Assembly (NCBI RefSeq): GCF_001447785.1
Contig: NW_015163618.1
Location: 505,942 to 569,941 of the forward strand
Length of the DNA stretch: 64,000 nucleotides
From: Gekko japonicus
Taxonomy: Eukaryota
Direction of reading: 5' to 3'
Numbering within the stretch: position 1 is the first letter of the stretch; every line of letters starts with the position of its first letter. Position numbers and translations under genes: made by a program. Of the stretch, positions 1 through 64,000 are shown piece after piece. The notes beneath the pieces were generated by a model. The model did not search any database. It saw only the letters and a list, made by a program, of their open reading frames with translations, and was not told where the DNA came from.

Positions 1-361
1 GATCAGCTATTATATCAATGTAAGTTCTCAGAGAATGCTCCAAGAAAGTCTGTTTCTCAAATATGGGTGTATCGTTTTGTATTTGAGAAGTATCCTTGTC
101 ATATTCATGCCCAAATGAAATGTTTCGGTATCTGAACCACTGATCTTCAGGTTTGTATGTCAGATTTGGCATCTGATCTGGCACCCATCTTTAAGAAACT
201 AAAACCCAAAGTAACAAATACTATGGACATATAAAAAGGTCTATGCACTGCACAGTTAAAAAACAGAATCTAGCCATAAATCCAGTGTTCAAGTATATAT
301 ATATAAAATTAAGTTTAGTTTTCTTTATACTTATCATGAAAGGAAGTTATACAGAATCCAT

Positions 362-455
362 TCAGCAGAACAAAGTTTGAGTCCAGTGGCACCTTTAAGA
401 CCAAAAAAGTTTAATTTTGGTATAAGCTTTCGTGTGCATGCACACCTCATCAGAT
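362..455 (-). mobile_element. Penelope-like element pseudo-LTR fragment with hammerhead-type motif
   Basis: GAGTCCAGTGGCACCTTTAAGACCAA..AAGCTTTCGTGTGCATGCACAC; the same family recurs at 20.9, 26.1-26.5, 37.9 and 60.0 kb. The minus strand reads CTGATGA-G-GTGTGCATGCACAC-GAAA-GCTT. Confidence 0.75.
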
Positions 456-562
456 TTTACTTTAGTATAATTTTAGAAGAGAATGCGAAATCCCTGTGCC
501 ATCCTTAGATGATCTTAAGTGTACCTAAAATATTTTTATTATATTTGAGTAGTACTTTTTAA

Positions 563-970
563 GCCCTGATCTGGATGGCTCATGCTAGCTCAATGTCATG
601 AGACCTCAGAAGCTAAGCAAGGTCAGCCCTAGTTAGTACTTGGAGACCACCAAGGAAGTCCAGGGTCTCTCCACAGAGGCCAGCAATGGCAAACCTCCTC
701 TAAACATTTTTTTCCTTGAAAACCCTACAATGTTGCCGTAAGTAGGCTTGCCAAGTCCCCCGGGGGGGGGGCGGGAAAACCCCCACCTGAGAGGCCCGTT
801 ACCCGCCGCCGCCGGATCGGGCCCCGGGGGGACACCCACCCCCACAGGACGTGGTTGCGGTGCGCAAGCGCGCTCCAGGAAAGAGCCGGGAGTCCCCCGC
901 TCCAGTGAAAGGTAATACTTGGCAACCCTAGCCGTAAGTCATCAATGACTTGACGGCACTTTCTACCACC
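563..970 (+). mobile_element. 5S rRNA-derived SINE with RTE/BovB-like tail, split by a hAT MITE
   Basis: CTCAGAAGCTAAGCAAGGTCAGCCCTAGTTAGTACTTGGA resembles the 5S internal control region (boxes A/C). Tail GCCGTAAGTC..GACTTGACGGCAC; interrupted at 743-930. Confidence 0.75.
743..930. mobile_element. hAT-type non-autonomous DNA transposon (MITE), 188 bp
   Basis: TIRs TAGGCTTGCCAAGT / ACTTGGCAACCCTA; perfect 8-bp TSD GCCGTAAG at 735-742 and 931-938; CpG-rich. Confidence 0.9.
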
Positions 971-1428
971 AGTACTTTTTAAAAGAAATCTATAGTAACA
1001 ACAAAATGAATCTTGCCAACTGTGAATAGTATCTTACTGCCAAGTGCAAAAAAAAAAAGTTGTAAATATTGCACATGGTATACCATTATATACATACTAC
1101 CTTTCAAGTGCAATACATATGTTATAGTTTTATATATGTTGAGGATTCCCAAGTATTAATATTTCTCCCCATAAATTACAGTTATATCATACATGTAATT
1201 TAGCCTAGTAACCAATTTGATCCATTAAAATCAATGGGAGATTCCCCAATATTTCAGTGGAATGTGATTACACCTTAAGTGTGTGCTTCTACAAATATAG
1301 TTCCTGTACTGTCCCAACATTTACAGTCGCGCTCCAAAGCTCCCCTAGCAATGAATCGGGGAAGGCGGCTGTTTGTCACCCAGGTCTTGTTTCAGTCTCT
1401 AATCTATCATATTGCATGTCCTGGGCAG

Positions 1429-1478
1429 GCAAGCGTGGGCGTCGCAGCAGTGCAGGATCGCTAGACAGCAATATGGAA
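1429..1478 (+). CDS. IQSEC1: IQSEC1 (BRAG2) penultimate 50-nt cassette exon, (G)KRGRRSSAGSLDSNME
   Basis: cag|GC AAG CGT...ATG GAA|gtaagt; the peptide matches the IQSEC1 GKRGRRSSAGSLESNVE segment; phase 1 in, phase 0 out. Confidence 0.92.
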
Positions 1479-2735
1479 GTAAGTAGGAAGTTACTGATGT
1501 CTAGCTGGATGTGATGTGCATTTCAAACCTTTCTTTTATATACTTTTTTTTTTTGCTCTTCTAACATATAACCTGCCTGCCTCAAATAAAATGCATGCCA
1601 AGGCTACTCACTGTATTTTTAGCATATTTTAAAAATAAAATAAACACTACTTCCAGCTTGTTTAGATCGAGCACAATTTGTTTTGCTTTGTTTTTATTTC
1701 AGCTAACCTTTGTCCCCCTCTCTTCCTGCAAGCATGGTTAAATGAATATGATGTGTCCTCCTGCCACCATTTCAATCTGGTCCCCGCTTAAAGGCCCAGT
1801 GGGCTCTTTGTTGCACAGTACACTGTTTGTGCTGTATGCCAGTTAACTCAACTCGTTGACTCCATGCTCAGCCATTCACATTGCTTATTTTCCAGTTAAA
1901 TTGCAAAATGTATGCAGTCATGACACCATGGAATTGCATAGATAGGGCATGGGAGGAGAAAAAAAATAAGACAGATGAATTCAATGTGGATTTCATGAGA
2001 TTTCATTCATCTTCAAACCATTTATATACTGTTCATGTCTTTGAATTCAGCCTGCAGGTTTTTGTGTGTGCGTGTGCGTGTGTGAATTAGATAGACTACA
2101 GTTTACATATAGTACATGATGCCTCACCATTGCTGCACCCATTAGTTGTTTGAATGGAAAACAAAAGCCTCCACAAACTAACTAGACAGTTGAAGGCTAA
2201 ATAGTAAGAAATACTGAGCCATAGCTCAGGAGATCAACACTGTACAGAAAGCATACTGAAAGCAAGATTAGAACTCTTCTGTTCTACAATTCAAACATTA
2301 TTTTAAAATTTAAGTTTAGATAAAACTACAGCATAAAATCTGAATAGTAGCCATGTGATAATTATTTCCTTTTAATTCATGTATTTGTATTTTCCCCCTA
2401 GAGCGGGACAAAAGCCACAAGACTATAATATTTTTAAAATGAAAAAGAAATAAATATAAAATAAAATCTTGAAGGTATTAGGTCACTGATTATTGATGAT
2501 TCTTTTTTTGTTTAATATTTCCATTGGAGAAAAAAAAATTGGGCATAGATATGCCCCAGCTATGCATTGAAAAGCAAAATTGGCAGATAGAGAGCGAGCG
2601 AATTTCTCCTGTATATCATATAGCAAATAATCCATAGAAGCTTTTAAGGAAAACATGATGGTCGCTGTGAACTTTTTCTTTTACACATATTTTTAAAGAT
2701 TTTTTTAATTTTTATTTCTATTAATTTCTTTTTAG

Positions 2736-3320
2736 GGGTCCATCATTAGCAGTCCTCATATGCGCCGAAGAGCTACATCAACCCGAGAGTGTCCATCTCG
2801 CCCTCACCAGACTATGCCTAATTCTTCCTCACTACTAGGGTCCTTATTTGGTAGTAAAAGGGGGAAGCCTTCCCAAGGCCATCTAGCACCTGGCCCATCA
2901 CAGCAGCCTCAGCACCCCCCCATAATTTCACATCAGCAACACTCACAGCATTCTTCTGCAATGCACCACTCAGGGTCAGTTGAAGGGCAGACCCAAGCAC
3001 AAGTGCACACCCACCATTCTCAGTATTGTCATATGCAGAACCCACCCCCTTACCATCATCACCACCACTATCATCCACCCCAGCATATTCAGCACCCACA
3101 CCAGTACCATCACGTACCGCATTCCCAGCACATACCGCATTCCCAGCATTCTTACATACCACACTCCCATTCACAGCATTCCCATGCTCCCCATCCTCCA
3201 TTGCCCCCTCCTCACCCTGCACACTCTTCCCATGCTTCGCATCACCATGGTCAGCCAGTTCCCCCTTCTACTTCAACCAGCACTAAGTCCAAACACAGTG
3301 GCATCAGCACAATAGTCTAG
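2736..3320 (+). CDS. IQSEC1: IQSEC1 terminal coding exon (long isoform; His/Pro-rich tail, PDZ-binding STIV)
   Basis: Long pyrimidine tract plus tag|GGG TCC ATC ATT gives GSIISSPHMRRRATSTRECPSRPHQTMPNSSSLLGSLFGSKRGK...HSQYCHMQNPPPYHHHHHYHPP...SGISTIV*, recognisable as IQSEC1. Confidence 0.95.
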   Translation, partial: GSIISSPHMRRRATSTRECPSRPHQTMPNSSSLLGSLFGSKRGKPSQGHLAPGPSQQPQHPPIISHQQHSQHSSAMHHSGSVEGQTQAQVHTHHSQYCHMQNPPPYHHHHHYHPPQHIQHPHQYHHVPHSQHIPHSQHSYIPHSHSQHSHAPHPPLPPPHPAHSSHASHHHGQPVPPSTSTSTKSKHSGISTIV

Positions 3321-6300
3321 AACCAAACTACCCTGCGAGTAACTGTAGCTCTAGACAGAACTGTAAAGGCACTTACAGCAAGCAGAAGCAGCCTTTAAAA
3401 CTGGATTTTTTTTTCTTTTAAAAAAATCCAAGCCAGAAGAAACCTATTTGACTCCTTTGGCCTTAAGGATTCAATAGAACAATTTATATTAGCCTGATCA
3501 ATGTTGGTCTTATGGTTGAACTCAGTGGTAACCTTCTCCCTCCTTTTCTCCAGTAGCCTTGAAAAATATGCTGCTTGCTGAAAATGTTAAGCTACCTTTT
3601 TTTTCATCCCCATGACAATTTTAAATGCATAATGAAAATATAACCAACTCAAAATAAAAGAAAAAAATGAAATAGAATAAAGTGTTGCATTCTTGCTCCT
3701 TAATTGTCAATGGGCAAAAACAGTAGACCTCATATGGTTGATGAAAGTACGTAAGTAAACTTTATATAATATAAATATATAAATATATACATATATATAT
3801 ACTGTATAGTTAATGTTTATGTTTAGAACAAAACTTTTGCAAAGTTCACAAAGCTAGCAATATATACTTTACCAGGAATTCCACTTACAGATAGAAGGAC
3901 AGTATAATAGATGAACAGTGTGAGAAAGTGTAGACCAAAAACTAGAACAAATTCCAGACATTTCAGTGTTCTCAATAAAAAGTTCTCTGGACTTGGAAAT
4001 AATTCTTTAAGCAATCACTGCAAAATGTGCCAAGTACCATAGCATTTACCTGTTGTAATCCAATATTGCTTTGTATAAATCCTTATTTTATTAACATGAT
4101 AATATACTTAGTCAGTATTATAACTGCTCTGCTATTTCAGGTAAGCAAACTCTAGTTAAGATGCAGTAACTATACAGTAGCAACACGAGGCAACTTTAAT
4201 TGTGGTTGCCTCTAACTTTTGGTTACTCAAATTCTTAGACATTTTAAAGGCTGTGATAACTGTGAACTTATAGAATCCACATTTCTTTTATATTCATATA
4301 TATTTTAATAAAATAATCATGAAGAATTAAGTGAAAGGTACTTGCATATGCCACATAAACATTCATCTCAGACCTTAAAATGAAATACATCCATCCTTCT
4401 CAGCTGCATTTCCTCTTTAACATAACTTCCTCTGTTTAACCCAATTAAAATACACTGCAGTTCAGATTTTTTTTTCTATAGATAAGTGCTCTGAAACTTG
4501 AAGGTTTATTTTAGTACTGAGTATAGATTTTTATAACTGTAATTCCATGTAGCCATGTGCTGGCGGCAAGATTTCCTCACCATTATTCTCATCACATTTG
4601 TTAGTTTTTACCCAGCACTCAGCAGGCTGAGTCTATGCTCAAACTGTCATAGTCCAGTTAGTTGCAAGATGTCACGTAAAATCCAACTGTGCTGTTGTTG
4701 CTTATGTGTTGTACTCAAGTCATTTGCAAGTCCATATGAGATTTTTTTTAATTCCCAAAATCTATTTTCTACAAAAAAAAATTATACATGGAGCATACTT
4801 TGTAGTTTCAGCATTTTGAACCACATCAGTCACAAGGACTGTACATCTAAATGGCAGAAACAAAAGGAACCGCAGAACTGCACCAGCTGAATTGTGGATA
4901 TGGCTTAAAAGAAGAAGGAAAAAAGTTCCAGTGAGAGATGGGTAAAACAACAAAATGTCCGTTGCTTCTGAATGTAAACATGACGTGTGAAGATTACTTT
5001 TCTGTATTGGATTAATCCTAGTACCTCCTGCTTAGTTTTTCACACACACCCCTTTCATACTATGGATTATACCATGGATTATACCATGAGTACCAGCAAA
5101 ACTATAGACAAAGTATTTTGTTAATTTGCATAAAGCAAAAACAACCACCTAGAGTTTAGCCTGTTGTTTAAATGTGTCCTCTATTTTCCATGTGTGCAAT
5201 ACTTTTTTTTCCTGTTTGGTTTCCTATAAATTAACTTCACATTAAATGAAAGTAAATTTTAATGATCATACAGGCTGTTCAAAATTGTGCAGCTTACCTT
5301 ATGAGGGCTTATGTCAGCCCCCCTGAGGCTCTGTTCCTTGCAGTTAAAAATCTTGTTCTTATAAGGGATAATAGAACTGTCTGCATGTCATCTAATATTA
5401 ATAGTGTTGAGGCTACACTCTACGTATTGTATATTTGCAAAATATATCAGTGTTACTGTCGATATTAGTTGAAGTAAAGTGATAACATATTTAAATATGT
5501 AAGCTTTTCTTCAGACCTTTGTACCAGTAGCAGAGTCTAACTGTAATTTATAAGTTGTTCCAGAAAAGATGAGGCAGAGGTGGGCATTTTTTTCCTTCTT
5601 TATTTTGCATTAAATATTCTACATAACAAGCTGAAGGCCACATACACTGGATTATTTTATATTTAACACATTAATATCTGCAGTACCCTAATTTTTTTAA
5701 AAGATATATATTTCCTATCTATTTATACTGCCTATTGGGATAGCATAGAGAACTCCATGAAAGAATTTAAGCTTCTGTGCTGTTGCTGCATCACACATGC
5801 TTACATCAGATTTTTACACATGTACTTTGATGCTCCATATTCAGATGCTAAGATTCAAATTGTGTTGAGAAGTCTGTCTAACTGTGTGCGTGTGTGTGGA
5901 ATGTATAAGAACAATCCAAACATATCTAAGACTTCTTTTCCTGTTTTTTCTTTCTATAATTATTTTCAACAATTATGTCCTGTTGCGAGCATTCAGTTTC
6001 AGAATTTCATTGCTTTTTGGGGGGAGAGCAATCTGATGTATCAGACTACCTCCTAGACTGCCAGTAAGAAAGGAAAGTGATCATTATCAATGTCTATGGC
6101 ACATTGTTGCAGAAAATACATTTTCTAGCATGGAGGGGAAAAATAGATACTGAACAGCTTTTGTTAGGATTTTCTCATTGATTAAAAATCAGCACAAAGC
6201 CCTACTGAATCATGTGTCTGCCTTGTCATTTAATAGTCTGGCTAGGTGAAAGAAACACTAGATAACTACACTATTAAATGAAGGAAATACTAAAAGGCCT

Positions 6301-7200
6301 TGCAAAAATATCTTTTCTGGGACAATGGTCAAATATGTATTTGTTTTAATCCTTTTAAGTTAAGAATGAAATGTACAACAATGTAAAAAAAAGTAATCCT
6401 AATATAATGTACATGTCTTGTATTGCTTAAAAAGAAGTCTTCAAGCATAACATTGTAGAATGATTTTTCCCATCAAGCACTGCATGCAGCAGAAGCCTCT
6501 TGTTTCTTGATTTAAAAATGAGCTGAGATACAGTCAGCAGCTATTTAAACAATGACTCTCTACATGTTGACTTGCTGTTCCATATAAAGCTGTGCATTTT
6601 CTGCAGTTAAGCATGCATTTTTGCTGTTTCCATTGTAAAATATCATCACTTCTTGCCTGCAAAATGAGTAACTGTGTATATAATCGGGGGGAGGGGTGAC
6701 CAATATATGAAATTTGAGGGAGGGTAAAGAGTAGTGGGAACAGGACCAAGTGGGGAAATAGCTAATTCTCTAAAAATTGTATATAGTGTGTAAATTAGTA
6801 TTAATATAAGTCTGCAGTCAATTTCAGGTTGCATATAGTACCTGTCCCCTGCTAGGAACTTAATCCAAGCTTTGACTTATATTAAACTGTTATAATTAGG
6901 TCTTGAATGCAGACTGTTAAAAGACTTCAAGAAACATCATGCTCACAAGAAGCTTCTGTTCTGGGAGGCTCAAGACCCATTTTGTAACTGTTGGGAAGAA
7001 AGGAGTGCTTTCATTTTAATATGCATTGTTTGTAAGTAGTATCAGACCTTCCTTATGGTTGTAAAACTATAACTGTGATTATGTGGAAAATCAAATAAAT
7101 CACTTTGAACTCACACAGTTTCTCATCCTTCATAGAACTAGTACATGAGCTTTATATTTTTCACACTAAATGAATAAAATTACTATGCCACTTAAGTTTT
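3321..7200 (+). other. IQSEC1: Probable long 3'UTR of IQSEC1
   Basis: AT-rich, with no recognisable TEs over ~3.9 kb (unlike its flanks); ends at AATAAA 7094 and 7173 followed by a GU-rich tract. The end point is inferred. Confidence 0.65.
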
Positions 7201-7224
7201 TGGCAATCTTGTTGTGTGGTGTTT
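7094..7224 (+). terminator. Tandem polyadenylation signals (AATAAA 7094-7099, 7173-7178) with GU-rich downstream element
   Basis: Two AATAAA hexamers, then TTGTTGTGTGGTGTTT at ~7209-7224. Confidence 0.6.
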
Positions 7225-9040
7225 ATAAAAAGAGTCATTCTGTAGAAGCAATGGAAGCTTAAAAATACTGCGTGTGCAGCATCAGCTACACTCAGTTTGA
7301 CCAAATTTTCTCAGTGAAAACAAACTCAAAAAGGAAGTTTGCATTGTATAGTACATGTATTTGATGGAACTGAAAAATGGAGAATGGATATTATTCACTT
7401 TTCCAACTGCCCAGCTACTGTACACCCTCAAATGAGGAAATTTACCTCTACTTCTGTCACTTTTTTGTTACATTTTTATCCTACCCTTCCTCCAACAAGC
7501 TCAGAGCATTGTGTTCCCTCTTATGCTCACAGCAATCATCTGAGGTGGTTTCATCCAAGGACTGGAAATAGACCTCAGCTTTGACACTGAATGAGAATCT
7601 GGCCCTAGGCCTCCACAGTCATTGTTCAGTCCTCTAATCAGGACATCATATGGATTTTTTTATGTTCACCTCATAAAGTAGAGAACTGATATCTGCACCA
7701 GTTTTTGTTTACGACCATTAAGCAATCCTAGGTCTGGTCCCTGTTTGTACCTCACACCAGTCCTTAATATCTTTTCGTTTTCAGCCTTTATGGAGCTTAA
7801 ACTGCTGGAATACACTATATGGGGTTGTTCATTTGGAAAACTAGAGGATAACAGTATAGGGAAGAATATACTTATATTTCTACAAATATGCCCTATCTTA
7901 GGTCAGGCAGAAGCCTGCATCTGTGTATCAATGTGCAGCTGAATTGTGATCAAAACAGATCACAGTGATGCAGTTCTCTGCTGGTGTTCCTTAATGGCCT
8001 GGGTCAAGGAGAGCCAACAGAAAAGTTACTTAAGAGGAAGAGAAGCACAGCCATCCTGCATGGGCTTACAACTGGCTTAAGGCAACAGGTCCAGTAATCA
8101 CTTGCTGCTTATAACACAAATTAAGTCTTTGAAGGAACTGGCTGGAGATGATACAACAGGGTATGAGAGACCATAATATGTCAATGAGTATCAGGGAAGA
8201 AGAGCAGACGTTGGAGAATTCCTTTTTTCTGGAAGAATGATACATGAGAAGTGTCATCAAGACCTCCATCCAGCAACAGTACAGGACATTTATCTCAATA
8301 GATGGAGAAAGGCAGAAATGTCTTCAGGTATGGGGGGGGTGGGAACAAAATGTCCTGAATTCTTCTGTGGAATGTTAATTGCTTCAAGCAACTGTTAGAA
8401 GAGCTAACTACCAGCATTTTCCCAGTATGCAAATCTGAACCCTGGGTAAATACAGTAAATACAAACACCAGCAGGTTAAAAAAAAGTGTGCATACAGTTT
8501 CAAAAATGATCTGCATATGCTCTGGAATCTCTCCCTCAGGTCTCATTGTCTGGGAGATATTTTTTTCTTTTATAGCTAAATCTAAATCTTCCATCCATGC
8601 CTCTAAATTTGGTGAACCTACCTCATTTCTGTTTCTGGAAAGAGCTGTGAGGGCAGCTCTCCTTGTGGAATGGATCTTTCCTGCTTTCCCCTTCCTGTTA
8701 TGCTGCCTCTAGGGAAGAATCAACAGAGACCCTGCCCCCTTGTGAGAGGAAGTATCCTGTTTGCTGAGGACTGCTGGATCCAACCCCACCATGTATTAAT
8801 AATGTAAACTACCCAAATCTCAGGCTCTTTTTAAAATTACTTATTTGTTTGGTTATTGTCTTGTGCTTCCGCCAAGAATACAGGCCAGCAAAACATGATC
8901 TCCCCCATTTTATCTTAAAAACTTTTTAAGGTAGTTCAGGCTGAAAAATATTGACCAGCCCATTTCTGTACAGTAGCTTCATTGCAGTGTGTAGATTTGA
9001 AGCCGTCCTTGCTTACACACTAATCTCTCTCTCAGACATA

Positions 9041-9794
9041 GGGGAATTTCACATTACCCTTTATACCTGATCCAGCTCTGTGCCACTCACTTCCCAGCCA
9101 ATTGCCTCTTGGCATGGATGGATGCACATCAGGCTGGGTCAGCAACATCTGTCTCACCAATCACTGATGCCCTGATCTCCCACCTAAACCTGCTGTCCAA
9201 TGAGCATCTTCTCCCCAGCTGGCAACCTGACAACCCATCACCTTCCCCTGACTCACAGTGGGCATGGAAGGGTTAGCAACATCTGTCACACCAATCTCTG
9301 ATGCCCTGATTTCCCGCCAAAACCTGCTGTCCAATGAGGTACTTGTTTCCAGGTGGCAGATGTAGCCATCTCATGTATCCCAGTGGAGTCCAGGCATTCC
9401 AATGGGGTTGCTATTGTGCTGTTTTGGTGTTGTGTTATAGCGGTATAGCACTCTAAAACAAACGTGTTTTTTTTAAAAAGACGGAGATCGCCCGCACAGG
9501 CGAAAAACGGCGGGAAAACAAAGCGGCACAGGAGGAAGCGCATAATGGGGCATTTTACACAGCACCCTGTAGCGCTTCAGAAACGGTATAGAAAAGTGAA
9601 GACTACTTGGAAGCAGTTTGCAAGTTAAATTGTTCAGAAACGCTTCCCTAACGGGACAGAAGCATTTCTGTCTGAAACTGAAAATATATTCTGGTAGGGA
9701 ACCGTTACTAAAATGGTTCTGTCTGAAATGTCAGACCAGAAACCGTTAGGGAACAGTTCCTGAACCGGAATATATAGGCTGTCTGAAATTCCCC
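9041..9794. mobile_element. PIF/Harbinger-like non-autonomous element
   Basis: TIRs GGGGAATTTCA / TGAAATTCCCC; 3-bp TSD ATA (9038-9040, 9795-9797); internal diverged direct repeat of ~90 bp (9136 vs 9270). Confidence 0.7.
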
Positions 9795-11327
9795 ATAGTT
9801 AACCAGTTCTTTACATCCACAAAAATTATATAACCAGACAGGATTCATTGTACATGCAGTACTGGACACTTAGTTGAATTGCCATAATTGTTATTTATTT
9901 TTGAAGATGCCGGTTCTGCCCACTAGGGAACAGCACAGGCTAACAGCATATATAACAATGGAAACTAAAGTCTGGGTCTTAAGCATGCCAGACCAAATGC
10001 TAAAAATGTGCAGCATCTTAGCAAGCATGGACACTTACAGTATGGTGAACACTTGCAGCTGTAGTACAACAATAACTGGTTTAAATTAAACATTGGAAAG
10101 TTAATGGCAATAAATCAACTAAGATGGATGCTTGAAAGAGAAAACAGCTAAAGTTCCTGCATTTTGTTGCAATTACACATACAGTAGAGTCAGTCTTTTC
10201 CCCCCATAAAATAATTGTTGCACATGTTCACATCTTAAATGTATTTGCTCCAGTGAAATCAGTATTTGTATGTATCAATATGTACCCAACTTCAATAATA
10301 TTTTTTCAGTGACTATCTGGCTGTCATATTTTTAGCATGGACTTGATTTAAGACACTGAGCACTTTATACTTTATCAAATTTATTATCTGATTTTTAAAA
10401 ATTGTCCCCATGGAAAGGATGGGGTGGAGAACACAATTATTATTCTATTCTGATTTATTGTAACTAAGGCTTTACTTTTAATACAACTGTCATATTTGAC
10501 ATTGGATATATTGGTCTAGTTCCATACAAGACAGTTTAATAGGTGGTCCTAAAATTGCAGGAAGGTTGAAATGTGGCTGTAAGTCCGTCCCCTCCTCCCC
10601 TTTTTTACAGTTGAGAAACCTGATGCAAGTGTATTTAAGACTGCCTTTGTCCAGCAAAAATGAGAGTGGGACTCAGAATGCTTGAAATTGTGTGAATTTG
10701 AACAGACAATTAGGAAAAGAGGCAGAGATCAGAGGTTAAAGGTTCAGAAGAACAGATACAGTTTCATGCAGTGTTTAAACATTTGGGAGGATGCTGTATG
10801 AATGTCAGGACAAGGATTTCTCAAAAGGGGAAGCAAAAGAGAATGTCAACATATTACAGTAGAAAATGATTTTGAATGTAATAGACAAGATACAAAATGT
10901 AAGATGAAAATAAGAAAATTATTATTAATGAGGATAGGTAGTCTTGGATCCAAACCACCATGAATGGAATTCAGAGAAGTAATTTTTGCTGGCCTTCTCC
11001 TCCCACTGCAAGCCTTACACTTCCTGAAAAGATGCTGCGAGGGTCAAAGGAAGCCTTGGGATTAGCAGATAATGCAACATAGATGGTCTGACAGAACCCG
11101 CTACCCCACTGTATGAAGATGAGCTTGTGTTCTGACTTTTAGCTGATTTCTTTGGTGAGCTGGTCTTTATTGTTTGGAATGTTTGGTATTTGGGGACTGG
11201 GTTAACTGTAGTTACTCTCTGATAGAATCATTTTGAGTTGTTCAAAAATGTTTGATTAATTTATTACAGGAATATTTTAAAGTTATGAATTGAATGGTCA
11301 TAGGATTTGTTGAAGGCACAAAATTGA

Positions 11328-11532
11328 GCTTGTGTGGTGGTTAGTGTTGTACTAGGATCTAGGAGACAGTCTGGCATGGATGCTTGCTGGGTAACCTGGG
11401 GCCAGTCACTCTCTTTCAGACTAATCTACCTCACAGAGTTGTTATTGTGAGAATAAAATTGAAGAAAGAATTATGTTATAAGCTACTTTTTGTGCCCATT
11501 GAGGAGATAAGTGGTATCTAAATATATAAATA
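11328..11532 (+). mobile_element. tRNA-derived MIR/CORE-like squamate SINE (old)
   Basis: GTGTGGTGGTTAG head, GCTGGGTAACCTGGGGCCAGTCACTCTCT core, CTACCTCACAGAGTTGTT, AT-rich tail. Confidence 0.7.
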
Positions 11533-11779
11533 AGTCTATCTAATTTTACACACGTAGCAGGTTTTACATATCTTAATGTAAAAATTGTCTTATTCTATTC
11601 TTGGAATAAAATTGTTGTAATCAATAATACAATCAATCCTGGTTTTCCATACATATGCTTGTTTTAGTTGTAAAAAGATGCCTTTGTAATTAAATTGTAA
11701 ATTAATAATCTGTTATGTGCCTGATTTTGAAATAAAGAATTAGTCATAATGTCTTTCTGTTGTTCTTAACTGTGATATG

Positions 11780-12372
11780 AAGGTAAAGGTTCCCTTGCTC
11801 AAAATCCAGTTGAATCAGACTCTATGGTTGCGGTGCTCATCTCCATTTCCAAGCCGAAGAGCCATGGGCACTCCATGAAACTGCAGAGCGGTCGGGTTAG
11901 AACGGATAAAAGGAAGTACTTCTTCACCCAAAGAGTGATTAACACATGGAATTCACTGCCACAGGAAGTGGTGGGTGCTACAAGCATGGACGGCTTCAAA
12001 AGGGAATTAGATAAGCATATGGAGCGGAGGTCCATCAGTGGCTATTAGCCACAAGGTATAGCTAGGGGCTCTGGGGCAAGTGATGCTCTGTCTTCTTGGT
12101 GCTTGGGGGGGGGTCATCAGTGGGAGGGCTTCTAATGTCCTGGCCCCACTGCTGGACCTCCTGATGGCACTGGTATTTCTGGCCACTGTGTGACACAGAG
12201 TGTTGGACTGGATGGGCCTTTGGCCTGATCCAACATTGGCGTCTCTTATGTTCTTATGTTCTTAGTGCTGTCCAAAGACGTTTCCGTGGTCATGTGGCCA
12301 GCATGACTAAACACCAAGGCGCACGGAATGCTGTTACCTTCCCACTGAAGCGGTACCTATTTATCTACTTGC
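11780..12372 (-). mobile_element. Sauria SINE, split by a CR1 insertion (11865-12264)
   Basis: AAGGTAAAGGT tail, CGGTGCTCATCTCCATTTCCAAGCCGAAGAGCCA | GTGCTGTCCAAAGAC...GTGGTCATGTGGCCAGCATGACT...TTACCTTCCCAC..GGTACCTATTTATCTACT. Confidence 0.8.
11865..12264 (+). mobile_element. CR1 LINE 3' fragment
   Basis: ORF2 C-terminus GHSMKL..RTDKRKYFFTQRVINTWNSLPQEVV; 3'UTR ends in (CTTATGTT)n. Confidence 0.9.
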
Positions 12373-12672
12373 AATTTCTTGCTTGAGTTAAGGTGCCATG
12401 GTTTAAAATTTATCTTAAGTGGAATCACATTTTATTTATATAAAAGCCCTAACACGTTAGCCATTTCCAGCTCTCCCATTGGCTGTGCTGTGCACTCCAT
12501 CAATAACCTAAAGAGGTAAGTCAAACAGAGTAGAGGGCCAACAATTAAAACTTTTATATATATATATACACACACACACATGTATTTATTAGCAAAAGAA
12601 TTAAAAAACATAAGGGCCCAATTACACCTCATACAAAAATACCAAAATCAAACACACAAGGCCAATAGAATA

Positions 12673-12714
12673 GACCTGACGCATTTCGGCCTGTTCAGGC
12701 CTTCTTCAGAGGTC
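12673..12714 (-). ncRNA. Minimal type I hammerhead ribozyme motif (Penelope-associated)
   Basis: Minus strand: GACCT-CTGAAGA-A-GGCCTG-AA-CAGGCC-GAAA-TGCG-TC-AGGTC. Perfect 5-bp stem I, intact core, GUC cleavage triplet. Confidence 0.75.
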
Positions 12715-13179
12715 AAACACAATGAGGAGCAAATTAGCTTATATCATTATACAAGTACACAATATGGATACAAACTGGACCAGACAAAAATTGCTGTAAA
12801 AAAATAAAATGTGAAATGAAATACATACAATAAAATGAATAAATAAATAATGCCTATATTCAACTAAAAACATATTGACTTACTTCCAAAGTGAAACCAC
12901 TAGGCACAGAATAAAAGTACAAACGAGGCTTCCAGAGATGCAATCACATGCCAAATGATGTTTTACTGATAATAATCTAGACACAAAAAAAATTATAAAC
13001 CAATTCTATCTACAATTTTGAAACTTAATTCAAAAAGTAATTAATAAATACTATTATTTTGTTACTTCTGGTCCAGAAAGTGCCTTCCGATGATTGTTTA
13101 GTTCAAGCCAAAGTGTCCACAGCAAAATTGTTCCTTTATCAAAGAGCAGTGCTGATAGACAAAAGTACTGGAGCTTTAT

Positions 13180-13480
13180 ACCAGGTGAAAAATGATGCAA
13201 TCCTTGAGGAAAGCCTTGAAACAGTCAGGTGTCACTTCACTACAGCTGGCCACAGCGACAGAGACTTCTCTTTCTTCGCTCTGGAATATGTTCTACCTTG
13301 CAACAATATTCAGATGACTCAGTGTTTTAAAACCAGAGAATTGTTTTGGATTCATGCCCTTAAAACTTAAACCCCATATGGTCTAAATGAGCAGGTAGAC
13401 TGGTGTGTGCTATGATTTTATGACAGTTTTAGCATATAGTCTGAAACTTGTATTGTTTTGTAGTTTTAATGTTATGCTGT
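13180..13480 (+). mobile_element. Penelope-like element GIY-YIG endonuclease C-terminal remnant
   Basis: HFTTAGHSDRDFSFFALE...RELFWIHALKT*TPYGLNE resembles the PLE GIY-YIG C-terminal signature (RExxWIxxLxTxxPxGLN). Confidence 0.75.
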
Positions 13481-13507
13481 ATGTGGGATGTGCAGTCACA
13501 TGACACA

Positions 13508-13700
13508 TGGAGATCTCCAGTTATTACAACTGACCTCTAGATGACCAAGATCACTTCTCCTGGAGAAAATGGCTGCTTTGGGCAGTGGACTTTATGGCAT
13601 TATACCCTGCTGAGGTCCCTCCCCACCCCAAACCCTGCCCTCCCCAGGCTCTACCCCTAAAATCTACAGGTATTTCCCAACCCAGAGTTGCCAAACCTGT
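13508..13700. mobile_element. hAT-type non-autonomous element fragment
   Basis: GGAGAAAATGGCTGCTTTGG..GGCATTATACCC..ATTTCCCAACCCAGAGTTGCCAAACC; degenerate TGGCAACCCTA-type terminus. Confidence 0.55.
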
Positions 13701-15725
13701 ACCTGGCTATGGAACCACTTTCCAAACCCTTGGAACCCAGAAAGGAGGAGGTGCTTTTCTACCTTAGCTGCCACTGCATAGCCGCAAATCAACATAAGTC
13801 AGGGATGGAGGGAACCATACGTGTTACCATGTTGCTCTCCTCCCATACTACCCACTTGAGGCAGCAAAATGAGACAGCCCTGCCTTATAGCTATGCAGAA
13901 GGAAATAAACATGGTTTACCTCCCTCTATTTTCCCCTTCCCTCCACTGCTCCACCAGCCAAAGCCAGGATACTCACCTGTAGCCTCTTTCTAGAGGTCAT
14001 TGTATTTATTTCCACAACAGGTCTTACTCCTAGTAAAAAATAATGCATTCTGAGCAGCATCCTTGAGCTCATGTATTTTTGCTTGGGAGCAAAGAAAGAA
14101 AAATATTTGAGAAGTATGGTCTACAGGCACAAACATCCTATCCTTCTGATGCCAAAACTTTAATTAATTACCCACTACTGTTGTCTTGACATGAAAGAAA
14201 TAGAATTCTTCTGAGAATTCCCCCATGCCTTCAGTTCCACCTGGTCAAAGCGGCTAATAAATATATACTGATCGCTATGGTGAGGGAAGCAGTCAAGAAA
14301 CCTGCCATATTTTCATCAAAATTGAGAAATGCTAAGAATATACTGTGTAAATGCTCTTGCTTTGTCCCCACCTGTTAAACGCTAAATTCTTGACTAGAAC
14401 TGGCACAAAAAGACATTTCTACCAACAAGAACTGTGCAGCATTTCCATCTGAAAGCCGTCAGAACTGGGTAACCAAATTCAGCACTATTAACAGAATTGC
14501 AGGTAAACAGATTATAGTTTAGGGCCATTTCATTTCCTCCTTCAGCCTGCATTGTGACTTCAGTATTTAAAAGACCCAAGATGTGTGAATGAGTTAGGTG
14601 TCCAATGCATTCTATTGCATCTCAAATGAACCAATGAAAAGAAGAGCACAAGCCTTGGGGAACCCTGTGTTTAGCCTGACACTGTGTTAATTCCCATACT
14701 TCAGCTATTTTATCTTATAGTGACCAGCATTAATTATCTTTCAAAAAAAAGTATTGCATTCTATAAATTTTAATGTGCCTAAGGGGAAAAACTGTCACCG
14801 TTTTAGAAGCTTTGGACACTTTATGTAACCGCTTAATACACACTAATTTGGCTGTCAGTGTGGAAAATATTAGTGTATTTATAATGACATCAATGGTTTC
14901 AGAAACTGCAATGAAATCATTTAATTTCCTTTTCCTATTAGGCTTCTTTTGCCAAATTGTGTAAACGTTACAAGAAATAAATATTAATTCAGTCCACTCT
15001 TACATTTCTTTTAAATGACATATTTCTGTCAATCTTTGTTTTATTTGTTTCTCACCCAGTTTTTACCAGGGCAGATTGGCCTTTTAACTTCCATGGGAAG
15101 TTTCCTGGAGGGCCATTGCTCTAGAGGGCTGTAGGTGGCCAAGCCCCAGCAACTCTGGCAGCGCCTCAGGGGCCACTTAGGTCAGACTCTTCACTGAGTC
15201 AGCTTACCAATTGTCTCCCACACTACTGCAGTTTTGTGGGATGAAACAAATGGCAAGCCAGTGTGTACAGTTGGCACCATGGAGTTGTGGTCCTTGAGGT
15301 GTTGATTTGTAGCACCACAGGGGCTACTCAGCTGGGCTTGCTCTAGGGACATTTTCACTTCCCAGCCCACTCCTGGCTTTTGTTTAGGGGAAGTTGTGGA
15401 CTGTTTGTTTTATTATTGCCAGCTGTCTTATCTGCTCCTTGAGCCTCTATGCACAAATACTGTGGTTATTCAGCTTGGCCAGAACCAGACTGGAGATCAA
15501 CTCTGCAGAATCTTTATTCAGAATCACATCACCCAATTATAGCTGGGTCAATTCTCTGATGAAAGATATTTTTTATCCTTGAAAATAGAGCAACCAACCT
15601 AAATATCCCACACAGGTATGTGTCAAGCATCGCCCCAGGTGCCATTCTGTTTCCCGGACAAAGTCAAGTAATTTAACATCTATCACAAGGGCTAACCTTA
15701 AGCACCACAATTTAGTGATTAGGAT

Positions 15726-16287
15726 CAGGGTGGATTTGATTTAAATCACTAGTTGGGAAGATTGAATTTAATCATGGTTTTCCAAATAAGTGCATTCTTG
15801 TTGGTGTTACAACCTTTAATACATAAATTTGCAGACGGACAATAGGACTGAGGTCTGTTATTTAGCTATCTCCTCTATATATTAAAACATTTTGTTCACA
15901 ACCATGTTATCTATGGTGACACACAAATTCAAAGTCTGAAAACTGCAAAACTAAGTATCTAGGATGGTCTTCTTTAGACTGAGCACCAAATCCCTTTGGG
16001 TACATGGAAACATTAACCTAAATAATCTATACAGAAGCCTCAAGAAGCCTGTACGATTGGGTCCCTAATCCATGAGTTATTGGAAAGTATATAACTTTTC
16101 TTAAACATCATGAATATATTGTCTCATACTGTAGAATTTACAGTCCATTTTCTGCAGTGAGATATCTTTGATCTATAGTGTATCTTAATTTAAACTATCA
16201 GATAAGTTTTCCCTAAACAAATTATTTTAGCAAAAAATAAATATCAATTTTTAATTTTAAAAATGAACATTGATTTTATCCACCCAG
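15726..16287. mobile_element. hAT DNA transposon derivative, 562 bp
   Basis: TIRs CAGGGTGGAT / ATCCACCCAG; perfect 8-bp TSD ATTAGGAT (15718-15725, 16288-16295); subterminal GATTTAAATC motifs. Confidence 0.85.
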
Positions 16288-16484
16288 ATTAGGATGCAAC
16301 CTGCATTTATTTATTATCCACACTGATGAGGATGCATCCAGCATCTATATACTATTGGCCACCCACGGCCATGATCTGCTGGGATGTAAACCCACAGACC
16401 GGGGCCACACATAGGCTAAACAGATCTTGTTATATTAATTGTTATTAATATAACAATTGTAGATTTTACCTTTATTGATCTAGG

Positions 16485-16690
16485 CAGGGGTGGCCAAACT
16501 GCAGTTCAGGAGCCACATGCTGCTCTTTCACACATATTGTGCGGCTCCCGGCAGGGCGGCTGGGGAAGCGGAGGCATGCCTCCCCGACTAGTCTTCCCTT
16601 CCCCAGCCGGTGTTCCTCTCCTTGGGTAGGATGGAGGGGGGGAGCAGAGAAAGAAAGCAACTTTAAATGCATTCTCAGTGCCCCCCATTG
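16485..16690. mobile_element. hAT (Charlie-like) MITE, one end only
   Basis: CAGGGGTGGCCAAACTG...GGAGCCACATG..GCTCTTTCACACATATTGTGCGGCTC; the other terminus was not found. Confidence 0.55.
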
Positions 16691-18091
16691 AAGTTAACTG
16701 GTTTGTTCATTCCAGTCACCATTGGTTAGCAGAGTGCTAAAATAAAGCTACAAACGCAGGAGCGTCACTTTACCAGGTTACTCAGCTTACAAAGCTACAC
16801 AGAGCCACACTGCAAGTTTAGAAGAGAAATACTTCTCTGTTTGTTTGAGAATAACACTTTGGATAAGAAAGAGGAGAGATTGATAGATTACTAACTTACT
16901 AGCTAAAGGATGGAAGCAGATAGCGAGAGGCCCATCTGCCTCACGGTGCTAAGAGGCCCTCTCTTGGTGCATGCTAGTAGAGAACAAGTCATTCAGAGTG
17001 AGAGAGAAGCAGGAAAAGGGAAATTGGTCCCTGAGATTACAATCTGCTTATCAAAGAGGACAGTGGCAGAAGAGTAGATACAGGAAGAAAGGTCAGTGTG
17101 CCTATCTACCTATCTAGTCTCTCTTGCCACACGGTCCCATCAAACCTCTTTAGAACTACAATCATATTTCTTCCCAAAAAACACACATTCTTTTATTTAA
17201 TGTTTTATGAAGCTCCCTCTCCACTTTGCCGAATTGGTTGAAAGCTTTAAAATATATATGATCATGAAACAACCATGGTGTGCATAAAACAGAATGAGAA
17301 GTACCAATATAAATTCAAGAAAGTTGACAATAATTCTGTTTTGCTGCATCAATCTACCTGACAATTATTACAAAGTTAATACCAACCATCTTGTAGGTGA
17401 CCATGTAAATTAATAGCCTAAAGAAAACTACCTTTAAAATTCAAATACAGCTGAGAGCTAATTTTCACACTGTTGAAAAAAATATTCCATGTAGAAGGTT
17501 GAAGCACTGTCCTTTGTAGGTGCAGCAGCACTTCTGCTTAATCACCCCTCTTGTTCAGATCACACATTGTAACTTGGCACACATTGAACTCCAGGAAACC
17601 ACAGGAGTTTCAAATATTTAAGATTGTATTGCAAATGCTTTGTATCTACTGCGCACATTATTTTACCCATCCTTCATCTTTCTTACATTGGAGAAAAAAA
17701 CCCTTTCTTGGGGGAGGATGAAAAGCTGTTTGGCTTTCTGAAATATACTGGGTTCGGACATGTATAGTGATCAGCTCATAGTTTATTAGTGATTTCAGCT
17801 AAACTCTAAGTCAACTCTAGCAGGGCCGGAGCCCTGCTTAAATGCGTGCAAAACACCACATCCAACACCCACCCACTCCCAGTGATAGGCTATTTACAAG
17901 ATAACTCCCGTTCAATAGGTCCCTCTCAAGATCCTAGTAGTCTATTGTTTAAGTGTTCAAGCTAGGTCAGTTCTCTGGTGCACTTTGAGCTTAATACATA
18001 ACACTTTCTATTTTAGTTTTGCCCATTTTGCTTGGCTAACTTGGTGGTCATTTGGGGGATCTGACCCCCAAATACTTTGTACCTGCACATT

Positions 18092-19650
18092 TTTACACTG
18101 CTTTTCCCCATGCACCAAGAATAAGAGCATCACTGCCTCAGAGAGAGTGTTCCATCTATACCTTGTGGCTAACAGTCACTCATGGACCTCTGCTCCATAT
18201 ACTTATCCAGTTCCCTCTTGAAGCTGTCTATGCTTGTATCTGCCACCACTTCCTGTAGCAGTGAATTCCATATGTTAATTACTCTCTGGGTAAAGAAGTA
18301 CTTCCTTTTATCTGTTAAGCATACTGCTCATTAATTTCATTGACTGCCCACAAATTCTTGTAATGTGAGAAATGGAGAAAAGTACTTCTTTCTCTACTTT
18401 CTCTATCACATGCATAATTTTATAAACCTCTGTCATGTTACCTTTCAATCGTTTCTCTAAGCTAAACAGCCCTAACCTCTTTAACCTTTCTTCATGAGGA
18501 AGAAAGAGATCCACAAGTCCATCCCCTTAATCATTTCAGTTGTCCTTTTCTGCACTTGTTCCAATGCTATGATATCTTTTTGAGGTGCACTGACCAGAAC
18601 TGTACACAATATTCCAAATGAGGCAGCACCATAGATTTATATAGAGGCATTATGATACTGGCTGATTTGTTTTCAATTTACTTCCTAATAATCCCCAGCA
18701 TAGCATTTCTGTTTTTTATTGCCGTCGCACACTGAGTCGACATTTTCAGTGCGTTATTTACCATGACTCTCTCCTGGTCAGTTACCGCCAGTTCAGATCC
18801 CATCATCATATATTTATAGTTAGGATTATTGGCTCCAATGTGCATTATTTTACACTTGCCGATGTTGAACCTCATTTGCCACTCACCCAGCCTCAACAGA
18901 TCCATTTGGAGCACCTCACAATCCTCCCTGATTCTCACTGCCCTGAACAATTTAGTGTCATCTGCAAACTTAGCCACTTCACTGCTTACTCCCAAGTCCA
19001 AATCATTAATGAACAAGTTAAAAAGCACTGGACCTAGTACTGAACCCACTGCTTACCACCTTCCACTGTGAAAACTGCCCGTTTATAGGCTGTGATCACA
19101 CACACTCAATAATCCACTTTCAATGCACTTTCCAACTGGATTTTTACTGTGTGAACTGGCAAAATCCAGTTTGAAAGTGCATTGAAAGTGCACTGAAAGT
19201 GGATTATTGAGTGTGTGTGAGCACAGCCATAGTCAATCTCTGTTTCCTGTTAATTAACCAGTTTTTCATCCACAAGAGGACTTGTCTTCTTATCCCATGA
19301 ATGCTGAGTAAACAACATCTACTGGATCTCCCTTGTCCACATGTTTGTTCCCCCCCAAAAAAAGAACTCTAAAAGGTTAGTAAGACAAGATCTTCCCTTA
19401 CAGAATCCATGCTGATTCTTCCTCAGTAGCTTTTGTTCATCAATGTGCCTACTAATTCTATCTTTAATAATGGCCTGTAATTTCATGGATCTCCTCTGGA
19501 ACCTTCTTAAAAGATGAGGGTTACATTAGCTACCTTCCAGTCCTCAGGAGTGGAGGCAAATTTTAGTATAGATTGCATATTTTTGTTAGGTGATCCACAA
19601 GTTCACATTTGAGTTTTTTCAGAACTCTTGGATATATGCCATCTGGGCCT
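18092..19650 (-). mobile_element. CR1 LINE, 5'-truncated and degenerate, with RT domain
   Basis: GSVLGPVLFNLFINDLDLGVSSEVAKFADDTKLFR; HEERLKRLGLFSLEKR; frameshifts and stops. Confidence 0.9.
19088..19228. mobile_element. Palindromic Harbinger-type MITE inserted in CR1
   Basis: GGCTGTGATCACACACACTCAATAATCCACTTTCA ... TGAAAGTGGATTATTGAGTGTGTGTGAGCACAGCC; 3-bp TSD ATA. Confidence 0.85.
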
Positions 19651-19834
19651 GATCAGCAAGATTGGAGCTCCTGTTACAGCCCAGGTTGACCTATAGAATA
19701 CAGAGAAGACCCGGGATGTGGACATTGTGTCTGCCCAATGCCATCAGCAGAACTTTTATTGGTTGTGAAGGGGCATTTGTCTCAAGCCCAGGAGGATGTC
19801 GATCCTGGATGTAGTTCTGACTGCTTTGACAGAG

Positions 19835-20010
19835 ATGGTTGTGAGATCCCTAGGATCTAGGATTGAATCCCCTCTCTGCCATGGAGACTTGCTGGGTGAT
19901 CTTAGGTCAGTCACTCTCTCACATTCTGATCTACCTCCAGGGTTATTGTAAGGATAAAATGGTGGAAAGAATTATACTTTAGGTCCCCTTTGGGGAAAAA
20001 TAAAATAAAA
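19835..20010 (+). mobile_element. MIR/CORE-like squamate SINE (old)
   Basis: GAATCCCCTCTCTGCCATGGA..GCTGGGTGATCTTAGGTCAGTCACTCTCTC..CTACCTC..GGGTTATTGTAAGGATAAAATGG. Confidence 0.65.
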
Positions 20011-20891
20011 GTTACAACATATTTGTAGGAGGGCTTTTGTCCTGAGAAGATTGTGGGAGAGTATAAATAAATTAAATACCACTTTACTGTCTTTCCTTTA
20101 TATATTTTGCAGTGTTGCTCTTCAACCTAAATTTTATTGTATTAATCTTTTAAAGATATTCTAGCCATAGAGGATACGGTTTTTTATCACAAAGATTCAT
20201 ATGCAGACTCAAAAGCATATCCAGACAATTAAAATAAGGACATATTCCCTGATAGGAGGGGTACCTAATAGAAAAGGATGCCACCTTCTTTCCCTTGTAA
20301 TATTGAGAAAGGAATGGGTTAAGTTTCCATCTGAAAAGCAAAAACACTCCAAATGCAAGAAGGTACATTTGTTCAAAGATTTTTTGTGCATTGTAAGAAG
20401 TATGAGTTCAGCTGATACAGGCAAAGAAAAGCTCAGCTGGAGGTATATGTTCAGAAATTCTACACGGATATAGAAATTGGAAAGGTCTGTGTCTCCTATC
20501 AGATATTTAGAGGGGTCACAAACAATAAAGCCCTTCAGAATACTGTGAGGAACACAAAAAGTCCCTGGAGTAAAGATGAAGATTTAAAATCTCAAATTTA
20601 ATTTTTAAAAGTGTAACATCTGTAATGTGAGTTGCTCTGAAAATAGGCTGAAAGGCACAGGGTGGATGTGTCGATTGTGCTTTTTGGCCTGCTTCACATA
20701 CACTAGATTGGGGGGGGGGATTCTTTAACATACTTGTTTAATAAAGGCTTTTAATGTGGTCTGTTGCACAGCCTCCAGCATGCACCTTAAAGGGAGTTAG
20801 TCAACGCCCTCCAGAACACCGAACAACTAGAAATGATACAGGTTTAGGGGCTTATATAATATAACCATTGTAAACTCTCCTTAGACTCAGG

Positions 20892-21063
20892 TGGGTAGCT
20901 GTATTGGTCTGAAGCGGCAGAAGAAAGTCTGAGTCCAGTGGCACCTTTAAGACCAACAAAGTTGTATTCTGAATCTAAGTTTTTGTGTGCATGCACACTT
21001 AAGCTTACACCCAGAATAAAACTTTGTTGGTCTTAAAGTTGCCACTGGACTCAAACTTTGTTC
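20892..21063. mobile_element. Inverted (fold-back) pair of Penelope pseudo-LTR fragments
   Basis: GAGTCCAGTGGCACCTTTAAGACCAACAAAGT ... ACTTTGTTGGTCTTAAAGTTGCCACTGGACTC, around GTGTGCATGCACAC. Confidence 0.75.
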
Positions 21064-23447
21064 AACCTCTCCTTAACTAAGCATATACTCTAATATTTAG
21101 GAAGGCACATACTCTCGTCAACCAAAACGTTTTCTCTGTGTGTCTTCCTGATAAAGTTCTGTATTCAGAAAACAAGGTCATTGTCAGCTGAGGCTTGGGG
21201 TTCAGGGCACTCTAAGTCCAAGCTCTCTGCTATGGGCATATTGTCTTTTGCCTGCAGTGTGTTATAAGATATGCTCAAAGTGCACATGCAAATGCAGCTT
21301 CGACTTATCTCAAACTCAAAAAGGGATCTCAAAAGAAATCCTTCAGTTCAAGAACTCAGGGAGTTTAAGTCTTTGGACAGTGTTATCGAACCTTGTGATA
21401 CTTATATTAATGTAAATTACAATAAGCAAACTTCAGATGTCTTCTTTCTTTTTTCATAGTGTAGTGGACTGGGCCTGCATCAGCTGGTGGGCCTCGCTCT
21501 GCCTACCCCTCCTTTGCCTGACCTGGCACCTGAAGGGGCCGTTTCACTCCACTGCCTCAGGGTATTGCTGCCACCACTGTCCCTGTCTTGGGCTCTGGTC
21601 AGGCAGGACAGCCTCCTAACCTCCCTCTGGCATCCCTAGGAACTTGCCTTGGGGCTTCCCAGGGATCTTTGGGGTTCCCCTGGAGAGTTGGCAGCTGGTC
21701 ATTTTACAACTCTTCTCCCTTTGAATTCCCTGGCCTGCTCCTAGTGTTTCCAAGTGGCTAGGAGAACTATGTGATACAGAGGGACTTCACTCCTTCAACA
21801 ATCAACAGATTTAAAACTCTCAACTATATATACAGGCACATCAGAAGTGAATGGAAGAAATAAAATAACATTGACAAAAATGCTTCATCTCTCTCCCTCC
21901 TCTACATTCACGTCGTATCTAGGTGGCATGCAGGGCAGGTACATTTAGGGCTGCCAAGCCGCGGCGGGGGATCTGCAAGTCTTCACAGGATCCCTGACGC
22001 GGGGGACAGCGATACGCGTTGCGCCGCCGTCGCCAGATCTGATTCTATTCTACAGGATTGTACTGAGTGTTTTCTCAAATTGGGCAGGGGAAACACACAC
22101 ACTCAGACCGGATTATTTTCTGTACATCTCCTGCCACCCATCGTCTCCCTCCCCAACCATTTTTGGCCATTTTTCCTGCTTTACCTTTACAGAAATCCAA
22201 ACCAACAACAGCCCGGAGTCTGGCTTTCCTCCAGTCAGAGAGCACCCTAAAACTGCCCAGTCATATATTACTGGAAACTTGGCTCAATGATAAGATAGGT
22301 TCCAAAATGGCCATCCATAGAATTTGGCCCCTCTAGTAAATGCTTAAGGGAAAATAAGATAAAAATAGCATCCCAACAAAAGAGAAACTAGGTTCAATCT
22401 GATCCCCCAAGGATTGCTTCTCCACCATTGAAATCACTGGACAGATCTTCACATGGACATTTCCTCTTACTACTTTGGAACTTCTTCAGCTGCATTCAGA
22501 TTTTTGGATCATGCATCTTAAAGCCACTGTCACCAGTTGTGCTTGTCCAAGGAAAAGTTTTAATAAAGTTTTTCACGTGGTCTACTGCACTGCCTCCAGC
22601 ATAGATCTTGAAGACAGTTAAACAGTCAGAATGAAGCCAAACACTCAGGTGTGCAAAACAGCACGAGCCACTGGTAGAGGGTGCTTATATAACCATTACA
22701 ACTGTGTAGTACGTCCATGTAATGTTGCAAAGATTACATATCCATGTACAGGAGGCTTGGGGGAAGGGAGATGGGGGGGGCATGTCCTGTGTGCTGCTAT
22801 ATCTCTTATGAGGCAAATCTGAAAGTGACATAGGGTAGCTCTAGGAATTGCCGGAAACTCTTCTAGTTTTCCCTGGAAGTGACGTAGCACCTCTAACAAC
22901 ACTGGGTTTGTTTGTTTTGTTTTTTTAAAATTCTACTGTTGCCACTTGGGAGTGCTGGTGGACAAAGAGGGCTGCCAGTGGGAGGCCTCCCACCACAGTG
23001 GAAAGCCTGGCAGCCCTACCCACAGAGTTTCCAAAACCCTGGCAAGAGCCCTAATAAAGCTTAGGTCATTGTTGCCTAATCAACCTAATTGACAGGCTTG
23101 CCAGGGCAACTCAAATGATGGCCTAACTTGTGAAAAATAGAATTTTTTTGAGAGTTCCGGAACTCTTACAGGACATGTATGGCTTATCTAAGGAAGAGAG
23201 GGCAAGGAGCATTCGCTGCTCCAGCTTCCAGGTGGAGGGAATGTTAGAGGTGGTTGTGGTGAGTGTCCTCAGGCAGCAAAATGGCTTGGGCCAGCACTGG
23301 GGGTCAAACATCCATTATCAGATAGCTATCTAAGTGTATAGTCAGTCACACATGATAAAATTTCAGTACCGTATTACTCAGGGTCTCCCTAGTCACACAT
23401 ACATAAGAATGTTAGTTTGTGTATTAAAAGAGTACCATACCAAACAG

Positions 23448-24701
23448 TGTAATGTTCCCCCCCTCTCATATACCTGCAGGAAGGCCCCCCCACATACCTA
23501 GGGAGGGAGGGAGGGGGCCCTGAGGAGGCAGAGGCTAGTGGGTTTCCTGCCTATATCTGTTGCGCTCTCTCTCTCTGGGCCCACCAGAGGACTGGGCGAC
23601 TGGGGAGAAGATGAAGAAATGGCCCCCCATTTTGGGGGGAGACGTCAGCTCTTTGGAGCTGCAGTTACAGGCCCCCCTATCCCTGGGATGATGACAACGC
23701 CAACCAGGAATGACAATGGAAAAGTTTTAGGAGCTGCTAATGAGGGGCCCATAATTAACACAGAAATATCCCCCTGGGGGCTTTGAGGATTAAAATCTGG
23801 ATCATTGTGGGGGGGGGCCATGCTTAACACGGCCGGCAGTGACTCAGGATGAGACAAAAGGGGGGTCAGAGTAGCCCCTGCCTCATTCCACTAACTGGGG
23901 GCTGTGGAGGAAGGAGGTGTGTTTTTCCCCCACATCTGCATCAGTAGTTGGAGAGATCGCTCAGAGAACTTTGAGGCATTATTGATGGCAGAGCAGGAAG
24001 AGGACTGTTCGCCTGTGCTTAATCCAGGACTTGGAACTACCACCAAAGTTGGAGATATCGCCCGCCCAGAGAAGTTCTCTTGGAGGAGTTATTCTGCTCA
24101 CCTTCACTAACAGTGGTGGGAAGAGGATTTTTTCCATCTCTGCTGCATCCAGAACTTGGAACTACCACCGGAGATGGACATCTTGCCCACCCGGAGAAAT
24201 TCGCTTGGAGGAGTTATTCTGCTTACCTTTGCTGATAGCAGAGCAGGAGGAGGATTATTTTCTGTCTGCACTTCATCCAGGACTTGGAACTACCACCGGA
24301 GTTGGCCATCTTGCCCGCCTGGAGAAGTTCGCTTTGAGGAGTTATTCTGCTCGCCTTCGCTGACAGCAGAGCAGGAAGAGGATTTGCTCAGTCTCCGCTG
24401 CATCCAGGACTTGGAGCTACCGCTGGTGTTATGTCCGCTGACCGCCTCTAGGTGCCAGTGATTTACTGCTGAGTTTAACTTCCTAGGAACAATAGGGACT
24501 AGGCTCCTGGATTTTCCTTGGGGAACCAATAGGGACTTTGGCGGGAGGTTTAAACCCACCAATAGGATCTAGGGGTGTTCCCAGGTACTGTATATAGTTG
24601 GCCACCCGGCCAGTGTTTTGTTTTCTAGCTGTGTACCAGTAAACCATGCTGATCACTACAGCTGTCTCTGTGATTTCTACATGCGTCTAACCCACTACAC
24701 A
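23448..24701 (+). mobile_element. Putative solo LTR (Gypsy-like) with internal ~127-bp tandem repeats
   Basis: TG...CA termini; 4-bp TSD ACAG (23444-23447, 24702-24705); TATATA at ~24592 and AGTAAA at ~24638 near the 3' end. Confidence 0.55.
23948..24430 (+). repeat. Diverged tandem repeat, ~127-bp unit, ~4 copies
   Basis: TTGGA(A/G)CTAC anchors at 24031, 24156, 24284 and 24411 (periods 125, 128, 127). Confidence 0.85.
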
Positions 24702-25334
24702 ACAGCTGGAATTGGAGACATCGCCTGCCTAGAGAAAGTAAGAGAAAGATGATAGTTCCTATATAAGATGAAACATAAGGCAATCAACAGCCAAAGAGGC
24801 TCAACATCTAACCCATGAGAAGGTGGGGCCAACTGCCAAGTGGCTGAAACAGAGAATTATCTTAACAGTTTCCCTCCCAGATACTATTGCATGTAGAGTT
24901 ACAATATCCAACAAGGTGCACGGTACTTTACATTTTGTACTATTACTATTGGCTCCCGGCTTCACTAAATTTTTCTGACTGAGCAAGAAATATTATTTTG
25001 CTTTATTCTTTTATGTCTTAACAGTTCTCTAAAAAATTTTATAAGACTATCTTTCCAAAAAATGACTCATTGCTTTTGGAAAATGTACCTGACCATGACA
25101 GTAAACTCTCAAGAATGAGGCCTCTGATTAATATCTTTGCCTTTGGTCACAGAGAATAATCATGAGGAAGTAAGTTAACATATATCTTTTGTTGACAAAT
25201 GTTTTCAAGTTTATTATTTTTAATAATTAATAATTTATCTTATTTTTTTCTCCTCCAGGAAACTTTATCTTGGTCAATTTATAAGAAATGATTGTTGTAT
25301 TATAATGGCAGGAGCCATTCCTGTAATGTATTTG

Positions 25335-25380
25335 TTTGACTACTGAGAAAGGCCAATGGGCCGAAATACTTCTGGTCAGA
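25335..25380 (+). ncRNA. Degenerate hammerhead ribozyme motif (core substituted)
   Basis: TTTGACTA-CTGAGAAA-GGCC-AATG-GGCC-GAAA-TACT-TC-TGGTCAGA; 8-bp stem I with G-U pairs; G8 is replaced by A. Confidence 0.55.
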
Positions 25381-26107
25381 GTCAATAATGGTCACTTCTT
25401 GTTGTCACTGTACATTATGAATCTTAGGTGAGGCTATCACAGGGGCCAATATCTGTTTTCAATTTACTTTGAAATAAATACATGTATATTTTTGAATATC
25501 TGTTTATATTTATTAATTTTAAATTTGACTGACAGAATCATTTAGTTATTAATCGTTTCTTCCTGTTTGAGCCTGCCTGGCCCTACCAGGTCCTTTTTCT
25601 GGCCACCCACCCTTCTCAGGTGAGATGAGATGACTGTTGAGAAAATAGGCAGAAATACTTAAATACTCCAGAGTTTGCAATGGATCTTTGCTTCACTGGA
25701 GAGGAGACATTTCTTTCTATGTAAAAATCTTTATTTCTAAGGGAAGGGTTCACATGGAAAGCTACAAAAGAGATATCTAGAGCTACATTTTTTAAATCCT
25801 TACAGCACAGAACACATGGTCACACAACAATGGAGTTTCTTCTTCTTCTTGACCCCTAGAAGGAAGTCACCATGATTGCTAGTAAACAGACTTAGATTTG
25901 GGCTATCTTCCCATTGGCTCTGATCCAAGTTTCCCTTCCAAGTCAGTCCAGAGCCAACAGTCCCTTCCAGTTACACTAGGTAAAGCAGATTAACCCTATA
26001 ATGACTGGAATCTAGATCTTGCAAGTCACACATTTCCAACAGTGACAACATAGAGAGGATTCTTGGTGCCACAACTATGGTCTTCTCTCTCCTTTGATTA
26101 TCCCAAA

Positions 26108-26770
26108 TGGGTTAGTGTTAGTCTGTAGAAGCAAAAACAAGAGTCCAGGGGCACTTTAGGTACTAATATTTATTCCATCATAAATTGTCTTGAGTCTTTC
26201 CTCATTTAACCAGAGGCACCCATAAAACTAATGAGTTTATATTAAAGTCTGTAAACAACAGAAAGGCAGGGCAGGGATGTCACAAAGAGAGCAGTTTAAT
26301 AAAAGATCCAAATCAAAAGAGCAATCAGCTCACTGAGCCCCCCCAATCCCAACTATTGATAGGCAAAATAGGATTAATATAACTTGATCTTGGAAATCTG
26401 AAGAAATGTGCTTATACCCAGAATTAAACTTTGTTGGTCTTAGAAGTGCCACTGGAATCAAACTTTGTTTTGGTCTTGGTGCAGGATGAGACCTGAAAAT
26501 CTGATCCAATTAGAAAGTCCAAGACATATGGGTGGAACCAATTAACATTTGTAACGGGTGGAATATGCAAGATATTAGTGCCTGTAGCGCTAATACTGAG
26601 GGAAAACCTCGAAGTTCTTGTTCAGACTGCTGATAAACTTCTTGGTGAATTCTAATACAGCAAATTCACGCTGTAATTTCACAATTTCACAAATTGTTTT
26701 ATTTGAGAACAATGAGTTTTAGAAAGTAACATTAAAATGTTCAGCCATTTTTAAAAAATATTGTGACCGT
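26108..26770 (-). mobile_element. Old Penelope-like element remnant (GIY-YIG C-terminus plus pseudo-LTR)
   Basis: Minus-strand pieces MAEHFN..LKLIVLK..LQREFAVLEFTKKF..LNKN; pLTR-like GTGTTAGTCTGTAG..AAGAGTCCAGGGGCACTTTA at ~26115; opposite-orientation pLTR piece at 26397-26470. Confidence 0.6.
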
Positions 26771-26869
26771 GTGTATGTAAAGGATCAAGGCAGAGCAGAG
26801 CACTCCACCACCCTTACCCTCTTTCTGTTGTTTGCCGCCTTTAATATAATTTCCTCGGATTTATGTATG

Positions 26870-27300
26870 TACCCAGCGTTCCACCAGGGATCGCTCCCTC
26901 AGAAACCTGCCCCGCCAGCTGCTATGGCAACGGCTGGGTGGAGAAGAGCGTTGCCTTCGACCAACAGAGAGCGACCTAGTGTTTGCGTCATCGGATTGCG
27001 ACAACCGAAGAGGGCAGGGAGAGTGAAGTGAGAGGGACAGAGAGCGCTCGTGGCAGACATGAGGGGGTTCGGTGTTATCCTTAGGGCGGCGCGTGCAGCT
27101 CTCCCTGCTGGAATCCGCCAGTTCCGCACCGCCTGCCCTCGGCCCGCCTTCGCTAAGGAGCTTTTCCTGGGTACCTTTCGGAAGGTGAGGCTTGTCGGCT
27201 GGCCGGGCGCGGCCAGTCAGTCTCGTCCCTTCTGAGAGCTCCATAGGCTGGCGTGGCACCCTCCCCCCAGGCTCCGTCGTAAGGTCCAGGCGCTGCAGAC
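26870..27300 (+). promoter_or_regulatory. CpG-island promoter of ACAD9 (GC box, X-box-like, CRE/ATF-like motifs)
   Basis: High CpG density around exon 1; CCCCGCC 26910-26916; GCTGCTATGGCAAC 26918-26931; TGCGTCA ~26984; no TATA box seen. Confidence 0.75.
27059..27184 (+). CDS. ACAD9: ACAD9 exon 1 (mitochondrial presequence; MRGFGVILRAARAA...AFAKELFLGTFRK)
   Basis: ATG at 27059; Arg-rich N-terminus free of acidic residues; AAG|gtgagg. Confidence 0.92.
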
Positions 27301-27807
27301 CTTTTGAGTGAGACTGCCTGGGGGAGTTGGTGGGGTAACTCCCTTCACACTGCACGGGGAGGGTCACCTTTTGGGGCTGAAACCGCTATGTTCCAAGCGC
27401 CTTACAGATAGAAAACTAGTTCAGCAGAGAGAGGGGTTTTCTTCGTGGTGTCCTTGTTTTCTCTTTACTGGGATGGTGAAAAAACATGTAGAGCTAGAAT
27501 CCTTCACTTGTAGTCTCCGCTGATATAATCCATTCCTAAATCTGCACTGTATGGTGATCTCTTGTATAGTCTCAATCTCAGGCGCCTATTTTGTAATGTC
27601 TTTTTTAAAACACAAGGTGTATGTTTGCTGGTGCCATCTCTACCTGGTTCCAGTGTCTTGGAATTGATACCCCCCCCCTCCCCTTTTCACTCAGTGAGAT
27701 GGATTGACTCAATAAAGGATGCTACACAGCCCTCAGACTGCAAGACCCGAGCAAGGCTGTTAACAATAGGACATATTGGAGGTTATTAATTCATAACCTC
27801 CAATATA

Positions 27808-28305
27808 ACCTGAGGGGTGACATGATTGAGGTTTATAAGATTATGCATGGGAAAGAACAGGTAGAGAAAGAGGTACTTTTCTCCCTCTCTCACAATACAA
27901 GAACTCGTGGGCACTCCATGAAATTGCTGAGCGGTCAGGTTAGAACGGATAAAAGGAAGTACTTCTTCACCCAAAGAGTGATTAACACATGGAATTCACT
28001 GCCACAGGAGGTGGTGGCGGCTACAAGCATGGACGACTTCAAAAGGGAATTAGATAAGCTTATGGGCAGAGGTCCATCAGTGGCTATTAGCCACAAGGTA
28101 TAGATAGGGGCTCTGGGGCAAGTGATGCTCTGTCTTCTTGGTGCTGGGGGGGGGGTCAACAGTGGGAGGGCTTCTAATGTCTTGGCCCCACTGGTGGACC
28201 TCCTGATGGCACTGGTATTTCTGGCCACTGTGTGATACAGAGTGTTGGACTGGATGGGCCTTTGGCCTGATCCAACATTGGCATCTTTATGTTCTTATGT
28301 TCTTA
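27808..28305 (+). mobile_element. CR1 LINE 3' fragment
   Basis: MIEVYKIMHG..GHSMKLLSGQVRTDKRKYFFTQRVINTWNSLP; ends TTATGTTCTTATGTTCTTA. Confidence 0.92.
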
Positions 28306-29234
28306 AAGTCACCATAAATTGGAATTGACTTGAGAACACTTAACACGTGCGCAATTCTTTCACACACATACTTAGGGATCTTTAATCTCAGGAAGCAACT
28401 TTGCTTTCTCCTTTGATTTCTAAGTGACCAAGTAGTGACACTGTTCTTAGATATGATTTGTAGAACATGGTTTGTTTTTCTGTATGGTAAAATAGCTGAC
28501 ATCATTGTTGGGAGCATGTTTTACAGCCTGGTCCGTTATAGTGTAGACTAGGGTGTGTTTTTTCTGAGAGTGTTGTACCAAATAGAAAATCTACCTCTTT
28601 TTTCAAATGCCACGCTTTCCCCTTGTGTATCACTAGTGCTTCTTGTCTGTTGTTTGTGGCATTGTCTTTAACATACTGGTGTCTTTCACATCAGGAAAAG
28701 CATGTGTGGCAACTTATGTTCTGTATAGCAGATTTCCCTGTCCTGGTCTCTGGGCAGCAGCCATCCCCCACCCCACAGCACCTTTTAAAATAAATTAACC
28801 AGTATTTGAATATTATTATATCAATATAATGTTATTATGTGTAACAAGTTCTCTTAATTCTCAGTTTTCATTAGAAAACAATAAGTCTTGAGCCGTTTCA
28901 CTGTGGAGATATACCTTTCTCCTTATACCTCTGCCATGAGAGACTAGTCTTGCTTTTTTTGAAATGAAAACTGGCAGTTTAGAAAAACTGACTTGTACTG
29001 AGCCACTGCCTGCCTGCTGTGATTAAATCAGTGAAAGTGAACAAATTACAGTCCTGATCCTATTGTATTGTTTATTGAATACCTCATCCTGTTGATTCTA
29101 TTGACTCGCTGTATAATCTGCCTTGAGTCCAAGTAAGAAAGGTGGACTATAAATGATGTAAATAATACATTGAAACTGAAGCCAGGCAGTATGGAAGTAA
29201 TACTGGTAGGGAAATTTGAAGTCTTCCCTTCCTC

Positions 29235-32200
29235 TTTTTTTTGTTTAACGATTTATTTTAAACTTTTACCAATTAACACAATCTTTACACTTACCATTAC
29301 AAATACAATTGTGAGAGCCTTAATATTCCAATATTCTTTGTATCCAGTTATACACTCTTGACCAAAGTCTCAAGTAAGTCTCTTCATCTTTCCCTTGTAA
29401 TAGAATAGTCAGTCTTTCAGTCTCTGTCAGCTCTAATAGTCTTTGTATTAATTCCTCCTTTGTTAGAATGTTTTCTGATTTCCAATATTTTGCAAACAAA
29501 ATTCTGGCCAAAGAAAGAATATATTTTATCAGACGTAAATCCAATTTATTATATCCATGGGGTATCATATTCAATAGATGAATCTCAGGTTTTAACTGTA
29601 GATTAATAACTACATTTCTTACATTTCCAACATAAACTCGTTACATTTGAATAACATTTGACTAGTTTTTCGGGGGACCAATGCCATCTATGAAACATTT
29701 TGTAAATGTTCTCTTTGTGAGCCGTAGCTCTAGTGAATTTTATTGTATTCCACATTTTTGACCAGTCTTCTAAATCTGTATTATGGCCAATATCCCATAC
29801 AAGCAATCATTGGTACTTTAACCATTTCATCATACATATATTCATCTCTTTTTTTTGTGCCCCCCCGTAGGGGATTTTTTTTATTTGCATTTTCTATTAA
29901 CTACAAACTATAAAACTACAACAAAAATAGGGAAGGAAACTACATACTGTGGCGAAAAATAAAGAAAACCCTCTAAAAACCCGAGAGATAGTGGTCATAC
30001 AGCTTATCAAAATTAGCTTTTGGCTCAATTCAATTCAAGTTCATTGAATGTGGTCATCTAGCAATCAATTTATACTAATAAGACCTCAATTCTGACTTCA
30101 TAAAAAGCAATATAAGGCTTATAACAATACATTTTAAGTGTTTTCAGAGTGTGATAACATCTTATTTTTTATACTTTGACTTTCTCAAATTATAGCTTGT
30201 CTTCAGGGCAGCTGCCCCCAATTTAGAGTCTGAGTCCTCGTCTGAAGATGCCGCTGCTCCTTCTTCTTCGCTGTCTTTAGTGCTGTCCTCTTTCTCAGCT
30301 TCAACCTCTCCTGATGGACTATGTAGATGCAGAAATTCTCATGCCTTTTCAACAGGGTCAATTTTTTCTTTCTTGTCCATAAATTTGAAGATTGTACCTT
30401 TGGGTATTAACCATCTGTAGGGCTTGTCACGAAGTCTCTATATTTCCTCCTCTTCCTTCTTATTTCAAACGGGATGTCCTTTAATACTTTTATTTCTTTG
30501 TCTTTGATCTTCAAGGTAGATCTATTTGTCGCTTTGAGAATTTGATATCTCACTTGTCTTTTAGAGAATCTTATAATCACTTCCCCAGGCAGATTATTTT
30601 TTCTTGTAAATTCTGGATTCGATCTATAGATCATATCTGTTTCGCTTTGTAAGGTGTCCGTTTTTATATCTGCTATAGGTCCTAATGCATCACACATAGT
30701 CTGTTTCAGATTCTCGGATTTTTCTTCAGGAATACCTTGAAATCTTAAGACATAGCTTGCTCTCTCCATTAGTAGCTGTAACAGTTGAGACTCCTCCATG
30801 AATCTCTTTTTTTCCATCACCTGCAATTGTTTTTTAAGCTTTTTGGTGTTGGTATCCACTTCTTTTACTTCTTGTTCAGTTTTATCTGTTTTTTTGGCTA
30901 TTTCAGTCAATTGCAATTGCTGTGTGTCGAATTTGCTGTGCAGTGCTGTCACTTGTTCTAGCAGGGGTCGCAATGTTTCTGTCAGCATCTTTTGTAGCTC
31001 CGTAGGTGTGTCCTGTCTAGGGGCAGGACTCGCTGGGCCAGCAGTTCCGGCAAGAAGTTTTGTTTTGCTTGTTTGTCTTTCTCATCCTTCCTCGTGGGCG
31101 CCATGTTTGAGATTGTTTACTCTTTATATACGTTATCACAATTTCTGATTCTCCCAGCACAGCTTGGTAAGTACTTAAATGCTTTTAATTTCAGTCTCTC
31201 TTGCTTCAGTATTCCACCCCCCTTTTCACATAAATGCAAAGTTCGCTTAGTTTTTCTTATCGGGGGAAAGTCCCCCCCCCTCGCGTTTAAAGGGTAGGTT
31301 TCCGCTTAAATTTTCGGTGTTTCTTGCTTAAACTTCAACTCACATTTCAACACCAGATCTGATTTTCTTTGCAAATTGCTCGGCCACCAAACGCTTGCTC
31401 TGGTGTGCGCTTCTAATTCCCATTTGGGATGTACTGTGGCGGGACCTTCGGGGCTTGGAGAAAGCCCCCCTTCACTGGCTGGGTCGCTGGAGGAAGAGCC
31501 TTCTATCGCCCCATGGCTAGAGCCTCCTGCAGAGGCTCCGGGGGTGGCGTGGACAATCACGCCCCCTCCTTACCGTAGGCTCTGGCAGTCCTCTCCCGGA
31601 GAAATGGGAGAAGTGGCCACCATGGCGAATGCCAAAATCAGAACCTCCATATCTTCATCTATTAAGAAGGTATATAACTTTTTAATCAATTTCTCATCTG
31701 AACTCAACCAAATCCTATCCCAGTCCGTTAATTTCTTGTAAAAACCTAGTTGGTTATCTTTAATAAACCTAGATTTTAACTGCAGTCCTTCTCACCAGGT
31801 AAATTTTATATTTTGGCTTAATAGTATTTCATCTGGTTTTAATCTATTATTTATATCTAATAACTCATCGTAGGAATTTAGATTATATTTAGATAGTAAC
31901 GTGGGTTTTATGAAAGCTTCGAGAGGTGAAACCCACCTTGGGATTTTATCATAGTGCGTTAATTTGATCTCTTTCCATATTTTTATCAATGCCCCTCTTA
32001 TCACATGTTGGTGAAAGTTTTTATGTACTCTGTCTTTGTTGTACTATATATAGGCGTGCCATCCCATAGTTAAATCGTGACTTTCTAATTTTAAACATCT
32101 TGAGTTCTCTAAAGATATCCATTCTTTTATTCATAATAGTGATGCTGCTTTATAATATAGAGCCCAATTGGGTAGCCCAAAACCTCCCCTTTCCTTTTTG

Positions 32201-33431
32201 TCTTGAAGAGCTTTCAATTTAATCCTTGGATTTTTCGACTGCCAAATAAACTGACCTACAATTTTATCTAAATCTTTTAAAAATTGCTTCTTTTTAAGAA
32301 TTGGTATATTTTGAGCCAAAAATAAAAACCTTGGCAAGATGTTCATTTTAATTGCAATTCTCCCCATAAATGATAGTTGTAATCCCTTCCATTTTTCCAA
32401 ATCTTTTTATATCAATAAGTAACTTCTTATAATTGTCTTATTTATTTTTTTGATTTTTATCCCGCCCTCCTGCCGAAGCGGCTCTTCTAGTATAGAACTA
32501 CACCTGTTAGTTAAGACTATTCCTAAATACTTGACTTTTTTACTTACTTCTATAGAGGAGATTTCTTGAAGCTGTTGTATCTGACTTTTCGTGCAATTTT
32601 TGGTCAGTGAACTAGTTTTTAAAAAATTAATTTTCAAACCTGCTGCTTGTCCATAATCTTGAATTATAGTAATAAATTGATTAATAGATGTTACGGGCTT
32701 TTCTAGAATAAGAATTAGGTTGTCCGCAAACGCTTGGAGTTTAAATTCTTCTTCTTTTATTCTTAATCCTTTTATCATCTCATCTTCTCTTACCCGGTCA
32801 TTGAGGGCTTCCAAGGTAAAAATGAAAAGCAGGGTAGAGAGAGGGCATCCTTACCTTGTCCCTTTCTGTATTTCAATTTTATGGGTAAGATCTCCAGTCA
32901 CTTGTATATTTGATGTTTGTGCTTTATATATGGGACTAATAATCACTGTAAAAAACTTATCACCACAATCCCACGCATTGAGTTTTTGTAGTAAGAATTC
33001 TCAAATTATGTTATCAAAAGCCTTTTCCGCGTCAAGAAAAACAAGAGTGTTTTTCAGGGTGTAACTCATAGTATTCTAGCACATTGATAATTGTTCAAAC
33101 ATTATTTTTAATTTCTCTTCTTGGTAGAAACCCTGCTTGGTCTTGGTGGATGACTTGAATCAATACTCTTTTCAGTCTGGAAGCGAATATGTTTGCAAAT
33201 ATTTTATAATCAACATTCAGTAGGGATAAAGATCTATAATTTCTTTTTTTTTTCCCTTCAGTTTCTTGTTTGTGTATCAGTGTAATCAGAGCTTGGTTCC
33301 ATGAGTCAGGAGTTTTACCTTTCTGGACTATGTTTTGAATAACAGATTTTAATGGCAAAATTATTTGTTCTTGAAATACCTGGTAAACTTCTGCGGGAAG
33401 TTCATCTTGTCCTGGTGCTTTCTTTTTCTAG
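29235..33431 (-). mobile_element. L1 LINE ORF2 (5'-truncated, degenerate), split by a nested insert at 29848-31647
   Basis: YRSLSLLNVDYKIFA; DQAGFLPRR; LQAFADNLIL; KYLGI; GGFGLPNW; zf-RVT-like KENIYKMFHRWHWSP..CWKC; ARILFAKYWK. Confidence 0.9.
29848..31647 (-). mobile_element. ORF1-only L1-derived element (HAL1-like), 1.8 kb
   Basis: 13-bp TSD CATATATTCATCT/CATATCTTCATCT (29835-29847, 31648-31660); GC-rich 5'UTR; ORF1 coiled-coil plus LRFQGIPEE/VIIRF/VLKDIP motifs; AATAAA and A-tail; no ORF2. Confidence 0.75.
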
Positions 33432-33465
33432 TAGGGCATGAACTACCTCTTTGTTGCTTTTCTAT

Positions 33466-34619
33466 GGCCCTGGTCACATGGGCAGGAAAATGTGGGGGGG
33501 AAGCGTGGCTGTTAGCCCCGGGGCAAAATAACGCGCGGTTGCGCGATCAGACGTCCCGTGGAGGTCCCGTAGAGGTCCCGTGTATAGGTGGGAGGTGCCG
33601 ATCACATGACCATCCTGCAGCGCGGCAAAGAAGCAGCTGAAATGGACTACATGTCCCAGAAGGTCACTCGGTGGGAGGAGAAGGGAGAAACGGACGTGGC
33701 CAAGGGGTGGGGAAGAGGGAGCTTGAGTCCTCAGTGTGAGGGAAACTAACATTGGTGGTAGGGCGGGGGCGCATCTCGCTTTCTGCGACCCGAGACTGCT
33801 GGCTGAAAGGAAGGGAAGCAGCAGAGCTTCCCGTTGCCGCCGCCTGGGGATGGCAGGAGACACTGCCGCCGGTTGCTGAGGGCAGGAGCCTGGGACGTGT
33901 ACGCGACCGGATACCGACACAACCTTCTTATCTGCTGCCGTGGTGTGCTTCGAGAGAGAGAGAACGAGGCAGAAAGATGGAATTAAAATGAACACAGGCT
34001 GACAGCTTTGTCTGTGGAAGGGCTTGACGGGCACAGAGAAAGGGGCGGGGGGGAGGCTCTGACAGCCATTTTGCCTCTCCTCCGCTTGGCGACTGGAGCT
34101 CCGCGAAGCGGGCGCTGACGGGCAGAGTAAACTGCTATTGCCTTCTGACAATGAAACTGAAAGGAAGGTCCCCCGGAGGGAGTGGTGGTCACTGCTCTAG
34201 GCGACTCTGAGTTGCCTTCTGTGCGGCTCCTGGGGACGGTTGGACAAGCAGTCGCCTCTTCGCCTTCCTCCAGGGCAAACGGTTTTTTTCCCCCTGTACA
34301 CTGAGTATGCACATGCTCCGTTGGGTGCTTGTGCACATCCATGGAGACTTGGGGGGGAAGCTTTTTGCGAGGGGACATGGGCGGGCGCCGGATGCCATGG
34401 GATTCCACCGAAAATGCGATCACGTGCACGCCCTTGCCCCGCAGTTTCCGGAAACTAGTACCTCCGAGGTACTAGTTTTTTGCCGCGCGTCTTTGGCGGG
34501 AAGCCTCAGTTGAGCCACGGGAGCGCTACGCTTCCCAGATGTGCCGGTGAGATCACGCCCGGAAACTCCGCCTATCTTCTGTCTCTCTAGCGTGGCTAAT
34601 GTTCCGTGTGACCGCGGCC
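33466..34619. mobile_element. CpG-rich Harbinger-like non-autonomous element, ~1.15 kb
   Basis: Imperfect TIRs GGCCCTGGTCACATGG / CCGTGTGACCGCGGCC; no clear TSD. Confidence 0.6.
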
Positions 34620-34630
34620 AAAATATGGTA

Positions 34631-34906
34631 AGAAGAAGAGAAGAAGAGATTGGATTTATACCCCGCCCTTCACTTGGAGTCTCAGAGCGGCTTACAAACT
34701 CCTTTTCCTTCCCCTCCCCACAACAGACACCCTGTGAGGTGTGTGGGGCTGAGAGAACTCTGACACAAACTGCTTTTTCAAGGACAGCTGTGCCAGAGCT
34801 TGTGACTGACCCAAGGTCACATCAGCAGGTGCAAGTGGAGGAGTGGGGAATCAAACCCGGTTCTCCCAGATTAGAGTCCACGCACTTAACCACTACATCA
34901 AACTGG
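34631..34906 (-). mobile_element. tRNA-derived squamate SINE (Squam3-like), near full length
   Basis: Minus strand CCAGTTTGATGTAGTGGTTAAG (box A) ... GGTTTGATTCCCC (box B); tail (CTT)n. Confidence 0.85.
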
Positions 34907-36353
34907 TAAACCTAGGTTTGATAGGACACTATTGCATATATTTCAGTTTTTCCCCAAATTTCCATCCCCTCCCCCCAAAAAACACCCCCAGTTTTCCCCT
35001 GTGGCTTCAAAATTTCTGGAAACTTTACATCTCTACTGCCACATTAGTAGGCCTTGGAAAATCCAGACTCTCCCAGTCATGTGGCATCCAACCAGACTTT
35101 GCTGCATTTTTGCCCCAAAACTTCAGAGCGAAACAGGTTTGGGAAAGATCAAAACAAAACTAGGGAAACTCCAGGAGGCACACAAATGCACCACAATACT
35201 CTGGGGAAGCATGGGGGAAAATGCTTCTTCATAGCATTAAACCTGAGGCTAATATGTGTGGTAATGGCATTTATTACTAATGAATCACTATTTAGATAGG
35301 AAATTTTAACAAGGTTTCTGTGCTGTAAGTTGTACATCTTATTACATGCAATGGATTGGTATCTGGTTCCCTAGAGATTTTCCTTCTTCCAGGAAGAGGT
35401 GAACAGAAAATATCAACATGCATCTGACTTGTATTCATGTCAGAATTAACAGTACTTTTGACTGCATCTTCCCATCAAAGTGGCAGTGATCCAAAGTGGT
35501 ATACATGTTACTTTTTAATTATGATTTCTTTGCATTGTGGGGAAAGTCTACCTTGTTGTTCTTTAAGCTTCTTTGGTGGCCAATCCAAAACAAAGAGAGT
35601 TTAGAGGCTACTCGGCAACTTCTATAGCTATAGCTTCTGAGAGAAAAGGAGCCACAGGAAAATTTAAGTCCAAATTAACTCCATCTGTACACCGGCTAGA
35701 GTCACATGGCTTCTGCTCTTTCTGTCTCTCCTGCATAACTTTCCTGGAAATAAAATTGGGATAGCATGTTTTTCTTTCTTACCTTTATTCAGAAATGTTC
35801 TCAGTGCTAAGTAAGAAAGAGGTTAGGGAAGCAACTTCAGGAATTGTGAATGGTACTTTGATAATACAAACATGTGAATGAAGTCATATAGCATACTTAA
35901 AAAAAAATTATTTTATATTTTTTTCCTTTACAACATATACAACTAACCATTCAACTTTGATTTAACATTTGAACCATAAGCTGAATAACAATTGACACTT
36001 ATTAACTTAAATAAAGCGAAACCAATATAAAACAATTATAACTACAATACAGCATACTTAAAGTGATAGCTGCAAATGCAGCTACAGACTCTAGTGAGAT
36101 AATTTTTTATGTGAAAAGTTTGCTTATTTTACAGTTTCTTAAGATACACTCCACACTGTTTACCCCCCCCCCTCCAGATTAACTAGTAACCAAAGGCACA
36201 GCCTTTAGGAAAAACTTGTTGGGAAACCTCTTTGAAATGCCCGGAATTGAGTGACAGCACAGTTTGCTTGGTAAAGCTCCCTGTGGATTTAGCCCGATGT
36301 GTGAATCTTTTTAAAAAGTTATTTTTTAATCCTGTTAAAATCTGTCATTCTAG

Positions 36354-36447
36354 GAGGAGGTTTTTCCTTATCCTGAGATTAGCAATGAAGAATTGGAGGA
36401 AATTAATCAGTTCGTAGGGCCTGTAGAAAAATTCTTCAGTGAAGAAG
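36354..36447 (+). CDS. ACAD9: ACAD9 exon 2 ([31 protein letters not shown])
   Basis: tag|GAG...GAA G|gtattt; 94 nt. Confidence 0.95.
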
Positions 36448-36729
36448 GTATTTTCTGTTTTCTGTTCATAAGAACTTTATGTATTTGCTTATGTGACTTA
36501 TATTATTAAAACATTGCAGTTTTTATTTACATTGTTTTACAGTACCTGTAATCCTTGTAATCACTGCCACGGGGGGGGGGGGGGGGGGGAGGCATGGCTG
36601 TTTGCGGCGGCACAGTGTGTCCCGCTGCGAACACAATCAGATGCGATGGAAGTTTCCTTCATTGGCGCATGTTCCCTGCACACTCCAACGACGCAAGAGG
36701 AGTGCGCTGGAGCGATCACACAAGGAGAG

Positions 36730-36865
36730 TCTGGCAGTGGCCCTAGTGTCCTGTCCCCACTGCTGGACTTCCTGATGGCACCTGGTATTTTTGGCCACTG
36801 TGTGACAGAGTGTTGGACTGGATGGGCCATTGGCCTGATCCAACATTGGCTTCTCTTATGTTCTT
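36730..36865 (+). mobile_element. CR1 3'UTR fragment
   Basis: CCTGATGGCACCTGG..GGACTGGATGGGCCATTGGCCTGATCCAACATTGGCTTCTCTTATGTTCTT. Confidence 0.8.
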
Positions 36866-37506
36866 GTCCTTCTGTGTTTAATGGAGGTGTTTGCTGCCTG
36901 ATTGAATTGCTTTTTTTATTTAGTAATCCACCATGAGTCTTAGTGGGAAATGCAGCTGTAGATGTTGATGATGATGATGATAATCAGCTTGTTGCTGCAT
37001 GCATACTTGATTGCTCTTTGTATGATTAGTCAGCCAGAAGAAGAAAGTATAACATATTTCAGGGCTAAGTTTTACAATCATGTGTAACCAGCTCCTGAGT
37101 GTTTCTTCTTAAAATATGTTCATATGCTTTGTTCTGTTGAGAAATTGTTGCATTTGTCTCATAGTAATAAGGAAAGAGAATATTGCCCAGATGTCTTCTT
37201 GTCGTGATGCAGCTGGATGCTACAATAACTTGCTTAAATGGTGTTGCCTGGCTGTGTTCCATTCCATGGAAGGTCAATACTTTCACTGATTTATGAGTTG
37301 GTGTTGGGATTAGATGGCATTCAAAGCAATTGAACAGAGGAGCTTAGACCTTGTCTGGTGCTTGGCAGCTCCTTAAGTAGCAATAACATTTGAAAAAATC
37401 ATCTGACTCAGGATCTAACTCCCTAAATAAGCTTTAGCTAAATTAGCAAAGTACACCATTGCTCTTTGTAACTAGTTATGATGTTCATCTTAATATTCTT
37501 TTTCAG

Positions 37507-37608
37507 TGGATTCTAAGAAAATTGACCAGGATGCTAAAATTCCTCAGGAGACGCTTAATGGACTAAGGAACCTGGGGCTCTTTGGCATGCAGATTCCAGA
37601 GGAATATG
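37507..37608 (+). CDS. ACAD9: ACAD9 exon 3 ([34 protein letters not shown])
   Basis: cag|TG...TAT G|gtgagt; 102 nt. Confidence 0.95.
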
Positions 37609-37920
37609 GTGAGTCAGGAGACGGAATGTAGAGCTCTGCAGCTCTTATTCAACCTTCCAACATGACAGATTGTTTACTTCTTCTTTCCTTATTTGGTGGG
37701 GCACAGCCATCGTTGGCATCTCATCCTTGCATCAGGTAAGCACTGACACTTCAGAAAGACAAGCTCTTAAGCTGGGTTGCTCAGAGTTACCATAAATGAG
37801 AACCAAAATCATCTGTTTCCTTGCAGATTTTATAATTGTACTTAAAAGTACATTTAAAGAGCAAAGTGCAAACTGATGCAAACTTTCAGAAGAAGCATCA
37901 CAGACTTTAACATTCCAACA

Positions 37921-38122
37921 GGAAAGAGCAAGGGTCCAGTGGCACCTTAAGCACTAACAAAATTTCTGGCAGGGCATGAGCTTTTGTGAGTCAGTGACTC
38001 ACTGCAGTGACTCATGGAAGTTCCTATCCTGCCACACATTTTTGTTAGTCTTTATGGTGCTACTGGACTCTTGCTCTTTTCTCCTGCTACAGACAGACTA
38101 ACACGGCTACCTATCTTGATCT
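37921..38122. mobile_element. Inverted (fold-back) Penelope pseudo-LTR pair
   Basis: AAAGAGCAAGGGTCCAGTGGCACC..ACTAACAAAA / TTTTGTTAGT..GGTGCTACTGGACTCTTGCTCTTT; continues ACAGACTAACACGGCTACC. Confidence 0.7.
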
Positions 38123-38912
38123 GTAACATTCCAGAATGCTTGAGGTGTGACTAATGTTCGAGTGGTCTTCAGCATCTTCGTATTGTATGTAAAAAGCTAC
38201 CCTATCGGGAAGAGGGCTAGTCAAGGCTACTCCCCAGGATGATAACTTTCATCATGCACAAGATTTTGATCTGAGTAGGAAAATTAAAATATCCCTTCTC
38301 TGCATTATATGGTATTATCTAGGAACACTGCACCGTTCCTGTTTTCTGCATAGTGGAAGTGGTCATAGTGTAAGTTAAAGTAGTATCTTTTCTCAAACTA
38401 ATATCTGATTTTTGCAGAATTATATCTTTGTTTAATGAAGAAATAATAAATTTCTGTATTGGTAAACACCTTTTCACATTGAAACCTTTAGTCTGCCACG
38501 TCGCATCAGAGGTATTATATTACCAACCTTGTTCATTACACTGTGTTCTTATTCAGAATAATCCTGTTGCTAAATTGTATAAAGCTTCAAATGCTTTAAG
38601 AGATTGTGGTAACCTGGTTCTGGGGCAAACTGTTTTTGCAAGTGGAAGAAAATGTCAGTGCTTCTGGCTAGTTGATCTGTTTGAGTATTTCTGTTTGCTC
38701 TTTTTTAATTCTGCTGCAATTACTATTTTTAATTCTGCTGCAATGAAGTTGCATTTGATAGCAACACAGCTCTATGACCTGGTTGGGTTTGGGATGTGGG
38801 GCTGGAATGCCATCGCTGTATGTGGCATTTAAAAAGTATAATAAATGCAAATGACAAAAATATAGCTTCTCATGTCAGCAGTTAAATAGTTGGCTGTGAT
38901 CTCTTTTAACAG

Positions 38913-39019
38913 GCGGCCTCGGTCTGTCAAATACAATGTATGCACGTTTGGGAGAAATCATTTCTCAAGATGGAGCTATTGCAGTAACATTAGCAGCTCA
39001 CCAAGCTATAGGACTAAAG
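38913..39019 (+). CDS. ACAD9: ACAD9 exon 4 ([36 protein letters not shown])
   Basis: cag|GC...AAG|gtaact; 107 nt. Confidence 0.95.
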
Positions 39020-39397
39020 GTAACTTTCTGGTTCTTAGAATCATGTTTATGTTGCGCTCTTCAGTATTCATGTTTCAGGACTGTTTCATGTTTTATATCC
39101 ACAGTTGTTGCTCTTCAGTGATAGGGAAGATATTTGAACCAAGTGGACAGCAGGTGTATTAATAAGGTGTATGTGGAATAAAATGTGAACAGAAGTTGAA
39201 CAATAAAGGTGAAAGGTCAGGGCCATTTTTAGATTCCTCCTGATGCGCTGGTGTAAACAAGTCCTGTGGCATTAAAGTTAAACTGATGGACAATTCAGTT
39301 AGTATTAAAGATGGCAGTTCTTGTAAACTGAAAACCATTGCACATGTTAATTGTTCAACTGTTGTTGGAGAATTGATACAGAGTTTTTACTGGTGTA

Positions 39398-39910
39398 AAC
39401 CTAAACAGCATGATAAAAAGTAGAGACATCACCCTGCCAACAAAAGTCCGTATGGTCAAAGCAATGGTATTCCCAGTAGTCATGTATGGCTGCGAGAGTT
39501 GGACTATAAGGAAGGCTGAGCGCCGAAGAATAGATTCTTTTGAACTATGGTGCTGGAGAAGACTCTTGAGAGTCCCTTGGACTGCAAGAAGATCAAATCA
39601 GTCAATCCTAAAAGAAATCAACCCTGACTGTTTCCTGGAAGGCCAGATAATGAAACTGAAACTCAAATACTTTGGCCACCAAATGAGATGGGAGCACTCA
39701 CTGGAGAAGACCCTGATGCTGGGAAAGATTGAAGGTCAAAGAAGACGGGGACGGCAAAGGATGAGATGGTTAGACAGTGTCATAGATGCAACGAACATAA
39801 AATTGAGCAAACTTCAGAGGACGGTGGAAGACCGGAAGGCCTGGCGGGAGCTGGTCCATGGGGTCGCGAAGAGTCGGACTCTACTGTGTGACTGAACAAC
39901 AACAACAACA
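39398..39910 (+). mobile_element. RTE-BovB LINE 3' fragment
   Basis: Uninterrupted 161-aa KSRDITLPTKVRMVKAMVFPVVMYGCESWTIRKAERRRIDSFELWCWRRLLRVPWTARRSNQSIL...; (CAA)n tail. Confidence 0.93.
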
Positions 39911-40350
39911 AATTGTTTAGATTGTGCTCAAAAGGAAGGCCTGGCTAAACATGTGAATCATTGTAACAACCAAATTGTTTAAAATCCTGTGCCAAATGAA
40001 AAATGCTTAAAATAAGTGTGTGAGTACAAGCAACAATGGTAGCAAAAATGCTGTTGCTGCTGGTTACAAAAAGGTCAAGGCTGAGGTAAGTTTCTCAATG
40101 CTTAGCCACTGGAAATGAACATGTAGGATATGTGACCATGGTGCCCTAGACCTCTGACCTGAATGAAGGTGATACAACTGTTCAACTCTGTGAGTGTATG
40201 TATATAAAGTGTTAGTGCTCATGCTCTGAGTACACACCTGAAAAATAACCCTTCTTGTTATCCTCCTTTTAAAACAGGAGAGTGCAAGAGGATTTGCTTT
40301 TGTGTGTCCTGCTGTGCAGCAATAAATGGCCCACTTTGGTTTTGTTGCAG

Positions 40351-40451
40351 GGAATCCTTATTGCAGGTACTGAAGAACAAAAGAAAAAGTATCTGCCTAA
40401 ACTGGCATCTGGGGAACACATTGCAGCATTTTGTCTCACAGAGCCAGGAAG
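40351..40451 (+). CDS. ACAD9: ACAD9 exon 5 ([33 protein letters not shown])
   Basis: cag|GGA...GGA AG|gtaata; 101 nt. Confidence 0.95.
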
Positions 40452-40874
40452 GTAATATATTCAAAAACAGACAGAGTTATCACTTTAAGCAAGATCTTTG
40501 TTAACAAGAAGTAAGCTTGATGCTACAAGAAGACTATTTACATTCCTTAACCACAGATGATACCTGTAGATATCCATCACAGTCTTTGTAATTATGACTA
40601 AATGCTTTTGCAGCGAAAGTGGGACCTAGTCTCCCTTCTAAGCTTGCAGGTTGTTGGAGGTACATGTAGACAGTGAAGATTTTGAAAGAGTTTGCCATGA
40701 TTGTTTGCAAAAACAATTTAGGAGAGTGTTCAGAATGTTGTTTGAGTAAATCAGACTTATTTGGAATACTGAGCTCCTTGTAGTGAAGAGCCAGGGCTTT
40801 TGCTTATTTCCTACTGGATTGAGTTCTTTGGCTCAGTTTAAATGCTAACCCCTCATTTCTTTACTGTATTTCAG

Positions 40875-40953
40875 TGGAAGTGATGCTGCATCTATTCAGA
40901 CTAGAGCAACTTTGAGTGAAGATGGCAAAAGTTTTTTATTAAATGGTTCAAAG
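40875..40953 (+). CDS. ACAD9: ACAD9 exon 6 ([27 protein letters not shown])
   Basis: cag|T GGA...AAG|gtactt; 79 nt. Confidence 0.95.
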
Positions 40954-41362
40954 GTACTTATCTGCCGAAAAGAGAGATTGTTTTTTTTTCCTCCTTGTCA
41001 TTTTGTCCAGTTATTCTCTGAATAGTTTCCCTGCCTAATCCAGTTGAGCCCAAAGGAAAACTAGTCAGAGAGCATGATATAAATCCAGGGATTAGAGGGA
41101 TAATTGATTGCCAAGGTTAACATAGTAAGGAAGACACAGTAAAGGTCCTTTTTCTTTAGAGAAGTTTTCTGCCTGGGTATGGGATCTGTTCTCTGAGTGG
41201 TGATTTTTACACACACACACACCCAGCTCAAGGGATCTTGTCCAAAAATCAAAAGTAGTCTGTACTAAAGTATTTGGCATGGATGGGGGGAGGAAATCTG
41301 TCGCTCCATTTGTTTTATGACATAAGCAAAAGCAGAAGTACTTCTTTCTTGTTCTGTTACAG

Positions 41363-41537
41363 ATATGGATATCAAATGGTGGTATTGCAGATATCTTTAC
41401 CGTGTTTGCAAGGACAGAGGTGGTTGACAAAGATGGTGCAACCAAAGACAAAATTACTGCTTTCATTGTAGAAAGAACTTCTGGTGGAATCACTAATGGA
41501 AAGCCAGAGGATAAACTGGGCATTCGAGGATCTAACA
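41363..41537 (+). CDS. ACAD9: ACAD9 exon 7 ([19 protein letters not shown]...[13 protein letters not shown])
   Basis: cag|ATA...AAC A|gtaaga; 175 nt. Confidence 0.95.
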
Positions 41538-44202
41538 GTAAGAGTCAGATTAAAAGCGCTTGGAGAAGGTGGAGAATTAATATTCTGAGGGCATGTGTGA
41601 GGAAATCCAGGTTCTTCTAATCAGCTGCATTTTGTTAGATCATGAGAGGGACTTCTTTCTTAATTGTTTATTGTAATAATTGCTGACCAGTTATGGGCAT
41701 AAATCTTTGTTTCTAGAGTTGCTTAGTTGCAAGACTGTCTTTGCTGTTTTCTTGACTTCAGATTTCCATCAATATGTCTAAATCTCAATGTGGCCCCATC
41801 TGTAGTTACTTAAATCTACAGATTGGGGCTGTGGGAAGACAAGACAGACCTTTCTACAAACCTGAGAAAAGCCCCAGGCTTACAGAAAAATCTGATATCT
41901 TAAAAAAAAATGGGGTGGCAGATAGAAGGCAGATTGGTTTGTGGGTGGGAAGGAGAGAATGAAACAGGGAAAGGAGAGAATATGGGAACTGCCAAGAGGA
42001 AGGAAAGAGGAAATAGTGTAGAGAGGGGATACAGGTGAAAGTCAGGTACTCCCCGCAACTCCTTGCAGGCTCCCCAGTGCAGCTGGACAGACTTTTCCCA
42101 GGAGGGGGGTGACAGGAGGGAAATCTAAAGACAGAGGGGCCTGGCTGGAGGATGGGAAAGAGAGTAGGAAGCAGGAAAACTGGAGAGGCTATGGTGGCTT
42201 TCAGGGAAGGGGAGGGGAAAATAAGATGCCCCCACAAGTCCTTGTGTACTCCTCACTTGTATATGTATAATTGTCCAAAACAAGAAAGGAAAAGGCAACT
42301 CAAGTGAATATCCTCTAGTGTCACTCAACTTCAGAAGAAAAATGTGTTCCCATTTCTTGGCCTTCTTCGGATTTGTAGCCCTGTAAATATTAGCCATAGT
42401 AGTGAGTGAGAGCCAGTGGACCTCTTTGTGCTTATTCTTCCTATGGCTTTTGAATAATCTCAGACACACTGGAGGTGCATTCCATATTATAGTTAACTCA
42501 TATTTTTCTGTATGGCACCTTAATGCATCTGTTTAGCATAAAACATTATGGGCGTATTAATATTTATTCCCCAAACAGAATATTACTTCTGGCCTGTCTG
42601 TTTAACCTTCTGAGCAAAGCAGACCAAATTAACCTTGAAGGGCTTAGTTTCAAGAGCAGGCCATGGGATTGCATGACCCCCCCACTCCTTTCTCCCTCTT
42701 ATAAAATTCAGTTTCTCAAAGTGATGTAGAGAGCATTCCTAAGCAGGTCAGGTCAGAAGTAAGTCCCATGTTAATGGAGATTACTGCAAGGGAAGTGTCT
42801 TTAGGATTGCAGTCTGCATCTGAGTGAATTCAGGGGCATACCCTGCTTCATTTGAATGTAGGCTGGCACAGGTGAAATCAGACTTGGGTAGGGGGGGAAG
42901 GAGACACTGCATAGGTGGAAAGGATCCAAGAAAGACTGTTAACAGTGAAGGTTGGTGTATAGAAATATTGATTTCTAAAAGCCCCTGCCTTCCCCTGGGA
43001 TATCTTTCTGATAACAGGCTATGCCTTGTTTCCTGTTACAAGCCAAATGGTGGGGCCCATGGCCTCAATTGCATGCCATAAACCCACATTCTTCACACTT
43101 CCATGCTGGAAGCTAGGCCAGCGTGCAAATAGTCACGTAGCCGATGGGGAGACTGGAGTTTGGGGTCACCTGACTGCAGGGTGTGTGTGTCTCCAAACGT
43201 CCAGCCTATCCCCACTTGCACCCATGACAACCAAGAATTGGCCACCCCCCTGCCCACTCGCAGTTGGCTGCATGGCCAGAGCTGATTTGTGACTGGAATG
43301 GGCCCAGAACTGGTCATTCCCAATGGGAGAGAGTTCTGTTCTCTCTGCTGCTCTTGTGTTCTTGTTCCTGTTTGTGAGCTCTCTGCTCCCTGCTTGTTGG
43401 TTTATTGCACCTGGACATGTGGTCTCTGGGAGAACAAAGACCTGCTTGGTAACTGGAGCACATGGTGTGCAAAAATGGGCTTTCCCTTCAAGATCCCCTG
43501 GAACCCTGGACTGTAGATGTTACTGACATGGTAAATCTGAAGCATTAATGTTCAGTTAAGGCAAACTGCCTTAGGCTTGTTATTTTGGAATCTTTATGGT
43601 CTAATTGCAATGTTCTGTGTTGAATAAAAACATATTCTTGTTTTTAAATGGTCTCTGATGTGTAACTGAGTTCCAAGGCTAAACTCCTGTGCCTTCTGCT
43701 CACCCTATGAGCTACCTTTGTAAGAATTAAGCATGCATCTCTAGATAGAAGTGCTAATGTGTAAAACCCAGATGCCAGCTAAGAGTCTGAACCTTGCACT
43801 TAGGCTGGACGGGGACTCTAGTTAAAAGAGGTTCTGGTGGCTTATTGTTCTGAATCCAGAGAGGGTAGCCTACCTCTCTGGGTTGTTGTTTAATGTATTG
43901 TAAAAGTATAGGATTCCCTCTCATTCCTGGACAGGCTTGAGGGGCAGAATCCTATACAGTTGAGTCTCACAGTTATTTTATTCTGGTTCTAACTGGAATT
44001 TTTTTTACTATTATTGTAAGCTGCCCTGAACTATGAGGAAAGGCAGGGTATAAATGTTTTAATAAATAATAGTAAATTAATACAAACAGTTCACTCCCAG
44101 CCATAACAGGTGCTAGAAATGAATTTGTGTTATATTTTAAACAGTGATTCCTATTTCATTCCTGTTCCTGGCAACATTAGTATAACATTCTTTATCTTGC
44201 AG

Positions 44203-44276
44203 CTTGTGAAGTGCACTTTGAAAATACAAAAGTTCCTATAGAGAACGTTATTGGAGAAATAGGAGGAGGATTTAAG
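44203..44276 (+). CDS. ACAD9: ACAD9 exon 8 ([25 protein letters not shown])
   Basis: cag|CT...AAG|gtgaga; 74 nt. Confidence 0.95.
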
Positions 44277-44511
44277 GTGAGATGCAGGGAATAACTGTTT
44301 ACATAGGCTGCAGAAGAGAAATTTGTGATAAACTTGAATTTTATTTATTTATTTATTGCATTTTTACCCCGCCCTCCCCGCGAACGGGCTCAGGTTGGGG
44401 GTTGAAGTAGCTATCATGAGGGTGATGGAATCTGAATGGGTAATCATTCAAAGCAAATAGCTAAAGAGAGAGTCAAGAGAAAAGTGGTATGTTTGTTAGC
44501 CGTGAGGTACT

Positions 44512-45053
44512 TAAGAACATAAGAGAAGCCAGTGTTGGATCAGGCCAATGGCCCATCCAGTCTGTCACACAGTGGCCAAAAATACCAGGTGCCATCAGGA
44601 GGTCCAGCAGTGGGGCCAGGACACTAGAAACCCTCCCCCTGTTACCCCCCCCCCTCCAAGCACCAAGAATACAGAGCATCACTTGCCCCAGACTGAGAGT
44701 TCCTATCTATACCTTGTGACTAATAGCCACTGATGGACCTCTGCTCCATATGCTTATCTAATTCCCTTTTGAAGCCGTCCATGCTTGTAGCTGCCACCAC
44801 TTCCTGTGGCAGTGAATTCCATGTGTTAATCCCTCTTTGGGTGAAGAAGTACTTCTTTTTATCCGTCCTAGCCTGACCGCTCAGCAATTTCATGGAGTGC
44901 CCACGAGTTCTTGTATTATGAGAAAGGGAGAAAAGTACTTCTTTCTCTACCTGCTCTATCCCATGCATAATCTTATAAACTTCAATCATGTCACCCCTCA
45001 GCCATCGTTTCTCCAAGCTAAAGAGCCCCAAGCGTTTTAACCTGTCTTCATAG
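44512..45053 (-). mobile_element. CR1 LINE 3' fragment
   Basis: YEDRLKRLGLFSLEKRWLRGDMIEVYKIMHG...WNSLPQEVV; begins TAAGAACATAAGA on the + strand. Confidence 0.92.
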
Positions 45054-46287
45054 GTACTTTTAAAAAAAGTTGTCACAGGCTCATGGTATAAAATTTCCCC
45101 CGGAACAATTTCCCCCTCATTTTAACAATTTTCTAGTTGTACAAGAATTTGAATTTGAACATTTATCCCATTGAAATCAATAAAGTGCTCAGAACATCCA
45201 CTTTGAAAGGTGATTGCTGGTAGGCAGAATTCATAGATGTGTAGAAAATGTAGTGAAATTTGAATGTCCCATGGTAGTTAAGAAGGGGGTGTCTTTTGTA
45301 GCTGAAATATCTTTTGTATCCTGCCTTTTTAAAGAGGGTCAGACTTCTGAGACTCCCTTGCTCAGGTAGTTGGGGGTTGTTAACTTCGGATTCTCTGAAT
45401 CTTGGCTGTGTAAGACTCGCCAGGGATGTCTTTCTGTGTAGTTAAAACACTGAAGCTGTGTACAGCCTCTTCAGTGGGCATCACCGGCTGCACAACCATT
45501 TTTCCATAAGGACTCACCAGAACCTAAGAATCCCTTGGAAGCAATTGGACTAAGGCAGCTGGGAGGTTTAGCATTTCTCTCACGTGTGTTCCTGTTTTTA
45601 CTTACAAAGGCATAGATTGTCCTAAACTTTTTGTCACCCTCTCAAATCTTCAGGGTTTAATGGGGCAGAAATGTCAATTGTTGGTATTAATTTTTTTCCC
45701 ACAGAATGCTAATTAATGACTTCCAGTAATTTTGATCTCCTTATGCTTTCCAAAACATGAAACATCTCAATCTGTTATTGTAGAATGTTCCGCATTTTTC
45801 ATTTTGTCAGCCAACCAGTTACTGGTTGTTGACCTTAAACTCATTCTCTCCTTTGCAGTGTTGTAACTAGTTCTGGTTAAAGTTTAATCAGCTGGGTCAA
45901 TTTTGTCTTCTACATTAACCACATTTATATTCTTTAGAGAAAATTGACAGTTTTGTATAAGGGTGTTATACAAAACAAAACCCTGTGGTTTGTTTTCATC
46001 TCATGTTCTAAGCTTTAGAAGACAGACACTCCCCAAAGTGACTGCAGTGATTCCACAATGAAATTATAGGTATCTTTAGGGAGAAAATAATCATATCATT
46101 CTTACTGTTTGTTGGTGAATATGGTGTGTGGTAGATAAAGGCTTCATGTGTAGCTGAACAGCAGACTGACAGCTGGGTCTCAAATAAAATCGTAGTAGCT
46201 TCTTGTTTTTTGGGTCTTTTTTTTTTTTTTTAAGAAAAAGCTCCCAAGTATAGTTGCTTGAATAAAGGCTGCTTATCTTCTCTGCAG

Positions 46288-46363
46288 GTTGCTATGAATA
46301 TTCTAAATAGTGGAAGATTCAGCATGGGCAGTGCATCTGCTGGAATGCTTAAGAAATTGATAG
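46288..46363 (+). CDS. ACAD9: ACAD9 exon 9 ([25 protein letters not shown])
   Basis: cag|GTT...ATA G|gtaatc; 76 nt. Confidence 0.95.
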
Positions 46364-48183
46364 GTAATCTAAGCATGATGTGTTCCTGGAGAGGATGACA
46401 TTTCTGTATTGGTTCTGTGTCTACCTGAAAAGGATCTTGTATTCTGTGCACAGAATAACCTACCTCACAGGACAGGTAGTGAGGGTGACATGAAGGAGAG
46501 GAAAACCATGTATGCCATCCTAAGTTCCATGGAGGAAGGATAGATAAAATGTTATAATTTATTCTTAGCTGCATCACAGAAAAATTATATAAGTTACAAT
46601 AGTATTATAAATTATATAGCATTACCTTCCATATTTCAGGGCAAGATTTTTTGTAATATACACACCAAGGCATTGTTATTCACTCTGTATTAGTGTTTGC
46701 CCTGTTTCTAGAGTATTTTCCAAAATGGAGGACCATGCCTTGGAGTATAGATAACTAAAGCTGGTCCAGATGGAATGAATTACGTTACCGTTCTAAAGAC
46801 AGTTTACAATAAATTGCTGAACCCTTCTCCTTTTTAGGATTCCTTAATAGTGGGTGGTCCATGTTGTTGCATGGGTGTATCATGGTAGATTTATATGATT
46901 GCATGATTGATAAGCTGTGTACTGACTTCTTGCATAAAGTGTACCTGAATGAAGTTTAGAAATCTCAAACCAGTTAACAACTGTGGGTGGAAAGAGGCAA
47001 CATGAATTGGGGGGGGGGCTACATATATCTTCCAGAGAAGGAGGGGAAAATACTCTGTAGGTAGTGCTCCAAAGAATTTATTAAACAGCTGTTTCTCCAA
47101 GTTGCCAGAAGCAAGAAGTTGGGCAGGGAGGGCACAGCTTACTATGGACCATTTGTCTCTCGATCATTGAGTGAATAGATTCATATGTTTCCTTTTCTCG
47201 GAGAGCTGATGCATACTTTATATGGCAGAAATCCTTGCTGAGTGTACACTGACGTTTCTATCATATTTTTAGTCTCGCCTTTCCTTCAAGGAGCACAGGG
47301 AATCTTACATGGTTCTGCATCCCCCCAGCAGCCCAGTACAGTAGCTTAGGTGAAAAGAGAGTAACTGGCTGAAGGTTAACCAGTGAGCTTTTTTGTAGCT
47401 AGTTGATCTTGATCATAGTCGTACACTAGATCCCACATGTATTTGCAGTGATAGCCACTGGAACTTTGAAGTGAAGGATAATATTTGTAAAGATGCAGTG
47501 TCAGGGAGGCCCATTTGACCAGTATTGGTCACTGTGTTAGAAATATGCCTCTCTGTTCCATATTTTACAGTGTTTACGGCTGCAAACACCAGTGAACATT
47601 AAGCAAACACATTTGCCATAAAAAGTGTGGATGCAATCCATGTTCACTTTCCAAAGATAGTTGGGAGAAGTAGTTGCCTCCTCTACCTCCTAAACTGTAT
47701 TTTTCTAGGAGCAGGGCTGTTTAGTTCCTAGCACCGCTTACAGTGCAATCCAGTGCCCACTGATATTAGTGGGGTTAGACTGGAGAAACTCTATGCACAG
47801 TTGCACTGTTGGATGTGCTTGGTCTGTACTTTGCTTGCTTTGTTTAATCTGCAGAATAGCACGATGTAAGACAGTTCCCATGACTCACTATAGGTGCTGT
47901 TTTATTTATCATAAGGAACTTTTCAGCCTGATCAAAGGGTTGCCGTTTCAGCACAGAAAGCCATATCAAATGCTGTGTCACAGAATATGTATTGCTTTTA
48001 TTTCAGTGTTGGTACAAGTGTGTCAAAGGTAAATTCAGACTGTCCATCCTAATGAAGGCATGAGATTCAGCACATAAAATTGATGGATGAAGCCTTGCAG
48101 TATTCAGAAATATTTAAGAAAACGTTGCATTTTTGGAATTTTATTGCCTGATTAACTTCTTACTCTTCTCTTTTTTTGTAAAG

Positions 48184-48254
48184 AAATGACTGCAGAGTAT
48201 GCTTGTACTAGAAAACAGTTCAATAAGAAGCTGAGTGAATTTGGATTAATTCAG
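48184..48254 (+). CDS. ACAD9: ACAD9 exon 10 ([24 protein letters not shown])
   Basis: aag|AA ATG...CAG|gtaact; 71 nt. Confidence 0.95.
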
Positions 48255-48600
48255 GTAACTGAGAAATTGTGGCTTTTAGCTGTCTTTTGTCCAGTTCAGA
48301 ATAAAAGTTTGTAATCTTTTATTTTAAAAATGGGTTACATACTGTTATCAATATAGAAGTGTGTAGAGTTGGTTTAAAATTGTATAAAATCTACGCATGC
48401 TTGGAGGTCATGAATAAAACAAATTACTGATTCATTTGTGTACTTTAGGGGAAAATGTGCCAAGCACCAAATATTTTAAATTTAGGAAATATATTGCTGT
48501 TGAACATCCTGCATTGTATTGGTTTCTGAATTGCAATTGCCATCTCTCCAGAAGGTTTAAAGATGAAGGGTGTTTCATTGAATTGTTGCTCTTTTATCAG

Positions 48601-48720
48601 GAAAAAATTGCCCTTATGGCTCAGAAAGCATATGTAATGGAGAGCATGGCATACCTGACTGCGGGGCTGATGGACAAACCAGGGGTTCCAGATTGTTCAG
48701 TTGAAGCAGCCATGGTTAAG
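48601..48720 (+). CDS. ACAD9: ACAD9 exon 11 ([40 protein letters not shown])
   Basis: cag|GAA...AAG|gtacgt; 120 nt. Confidence 0.95.
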
Positions 48721-49644
48721 GTACGTTTTTCTGAAACACTGGTATCTGTACTAAGTCTATGTATTCATTTACTTTACTTATAGACTGCCTTCCTTCCTGA
48801 GACTCAGAACAGATTGCACACTGGAAACTGACTACAGTTCATACAAAGAGAAACATTCTATACACAGAACACAGTGTAGGTCCATACGGTCAGTATGAGG
48901 AGACATCAAATGAGTAATATACTAGGACTAGGATTATGAAGATCTGAATGATACAGAGTGTGGATATAATGCAGAAAAATGGTATTACATCAGTAGAAAA
49001 CAATGAAACAACAACGTGATACATTTAGCAAAGCTGATATGTCCTATATACAGTGGAATAATCTGCAGTCCGTTTTCCTTTATAAAGCACCTTCTTGAAC
49101 TATGTTCTTATAGCTGCTGACTTTGTAGGTGAGCTTTCCTGAACTATTCCAATTTACATAATTCACAGAATAACAGGAATGTGGGACCTTCCTGACTTTT
49201 CAGTCAGACCATTCCACAAAGGGGGCCACAACAGATAAAGCAAATATATGGGTGGTTGTTGAACCTGCCCATTTTCAGGGTGGTACCTGCAGAAGCCCCT
49301 GAACAGGTGAGTGGAGCTGGCATGGCAGAACGTAGGAGGAGGGGTGCTCTTGTGTATTTATTAAAATATTCCACCTTTCATCCCAACAGAGGAAGCTCAA
49401 AGCAAAATGCTTGATGTTATGATGGGCAGGGTGATGATATTGTATTGTCTGTTTCAGAACTAGAGCTGTTCCATCTCATTTGCATGGGATACTTATCATT
49501 GAAAGGGAATCTATGTAGTGTTGGGTTGGGGAGCAGTTAGGCACATTGCAGTGATGTTTTCAAAAGCAGTTCTTTCCTGTTTCTCTGTGAATGAATGTCA
49601 GTTATTCCCTCAGATGGGAAAAAGCTAAAGGAGTGCACCTGGGC

Positions 49645-50252
49645 CAATTTGGTGGTTCGAACGTCAGACTTGGGCTGGGGAGGCCCAGGTTAAAAATCAG
49701 CACTCAGTCATGAAGCTTACTGATTTATTGATTGATTGAAATTTATATCACGCCCTACCCCTCAAACAGGCTCAAAGTGACTTACATCCAATGTTCCCTC
49801 TAAGCTGAGTTAGTGTGAGCTAGCTCACAGTTTTTTAGCCTCCGGCTCACATCTTTTTGTCTTAGCTCAGGAAGGATCACTCCAGAGCAAACAAATTTAT
49901 GCCGTAGCCAAATCACTCGCTCACAACTTTAATGCCAGTAGCTCACAAAATGGAATTTTTGCTCACAAGACTCCACAGCTTAGAGGGAGCATTGCTTACA
50001 TCATGTCAGACAATTAGACCATTCCATAAAACATAAAATCAATTAAAAATATTAATTCCAACAAAGTTAAAATTTAAATGACTAATTTAAAATTCCTAAC
50101 TGGCAGCTCAGCACCGCGGTTAGTTACATTTCAGTGACCCTGGCTAGTCACATTCTCTCAGCCTAACAGACACAATTTCTTCTGTGGCGATAAAATTCTG
50201 GGGAGAACCATTTGTACCATCTTGAGCTTCTTGGCGGAAGGATGAGATAAAA
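49645..50252 (+). mobile_element. MIR-like SINE interrupted by an antisense L2-type 3' fragment (~49723-50130)
   Basis: SINE halves ...CATGAAGCTTACTG | AGTGACCCTGGCTAGTCACATTCTCTCAGCCTAAC; the insert starts ATTTATTGATTGATTG..TTTATATCACGCCCT..GGCTCAAAGTGACTTAC. Confidence 0.65.
49789..49994. mobile_element. hAT MITE, 206 bp
   Basis: TIRs CAATGTTCCCTCTAAGCTG / CAGCTTAGAGGGAGCATTG; perfect 8-bp TSD CTTACATC (49781-49788, 49995-50002). Confidence 0.92.
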
Positions 50253-50384
50253 AGCTGATCAGTAGGTCAGAGCTAAATCTGCTGTGGGTGATACCAGGTA
50301 TATGACTTGCCAGTCCCTAAAGGTTTGCTGATGTGGAGCCATTTATTTCTCCTGTGAATTAGTGTATGGGAATAATGTGGTGGT

Positions 50385-50940
50385 TTTGTTTGTTTATTTA
50401 TTATATTTATACCCTGCCCTCCCAGCCATGGCCGGCTCAGGGTGGCTTACAATAACGTAAAAAACTACAATGCATAAAATAGCAATCTTAAAACCATAAC
50501 AATAACAATATTAAAATATGCTAACAATAATCAATTTCCAATAACAGATATCAATTTAACATTGCGTCTAAGATGGCGCTCAACTACCATGCCATCCTAA
50601 TGGTCGATCTTGATCTGACATCATATAGGTGGCTCAGGCTGCTTTAAGATTTCCAGGGGCAGGTCATTCTCCCCCGGGGGCAGCTCCTAATCGAACGCCT
50701 GGTGGAAAAGCTACGTTTTGTAGGCCCTGCGGAACTGCATAAGGTCCCACAGGGCACTGATCTCCTCCGGGAGCTTGTTCCACCAGAGCGGAGCCACCAC
50801 CGAGAAAGCCCTGGCCCTGGTTGTAGCCAGCCTGGCATCCTTTGGCCCGGGAAGTGTGAGTCGATGTTGAGACCCTGATCGCAGTGCTCTCTGGGAAACG
50901 TGGGGAAAGGCGGTCCCTCCGGTGTGTAAGTCCCTGGCCA
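50385..50940 (-). mobile_element. L2 LINE 3' fragment
   Basis: RALRSGSQHRLTLPGPKDARLATTRARAFSVVAPLWWNKLPEEI..FRRAYKT; 3' end GTAAGCCACCCTGAG..GGGCAGGGTATAAAT. Confidence 0.85.
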
Positions 50941-51260
50941 AAGTGCAAGTGACACAGTTAGGAGGAGGACTACAACACCTTTCCCCTCCTTTTGACTGTA
51001 ACCCACATTGCAGGATGTTAATTTTGTTCTAGAGAGCTTAGTGGTGGCCACAGCGAATTCATCCTGCTCCCTGTCTACGGAGTCTGCCTTTTCTTCTACT
51101 TAGCCCCAACTTGGGCTTTATTTTTTGATCACATTAAAATGTGACAGCACTTAGAGGAATCTAAGAATAGCGGGAACTGGTTTCCTTGTACTCTGAAATT
51201 AAAAGAGGACATGGCGGCTATTTCTGCAATAATAATTTGGGTTGCTTTGCTTACTGGCAG

Positions 51261-51389
51261 GTGTTTAGTTCTGAAAGTGCATGGGTTTGTGTCAGTGAAG
51301 CCTTACAAATCCTTGGTGGCCTTGGTTACATGAAAGATTATCCATATGAGCGCTATCTCCGGGACTGCAGGATACTTCTAATTTTTGAG
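51261..51389 (+). CDS. ACAD9: ACAD9 exon 12 ([43 protein letters not shown]), GC donor
   Basis: cag|GTG...GAG|gcaagt; 129 nt; continues in frame with GTNE in exon 13. Confidence 0.93.
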
Positions 51390-53677
51390 GCAAGTATTAC
51401 TTCTCCTGTTATCTAGTTTTAGTTTACTAGCATAAAACTGGGGAAGAAGTACATGATGCTCTAATGACCAGTGTCATTGGATCTCTCCCCTATCCCAGAT
51501 ACAGTCCTGTGTTTGATACCTTTTATTATGAGGTGGTTGCCATGGCATATAGATTGTGGAAGGTGGCTCTACCCCACTGGCCATGCATAGGATGCCAGGG
51601 TAGCAGCTGCTCTGTAAGTTAATGCTTGCTCTGTCACAGCAGCCAGAGCACACCATTTGGACTGGTGTGCCTGATATTTCAAAAATGACATCTGTGCATT
51701 TCCCTCTAGTCATTGATGTTGACCCATTCACTTTGGAACCATTTTGCCTTGCTTGTTGGAACAAAAGCAATTAAGTGTTGCAGCAGAGACCCCTGTTTAA
51801 AAGGTGTTTTGTTTACCAGCTCAGTGGGATTCATAGATGCAGAACAGGATTAGGAGCATGAGAAATACATAAGCCCATGGACTAAACTGCAGCATGCAGA
51901 CCTGGCTGGGAGGGCTTCTTGACCCCCCAGGGTCTGCTTGAGGTGGGGACAAAGACAGAGGATCAGCCGAGGAGGTAGGAGCTAAGTACTCTGCCCCACC
52001 TCGGCCAGTCCTGGGCTGGCTTCTCCTGCAACTCAGTTTAAATTGAGCTGCAAGAGGAGCCCACCAGCTATTCAGTATTGCTGGATATACCAAAATAAAA
52101 GCAAAAAAATAAAATAAATAAATGACTGTATGCGGGCTCAGCTATCCCGGTAGCCAGTCAGATTCTCTGATCTGTATTTGGTTTAAATAGTGCCTGAAAA
52201 ATACCGATACAGCATTTTCCAGGTATGTTTTTGGCTCAGTTTATGCTGAATGTACATCCCTAATAGTAAATGGGGGAAGGTAAAAACGTCAAATACTCTG
52301 TAGACTCTGAAGTTTTCATATTTCTGTATTCACTAGTTACTGGGACTAAAATTTGGAAGAAACTGTTAAGCAGTGTTTGGCCATCCAGGTTCACCAGGCC
52401 ATCAGATGATCCACTTTCATCGATTAGTTGATATCAGCAGCTCTAGCTTGGATCTAAATGCTCACAAATGCGTTTGCTGCCAAGCATAATTTTGCTTATA
52501 ATTAAAAGCTAATGTGTAAAGTGCTTCCGTTTTACTTGCCATACCCAGTCAATGTATATAATAATTTTAATTAGCTAGTTCAGCCATCTGTTCACTTTGA
52601 AAGGTTTAATTGCCATAGCAACACCTACTAAAAGCATAGTGCTCTTAGTCTATCAGAATTTTATTATATCTTTCGAAATCGAACACTTTTAAAATGTAGG
52701 TGCTTTGCTTCTAGGACTTTACACAGGTGTCAAATTGTTCTTTCAGCTTCCAGGTTTTGGAACATTTATGTTGCCTGCTTTACACATAAGCTACATGATT
52801 TCTTGATGTGTACCTTAAGAAAAAAAGTGCTATGCTGGAAACTTTGCAAAACTACCGTGAGCTCTCCCTTTGCTTGCCAGATAATTGCAGACAGAAAATT
52901 GTTAGTGTGTCACACAACCATATAATAGAATCTGAGAATGATAAAAGGATTAAAACCAGTATTGTTGTTCCTTCCAACATGGTGTTCTATGTCATCAATT
53001 TCAATATTTCAAAGTCTTATTAAATATAATTATTTAATAACAACTTCTGTGTTACTCCCAGTTTGAAGAGGGATTGGGGCGAGCTCACCTGGAAGGCATT
53101 TAAAGGGACTTTAAAGGCCTTCTAAGTTCTCCAAGCTGTGGAGTCGCACAGCTTGAAGAAGGCATTTAAAGGGATTGCAAAATGGGGACACCTTTGGGGG
53201 CCCATAGAATTGGTTATAATGGAGTTGAAAATATTTGGGAAATTCTGATATTTTTGCGTTCAAAATTCTGATATTTTTCAGGCACACCCCTAATCTACAT
53301 CTTCAGATAAGTTTCAGTAATCAACAGCAGGAAGAATTCCATCTGCTAGAAAAATCACTATTAGCTAAAATCAGCCTTTCTCATAGTTTTTCTCAAATGT
53401 GTACAACTTGTGCCCCTCATCCTAGAGATTCTACGTCATGTTTCATGCTGATTAGTCATATTGTCTTGATATATATGTATAATTAAATTGATTTTAACTG
53501 AGAATGCTTTGTGTCTGAACTATATAACAACTCCTGTGGTTTTATGCTGATAAGGATTTTCATTCTTACAATCATCTAATTGCAACTTCTTGAGGGAAAT
53601 AACACCGCATACACTAGTAAATAACTGTTTGGCAAATTCATGTTTAGATAGTCTAAAGAAAATCTGATCTTTTTCAG

Positions 53678-53757
53678 GGAACAAATGAAGTTCTACGAAT
53701 GTATATAGCTTTGACGGGAATGCAGCATGCAGGCAAAATCTTAACTGAAAAGATCAA
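53678..53757 (+). CDS. ACAD9: ACAD9 exon 13 ([26 protein letters not shown])
   Basis: cag|GGA...ATC AA|gtatgt; 80 nt. Confidence 0.95.
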
Positions 53758-54581
53758 GTATGTCCAGTTTTGAAACAAACCTCATAGATGAATAACTGTC
53801 AAATGCAAAATAGGAATTATTAGTAGATGTTAACAGATATAGAAGGGAGGATTGGACCAAGATTTTGTTAAATTTTAATTTAACTGCTCTCATTTTTTAT
53901 AGAGTAAAGAATTCCATAGATTCCTTATTTGATATATTTATGTAGTTCCTTTCTGCTGTTGCATTCAAGGTAGTTTACAGTTCAAGATAACTGCCTACAC
54001 TAGAATGCAGGCTACACAAAAAGAAAGGTGGTCAGGAAAGAAAGAAGGCAAGAATTAAATCTCAATATAAACTCTTTTAAAATAGAAATTAAGAGAACAT
54101 GCTACAACATTGTGTGTTCACTACAAACGTCCTGTTCTGATTTCATTAGGAAATACCACCAAAAAGACACTTGGACCCAGTTGGTAAATTACAGTTTTGT
54201 AAATTACAAATCTTGTAAATTTTGTAAATTACAGTAATTGCAGTTGTGGTGTGCCTTTCTTGTTGTTTACATATGCAAGCCTCCTTGAAATCAATATAGG
54301 TTACACAGCAGCAGTTCTGAATATTTTGAGATCTCACTGCCATCTCTTGATTGTTAATGTGCAAGCAGTAGTGGCATGCTAAGCACATTCACCCAGTGGA
54401 TGAGTTGACTGAGGCACCATTGCCATTGGTGTCTGAAGAGTGGGAAGCTTTACATGTAGAGAATTTTGTACAAATGGAAATTATTTGGAATAAAATTGGA
54501 AGAATTTTTTGCGGAAATGGTTTCTGCCATTAAACTGTACAATTAACTATTTATAAAAGAGACTGATTAATTTTGGAGAAA

Positions 54582-54648
54582 TTTTCATAAGTTTGTCATA
54601 AGTTTGTTTTTCATAAGTTTGTCATAAGTTTGTTTTTCATAAGTTTGT
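54582..54648 (+). repeat. Short tandem repeat, TCATAAGTTTG x5 (26-bp higher-order unit x2.5)
   Basis: TTTTCATAAGTTTGTCATAAGTTTGT repeated perfectly. Confidence 0.9.
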
Positions 54649-54673
54649 CCCTATATATTTTTTAACCCTACAG

Positions 54674-54800
54674 GGAAATCAAGAAGGGAAATGTTGGCAC
54701 GGCATTTGGAATGTTTATTGACAGGCTCCATGACAGCATTGGCCGAAAAGTAGATTTAGGACTTGTTGGTAAAGATGGAGTAGTACATCCCAGTCTAGAA
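54674..54800 (+). CDS. ACAD9: ACAD9 exon 14 (KEIKKGNVGTAFGMFIDRLHDSIGRKVDLGLVGKDGVVHPSLE)
   Basis: cag|G GAA...GAA|gtaagt; 127 nt. Confidence 0.93.
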
Positions 54801-55899
54801 GTAAGTTTTGCATGCAGGTATTGTCGTATCTAAAAGAGTGGTTTTTATTTTCCAAAACTGTGTTTCTCAAAATACTAGGTTTTTGATTTTTAGTGCCAAT
54901 TCAGTGTCAAATTCCTCCATGAGATCATGTATACAGATACATACCTGGGTTGACAAATGCTAGTGTGAGCTAGGCTGTACACACTCTTGTGTAGCTTCCC
55001 TGCATGGACGTCTGCTTTCCTCCACAGGATTGTTTACCACATCCACGGTTGCATGGTAGAAATGGCTGCTGTCAGGTTATCCTTGGAATTTTATTCATGG
55101 AACTAAAGCCAGTCTTTGCAGCCTTCATGGTGTGACAAATGGTCTGTCCAGGGGAGCTGCCTCCGCCAGAGGCTTGTTTTTCTTCAGTCCAAAGCACTCT
55201 CCAGTATTTTATTTTAACTGTTAAAATTGAGTCCTTTTTTGGGGGTCCAGTTTTCCCTTCCTTCTTTCCAAGCAGAACACTAACCCTAACTAAAGATCAG
55301 CATGCAGCAGTGGGTACAAAATGACAGAATATCTAACATTAGCCTTTTGATTTCTCATAACTACTCTTCGAGAGTGCATGCTTTTGTCACACATGTCTTC
55401 AGAGAAAGTCCTGAGCCTGTTCTCATGAGCATTGTGCCATTTAGGTTGTTACGCCCTGTTATGCCTCTTGGCACACCTCGTCTTCCCACTGTCTGCTTCA
55501 GCTACTCTGAACTGTATCATTCACACTGTAATCTATAATGGCACAAGGTTTGATTTGTGGGAAGATCAATAGCAACTGTGAGGTTTCTTCTCCAGCTATG
55601 ACACTGATACTTACTTTTTTGTCCTGTTCAGATCCAGGTGAGAGCTGGCATTTGGACTGTAGTGCTGAAGTGTGATTTGTTTTTTTGGCGGGGTCTTTGT
55701 ATCACCTGCTGGATGGGAATGTGTTTGGTGGAGTAGAATGGGACAGGGGATGGTGCCACAATGAATAGGGTGTGGGGAAGGGGAAATGTGGTGGTGGAAG
55801 AACAACAGGTGAAGGAAAGGGACCTCAGACATTTGTGAGCTGCTGCCCCTTCTGATTCTTCATCCAGCTAGGGTGATGCTGATGACCATATCAACATCC

Positions 55900-58800
55900 T
55901 GCTTGAACTATAACAACATGATTTAAATGCTAGGTCAATTACAGGCAAAACAGCAGCCATCCAGGTTTTAATTCTGGAAGAGGGGGCTGACCTGGCATAT
56001 ATCACTGAGACTTGATTGGGGGAGGGGAAATGGGGTTAACCTCTCTCAACTGTGCTCCTTGGGATACTCAGTGATGCCTCAGTATAGGCCTGGCAGGCAT
56101 GGAGGAGTTGTTGCTATAGTCGGTTGAGATTCTTCTCCCCTGCCTTGATGCCCTTCTTGGGCATTTTTGAGAATGTGTATCTAGTATTGGGAATTTGAGA
56201 TAGGACTGGAATTTTGTTGGTGTACCACCCACCCTGCGGCCCAATCTGTCTCCCTGCCTGAGCTGGTGTTGAAGACTCCTAGGCTAGTTGGGGAGGGGGC
56301 AAACATCCATGGAAGACTACCCTGTTAGGAGTGACTCAGAATTTCATGTTCTTCATGACGACCATGGGCCTGTCTCAGGGAATAACAGGCCCCATACACT
56401 GTGCAGGTCACACTCTTGATCTGGTGTTCTGCTGTGGGAAGAAGACGATCTGAAGTTGGGGAAGTTAAAGATAGTCCCCTCCTGTCATGGTCAGATCACT
56501 ACTTTTTGGGGCTTAGGCCCAGAGGGATACCAAGACTCCTCAGGGGTGGGGGATCCATTTAGATGATCTGCCTCCATAGCCTGATGGATACAACTGGTTT
56601 TCAGATGGCATTAGGAGATGTTCCTGCTGCTATGGTTGTCACTCCTGTTGATGCCCTGGCTGACCTCTGGAATGAGGAAATGAAATGATCGCTCCTAGGT
56701 GTTCTCTCTCAAGTCTAAGAGCCCAGGCAGCCCCTTGATTTATTGAAGGACTGTGGATGATGAAAAGACAATGAAGGCGCCTAGAGCAACTATAGAGAAA
56801 GTCCTGGAATGAATCCAACAAGGAACAGGCTAGAACTCATTGTAAAGTCTACTCTGTGGCAGTGATGGTGGCAACAAAGCACATGTCTCCACCATTGTTG
56901 CATTTGTATAGTGTCTTCCAGGTGGTTAGGGCCTATTGGGTTCCAGCCTACAGGAGGAGGTAGTCTGCTGTGCAGCCCACTGTGATCATTTTGCTAAGCG
57001 TTTTGCAAATAAAGTATGTGGCATTTGTCCCATCTTGGACTCCACATTAGCAGTGACAGGATTGGATGGTCTCAGGATGGCAATGTCTCCAGTTGTATTG
57101 GGTATCTTCCAATATGTCCAGTCTGAGGTTGTGGACAAGATTCTTGGAAGTTTGAAATCTATCACCTGCTTTTATGACCCATGCCCCTCCTGGCTCCTTA
57201 AATCTGTGCGGAGGGCAGGGCACTCGGTTCAGGAGACAGTGCCTCCCTGAGAGGAGGTGGTCACCCCTGTCTTGAAATGGGCAGTGGTTCATCCACTCCT
57301 AAAGAAACCTACTCTGGACCCAGGAGAGTTGAATAAGTACCATCCAGTCTCAAATGTACCATTCTTGAGCCAGGTGATTGACCGAAAGGCTGCTGGGCAA
57401 CTTTAGGGATTCCTACCTGGAGCAGACTGTTTGGATTCATTTCAACCTGGTTTTGGGTCACATGGTTGCCCTGGTGGATGACCTGCACTGGGAGATGGAC
57501 CAGGGGACTGCAACCCTGGTCATTCTCCTGGGCTTTTCAGTGACTTTTGACACTATCAGTCATGATACCCTTCTGGAACACTTTTCAGTGTTGGGACTGG
57601 GAGGCCCTGTTTTGCAGTGGTTTTGGCCCTACTTCAAAGTTAGGTTTCAGAGTGCGGTGCTGGGGACTGCTGCTCTGCCCCTTGCTCTCTAGCCTACAAA
57701 CTCCCACAAGATTCTGTTTTGCCCCCGTGCTTTTCAACATTTACATAAAGCTGCTGGAAGAGGTCATCCAGAGAGCTCTGCTAAGTTGGCACCAATCTGC
57801 AGATGAGACTGAGCTCTATCTGACACTCCCAGCAGATCACCGGGAGGCTATAGAAACTCTGAATGGGTTCCTGGAGGGAGTTGTGGGATGGATGAAGGCT
57901 AACAAACTGAATCCCAACCAACTAGAGGTGCTACTGGTTGAGGAATCTGCTGTTCTGGCTGGTGTAACACTCCCCCTAAAGGAGGTTTGTAACTTGGAGG
58001 TACTGCTGGACCTAGGCTTCCTGTTGACCGAGTTCAGACTGGCAGTTTGCCCCAATATATGCGCGTTTCAGAAAAGTTCCACAACTGGATTAAATGGGCT
58101 GTTCACACAGGCACATCTGTCAGGTGTTCCCCACCCGTACGCAACCCATCTTGTAACGCTTCGCTCCCGAGTTTAAAAGATACCTGGTGAAAGTGGTAGC
58201 AAACCCTGGAAAGCGCAATTATCCCATGTCCATCCCGCACCAACAAAGTGTGAATGCCAAAAGCCACATTTTTCTTATGCACTCATGCGCATAAATGCAT
58301 CTCTCCAGATTACAAAAAAAGAAAGCCACACCTTACAGACGTGCCTCCGGACCAAGTGTGAATGCTCCCTTGCACCTCCTCCTGGTATGCTCCTGCATCA
58401 GTCGCTGCAGTGTGAACGGGAAAACTTGGAACAGTTTGTTCTGGGTCTTTTTTGCCACGACTCCCTCCCGCTTCAAACTGCCCGTCTGAAGTCAACCGTT
58501 GGATAAACAGGTGGCAGTAGTAGAGAGCCAGCTGCAGCCTTTCCTGGGTGGGAAAGATCTTGCCACTGTGATACATGTCCTGGTATTTAGATTACTGCAG
58601 CATACTGTCCGTGGAGCTGCCATTGGAATATGTCCATAAGCTACAGTAGATGCAGAATGCCACAAGGATGTTGACTGGAGTGGGGACCATATCACCTCAG
58701 TCTTATTCCATCTGCAGTGGCTCCTAGTTTGCTTCCGGGCCCAATTTAAGTTACTGGAATTGAACTTTAAAGCTCTACGTGGCTTGAAACCAGTATACCT

Positions 58801-59196
58801 AAAGGACCACTTTCTCTCATATGAACTTGCCCATCTACTCCCATTCATTTTCAGACACCCTCCTTTGGGTGCCCCTGCCACCTGAGGTTAGATGGGTGGC
58901 AACTTGAGAAAGGGCTTTCATCTTGGTGATGAAACTTTGAACTCCTTCCCCAGATTCATCTGTCTCCCTCTATCATTGTATTCTACCAGCAGGTGAAGGC
59001 CTTTTTGTTCTGTTCGGTGTACCCCAGTAACTGCTGGCCCTCCTCCCTTATTGTGTTACGTGTGTTTGTATGTTTTTATTGAATTACTTTTTAAAAAAAT
59101 TCTGTTTTAATGTTGAAAAGTTTTAATATTTTGATGTCTGCCGCCTCAGAAACCTTGTTTGGGTGGGAAAGCAGCACAAAACTGTTATAAATAAAT
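55900..59196 (+). mobile_element. Degenerate L2 LINE spanning most of ORF2 (APE plus RT remnants)
   Basis: LNARSI and ITET*L (APE); VILLGFSVTFDTISHDTLL, PVLFNIYIK, HQSADETELYL (RT); HITSVLFHLQWL; L2-type 3' end; many frameshifts. Confidence 0.85.
58026..58497. mobile_element. Harbinger-like non-autonomous element inserted in L2
   Basis: TIRs GACCGAGTTCAGACTGGCAGTTTG / CAAACTGCCCGTCTGAAGTCAACC; 3-bp TSD GTT; removing it restores L2 ...LLDKQVAVV. Confidence 0.8.
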
Positions 59197-59891
59197 ATCA
59201 CTAGAAATTGGAGTTTTGCCGGATACAGTAATAGTACATACATTTGCTGTTACAGCTAATGGTTCTTTACATGTTGACTGAAATAGCGGCCTCTCAGCAT
59301 TTCTCCAGTTTTTGAAACTTGTGCATTTGTTCTTGACAAAACAGGTGCTTGTAAAATAGCCTTTTCCCTGTGGCATTTCCCCTTATGAGAGACTTCTCGG
59401 CCATCTTTTTTGCAAAAGGCAATACTGACGTCACATTCGGCCTCCCACACTATCTCAGTGAAGCTAAAATGGGAGAGAGGAGAGGGTTGTAAGATGCTTT
59501 GGGTCCCAGTGGGGAGAGAGGTGGGGTATAAATAGAATAATTTACCTTTGCTTACTGTTCTGTTCCCCCCCCCCATACACACACACGTTTTAAGAGGAAA
59601 ACATATTTAGAGACATTTACTATAAAGCATAATACAGATCAAACAGAATGCTAAATGGTAATCTCCACTGTGGTCTGGCACACAGAAATTTCCTGCCAAA
59701 TGTTTTGGTAACACTGTATGCCACTCGTAGAGTAGGAAGCAACTGGAAGCCCACCCAGTCAAATCCAACTCCCAAATACTACCAGGTTCTCCCCACTTCA
59801 CCCGTACTAGTTGTTGACCTGTAGGCAAGAGGAGTTAAGGGAGTATTTGAGGATTCAAACATCCTGAGCATCACTTCGTTTTCTTTTGCAG

Positions 59892-59969
59892 GAAAGTGCC
59901 AAAAAACTTGAACAGAATGTGTACTATTTTGGAGTTACAGTAGAAGGCTTACTGAAAAGGTTTGGCAAG
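59892..59969 (+). CDS. ACAD9: ACAD9 exon 15 (ESAKKLEQNVYYFGVTVEGLLKRFGK)
   Basis: cag|GAA...AAG|gtaacc; 78 nt. Confidence 0.95.
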
Positions 59970-60492
59970 GTAACCAGGGTTTTCTGATAGGGAACCTAAC
60001 CAGATAGTCCTGCTACTAAAGAAGTGAGGTCTGACTCATGAAAGCTTATGCTGAAATAAACTTAATCTTCTTAAAGGTGTCACATGACTCACATGTATAC
60101 CCTTCTGAAATGTCGCTCAAAAATGAGTTCCATTTTCATTCTACAATAACGAAAGCTATAATGTGTATGCTTGAAAAACTCTCTTCTAGCCCAATAAATA
60201 ACCTTTCAAGCTGCAGGGCACCATAAAAACACACACACTTAAAGATCACGTGTCAGAAAGAAGAGAAAATCAATCTACGTTTATTCAATAATCTGAATGG
60301 TAGAGCAGCCTCTAGTACCGTGTAAAATGAAATAATACTACCATTTTTGCTCATTGGATATATGAATACAGATAAAAAAGGATTTGGTATCTTGATCTTT
60401 TGAAGCCTGCTTCATTGGGTGCTTCAGCAGTTCAGAACGATGACTGACTGAACTATTTGCATGCGTGCTTTCTTTGTTTTGTTTGGTGCCAG

Positions 60493-60621
60493 ACTATTGT
60501 GGATGAGCAGCTGGTTCTGAAGAGAGTGGCAAACATCCTCATTAATCTGTATGCAATGACAGCTGTTCTTTCCAGAGCTAGCCGATCCATCAGTATTGGT
60601 TTGCGGAATCATGATCATGAG
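60493..60621 (+). CDS. ACAD9: ACAD9 exon 16 ([43 protein letters not shown])
   Basis: cag|ACT...GAG|gtgagt; 129 nt. Confidence 0.96.
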
Positions 60622-61464
60622 GTGAGTGCACCTGTGGTTTCTCTGACTGTGACTAATGTGGCAATCAGACCTTTCAGCATGAATGACAGTGTATTAAGTA
60701 GACGTGGGTACTAGAATATTTTTTACTGTTGACATCAGCCAGATAGTTGCATTTGTACATTTTTAAAAATTTATCACATGTTCTGTTGCAAAAGCACCCT
60801 ATTAACAGATTCTATTATTTCACTACGAAGAAAATGTAATTGGGGCATTAATTGTGTAAATTGTGCCCATCATCCAAAGGCAGTTTGTGCTTAGTATCCA
60901 ATAGGATGAGGCTAAGCCAAGGAGATCGACTACAATTAGGCCTCACTTTGAAGCATTCCGGCTACAGTTTTATGTTCTCCTAGCAGAACCTAGAACAATC
61001 ATGTATAAATACTAACACACGGATACCACAGTAAGGTTGCTGCACAACATACACAGTAAGTTGTTGAAGTTGCTCAGAATTTGGTTTTACACCATAAAAT
61101 GGCTGATGGGTAAGTGTAAGTTACAGAGGGCTTCTTCATGAAGTTTGTGCTCCTTAAGTGAAGTGGCATGATCAGGTTCTTACTGCACTGAAGGGCCCAA
61201 AATCAGTTCCGTCTCTCTTGTCAGACTTCAGCTGTGGGGGCAACAAAATCTGTGAATAAAAGAGAGATGGTTAATTTCTGTTTACTGGGCACACATACCA
61301 AGGTTTATTAAGGATAGAAACTGAATGGGTAGAGCTTACAAGTTCTCTGGTTCCTGATTTGCATCCCTGATTATGAACAGATAACATTTACAATGAGTCA
61401 CATTTTAATAAAGTATTTACGCAAAAGTAGTATTCAAGCCATTAATGATTAACTTGCTTTCTAG

Positions 61465-61537
61465 GTGCTACTTGCAAATATTTTCTGCTCTGAAGCTGGT
61501 TTCCAAAACAATTATACAATGGCAGAGTTAGACAAAA
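61465..61537 (+). CDS. ACAD9: ACAD9 exon 17 (VLLANIFCSEAGFQNNYTMAELDK)
   Basis: tag|GTG...AAA A|gtaagt; 73 nt. Confidence 0.95.
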
Positions 61538-62269
61538 GTAAGTGTTACAATGTTGCCAATTACCAACATTTTCAGTTGGTAACTAAAAGTTTAAGTGCAA
61601 ACAGCAGGCACTCTGTGCTATTGCCACTGTTCCCTTTCCTTCAGTGGAAGAGGGCATCATTGTGTGGACTACTTACTACTACATTTGTTTCAGCCATACT
61701 GCTATGCTAATTAGCTTTGTTGACAAAAAGTCCCTCCCATTATACTTCTTGCAGGGAAGAGATCTCTGTGACAGAGGAACTCAGCCTGTTTTGTGAGACA
61801 GGGTAGTATGGAGAATGGATCACTTTTCTTCCAAAAGTTTACCTTACAGTGGATCTGATATTGCCCTCTTTATATTCCCATCTTGACCACACCCCAAGGG
61901 CATACCTTGGAGTTCTGAATCTCTCTACATTTCCTGCCTGCTATAGGAAGAAATAAAGGTTCTTAAGCCACCACCAGATGGATTCAGGATTGTGTCACAC
62001 TAGCATGTGAGATGTTTGTTAGTGCACACCCCCCCCCCTCACTGTTCACATCTTCTATTCTGGGCATCAAAGCTCTGGTGGAGACTATCTAGGATTAATA
62101 CTGCTTATTCCCATACAAGTATACTCTTCTACAAGGATGAAAAAAAAGAATGCTAGATTTATCATAAGTTTGTTCTCTTCGGTGAACGCAGAGTATCATA
62201 CCTGGCTTTGTTAGGAAGGTCTTCCTGTTGAGGATTGGGGGAGTGGGCTCCAACTTGAAGGGTGTTCAG

Positions 62270-62866
62270 TAGGGGTGTGCAAAAAACCCGGTATTTTTTA
62301 GGGTCAGGTATATTGAAACTGAAAAATGTTGGTATTTCCTGATATTCCTGAATCCCAATACCAGTGTGGCATTCAGATTTGGTAAATATTTGGGAAACCC
62401 CAATTTTTTTGCTTTCATTATACCCTATGGGGACCATTATAGTCAATGGTCCATTAAAGGGTATAATGGAGAATTGATCCAGAGTTATCTGGGGCTCTTT
62501 GGGGGGCTGTTTTTTGAGGTAAATTTGCAGCAAAGCTGATGGTGCCTCTCCTCACCACCAGGAGTCGAATTCTGTGGGCACCCACAGAAGGTGCCCCTAT
62601 CCTCCATTGCTTTCAGTGGAGGGGAAAGGCATTTAAAGGTCTTGCAGTCCCTTTAAACACCTCCAAGCAGCAAGTTCACCTTCAGAGCTCAATCACTGCA
62701 GAGTCATGCAGCTTGGAGGAGGCATTTAAAGGGACTGCGGTACCCTTTAAGCTTGGCTATGTGGCAGTCCCAAAAATCCCTCTGGACCTGGCCATTTCGG
62801 ATAGCTGAAATTAGCCCCAATTAACAACCAGCTCTAAAAATACCCAAACAATACTGCACACCTCTG
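62270..62866. mobile_element. hAT-type non-autonomous element (TAGGGGTGTGCA family)
   Basis: TAGGGGTGTGCA ... TGCACACCTCTG; TSD degenerate; a related piece lies at ~53060-53292. Confidence 0.6.
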
Positions 62867-63349
62867 GAGTTTAATATAATTTGAGAGATCTCCTGCTCTC
62901 TCATTCTGTCTCTATACAGAGCTGTGTTTTGCTGCCATGAGTTGTGGTTCTTCAAGTAATTTTTTTTTTTAATCACGTTTGGAATTTTGTTTATTGTGCA
63001 GTGTCCTGGAACTGAAGGGGCTTCCTCCTGTACACAGACCATATAAAGCTAACTAGCATAGCCTTATTTGTGAAAGAGACTGCGTGGAGGAACCTATACA
63101 AGGCTAACTTCATTCTGTCTGTATCACAAGTCGTCCAGTGTTTGTCTTGAGCAACAGGGTCTTCTGGTATCCATTAAGAATCTAGCTGTCAGAGCAAGCT
63201 TTAGTATGTTGCCCATTCCAATAATTGGTGCTAATGTGGCAGCTGCTAGTATCAGCTGAACAGCTTGTGTTTATAGTTTTGGATTTTTAACAACTTGTTC
63301 TCTCAATACTGGCTCTAAACAAACTGTTAATTGTTTCAATTATCTGCAG

Positions 63350-63450
63350 ATGCTCCTGAAAACATGGATGACAACATTAAAAAAGTGGCAAGGCAGGTGC
63401 TGGAAAAGAGATCCTATATCTGTTCCCACCCACTTGAAAGAACATTCTGA
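63350..63450 (+). CDS. ACAD9: ACAD9 exon 18, coding part ([33 protein letters not shown])
   Basis: cag|AT GCT...TTC TGA; 101 nt. Confidence 0.95.
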
Positions 63451-63789
63451 AGGTGGAAATGGCAACAGGATTGCAGTCTAAGGTACTGCTACATAAGGGC
63501 CTCATGGTATTCAGTACCGGGTCCTTGTTTCACTCTTGGTCAAGAGGCAGAATGAACAACTGATACACTGCACAAGAAGAATGTTTTCACAAGCTGTAGT
63601 GCAACTTTTATAAACAATGTTCTGTTTATATGCTTGAGTCCAAGTGTGAATCCCAAGATGAGAACCATATAATAGGATGGGGAACGGAACATCTTATTTC
63701 TTTGTTTCATTTTTTAGAAACTTGATCCTCATCTGCTAATATCATTTCTAATAATGACACTGATCTAGTCATCTCCATTCTGATGTAAC

Positions 63790-63795
63790 AATAAA
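63790..63795 (+). terminator. Probable ACAD9 polyadenylation signal
   Basis: First AATAAA seen after the stop codon, 340 nt downstream; U-rich sequence follows. Confidence 0.65.
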
Positions 63796-64000
63796 GAAGC
63801 AAGTTGCTTTCTCCCCCAATCTAGTTCCTAGATCTGGTTTCTAGTTTACTGGTTCCTACTAAACACTGCCTGTGTAAAGCTCTCCTTATACTTAACCTAT
63901 ATAGGGGAATGGCAGCAATAACGTCTCCCTAGCAATGTCATAGTGCCTGAAGTGTTTTCTCAATGTCAGTCTTCACAAGTGAGGTATTTTTGGAGGTTTT

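What the first reader, a model, noticed from the sequence alone, without database searches (positions are those of the whole stretch)
12673..12714. Near-perfect minimal hammerhead ribozyme in the intergenic region
Seen (minus strand): 5'-GACCU CUGAAGA A GGCCUG AA CAGGCC GAAA UGCG UC^AGGUC-3'. Stem I GACCU/AGGUC is a perfect 5 bp, stem II has 5-6 bp, the core is complete (plus one extra A after A9), and the GUC triplet predicts cleavage between 12678 and 12677. The helix III region AUGCGU is one CpG-type transition from the palindrome ACGCGU and can still self-pair in a dimer (A-U, U-G, G-C, C-G, G-U, U-A). Established: Penelope-like retroelements encode such minimal, dimer-dependent type I hammerheads in their pseudo-LTRs; a GIY-YIG remnant lies ~500 bp away. 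Inference: a possibly still active self-cleaving RNA from a second PLE family, distinct from the GTGTGCATGCACAC family. It lies on the strand a divergent ACAD9-promoter transcript would use.
Basis: partly seen in the sequence, partly recalled or inferred. Interest (0 to 1): 0.7.

Follow-up and report, generated by a model that had tools for sequence, protein, structure and literature searches.

The report
Fossil Penelope retrotransposon hammerhead ribozyme
A small self-cutting-RNA motif (hammerhead) really is here, but it is a passenger in one broken, decaying copy of an abundant Penelope-type jumping gene and is likely silent at this spot, so it is an ordinary example of a known kind.

Summary
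Observation confirmed. 12673-12714 (minus strand) holds a complete minimal type I hammerhead core. It lies in the pseudo-LTR of a 1-kb, 5'-truncated Penelope-like insertion (12499-13504). The GIY-YIG piece of that insertion is locally inverted; in sister copies ORF and ribozyme share a strand. The genome has 1,506 exact matches to a strict core pattern (control 1), and both stems covary between families. Full-length relatives encode RT plus GIY-YIG with a CxxCxxC linker, so the clade is likely Neptune. In 29 sister copies the motif decays as fast as its flanks (7.8% vs 7.4%) and 7 of 29 still pair fully, so this copy's intactness is unremarkable. It is predicted weaker than its sisters, has no same-strand partner nearby, and lies about 21 kb from the ACAD9-side CpG island. 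Copies run through the cut site instead of ending at it. Such motifs are published for fish, amphibians and reptiles, and this scan has noted them repeatedly, also in this genome. Extras: two spliced pLTR introns upstream of the ribozyme, and a conserved -1 frame offset between ORF1 and ORF2.

The parts
12673..12714 (-). Minimal type I hammerhead motif: stem I 12714-12710 with 12677-12673, core 12709-12703, extra A 12702, stem II 12701-12697 with 12692-12688, G12-A15.1 12687-12684, loop III 12683-12680, U16.1 12679, C17 12678
12677..12678 (-). Predicted self-cleavage site (3' of C17); cleavage not shown
   Evidence: sequence and standard hammerhead numbering
12499..13231 (-). Body of the insertion in element sense: 3' UTR / pseudo-LTR; ends 179 nt downstream of the predicted cut
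   Evidence: blastn to 29 sister loci, ends at 12499-12505 in 20 of 29; collinear with full-length copy L130
12977..13065 (-). pLTR intron A (GT..AG), retained in this copy
   Evidence: joint in 14 RNA reads and 2 contigs, 21 reads and 4 contigs on L130; precisely absent from genomic copies L074, L132, L133
12794..12883 (-). pLTR intron B (GT..AG), retained in this copy; acceptor 80 nt upstream of the ribozyme
   Evidence: precisely absent from L072, L074, L083, L091, L096, L132; 21 reads join its donor on L130, with the acceptor laid 6 nt off the AG
13232..13504 (+). Inverted 5' piece of the same element (end of the GIY-YIG domain plus start of the 3' UTR); 8-nt duplication at the inversion; no target-site duplication seen
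   Evidence: collinear with the body and on its strand in L007, L010, L012, L022, L043, L130 and others
13233..13415 (+). GIY-YIG C-terminal coding remnant, premature stop at 13368-13370, natural stop at 13413-13415
   Evidence: 67% identical over 45 aa to the end of the open 769-aa RT-GIY-YIG frame of L051/L052

Best explanation
The motif is the minimal hammerhead of a Penelope-like retrotransposon (likely Neptune clade), carried as a passenger in a 5'-truncated, 5'-inverted insertion, and this copy is likely silent. Shown: in the element the ribozyme lies on the sense strand of the pseudo-LTR, downstream of two spliced introns. In a head-to-tail arrangement it would sit about 250 nt upstream of the ORF1 ATG. 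Its stems are kept by compensatory changes between families, while inserted copies decay neutrally, mostly at CpG. Inferred: selection acts on the ribozyme only in the mobile source elements. There it likely cuts slowly and conditionally, as a dimer through the palindromic helix III or with help from the element's protein, trimming read-through or tandem transcripts. The RNA that is reverse-transcribed is usually intact across the cut site. This copy has one CpG change that puts wobble pairs next to the core, a shortened stem I, no partner and no shown transcript, so it is predicted to have no function here.
For: 1,506 vs 1 pattern matches. Stems: 92% of cells paired vs 83% shuffled, 4 of 11 pairs with double-sided changes, including the pair next to the cut. 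Same strand as ORF in loci that hold both. RT, GIY-YIG and CxxCxxC linker in L051. Decay 103/1326 in the motif vs 1203/16167 elsewhere; 7 of 29 copies fully pairing. Two-CpG-change loops are not enriched for palindromes (11 of 29, about 15 expected from single-change rates; by eye). Helix III self-duplex -3.9 vs -7.5 kcal/mol, stem I 5 vs 9 bp, P(stem I) 0-0.13 in natural flanks. 23 of 29 copies run 160 nt or more past the cut; none of 10 and none of 2 junction-enriched matches starts or ends cleanly at it. Published: monomers inactive and dimers weak (PMC4209133); Anolis Poseidon ribozyme protein-assisted and not needed for insertion in vitro (PMC11167929).
Against: The core of this copy is complete and helix III can still form six pairs. 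The computed active dimer (-28.7) is below two monomers (-26.2), so weak cleavage in vitro is possible; it is 6.7 kcal/mol above the best dimer fold. Low P(stem I) is also seen for an intact sister (L006, 0.09-0.19), so it does not single this copy out. The 29 sisters are the best hits to this copy, not a random sample. Covariation controls do not remove relatedness, and the core columns of that alignment were fixed by the search pattern. The RNA runs are unstranded, only partly read, and not shown to be from this species, so silence of the locus is not shown. Clade name rests on one motif, not on a tree.
Confidence: 0.88

Rival explanations
1. Same element and same dead copy, but the family's ribozyme is an obligatory step: it cuts tandem transcripts into unit-length RNAs that are re-ligated into circles, and circles are the template (model of PMC4209133).
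For: Copies running through the cut site fit a re-ligated circle as well as an uncut RNA. One full-length copy (L130) is about one unit long and circularly permuted, its ends meeting about 100-125 nt after the cut. Stems are under selection in source elements.
Against: 3' ends cluster 170 nt or more past the cut and short of the ATG, as expected from a fixed internal start of reverse transcription (PMC11167929). Ribozyme mutants of the Anolis element still insert in vitro. No read ends pile up at the cut (weak test). L130 is one example.
Confidence: 0.25
2. This copy has been co-opted: a minus-strand host transcript (divergent from the ACAD9-side CpG island) carries the ribozyme and is cut or terminated by it.
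For: Core complete; strand matches a divergent transcript. Window copy differs from the sister majority at 3 of 46 positions in the motif and 60 of 678 elsewhere, a slightly lower rate.
Against: 3/46 vs 60/678 is within noise, and about a quarter of sisters are as intact. The island is about 21 kb away. No cis partner; the only other related motif in the window (25333-25383) is on the other strand with a broken core. Reads over the motif carry other letters at nearly all reads at several sites, so they come from other copies.
Confidence: 0.03
3. A non-LTR retrozyme unit (non-coding tandem repeat with a hammerhead in each monomer).
For: Same ribozyme type; retrozymes are proposed to derive from PLE pLTRs (bioRxiv 10.64898/2026.07.22.740005). 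Short tandem, partly spliced copies exist elsewhere (L132, L133).
Against: This copy is single and attached to the GIY-YIG end and pLTR introns of a coding element.
Confidence: 0.03
4. Chance match to the hammerhead pattern.
For: Folding z-score only -1.6; no Rfam hit.
Against: 1,506 vs 1 matches, fixed position in the element, covarying stems.
Confidence: 0.005

Closest known systems
Minimal hammerheads (min-HHR) in pLTRs of metazoan PLEs, including Xena, Poseidon and Neptune of fishes and motifs in turtle and snakes (Cervera and De la Pena 2014, PMC4209133; parts 1-2 of 4 read)
   Same: Type I topology, full core, extra nucleotide between 9 and 10.1, G10.1-C11.1, short helix I, palindromic helix III region, pLTR location, mostly solo copies from truncated elements, opposite-strand pairs a few hundred bp apart.
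   Different: Stem II is 5 bp (7-8 bp in the Schistosoma families); loop III region is a 6-nt palindrome in the parent form; this particular lizard-type family was not looked up in Repbase or Dfam (not available).
PAc / Poseidon of Anolis carolinensis (Frangieh et al. 2024, PMC11167929; parts 1-2 of 4 read)
   Same: Reptile EN+ PLE with a pLTR hammerhead; insertion 3' ends lie downstream of the cut; no RNA-seq ends at the cut.
   Different: In PAc the ORF starts inside the ribozyme; here the ATG is about 250 nt downstream of the cut, two introns precede the ribozyme, the protein has the Zn-finger-like linker and a separate ORF1.
Neptune clade of EN+ PLEs (as defined in Craig et al. 2021, PMC8557442; introduction and passages read)
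   Same: RT, CX2-5CxxC linker, C-terminal GIY-YIG with CCHH, pLTRs, 5' truncation with inverted pieces, 3' hammerhead, retained 5'-UTR introns.
   Different: The linker is shared with Nematis; no tree against named references was built. No microsatellite target at this insertion.
Non-LTR retrozymes (bioRxiv 10.64898/2026.07.22.740005; part 1 of 5 and passages read)
   Same: Type I hammerhead, PLE pLTR ancestry proposed.
   Different: Not a tandem non-coding array; this is a fragment of a coding element.

Membership tests
Minimal type I hammerhead of metazoan PLEs | Complete catalytic core and cleavable triplet | tested here: met
Minimal type I hammerhead of metazoan PLEs | Extra nucleotide between 9 and 10.1, and G10.1-C11.1 pair | tested here: met
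   (pair invariant in 22 of 22 distinct rows, but fixed by the search pattern)
Minimal type I hammerhead of metazoan PLEs | Helices I and II supported by covariation | tested here: met
   4 of 11 pairs double-sided, 27 cells vs 10.5 shuffled; slid controls far lower; relatedness not removed
Minimal type I hammerhead of metazoan PLEs | Palindromic helix III region for dimer formation | tested here: met
   parent form palindromic; this copy has one CpG change and pairs with two wobbles
Minimal type I hammerhead of metazoan PLEs | Located in the pLTR on the element's sense strand | tested here: met
Minimal type I hammerhead of metazoan PLEs | Self-cleavage as dimer or with protein | not testable with these tools
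   needs in vitro assay; genomic and RNA-seq proxies gave no sign of cut ends
EN+ Penelope-like element | RT followed by C-terminal GIY-YIG with CCHH residues | tested here: met
   L051 769-aa frame: RVT_1 6e-07, GIY-YIG 8.7e-06; motifs read; window holds only the last 60 codons
EN+ Penelope-like element | pLTR continuing into the ORF start; 5' truncation with inverted pieces; retained introns | tested here: met
Neptune clade | CX2-5CxxC linker between RT and EN | tested here: met
   present in L051 frame; shared with Nematis per PMC8557442
Neptune clade | Placement in an RT tree with named Neptune, Nematis and Poseidon references | not tested
   homologue search gave 1,731 hits at E<=1e-50 (best 120 listed, 32-43% identity; lizards, newts, axolotl, frogs, fish, lancelet) but no clade names
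Non-LTR retrozyme | Tandem non-coding monomers each with a hammerhead | tested here: not met
   single motif, attached to ORF remnant
Rfam hammerhead families | Score at gathering threshold | tested here: not met

The most novel reading that the evidence does not exclude
The copy itself is dead, but its family exposes an undescribed expression plan for a vertebrate Neptune-type element. A pLTR transcript is spliced twice and carries the hammerhead about 250 nt before the ATG, so cutting would remove the cap from the element's own mRNA and act as a dose-dependent off switch. ORF1 is joined to RT-EN by a conserved -1 frameshift at a U-rich slippery heptamer. Young, 99%-identical copies with open frames would make this directly testable.
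Probability: 0.15. Interest if true: 0.5.

Novelty: new member of a known kind. Interest (0 to 1): 0.14.

Why it matters
As a single locus it matters little: it is one of well over a thousand decaying copies of a published motif class. The role of PLE hammerheads in cells is still open (PMC8557442 calls it unclear). This family adds side evidence: selection on the stems in source elements only, templates intact across the cut site, the ribozyme placed in a spliced 5' leader, and young full-length copies suited to the assay that has been done for the Anolis Poseidon element.

Tried and rejected
Rfam: no hammerhead hit. Pfam on the window's short remnant frame: no GIY-YIG hit, only DUF5054 at E 0.13; the identification comes from full-length relatives.

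Idea that double CpG changes keep the palindrome by selection: hinted by 13 of 17 in the 29 sisters, not borne out in the larger sample (11 of 29; by eye; a scripted tally was not run).

Idea, from earlier scan notes, that copies begin or end at the cut: 10 junction-enriched matches were 4 small indels or duplications in whole motifs and 6 junctions scattered from about -3 to +5, none cleanly at +1; 2 matches for 3' ends, neither at the cut. Only this subfamily was tested, with few matches.

No RNA holder listed for this stretch. Read laying used runs found by species label; they are unstranded and cannot show strand or true ends.

No target-site duplication found at the insertion ends. No stable stimulatory structure after the slippery heptamer (consensus -0.36 kcal/mol). 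A protein alignment failed on stop codons and was not repeated. Recalled RAB7 motifs found no exon in the window.

Literature searches: Penelope-like + Neptune + hammerhead + Anolis, 0 papers; Penelope + ribosomal frameshift + slippery + retrotransposon, 0 papers; two searches returned only general PLE papers, seen as listings. Supplements of PMC4209133 (vertebrate motif alignments) and figure 1 of PMC8557442 were not seen and may already show this motif type or the frameshift.

Full report
OBSERVATION. It has a 5-bp stem I, the full core, an extra A after A9, a 5-bp stem II with a 4-nt loop, and C17 at 12678, so the predicted cut is 12678/12677. A generic descriptor finds it as the only hit in the window. 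Its fold alone is unremarkable (z -1.6) and Rfam has no hammerhead hit. A strict core pattern matches the genome 1,506 times against 1 for the reversed control, so chance is excluded.

WHAT IT SITS IN. A 501-nt query around the motif gave 1,591 candidates in the genome, 40 scored, at 79-90% identity. Alignment to 29 sister loci delimits an insertion at 12499-13504. The part 13231 to 12499 is the element's sense strand. The part 13232-13504, with the end of the GIY-YIG domain, is inverted in this copy. In sisters such as L007, L010, L012, L022 and the full-length L130 it precedes the body on the same strand. There is an 8-nt duplication at the inversion and no target-site duplication. Inverted 5' pieces are a described PLE feature (PMC8557442, passages). 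Related young copies (L051, L052; 99% identical over 3.7 kb) have an open 769-aa frame with RT and GIY-YIG and a CxxCxxC linker. That linker marks Neptune and Nematis (PMC8557442, introduction), and Neptune and Poseidon are the groups reported in vertebrates (bioRxiv 10.64898/2026.07.22.740005, passages). Neptune is therefore likely but not tested by a tree. The homologue search gave unnamed RT proteins from lizards, amphibians, fish and lancelet.

ANATOMY OF THE FAMILY. L130, from the window's own subfamily, and several other loci show the pLTR end running on into the ORF1 ATG. In a head-to-tail unit the ribozyme would thus lie about 250 nt upstream of the start codon. Two GT..AG introns lie upstream of it (12977-13065 and 12794-12883). 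Seven of the 135 loci then held lack one or both precisely, which shows that sense RNA was spliced and copied back into DNA. RNA reads also join intron A (14 reads; 21 reads) and the donor of intron B (21 reads, acceptor laid 6 nt off). Those reads may come from transcribed intron-less copies, and the runs are not shown to be from this species.

SELECTION. Across families the stems covary. In 22 distinct rows (24 of 31 available motifs were aligned) 92% of cells pair against 83% in shuffles, and 4 of 11 pairs change on both sides, among them the stem I pair next to the cut (15 U-A, 7 A-U). The shuffle ignores relatedness and the pattern fixed the core. Within the subfamily, inserted copies decay freely: 103 of 1,326 positions (7.8%) in the motif and 1,203 of 16,167 (7.4%) in the rest. 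The window copy differs from the majority at 3 of 46 and 60 of 678, and 7 of 29 sisters keep core, stems and dimer pairing. Among the first 100 of 196 matches for loop III (counted by eye), 27 keep the palindrome, 35 have one CpG change (10 the same as here), 29 have two and 9 are other. Palindromic double changes (11 of 29) are not enriched. The structure is kept in source elements, not in their inserted copies.

THIS COPY. Computed helix III self-pairing is -3.9 kcal/mol against -7.5 for the parent form. Stem I is 5 bp against 9 in L006 and L030. With natural flanks stem I forms with probability 0-0.13; it is 0.7-0.8 in L030 but also low in L006. The active dimer is 2.5 kcal/mol below two monomers and 6.7 above the best dimer fold, so weak trans cleavage in vitro is not excluded. 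A covariance model finds one other related motif in 74 kb, at 25333-25383, on the other strand with a broken core. Reads laid on the motif carry other letters in nearly all reads at several sites and leave parts of the insertion uncovered, so they come from other copies; no ends pile up at the cut. These runs are unstranded and partly read, so this is weak.

MECHANISM. Shown: position, strand, splicing, covariation and neutral decay; also that copies run through the cut. 23 of 29 sisters extend 160 nt or more beyond it, and junction-enriched searches found none of 10 starting and none of 2 ending cleanly at it. From the literature: minimal PLE hammerheads are inactive as monomers and weak as dimers (PMC4209133, parts 1-2). 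The Anolis Poseidon ribozyme cuts only with the element's protein, is not needed for insertion in vitro, and reverse transcription starts internally downstream of it (PMC11167929, parts 1-2). Inferred: the family ribozyme is a conditional processor of read-through or tandem transcripts, the usual template is intact across the cut, and this copy is an idle passenger (0.88). The circle model stays open for the family (0.25); one circularly permuted unit-length copy (L130) fits it but proves nothing. Co-option of this copy is unlikely (0.03).

NOVELTY. The motif class, its PLE link and its presence in reptiles are published. The scan index holds 1,179 notes with these words in at least 52 genomes and 7 hammerhead notes in this genome; none for this window. 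They are AI notes; I used them as leads only. The cut-site footprint that some report elsewhere was not seen in this subfamily. Verdict: new member of a known kind, interest 0.14. The side findings on the family (spliced leader, -1 frame offset between ORF1 and ORF2) are of more interest than the locus; my searches found no paper on the latter, but figure 1 of PMC8557442 mentions a frameshift after ORF1 in some PLE type and could not be seen.

Noticed in passing
L051:5036-4949 (-), also L052, L109, L118, L119, L122, L130: ORF1 (about 250 aa) and the RT-EN frame overlap in the -1 frame in 7 of 10 copies compared. A U-rich slippery heptamer of the X-XXY-YYZ form lies in the ORF1 frame in 5 of 8 aligned copies, with no stable structure behind it. 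It could be a programmed -1 frameshift; the same letters also resemble a splice acceptor, so an intron is the alternative.
   Followed up: partly
L130 (G000:C538:230.5-235.4 kb, -): Full-length copy of the window's subfamily, about one unit long and circularly permuted: its 5' end starts where its 3' end stops, about 100-125 nt downstream of the cut.
   Followed up: partly
L132, L133: Short tandem and inverted clusters of spliced pLTR pieces with two or three hammerheads each; same-strand pairs 433 and 111 bp apart could dimerise in cis, though the pair in L133 has lost part of stem II.
   Followed up: partly
window 25333-25383 (+): Second, decayed hammerhead of a related family (32 bits, E 3e-07) with A at core position 8 and a changed loop III.
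   Followed up: no
Its link to a PLE ORF was not tested.
   Followed up: partly
window 2736-3320 (+): His/Pro-rich 194-aa frame that looks like a terminal coding exon; recalled as the C-terminus of the long IQSEC1 isoform, not verified. The ribozyme is antisense to it and to ACAD9.
   Followed up: no
window 29300-33430 (-): Fragments resembling L1 ORF1 and ORF2 (recalled resemblance) lie between the ribozyme and the CpG island.
   Followed up: no
L071-L100: Many hammerhead families in this genome have U or A at position 17 instead of C while keeping the palindrome.
   Followed up: no
L056:5076-5594 and 1334-1857: A related PLE copy is flanked by a 520-bp direct repeat (90% identical) that is not part of the element as seen in L051.
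   Followed up: no
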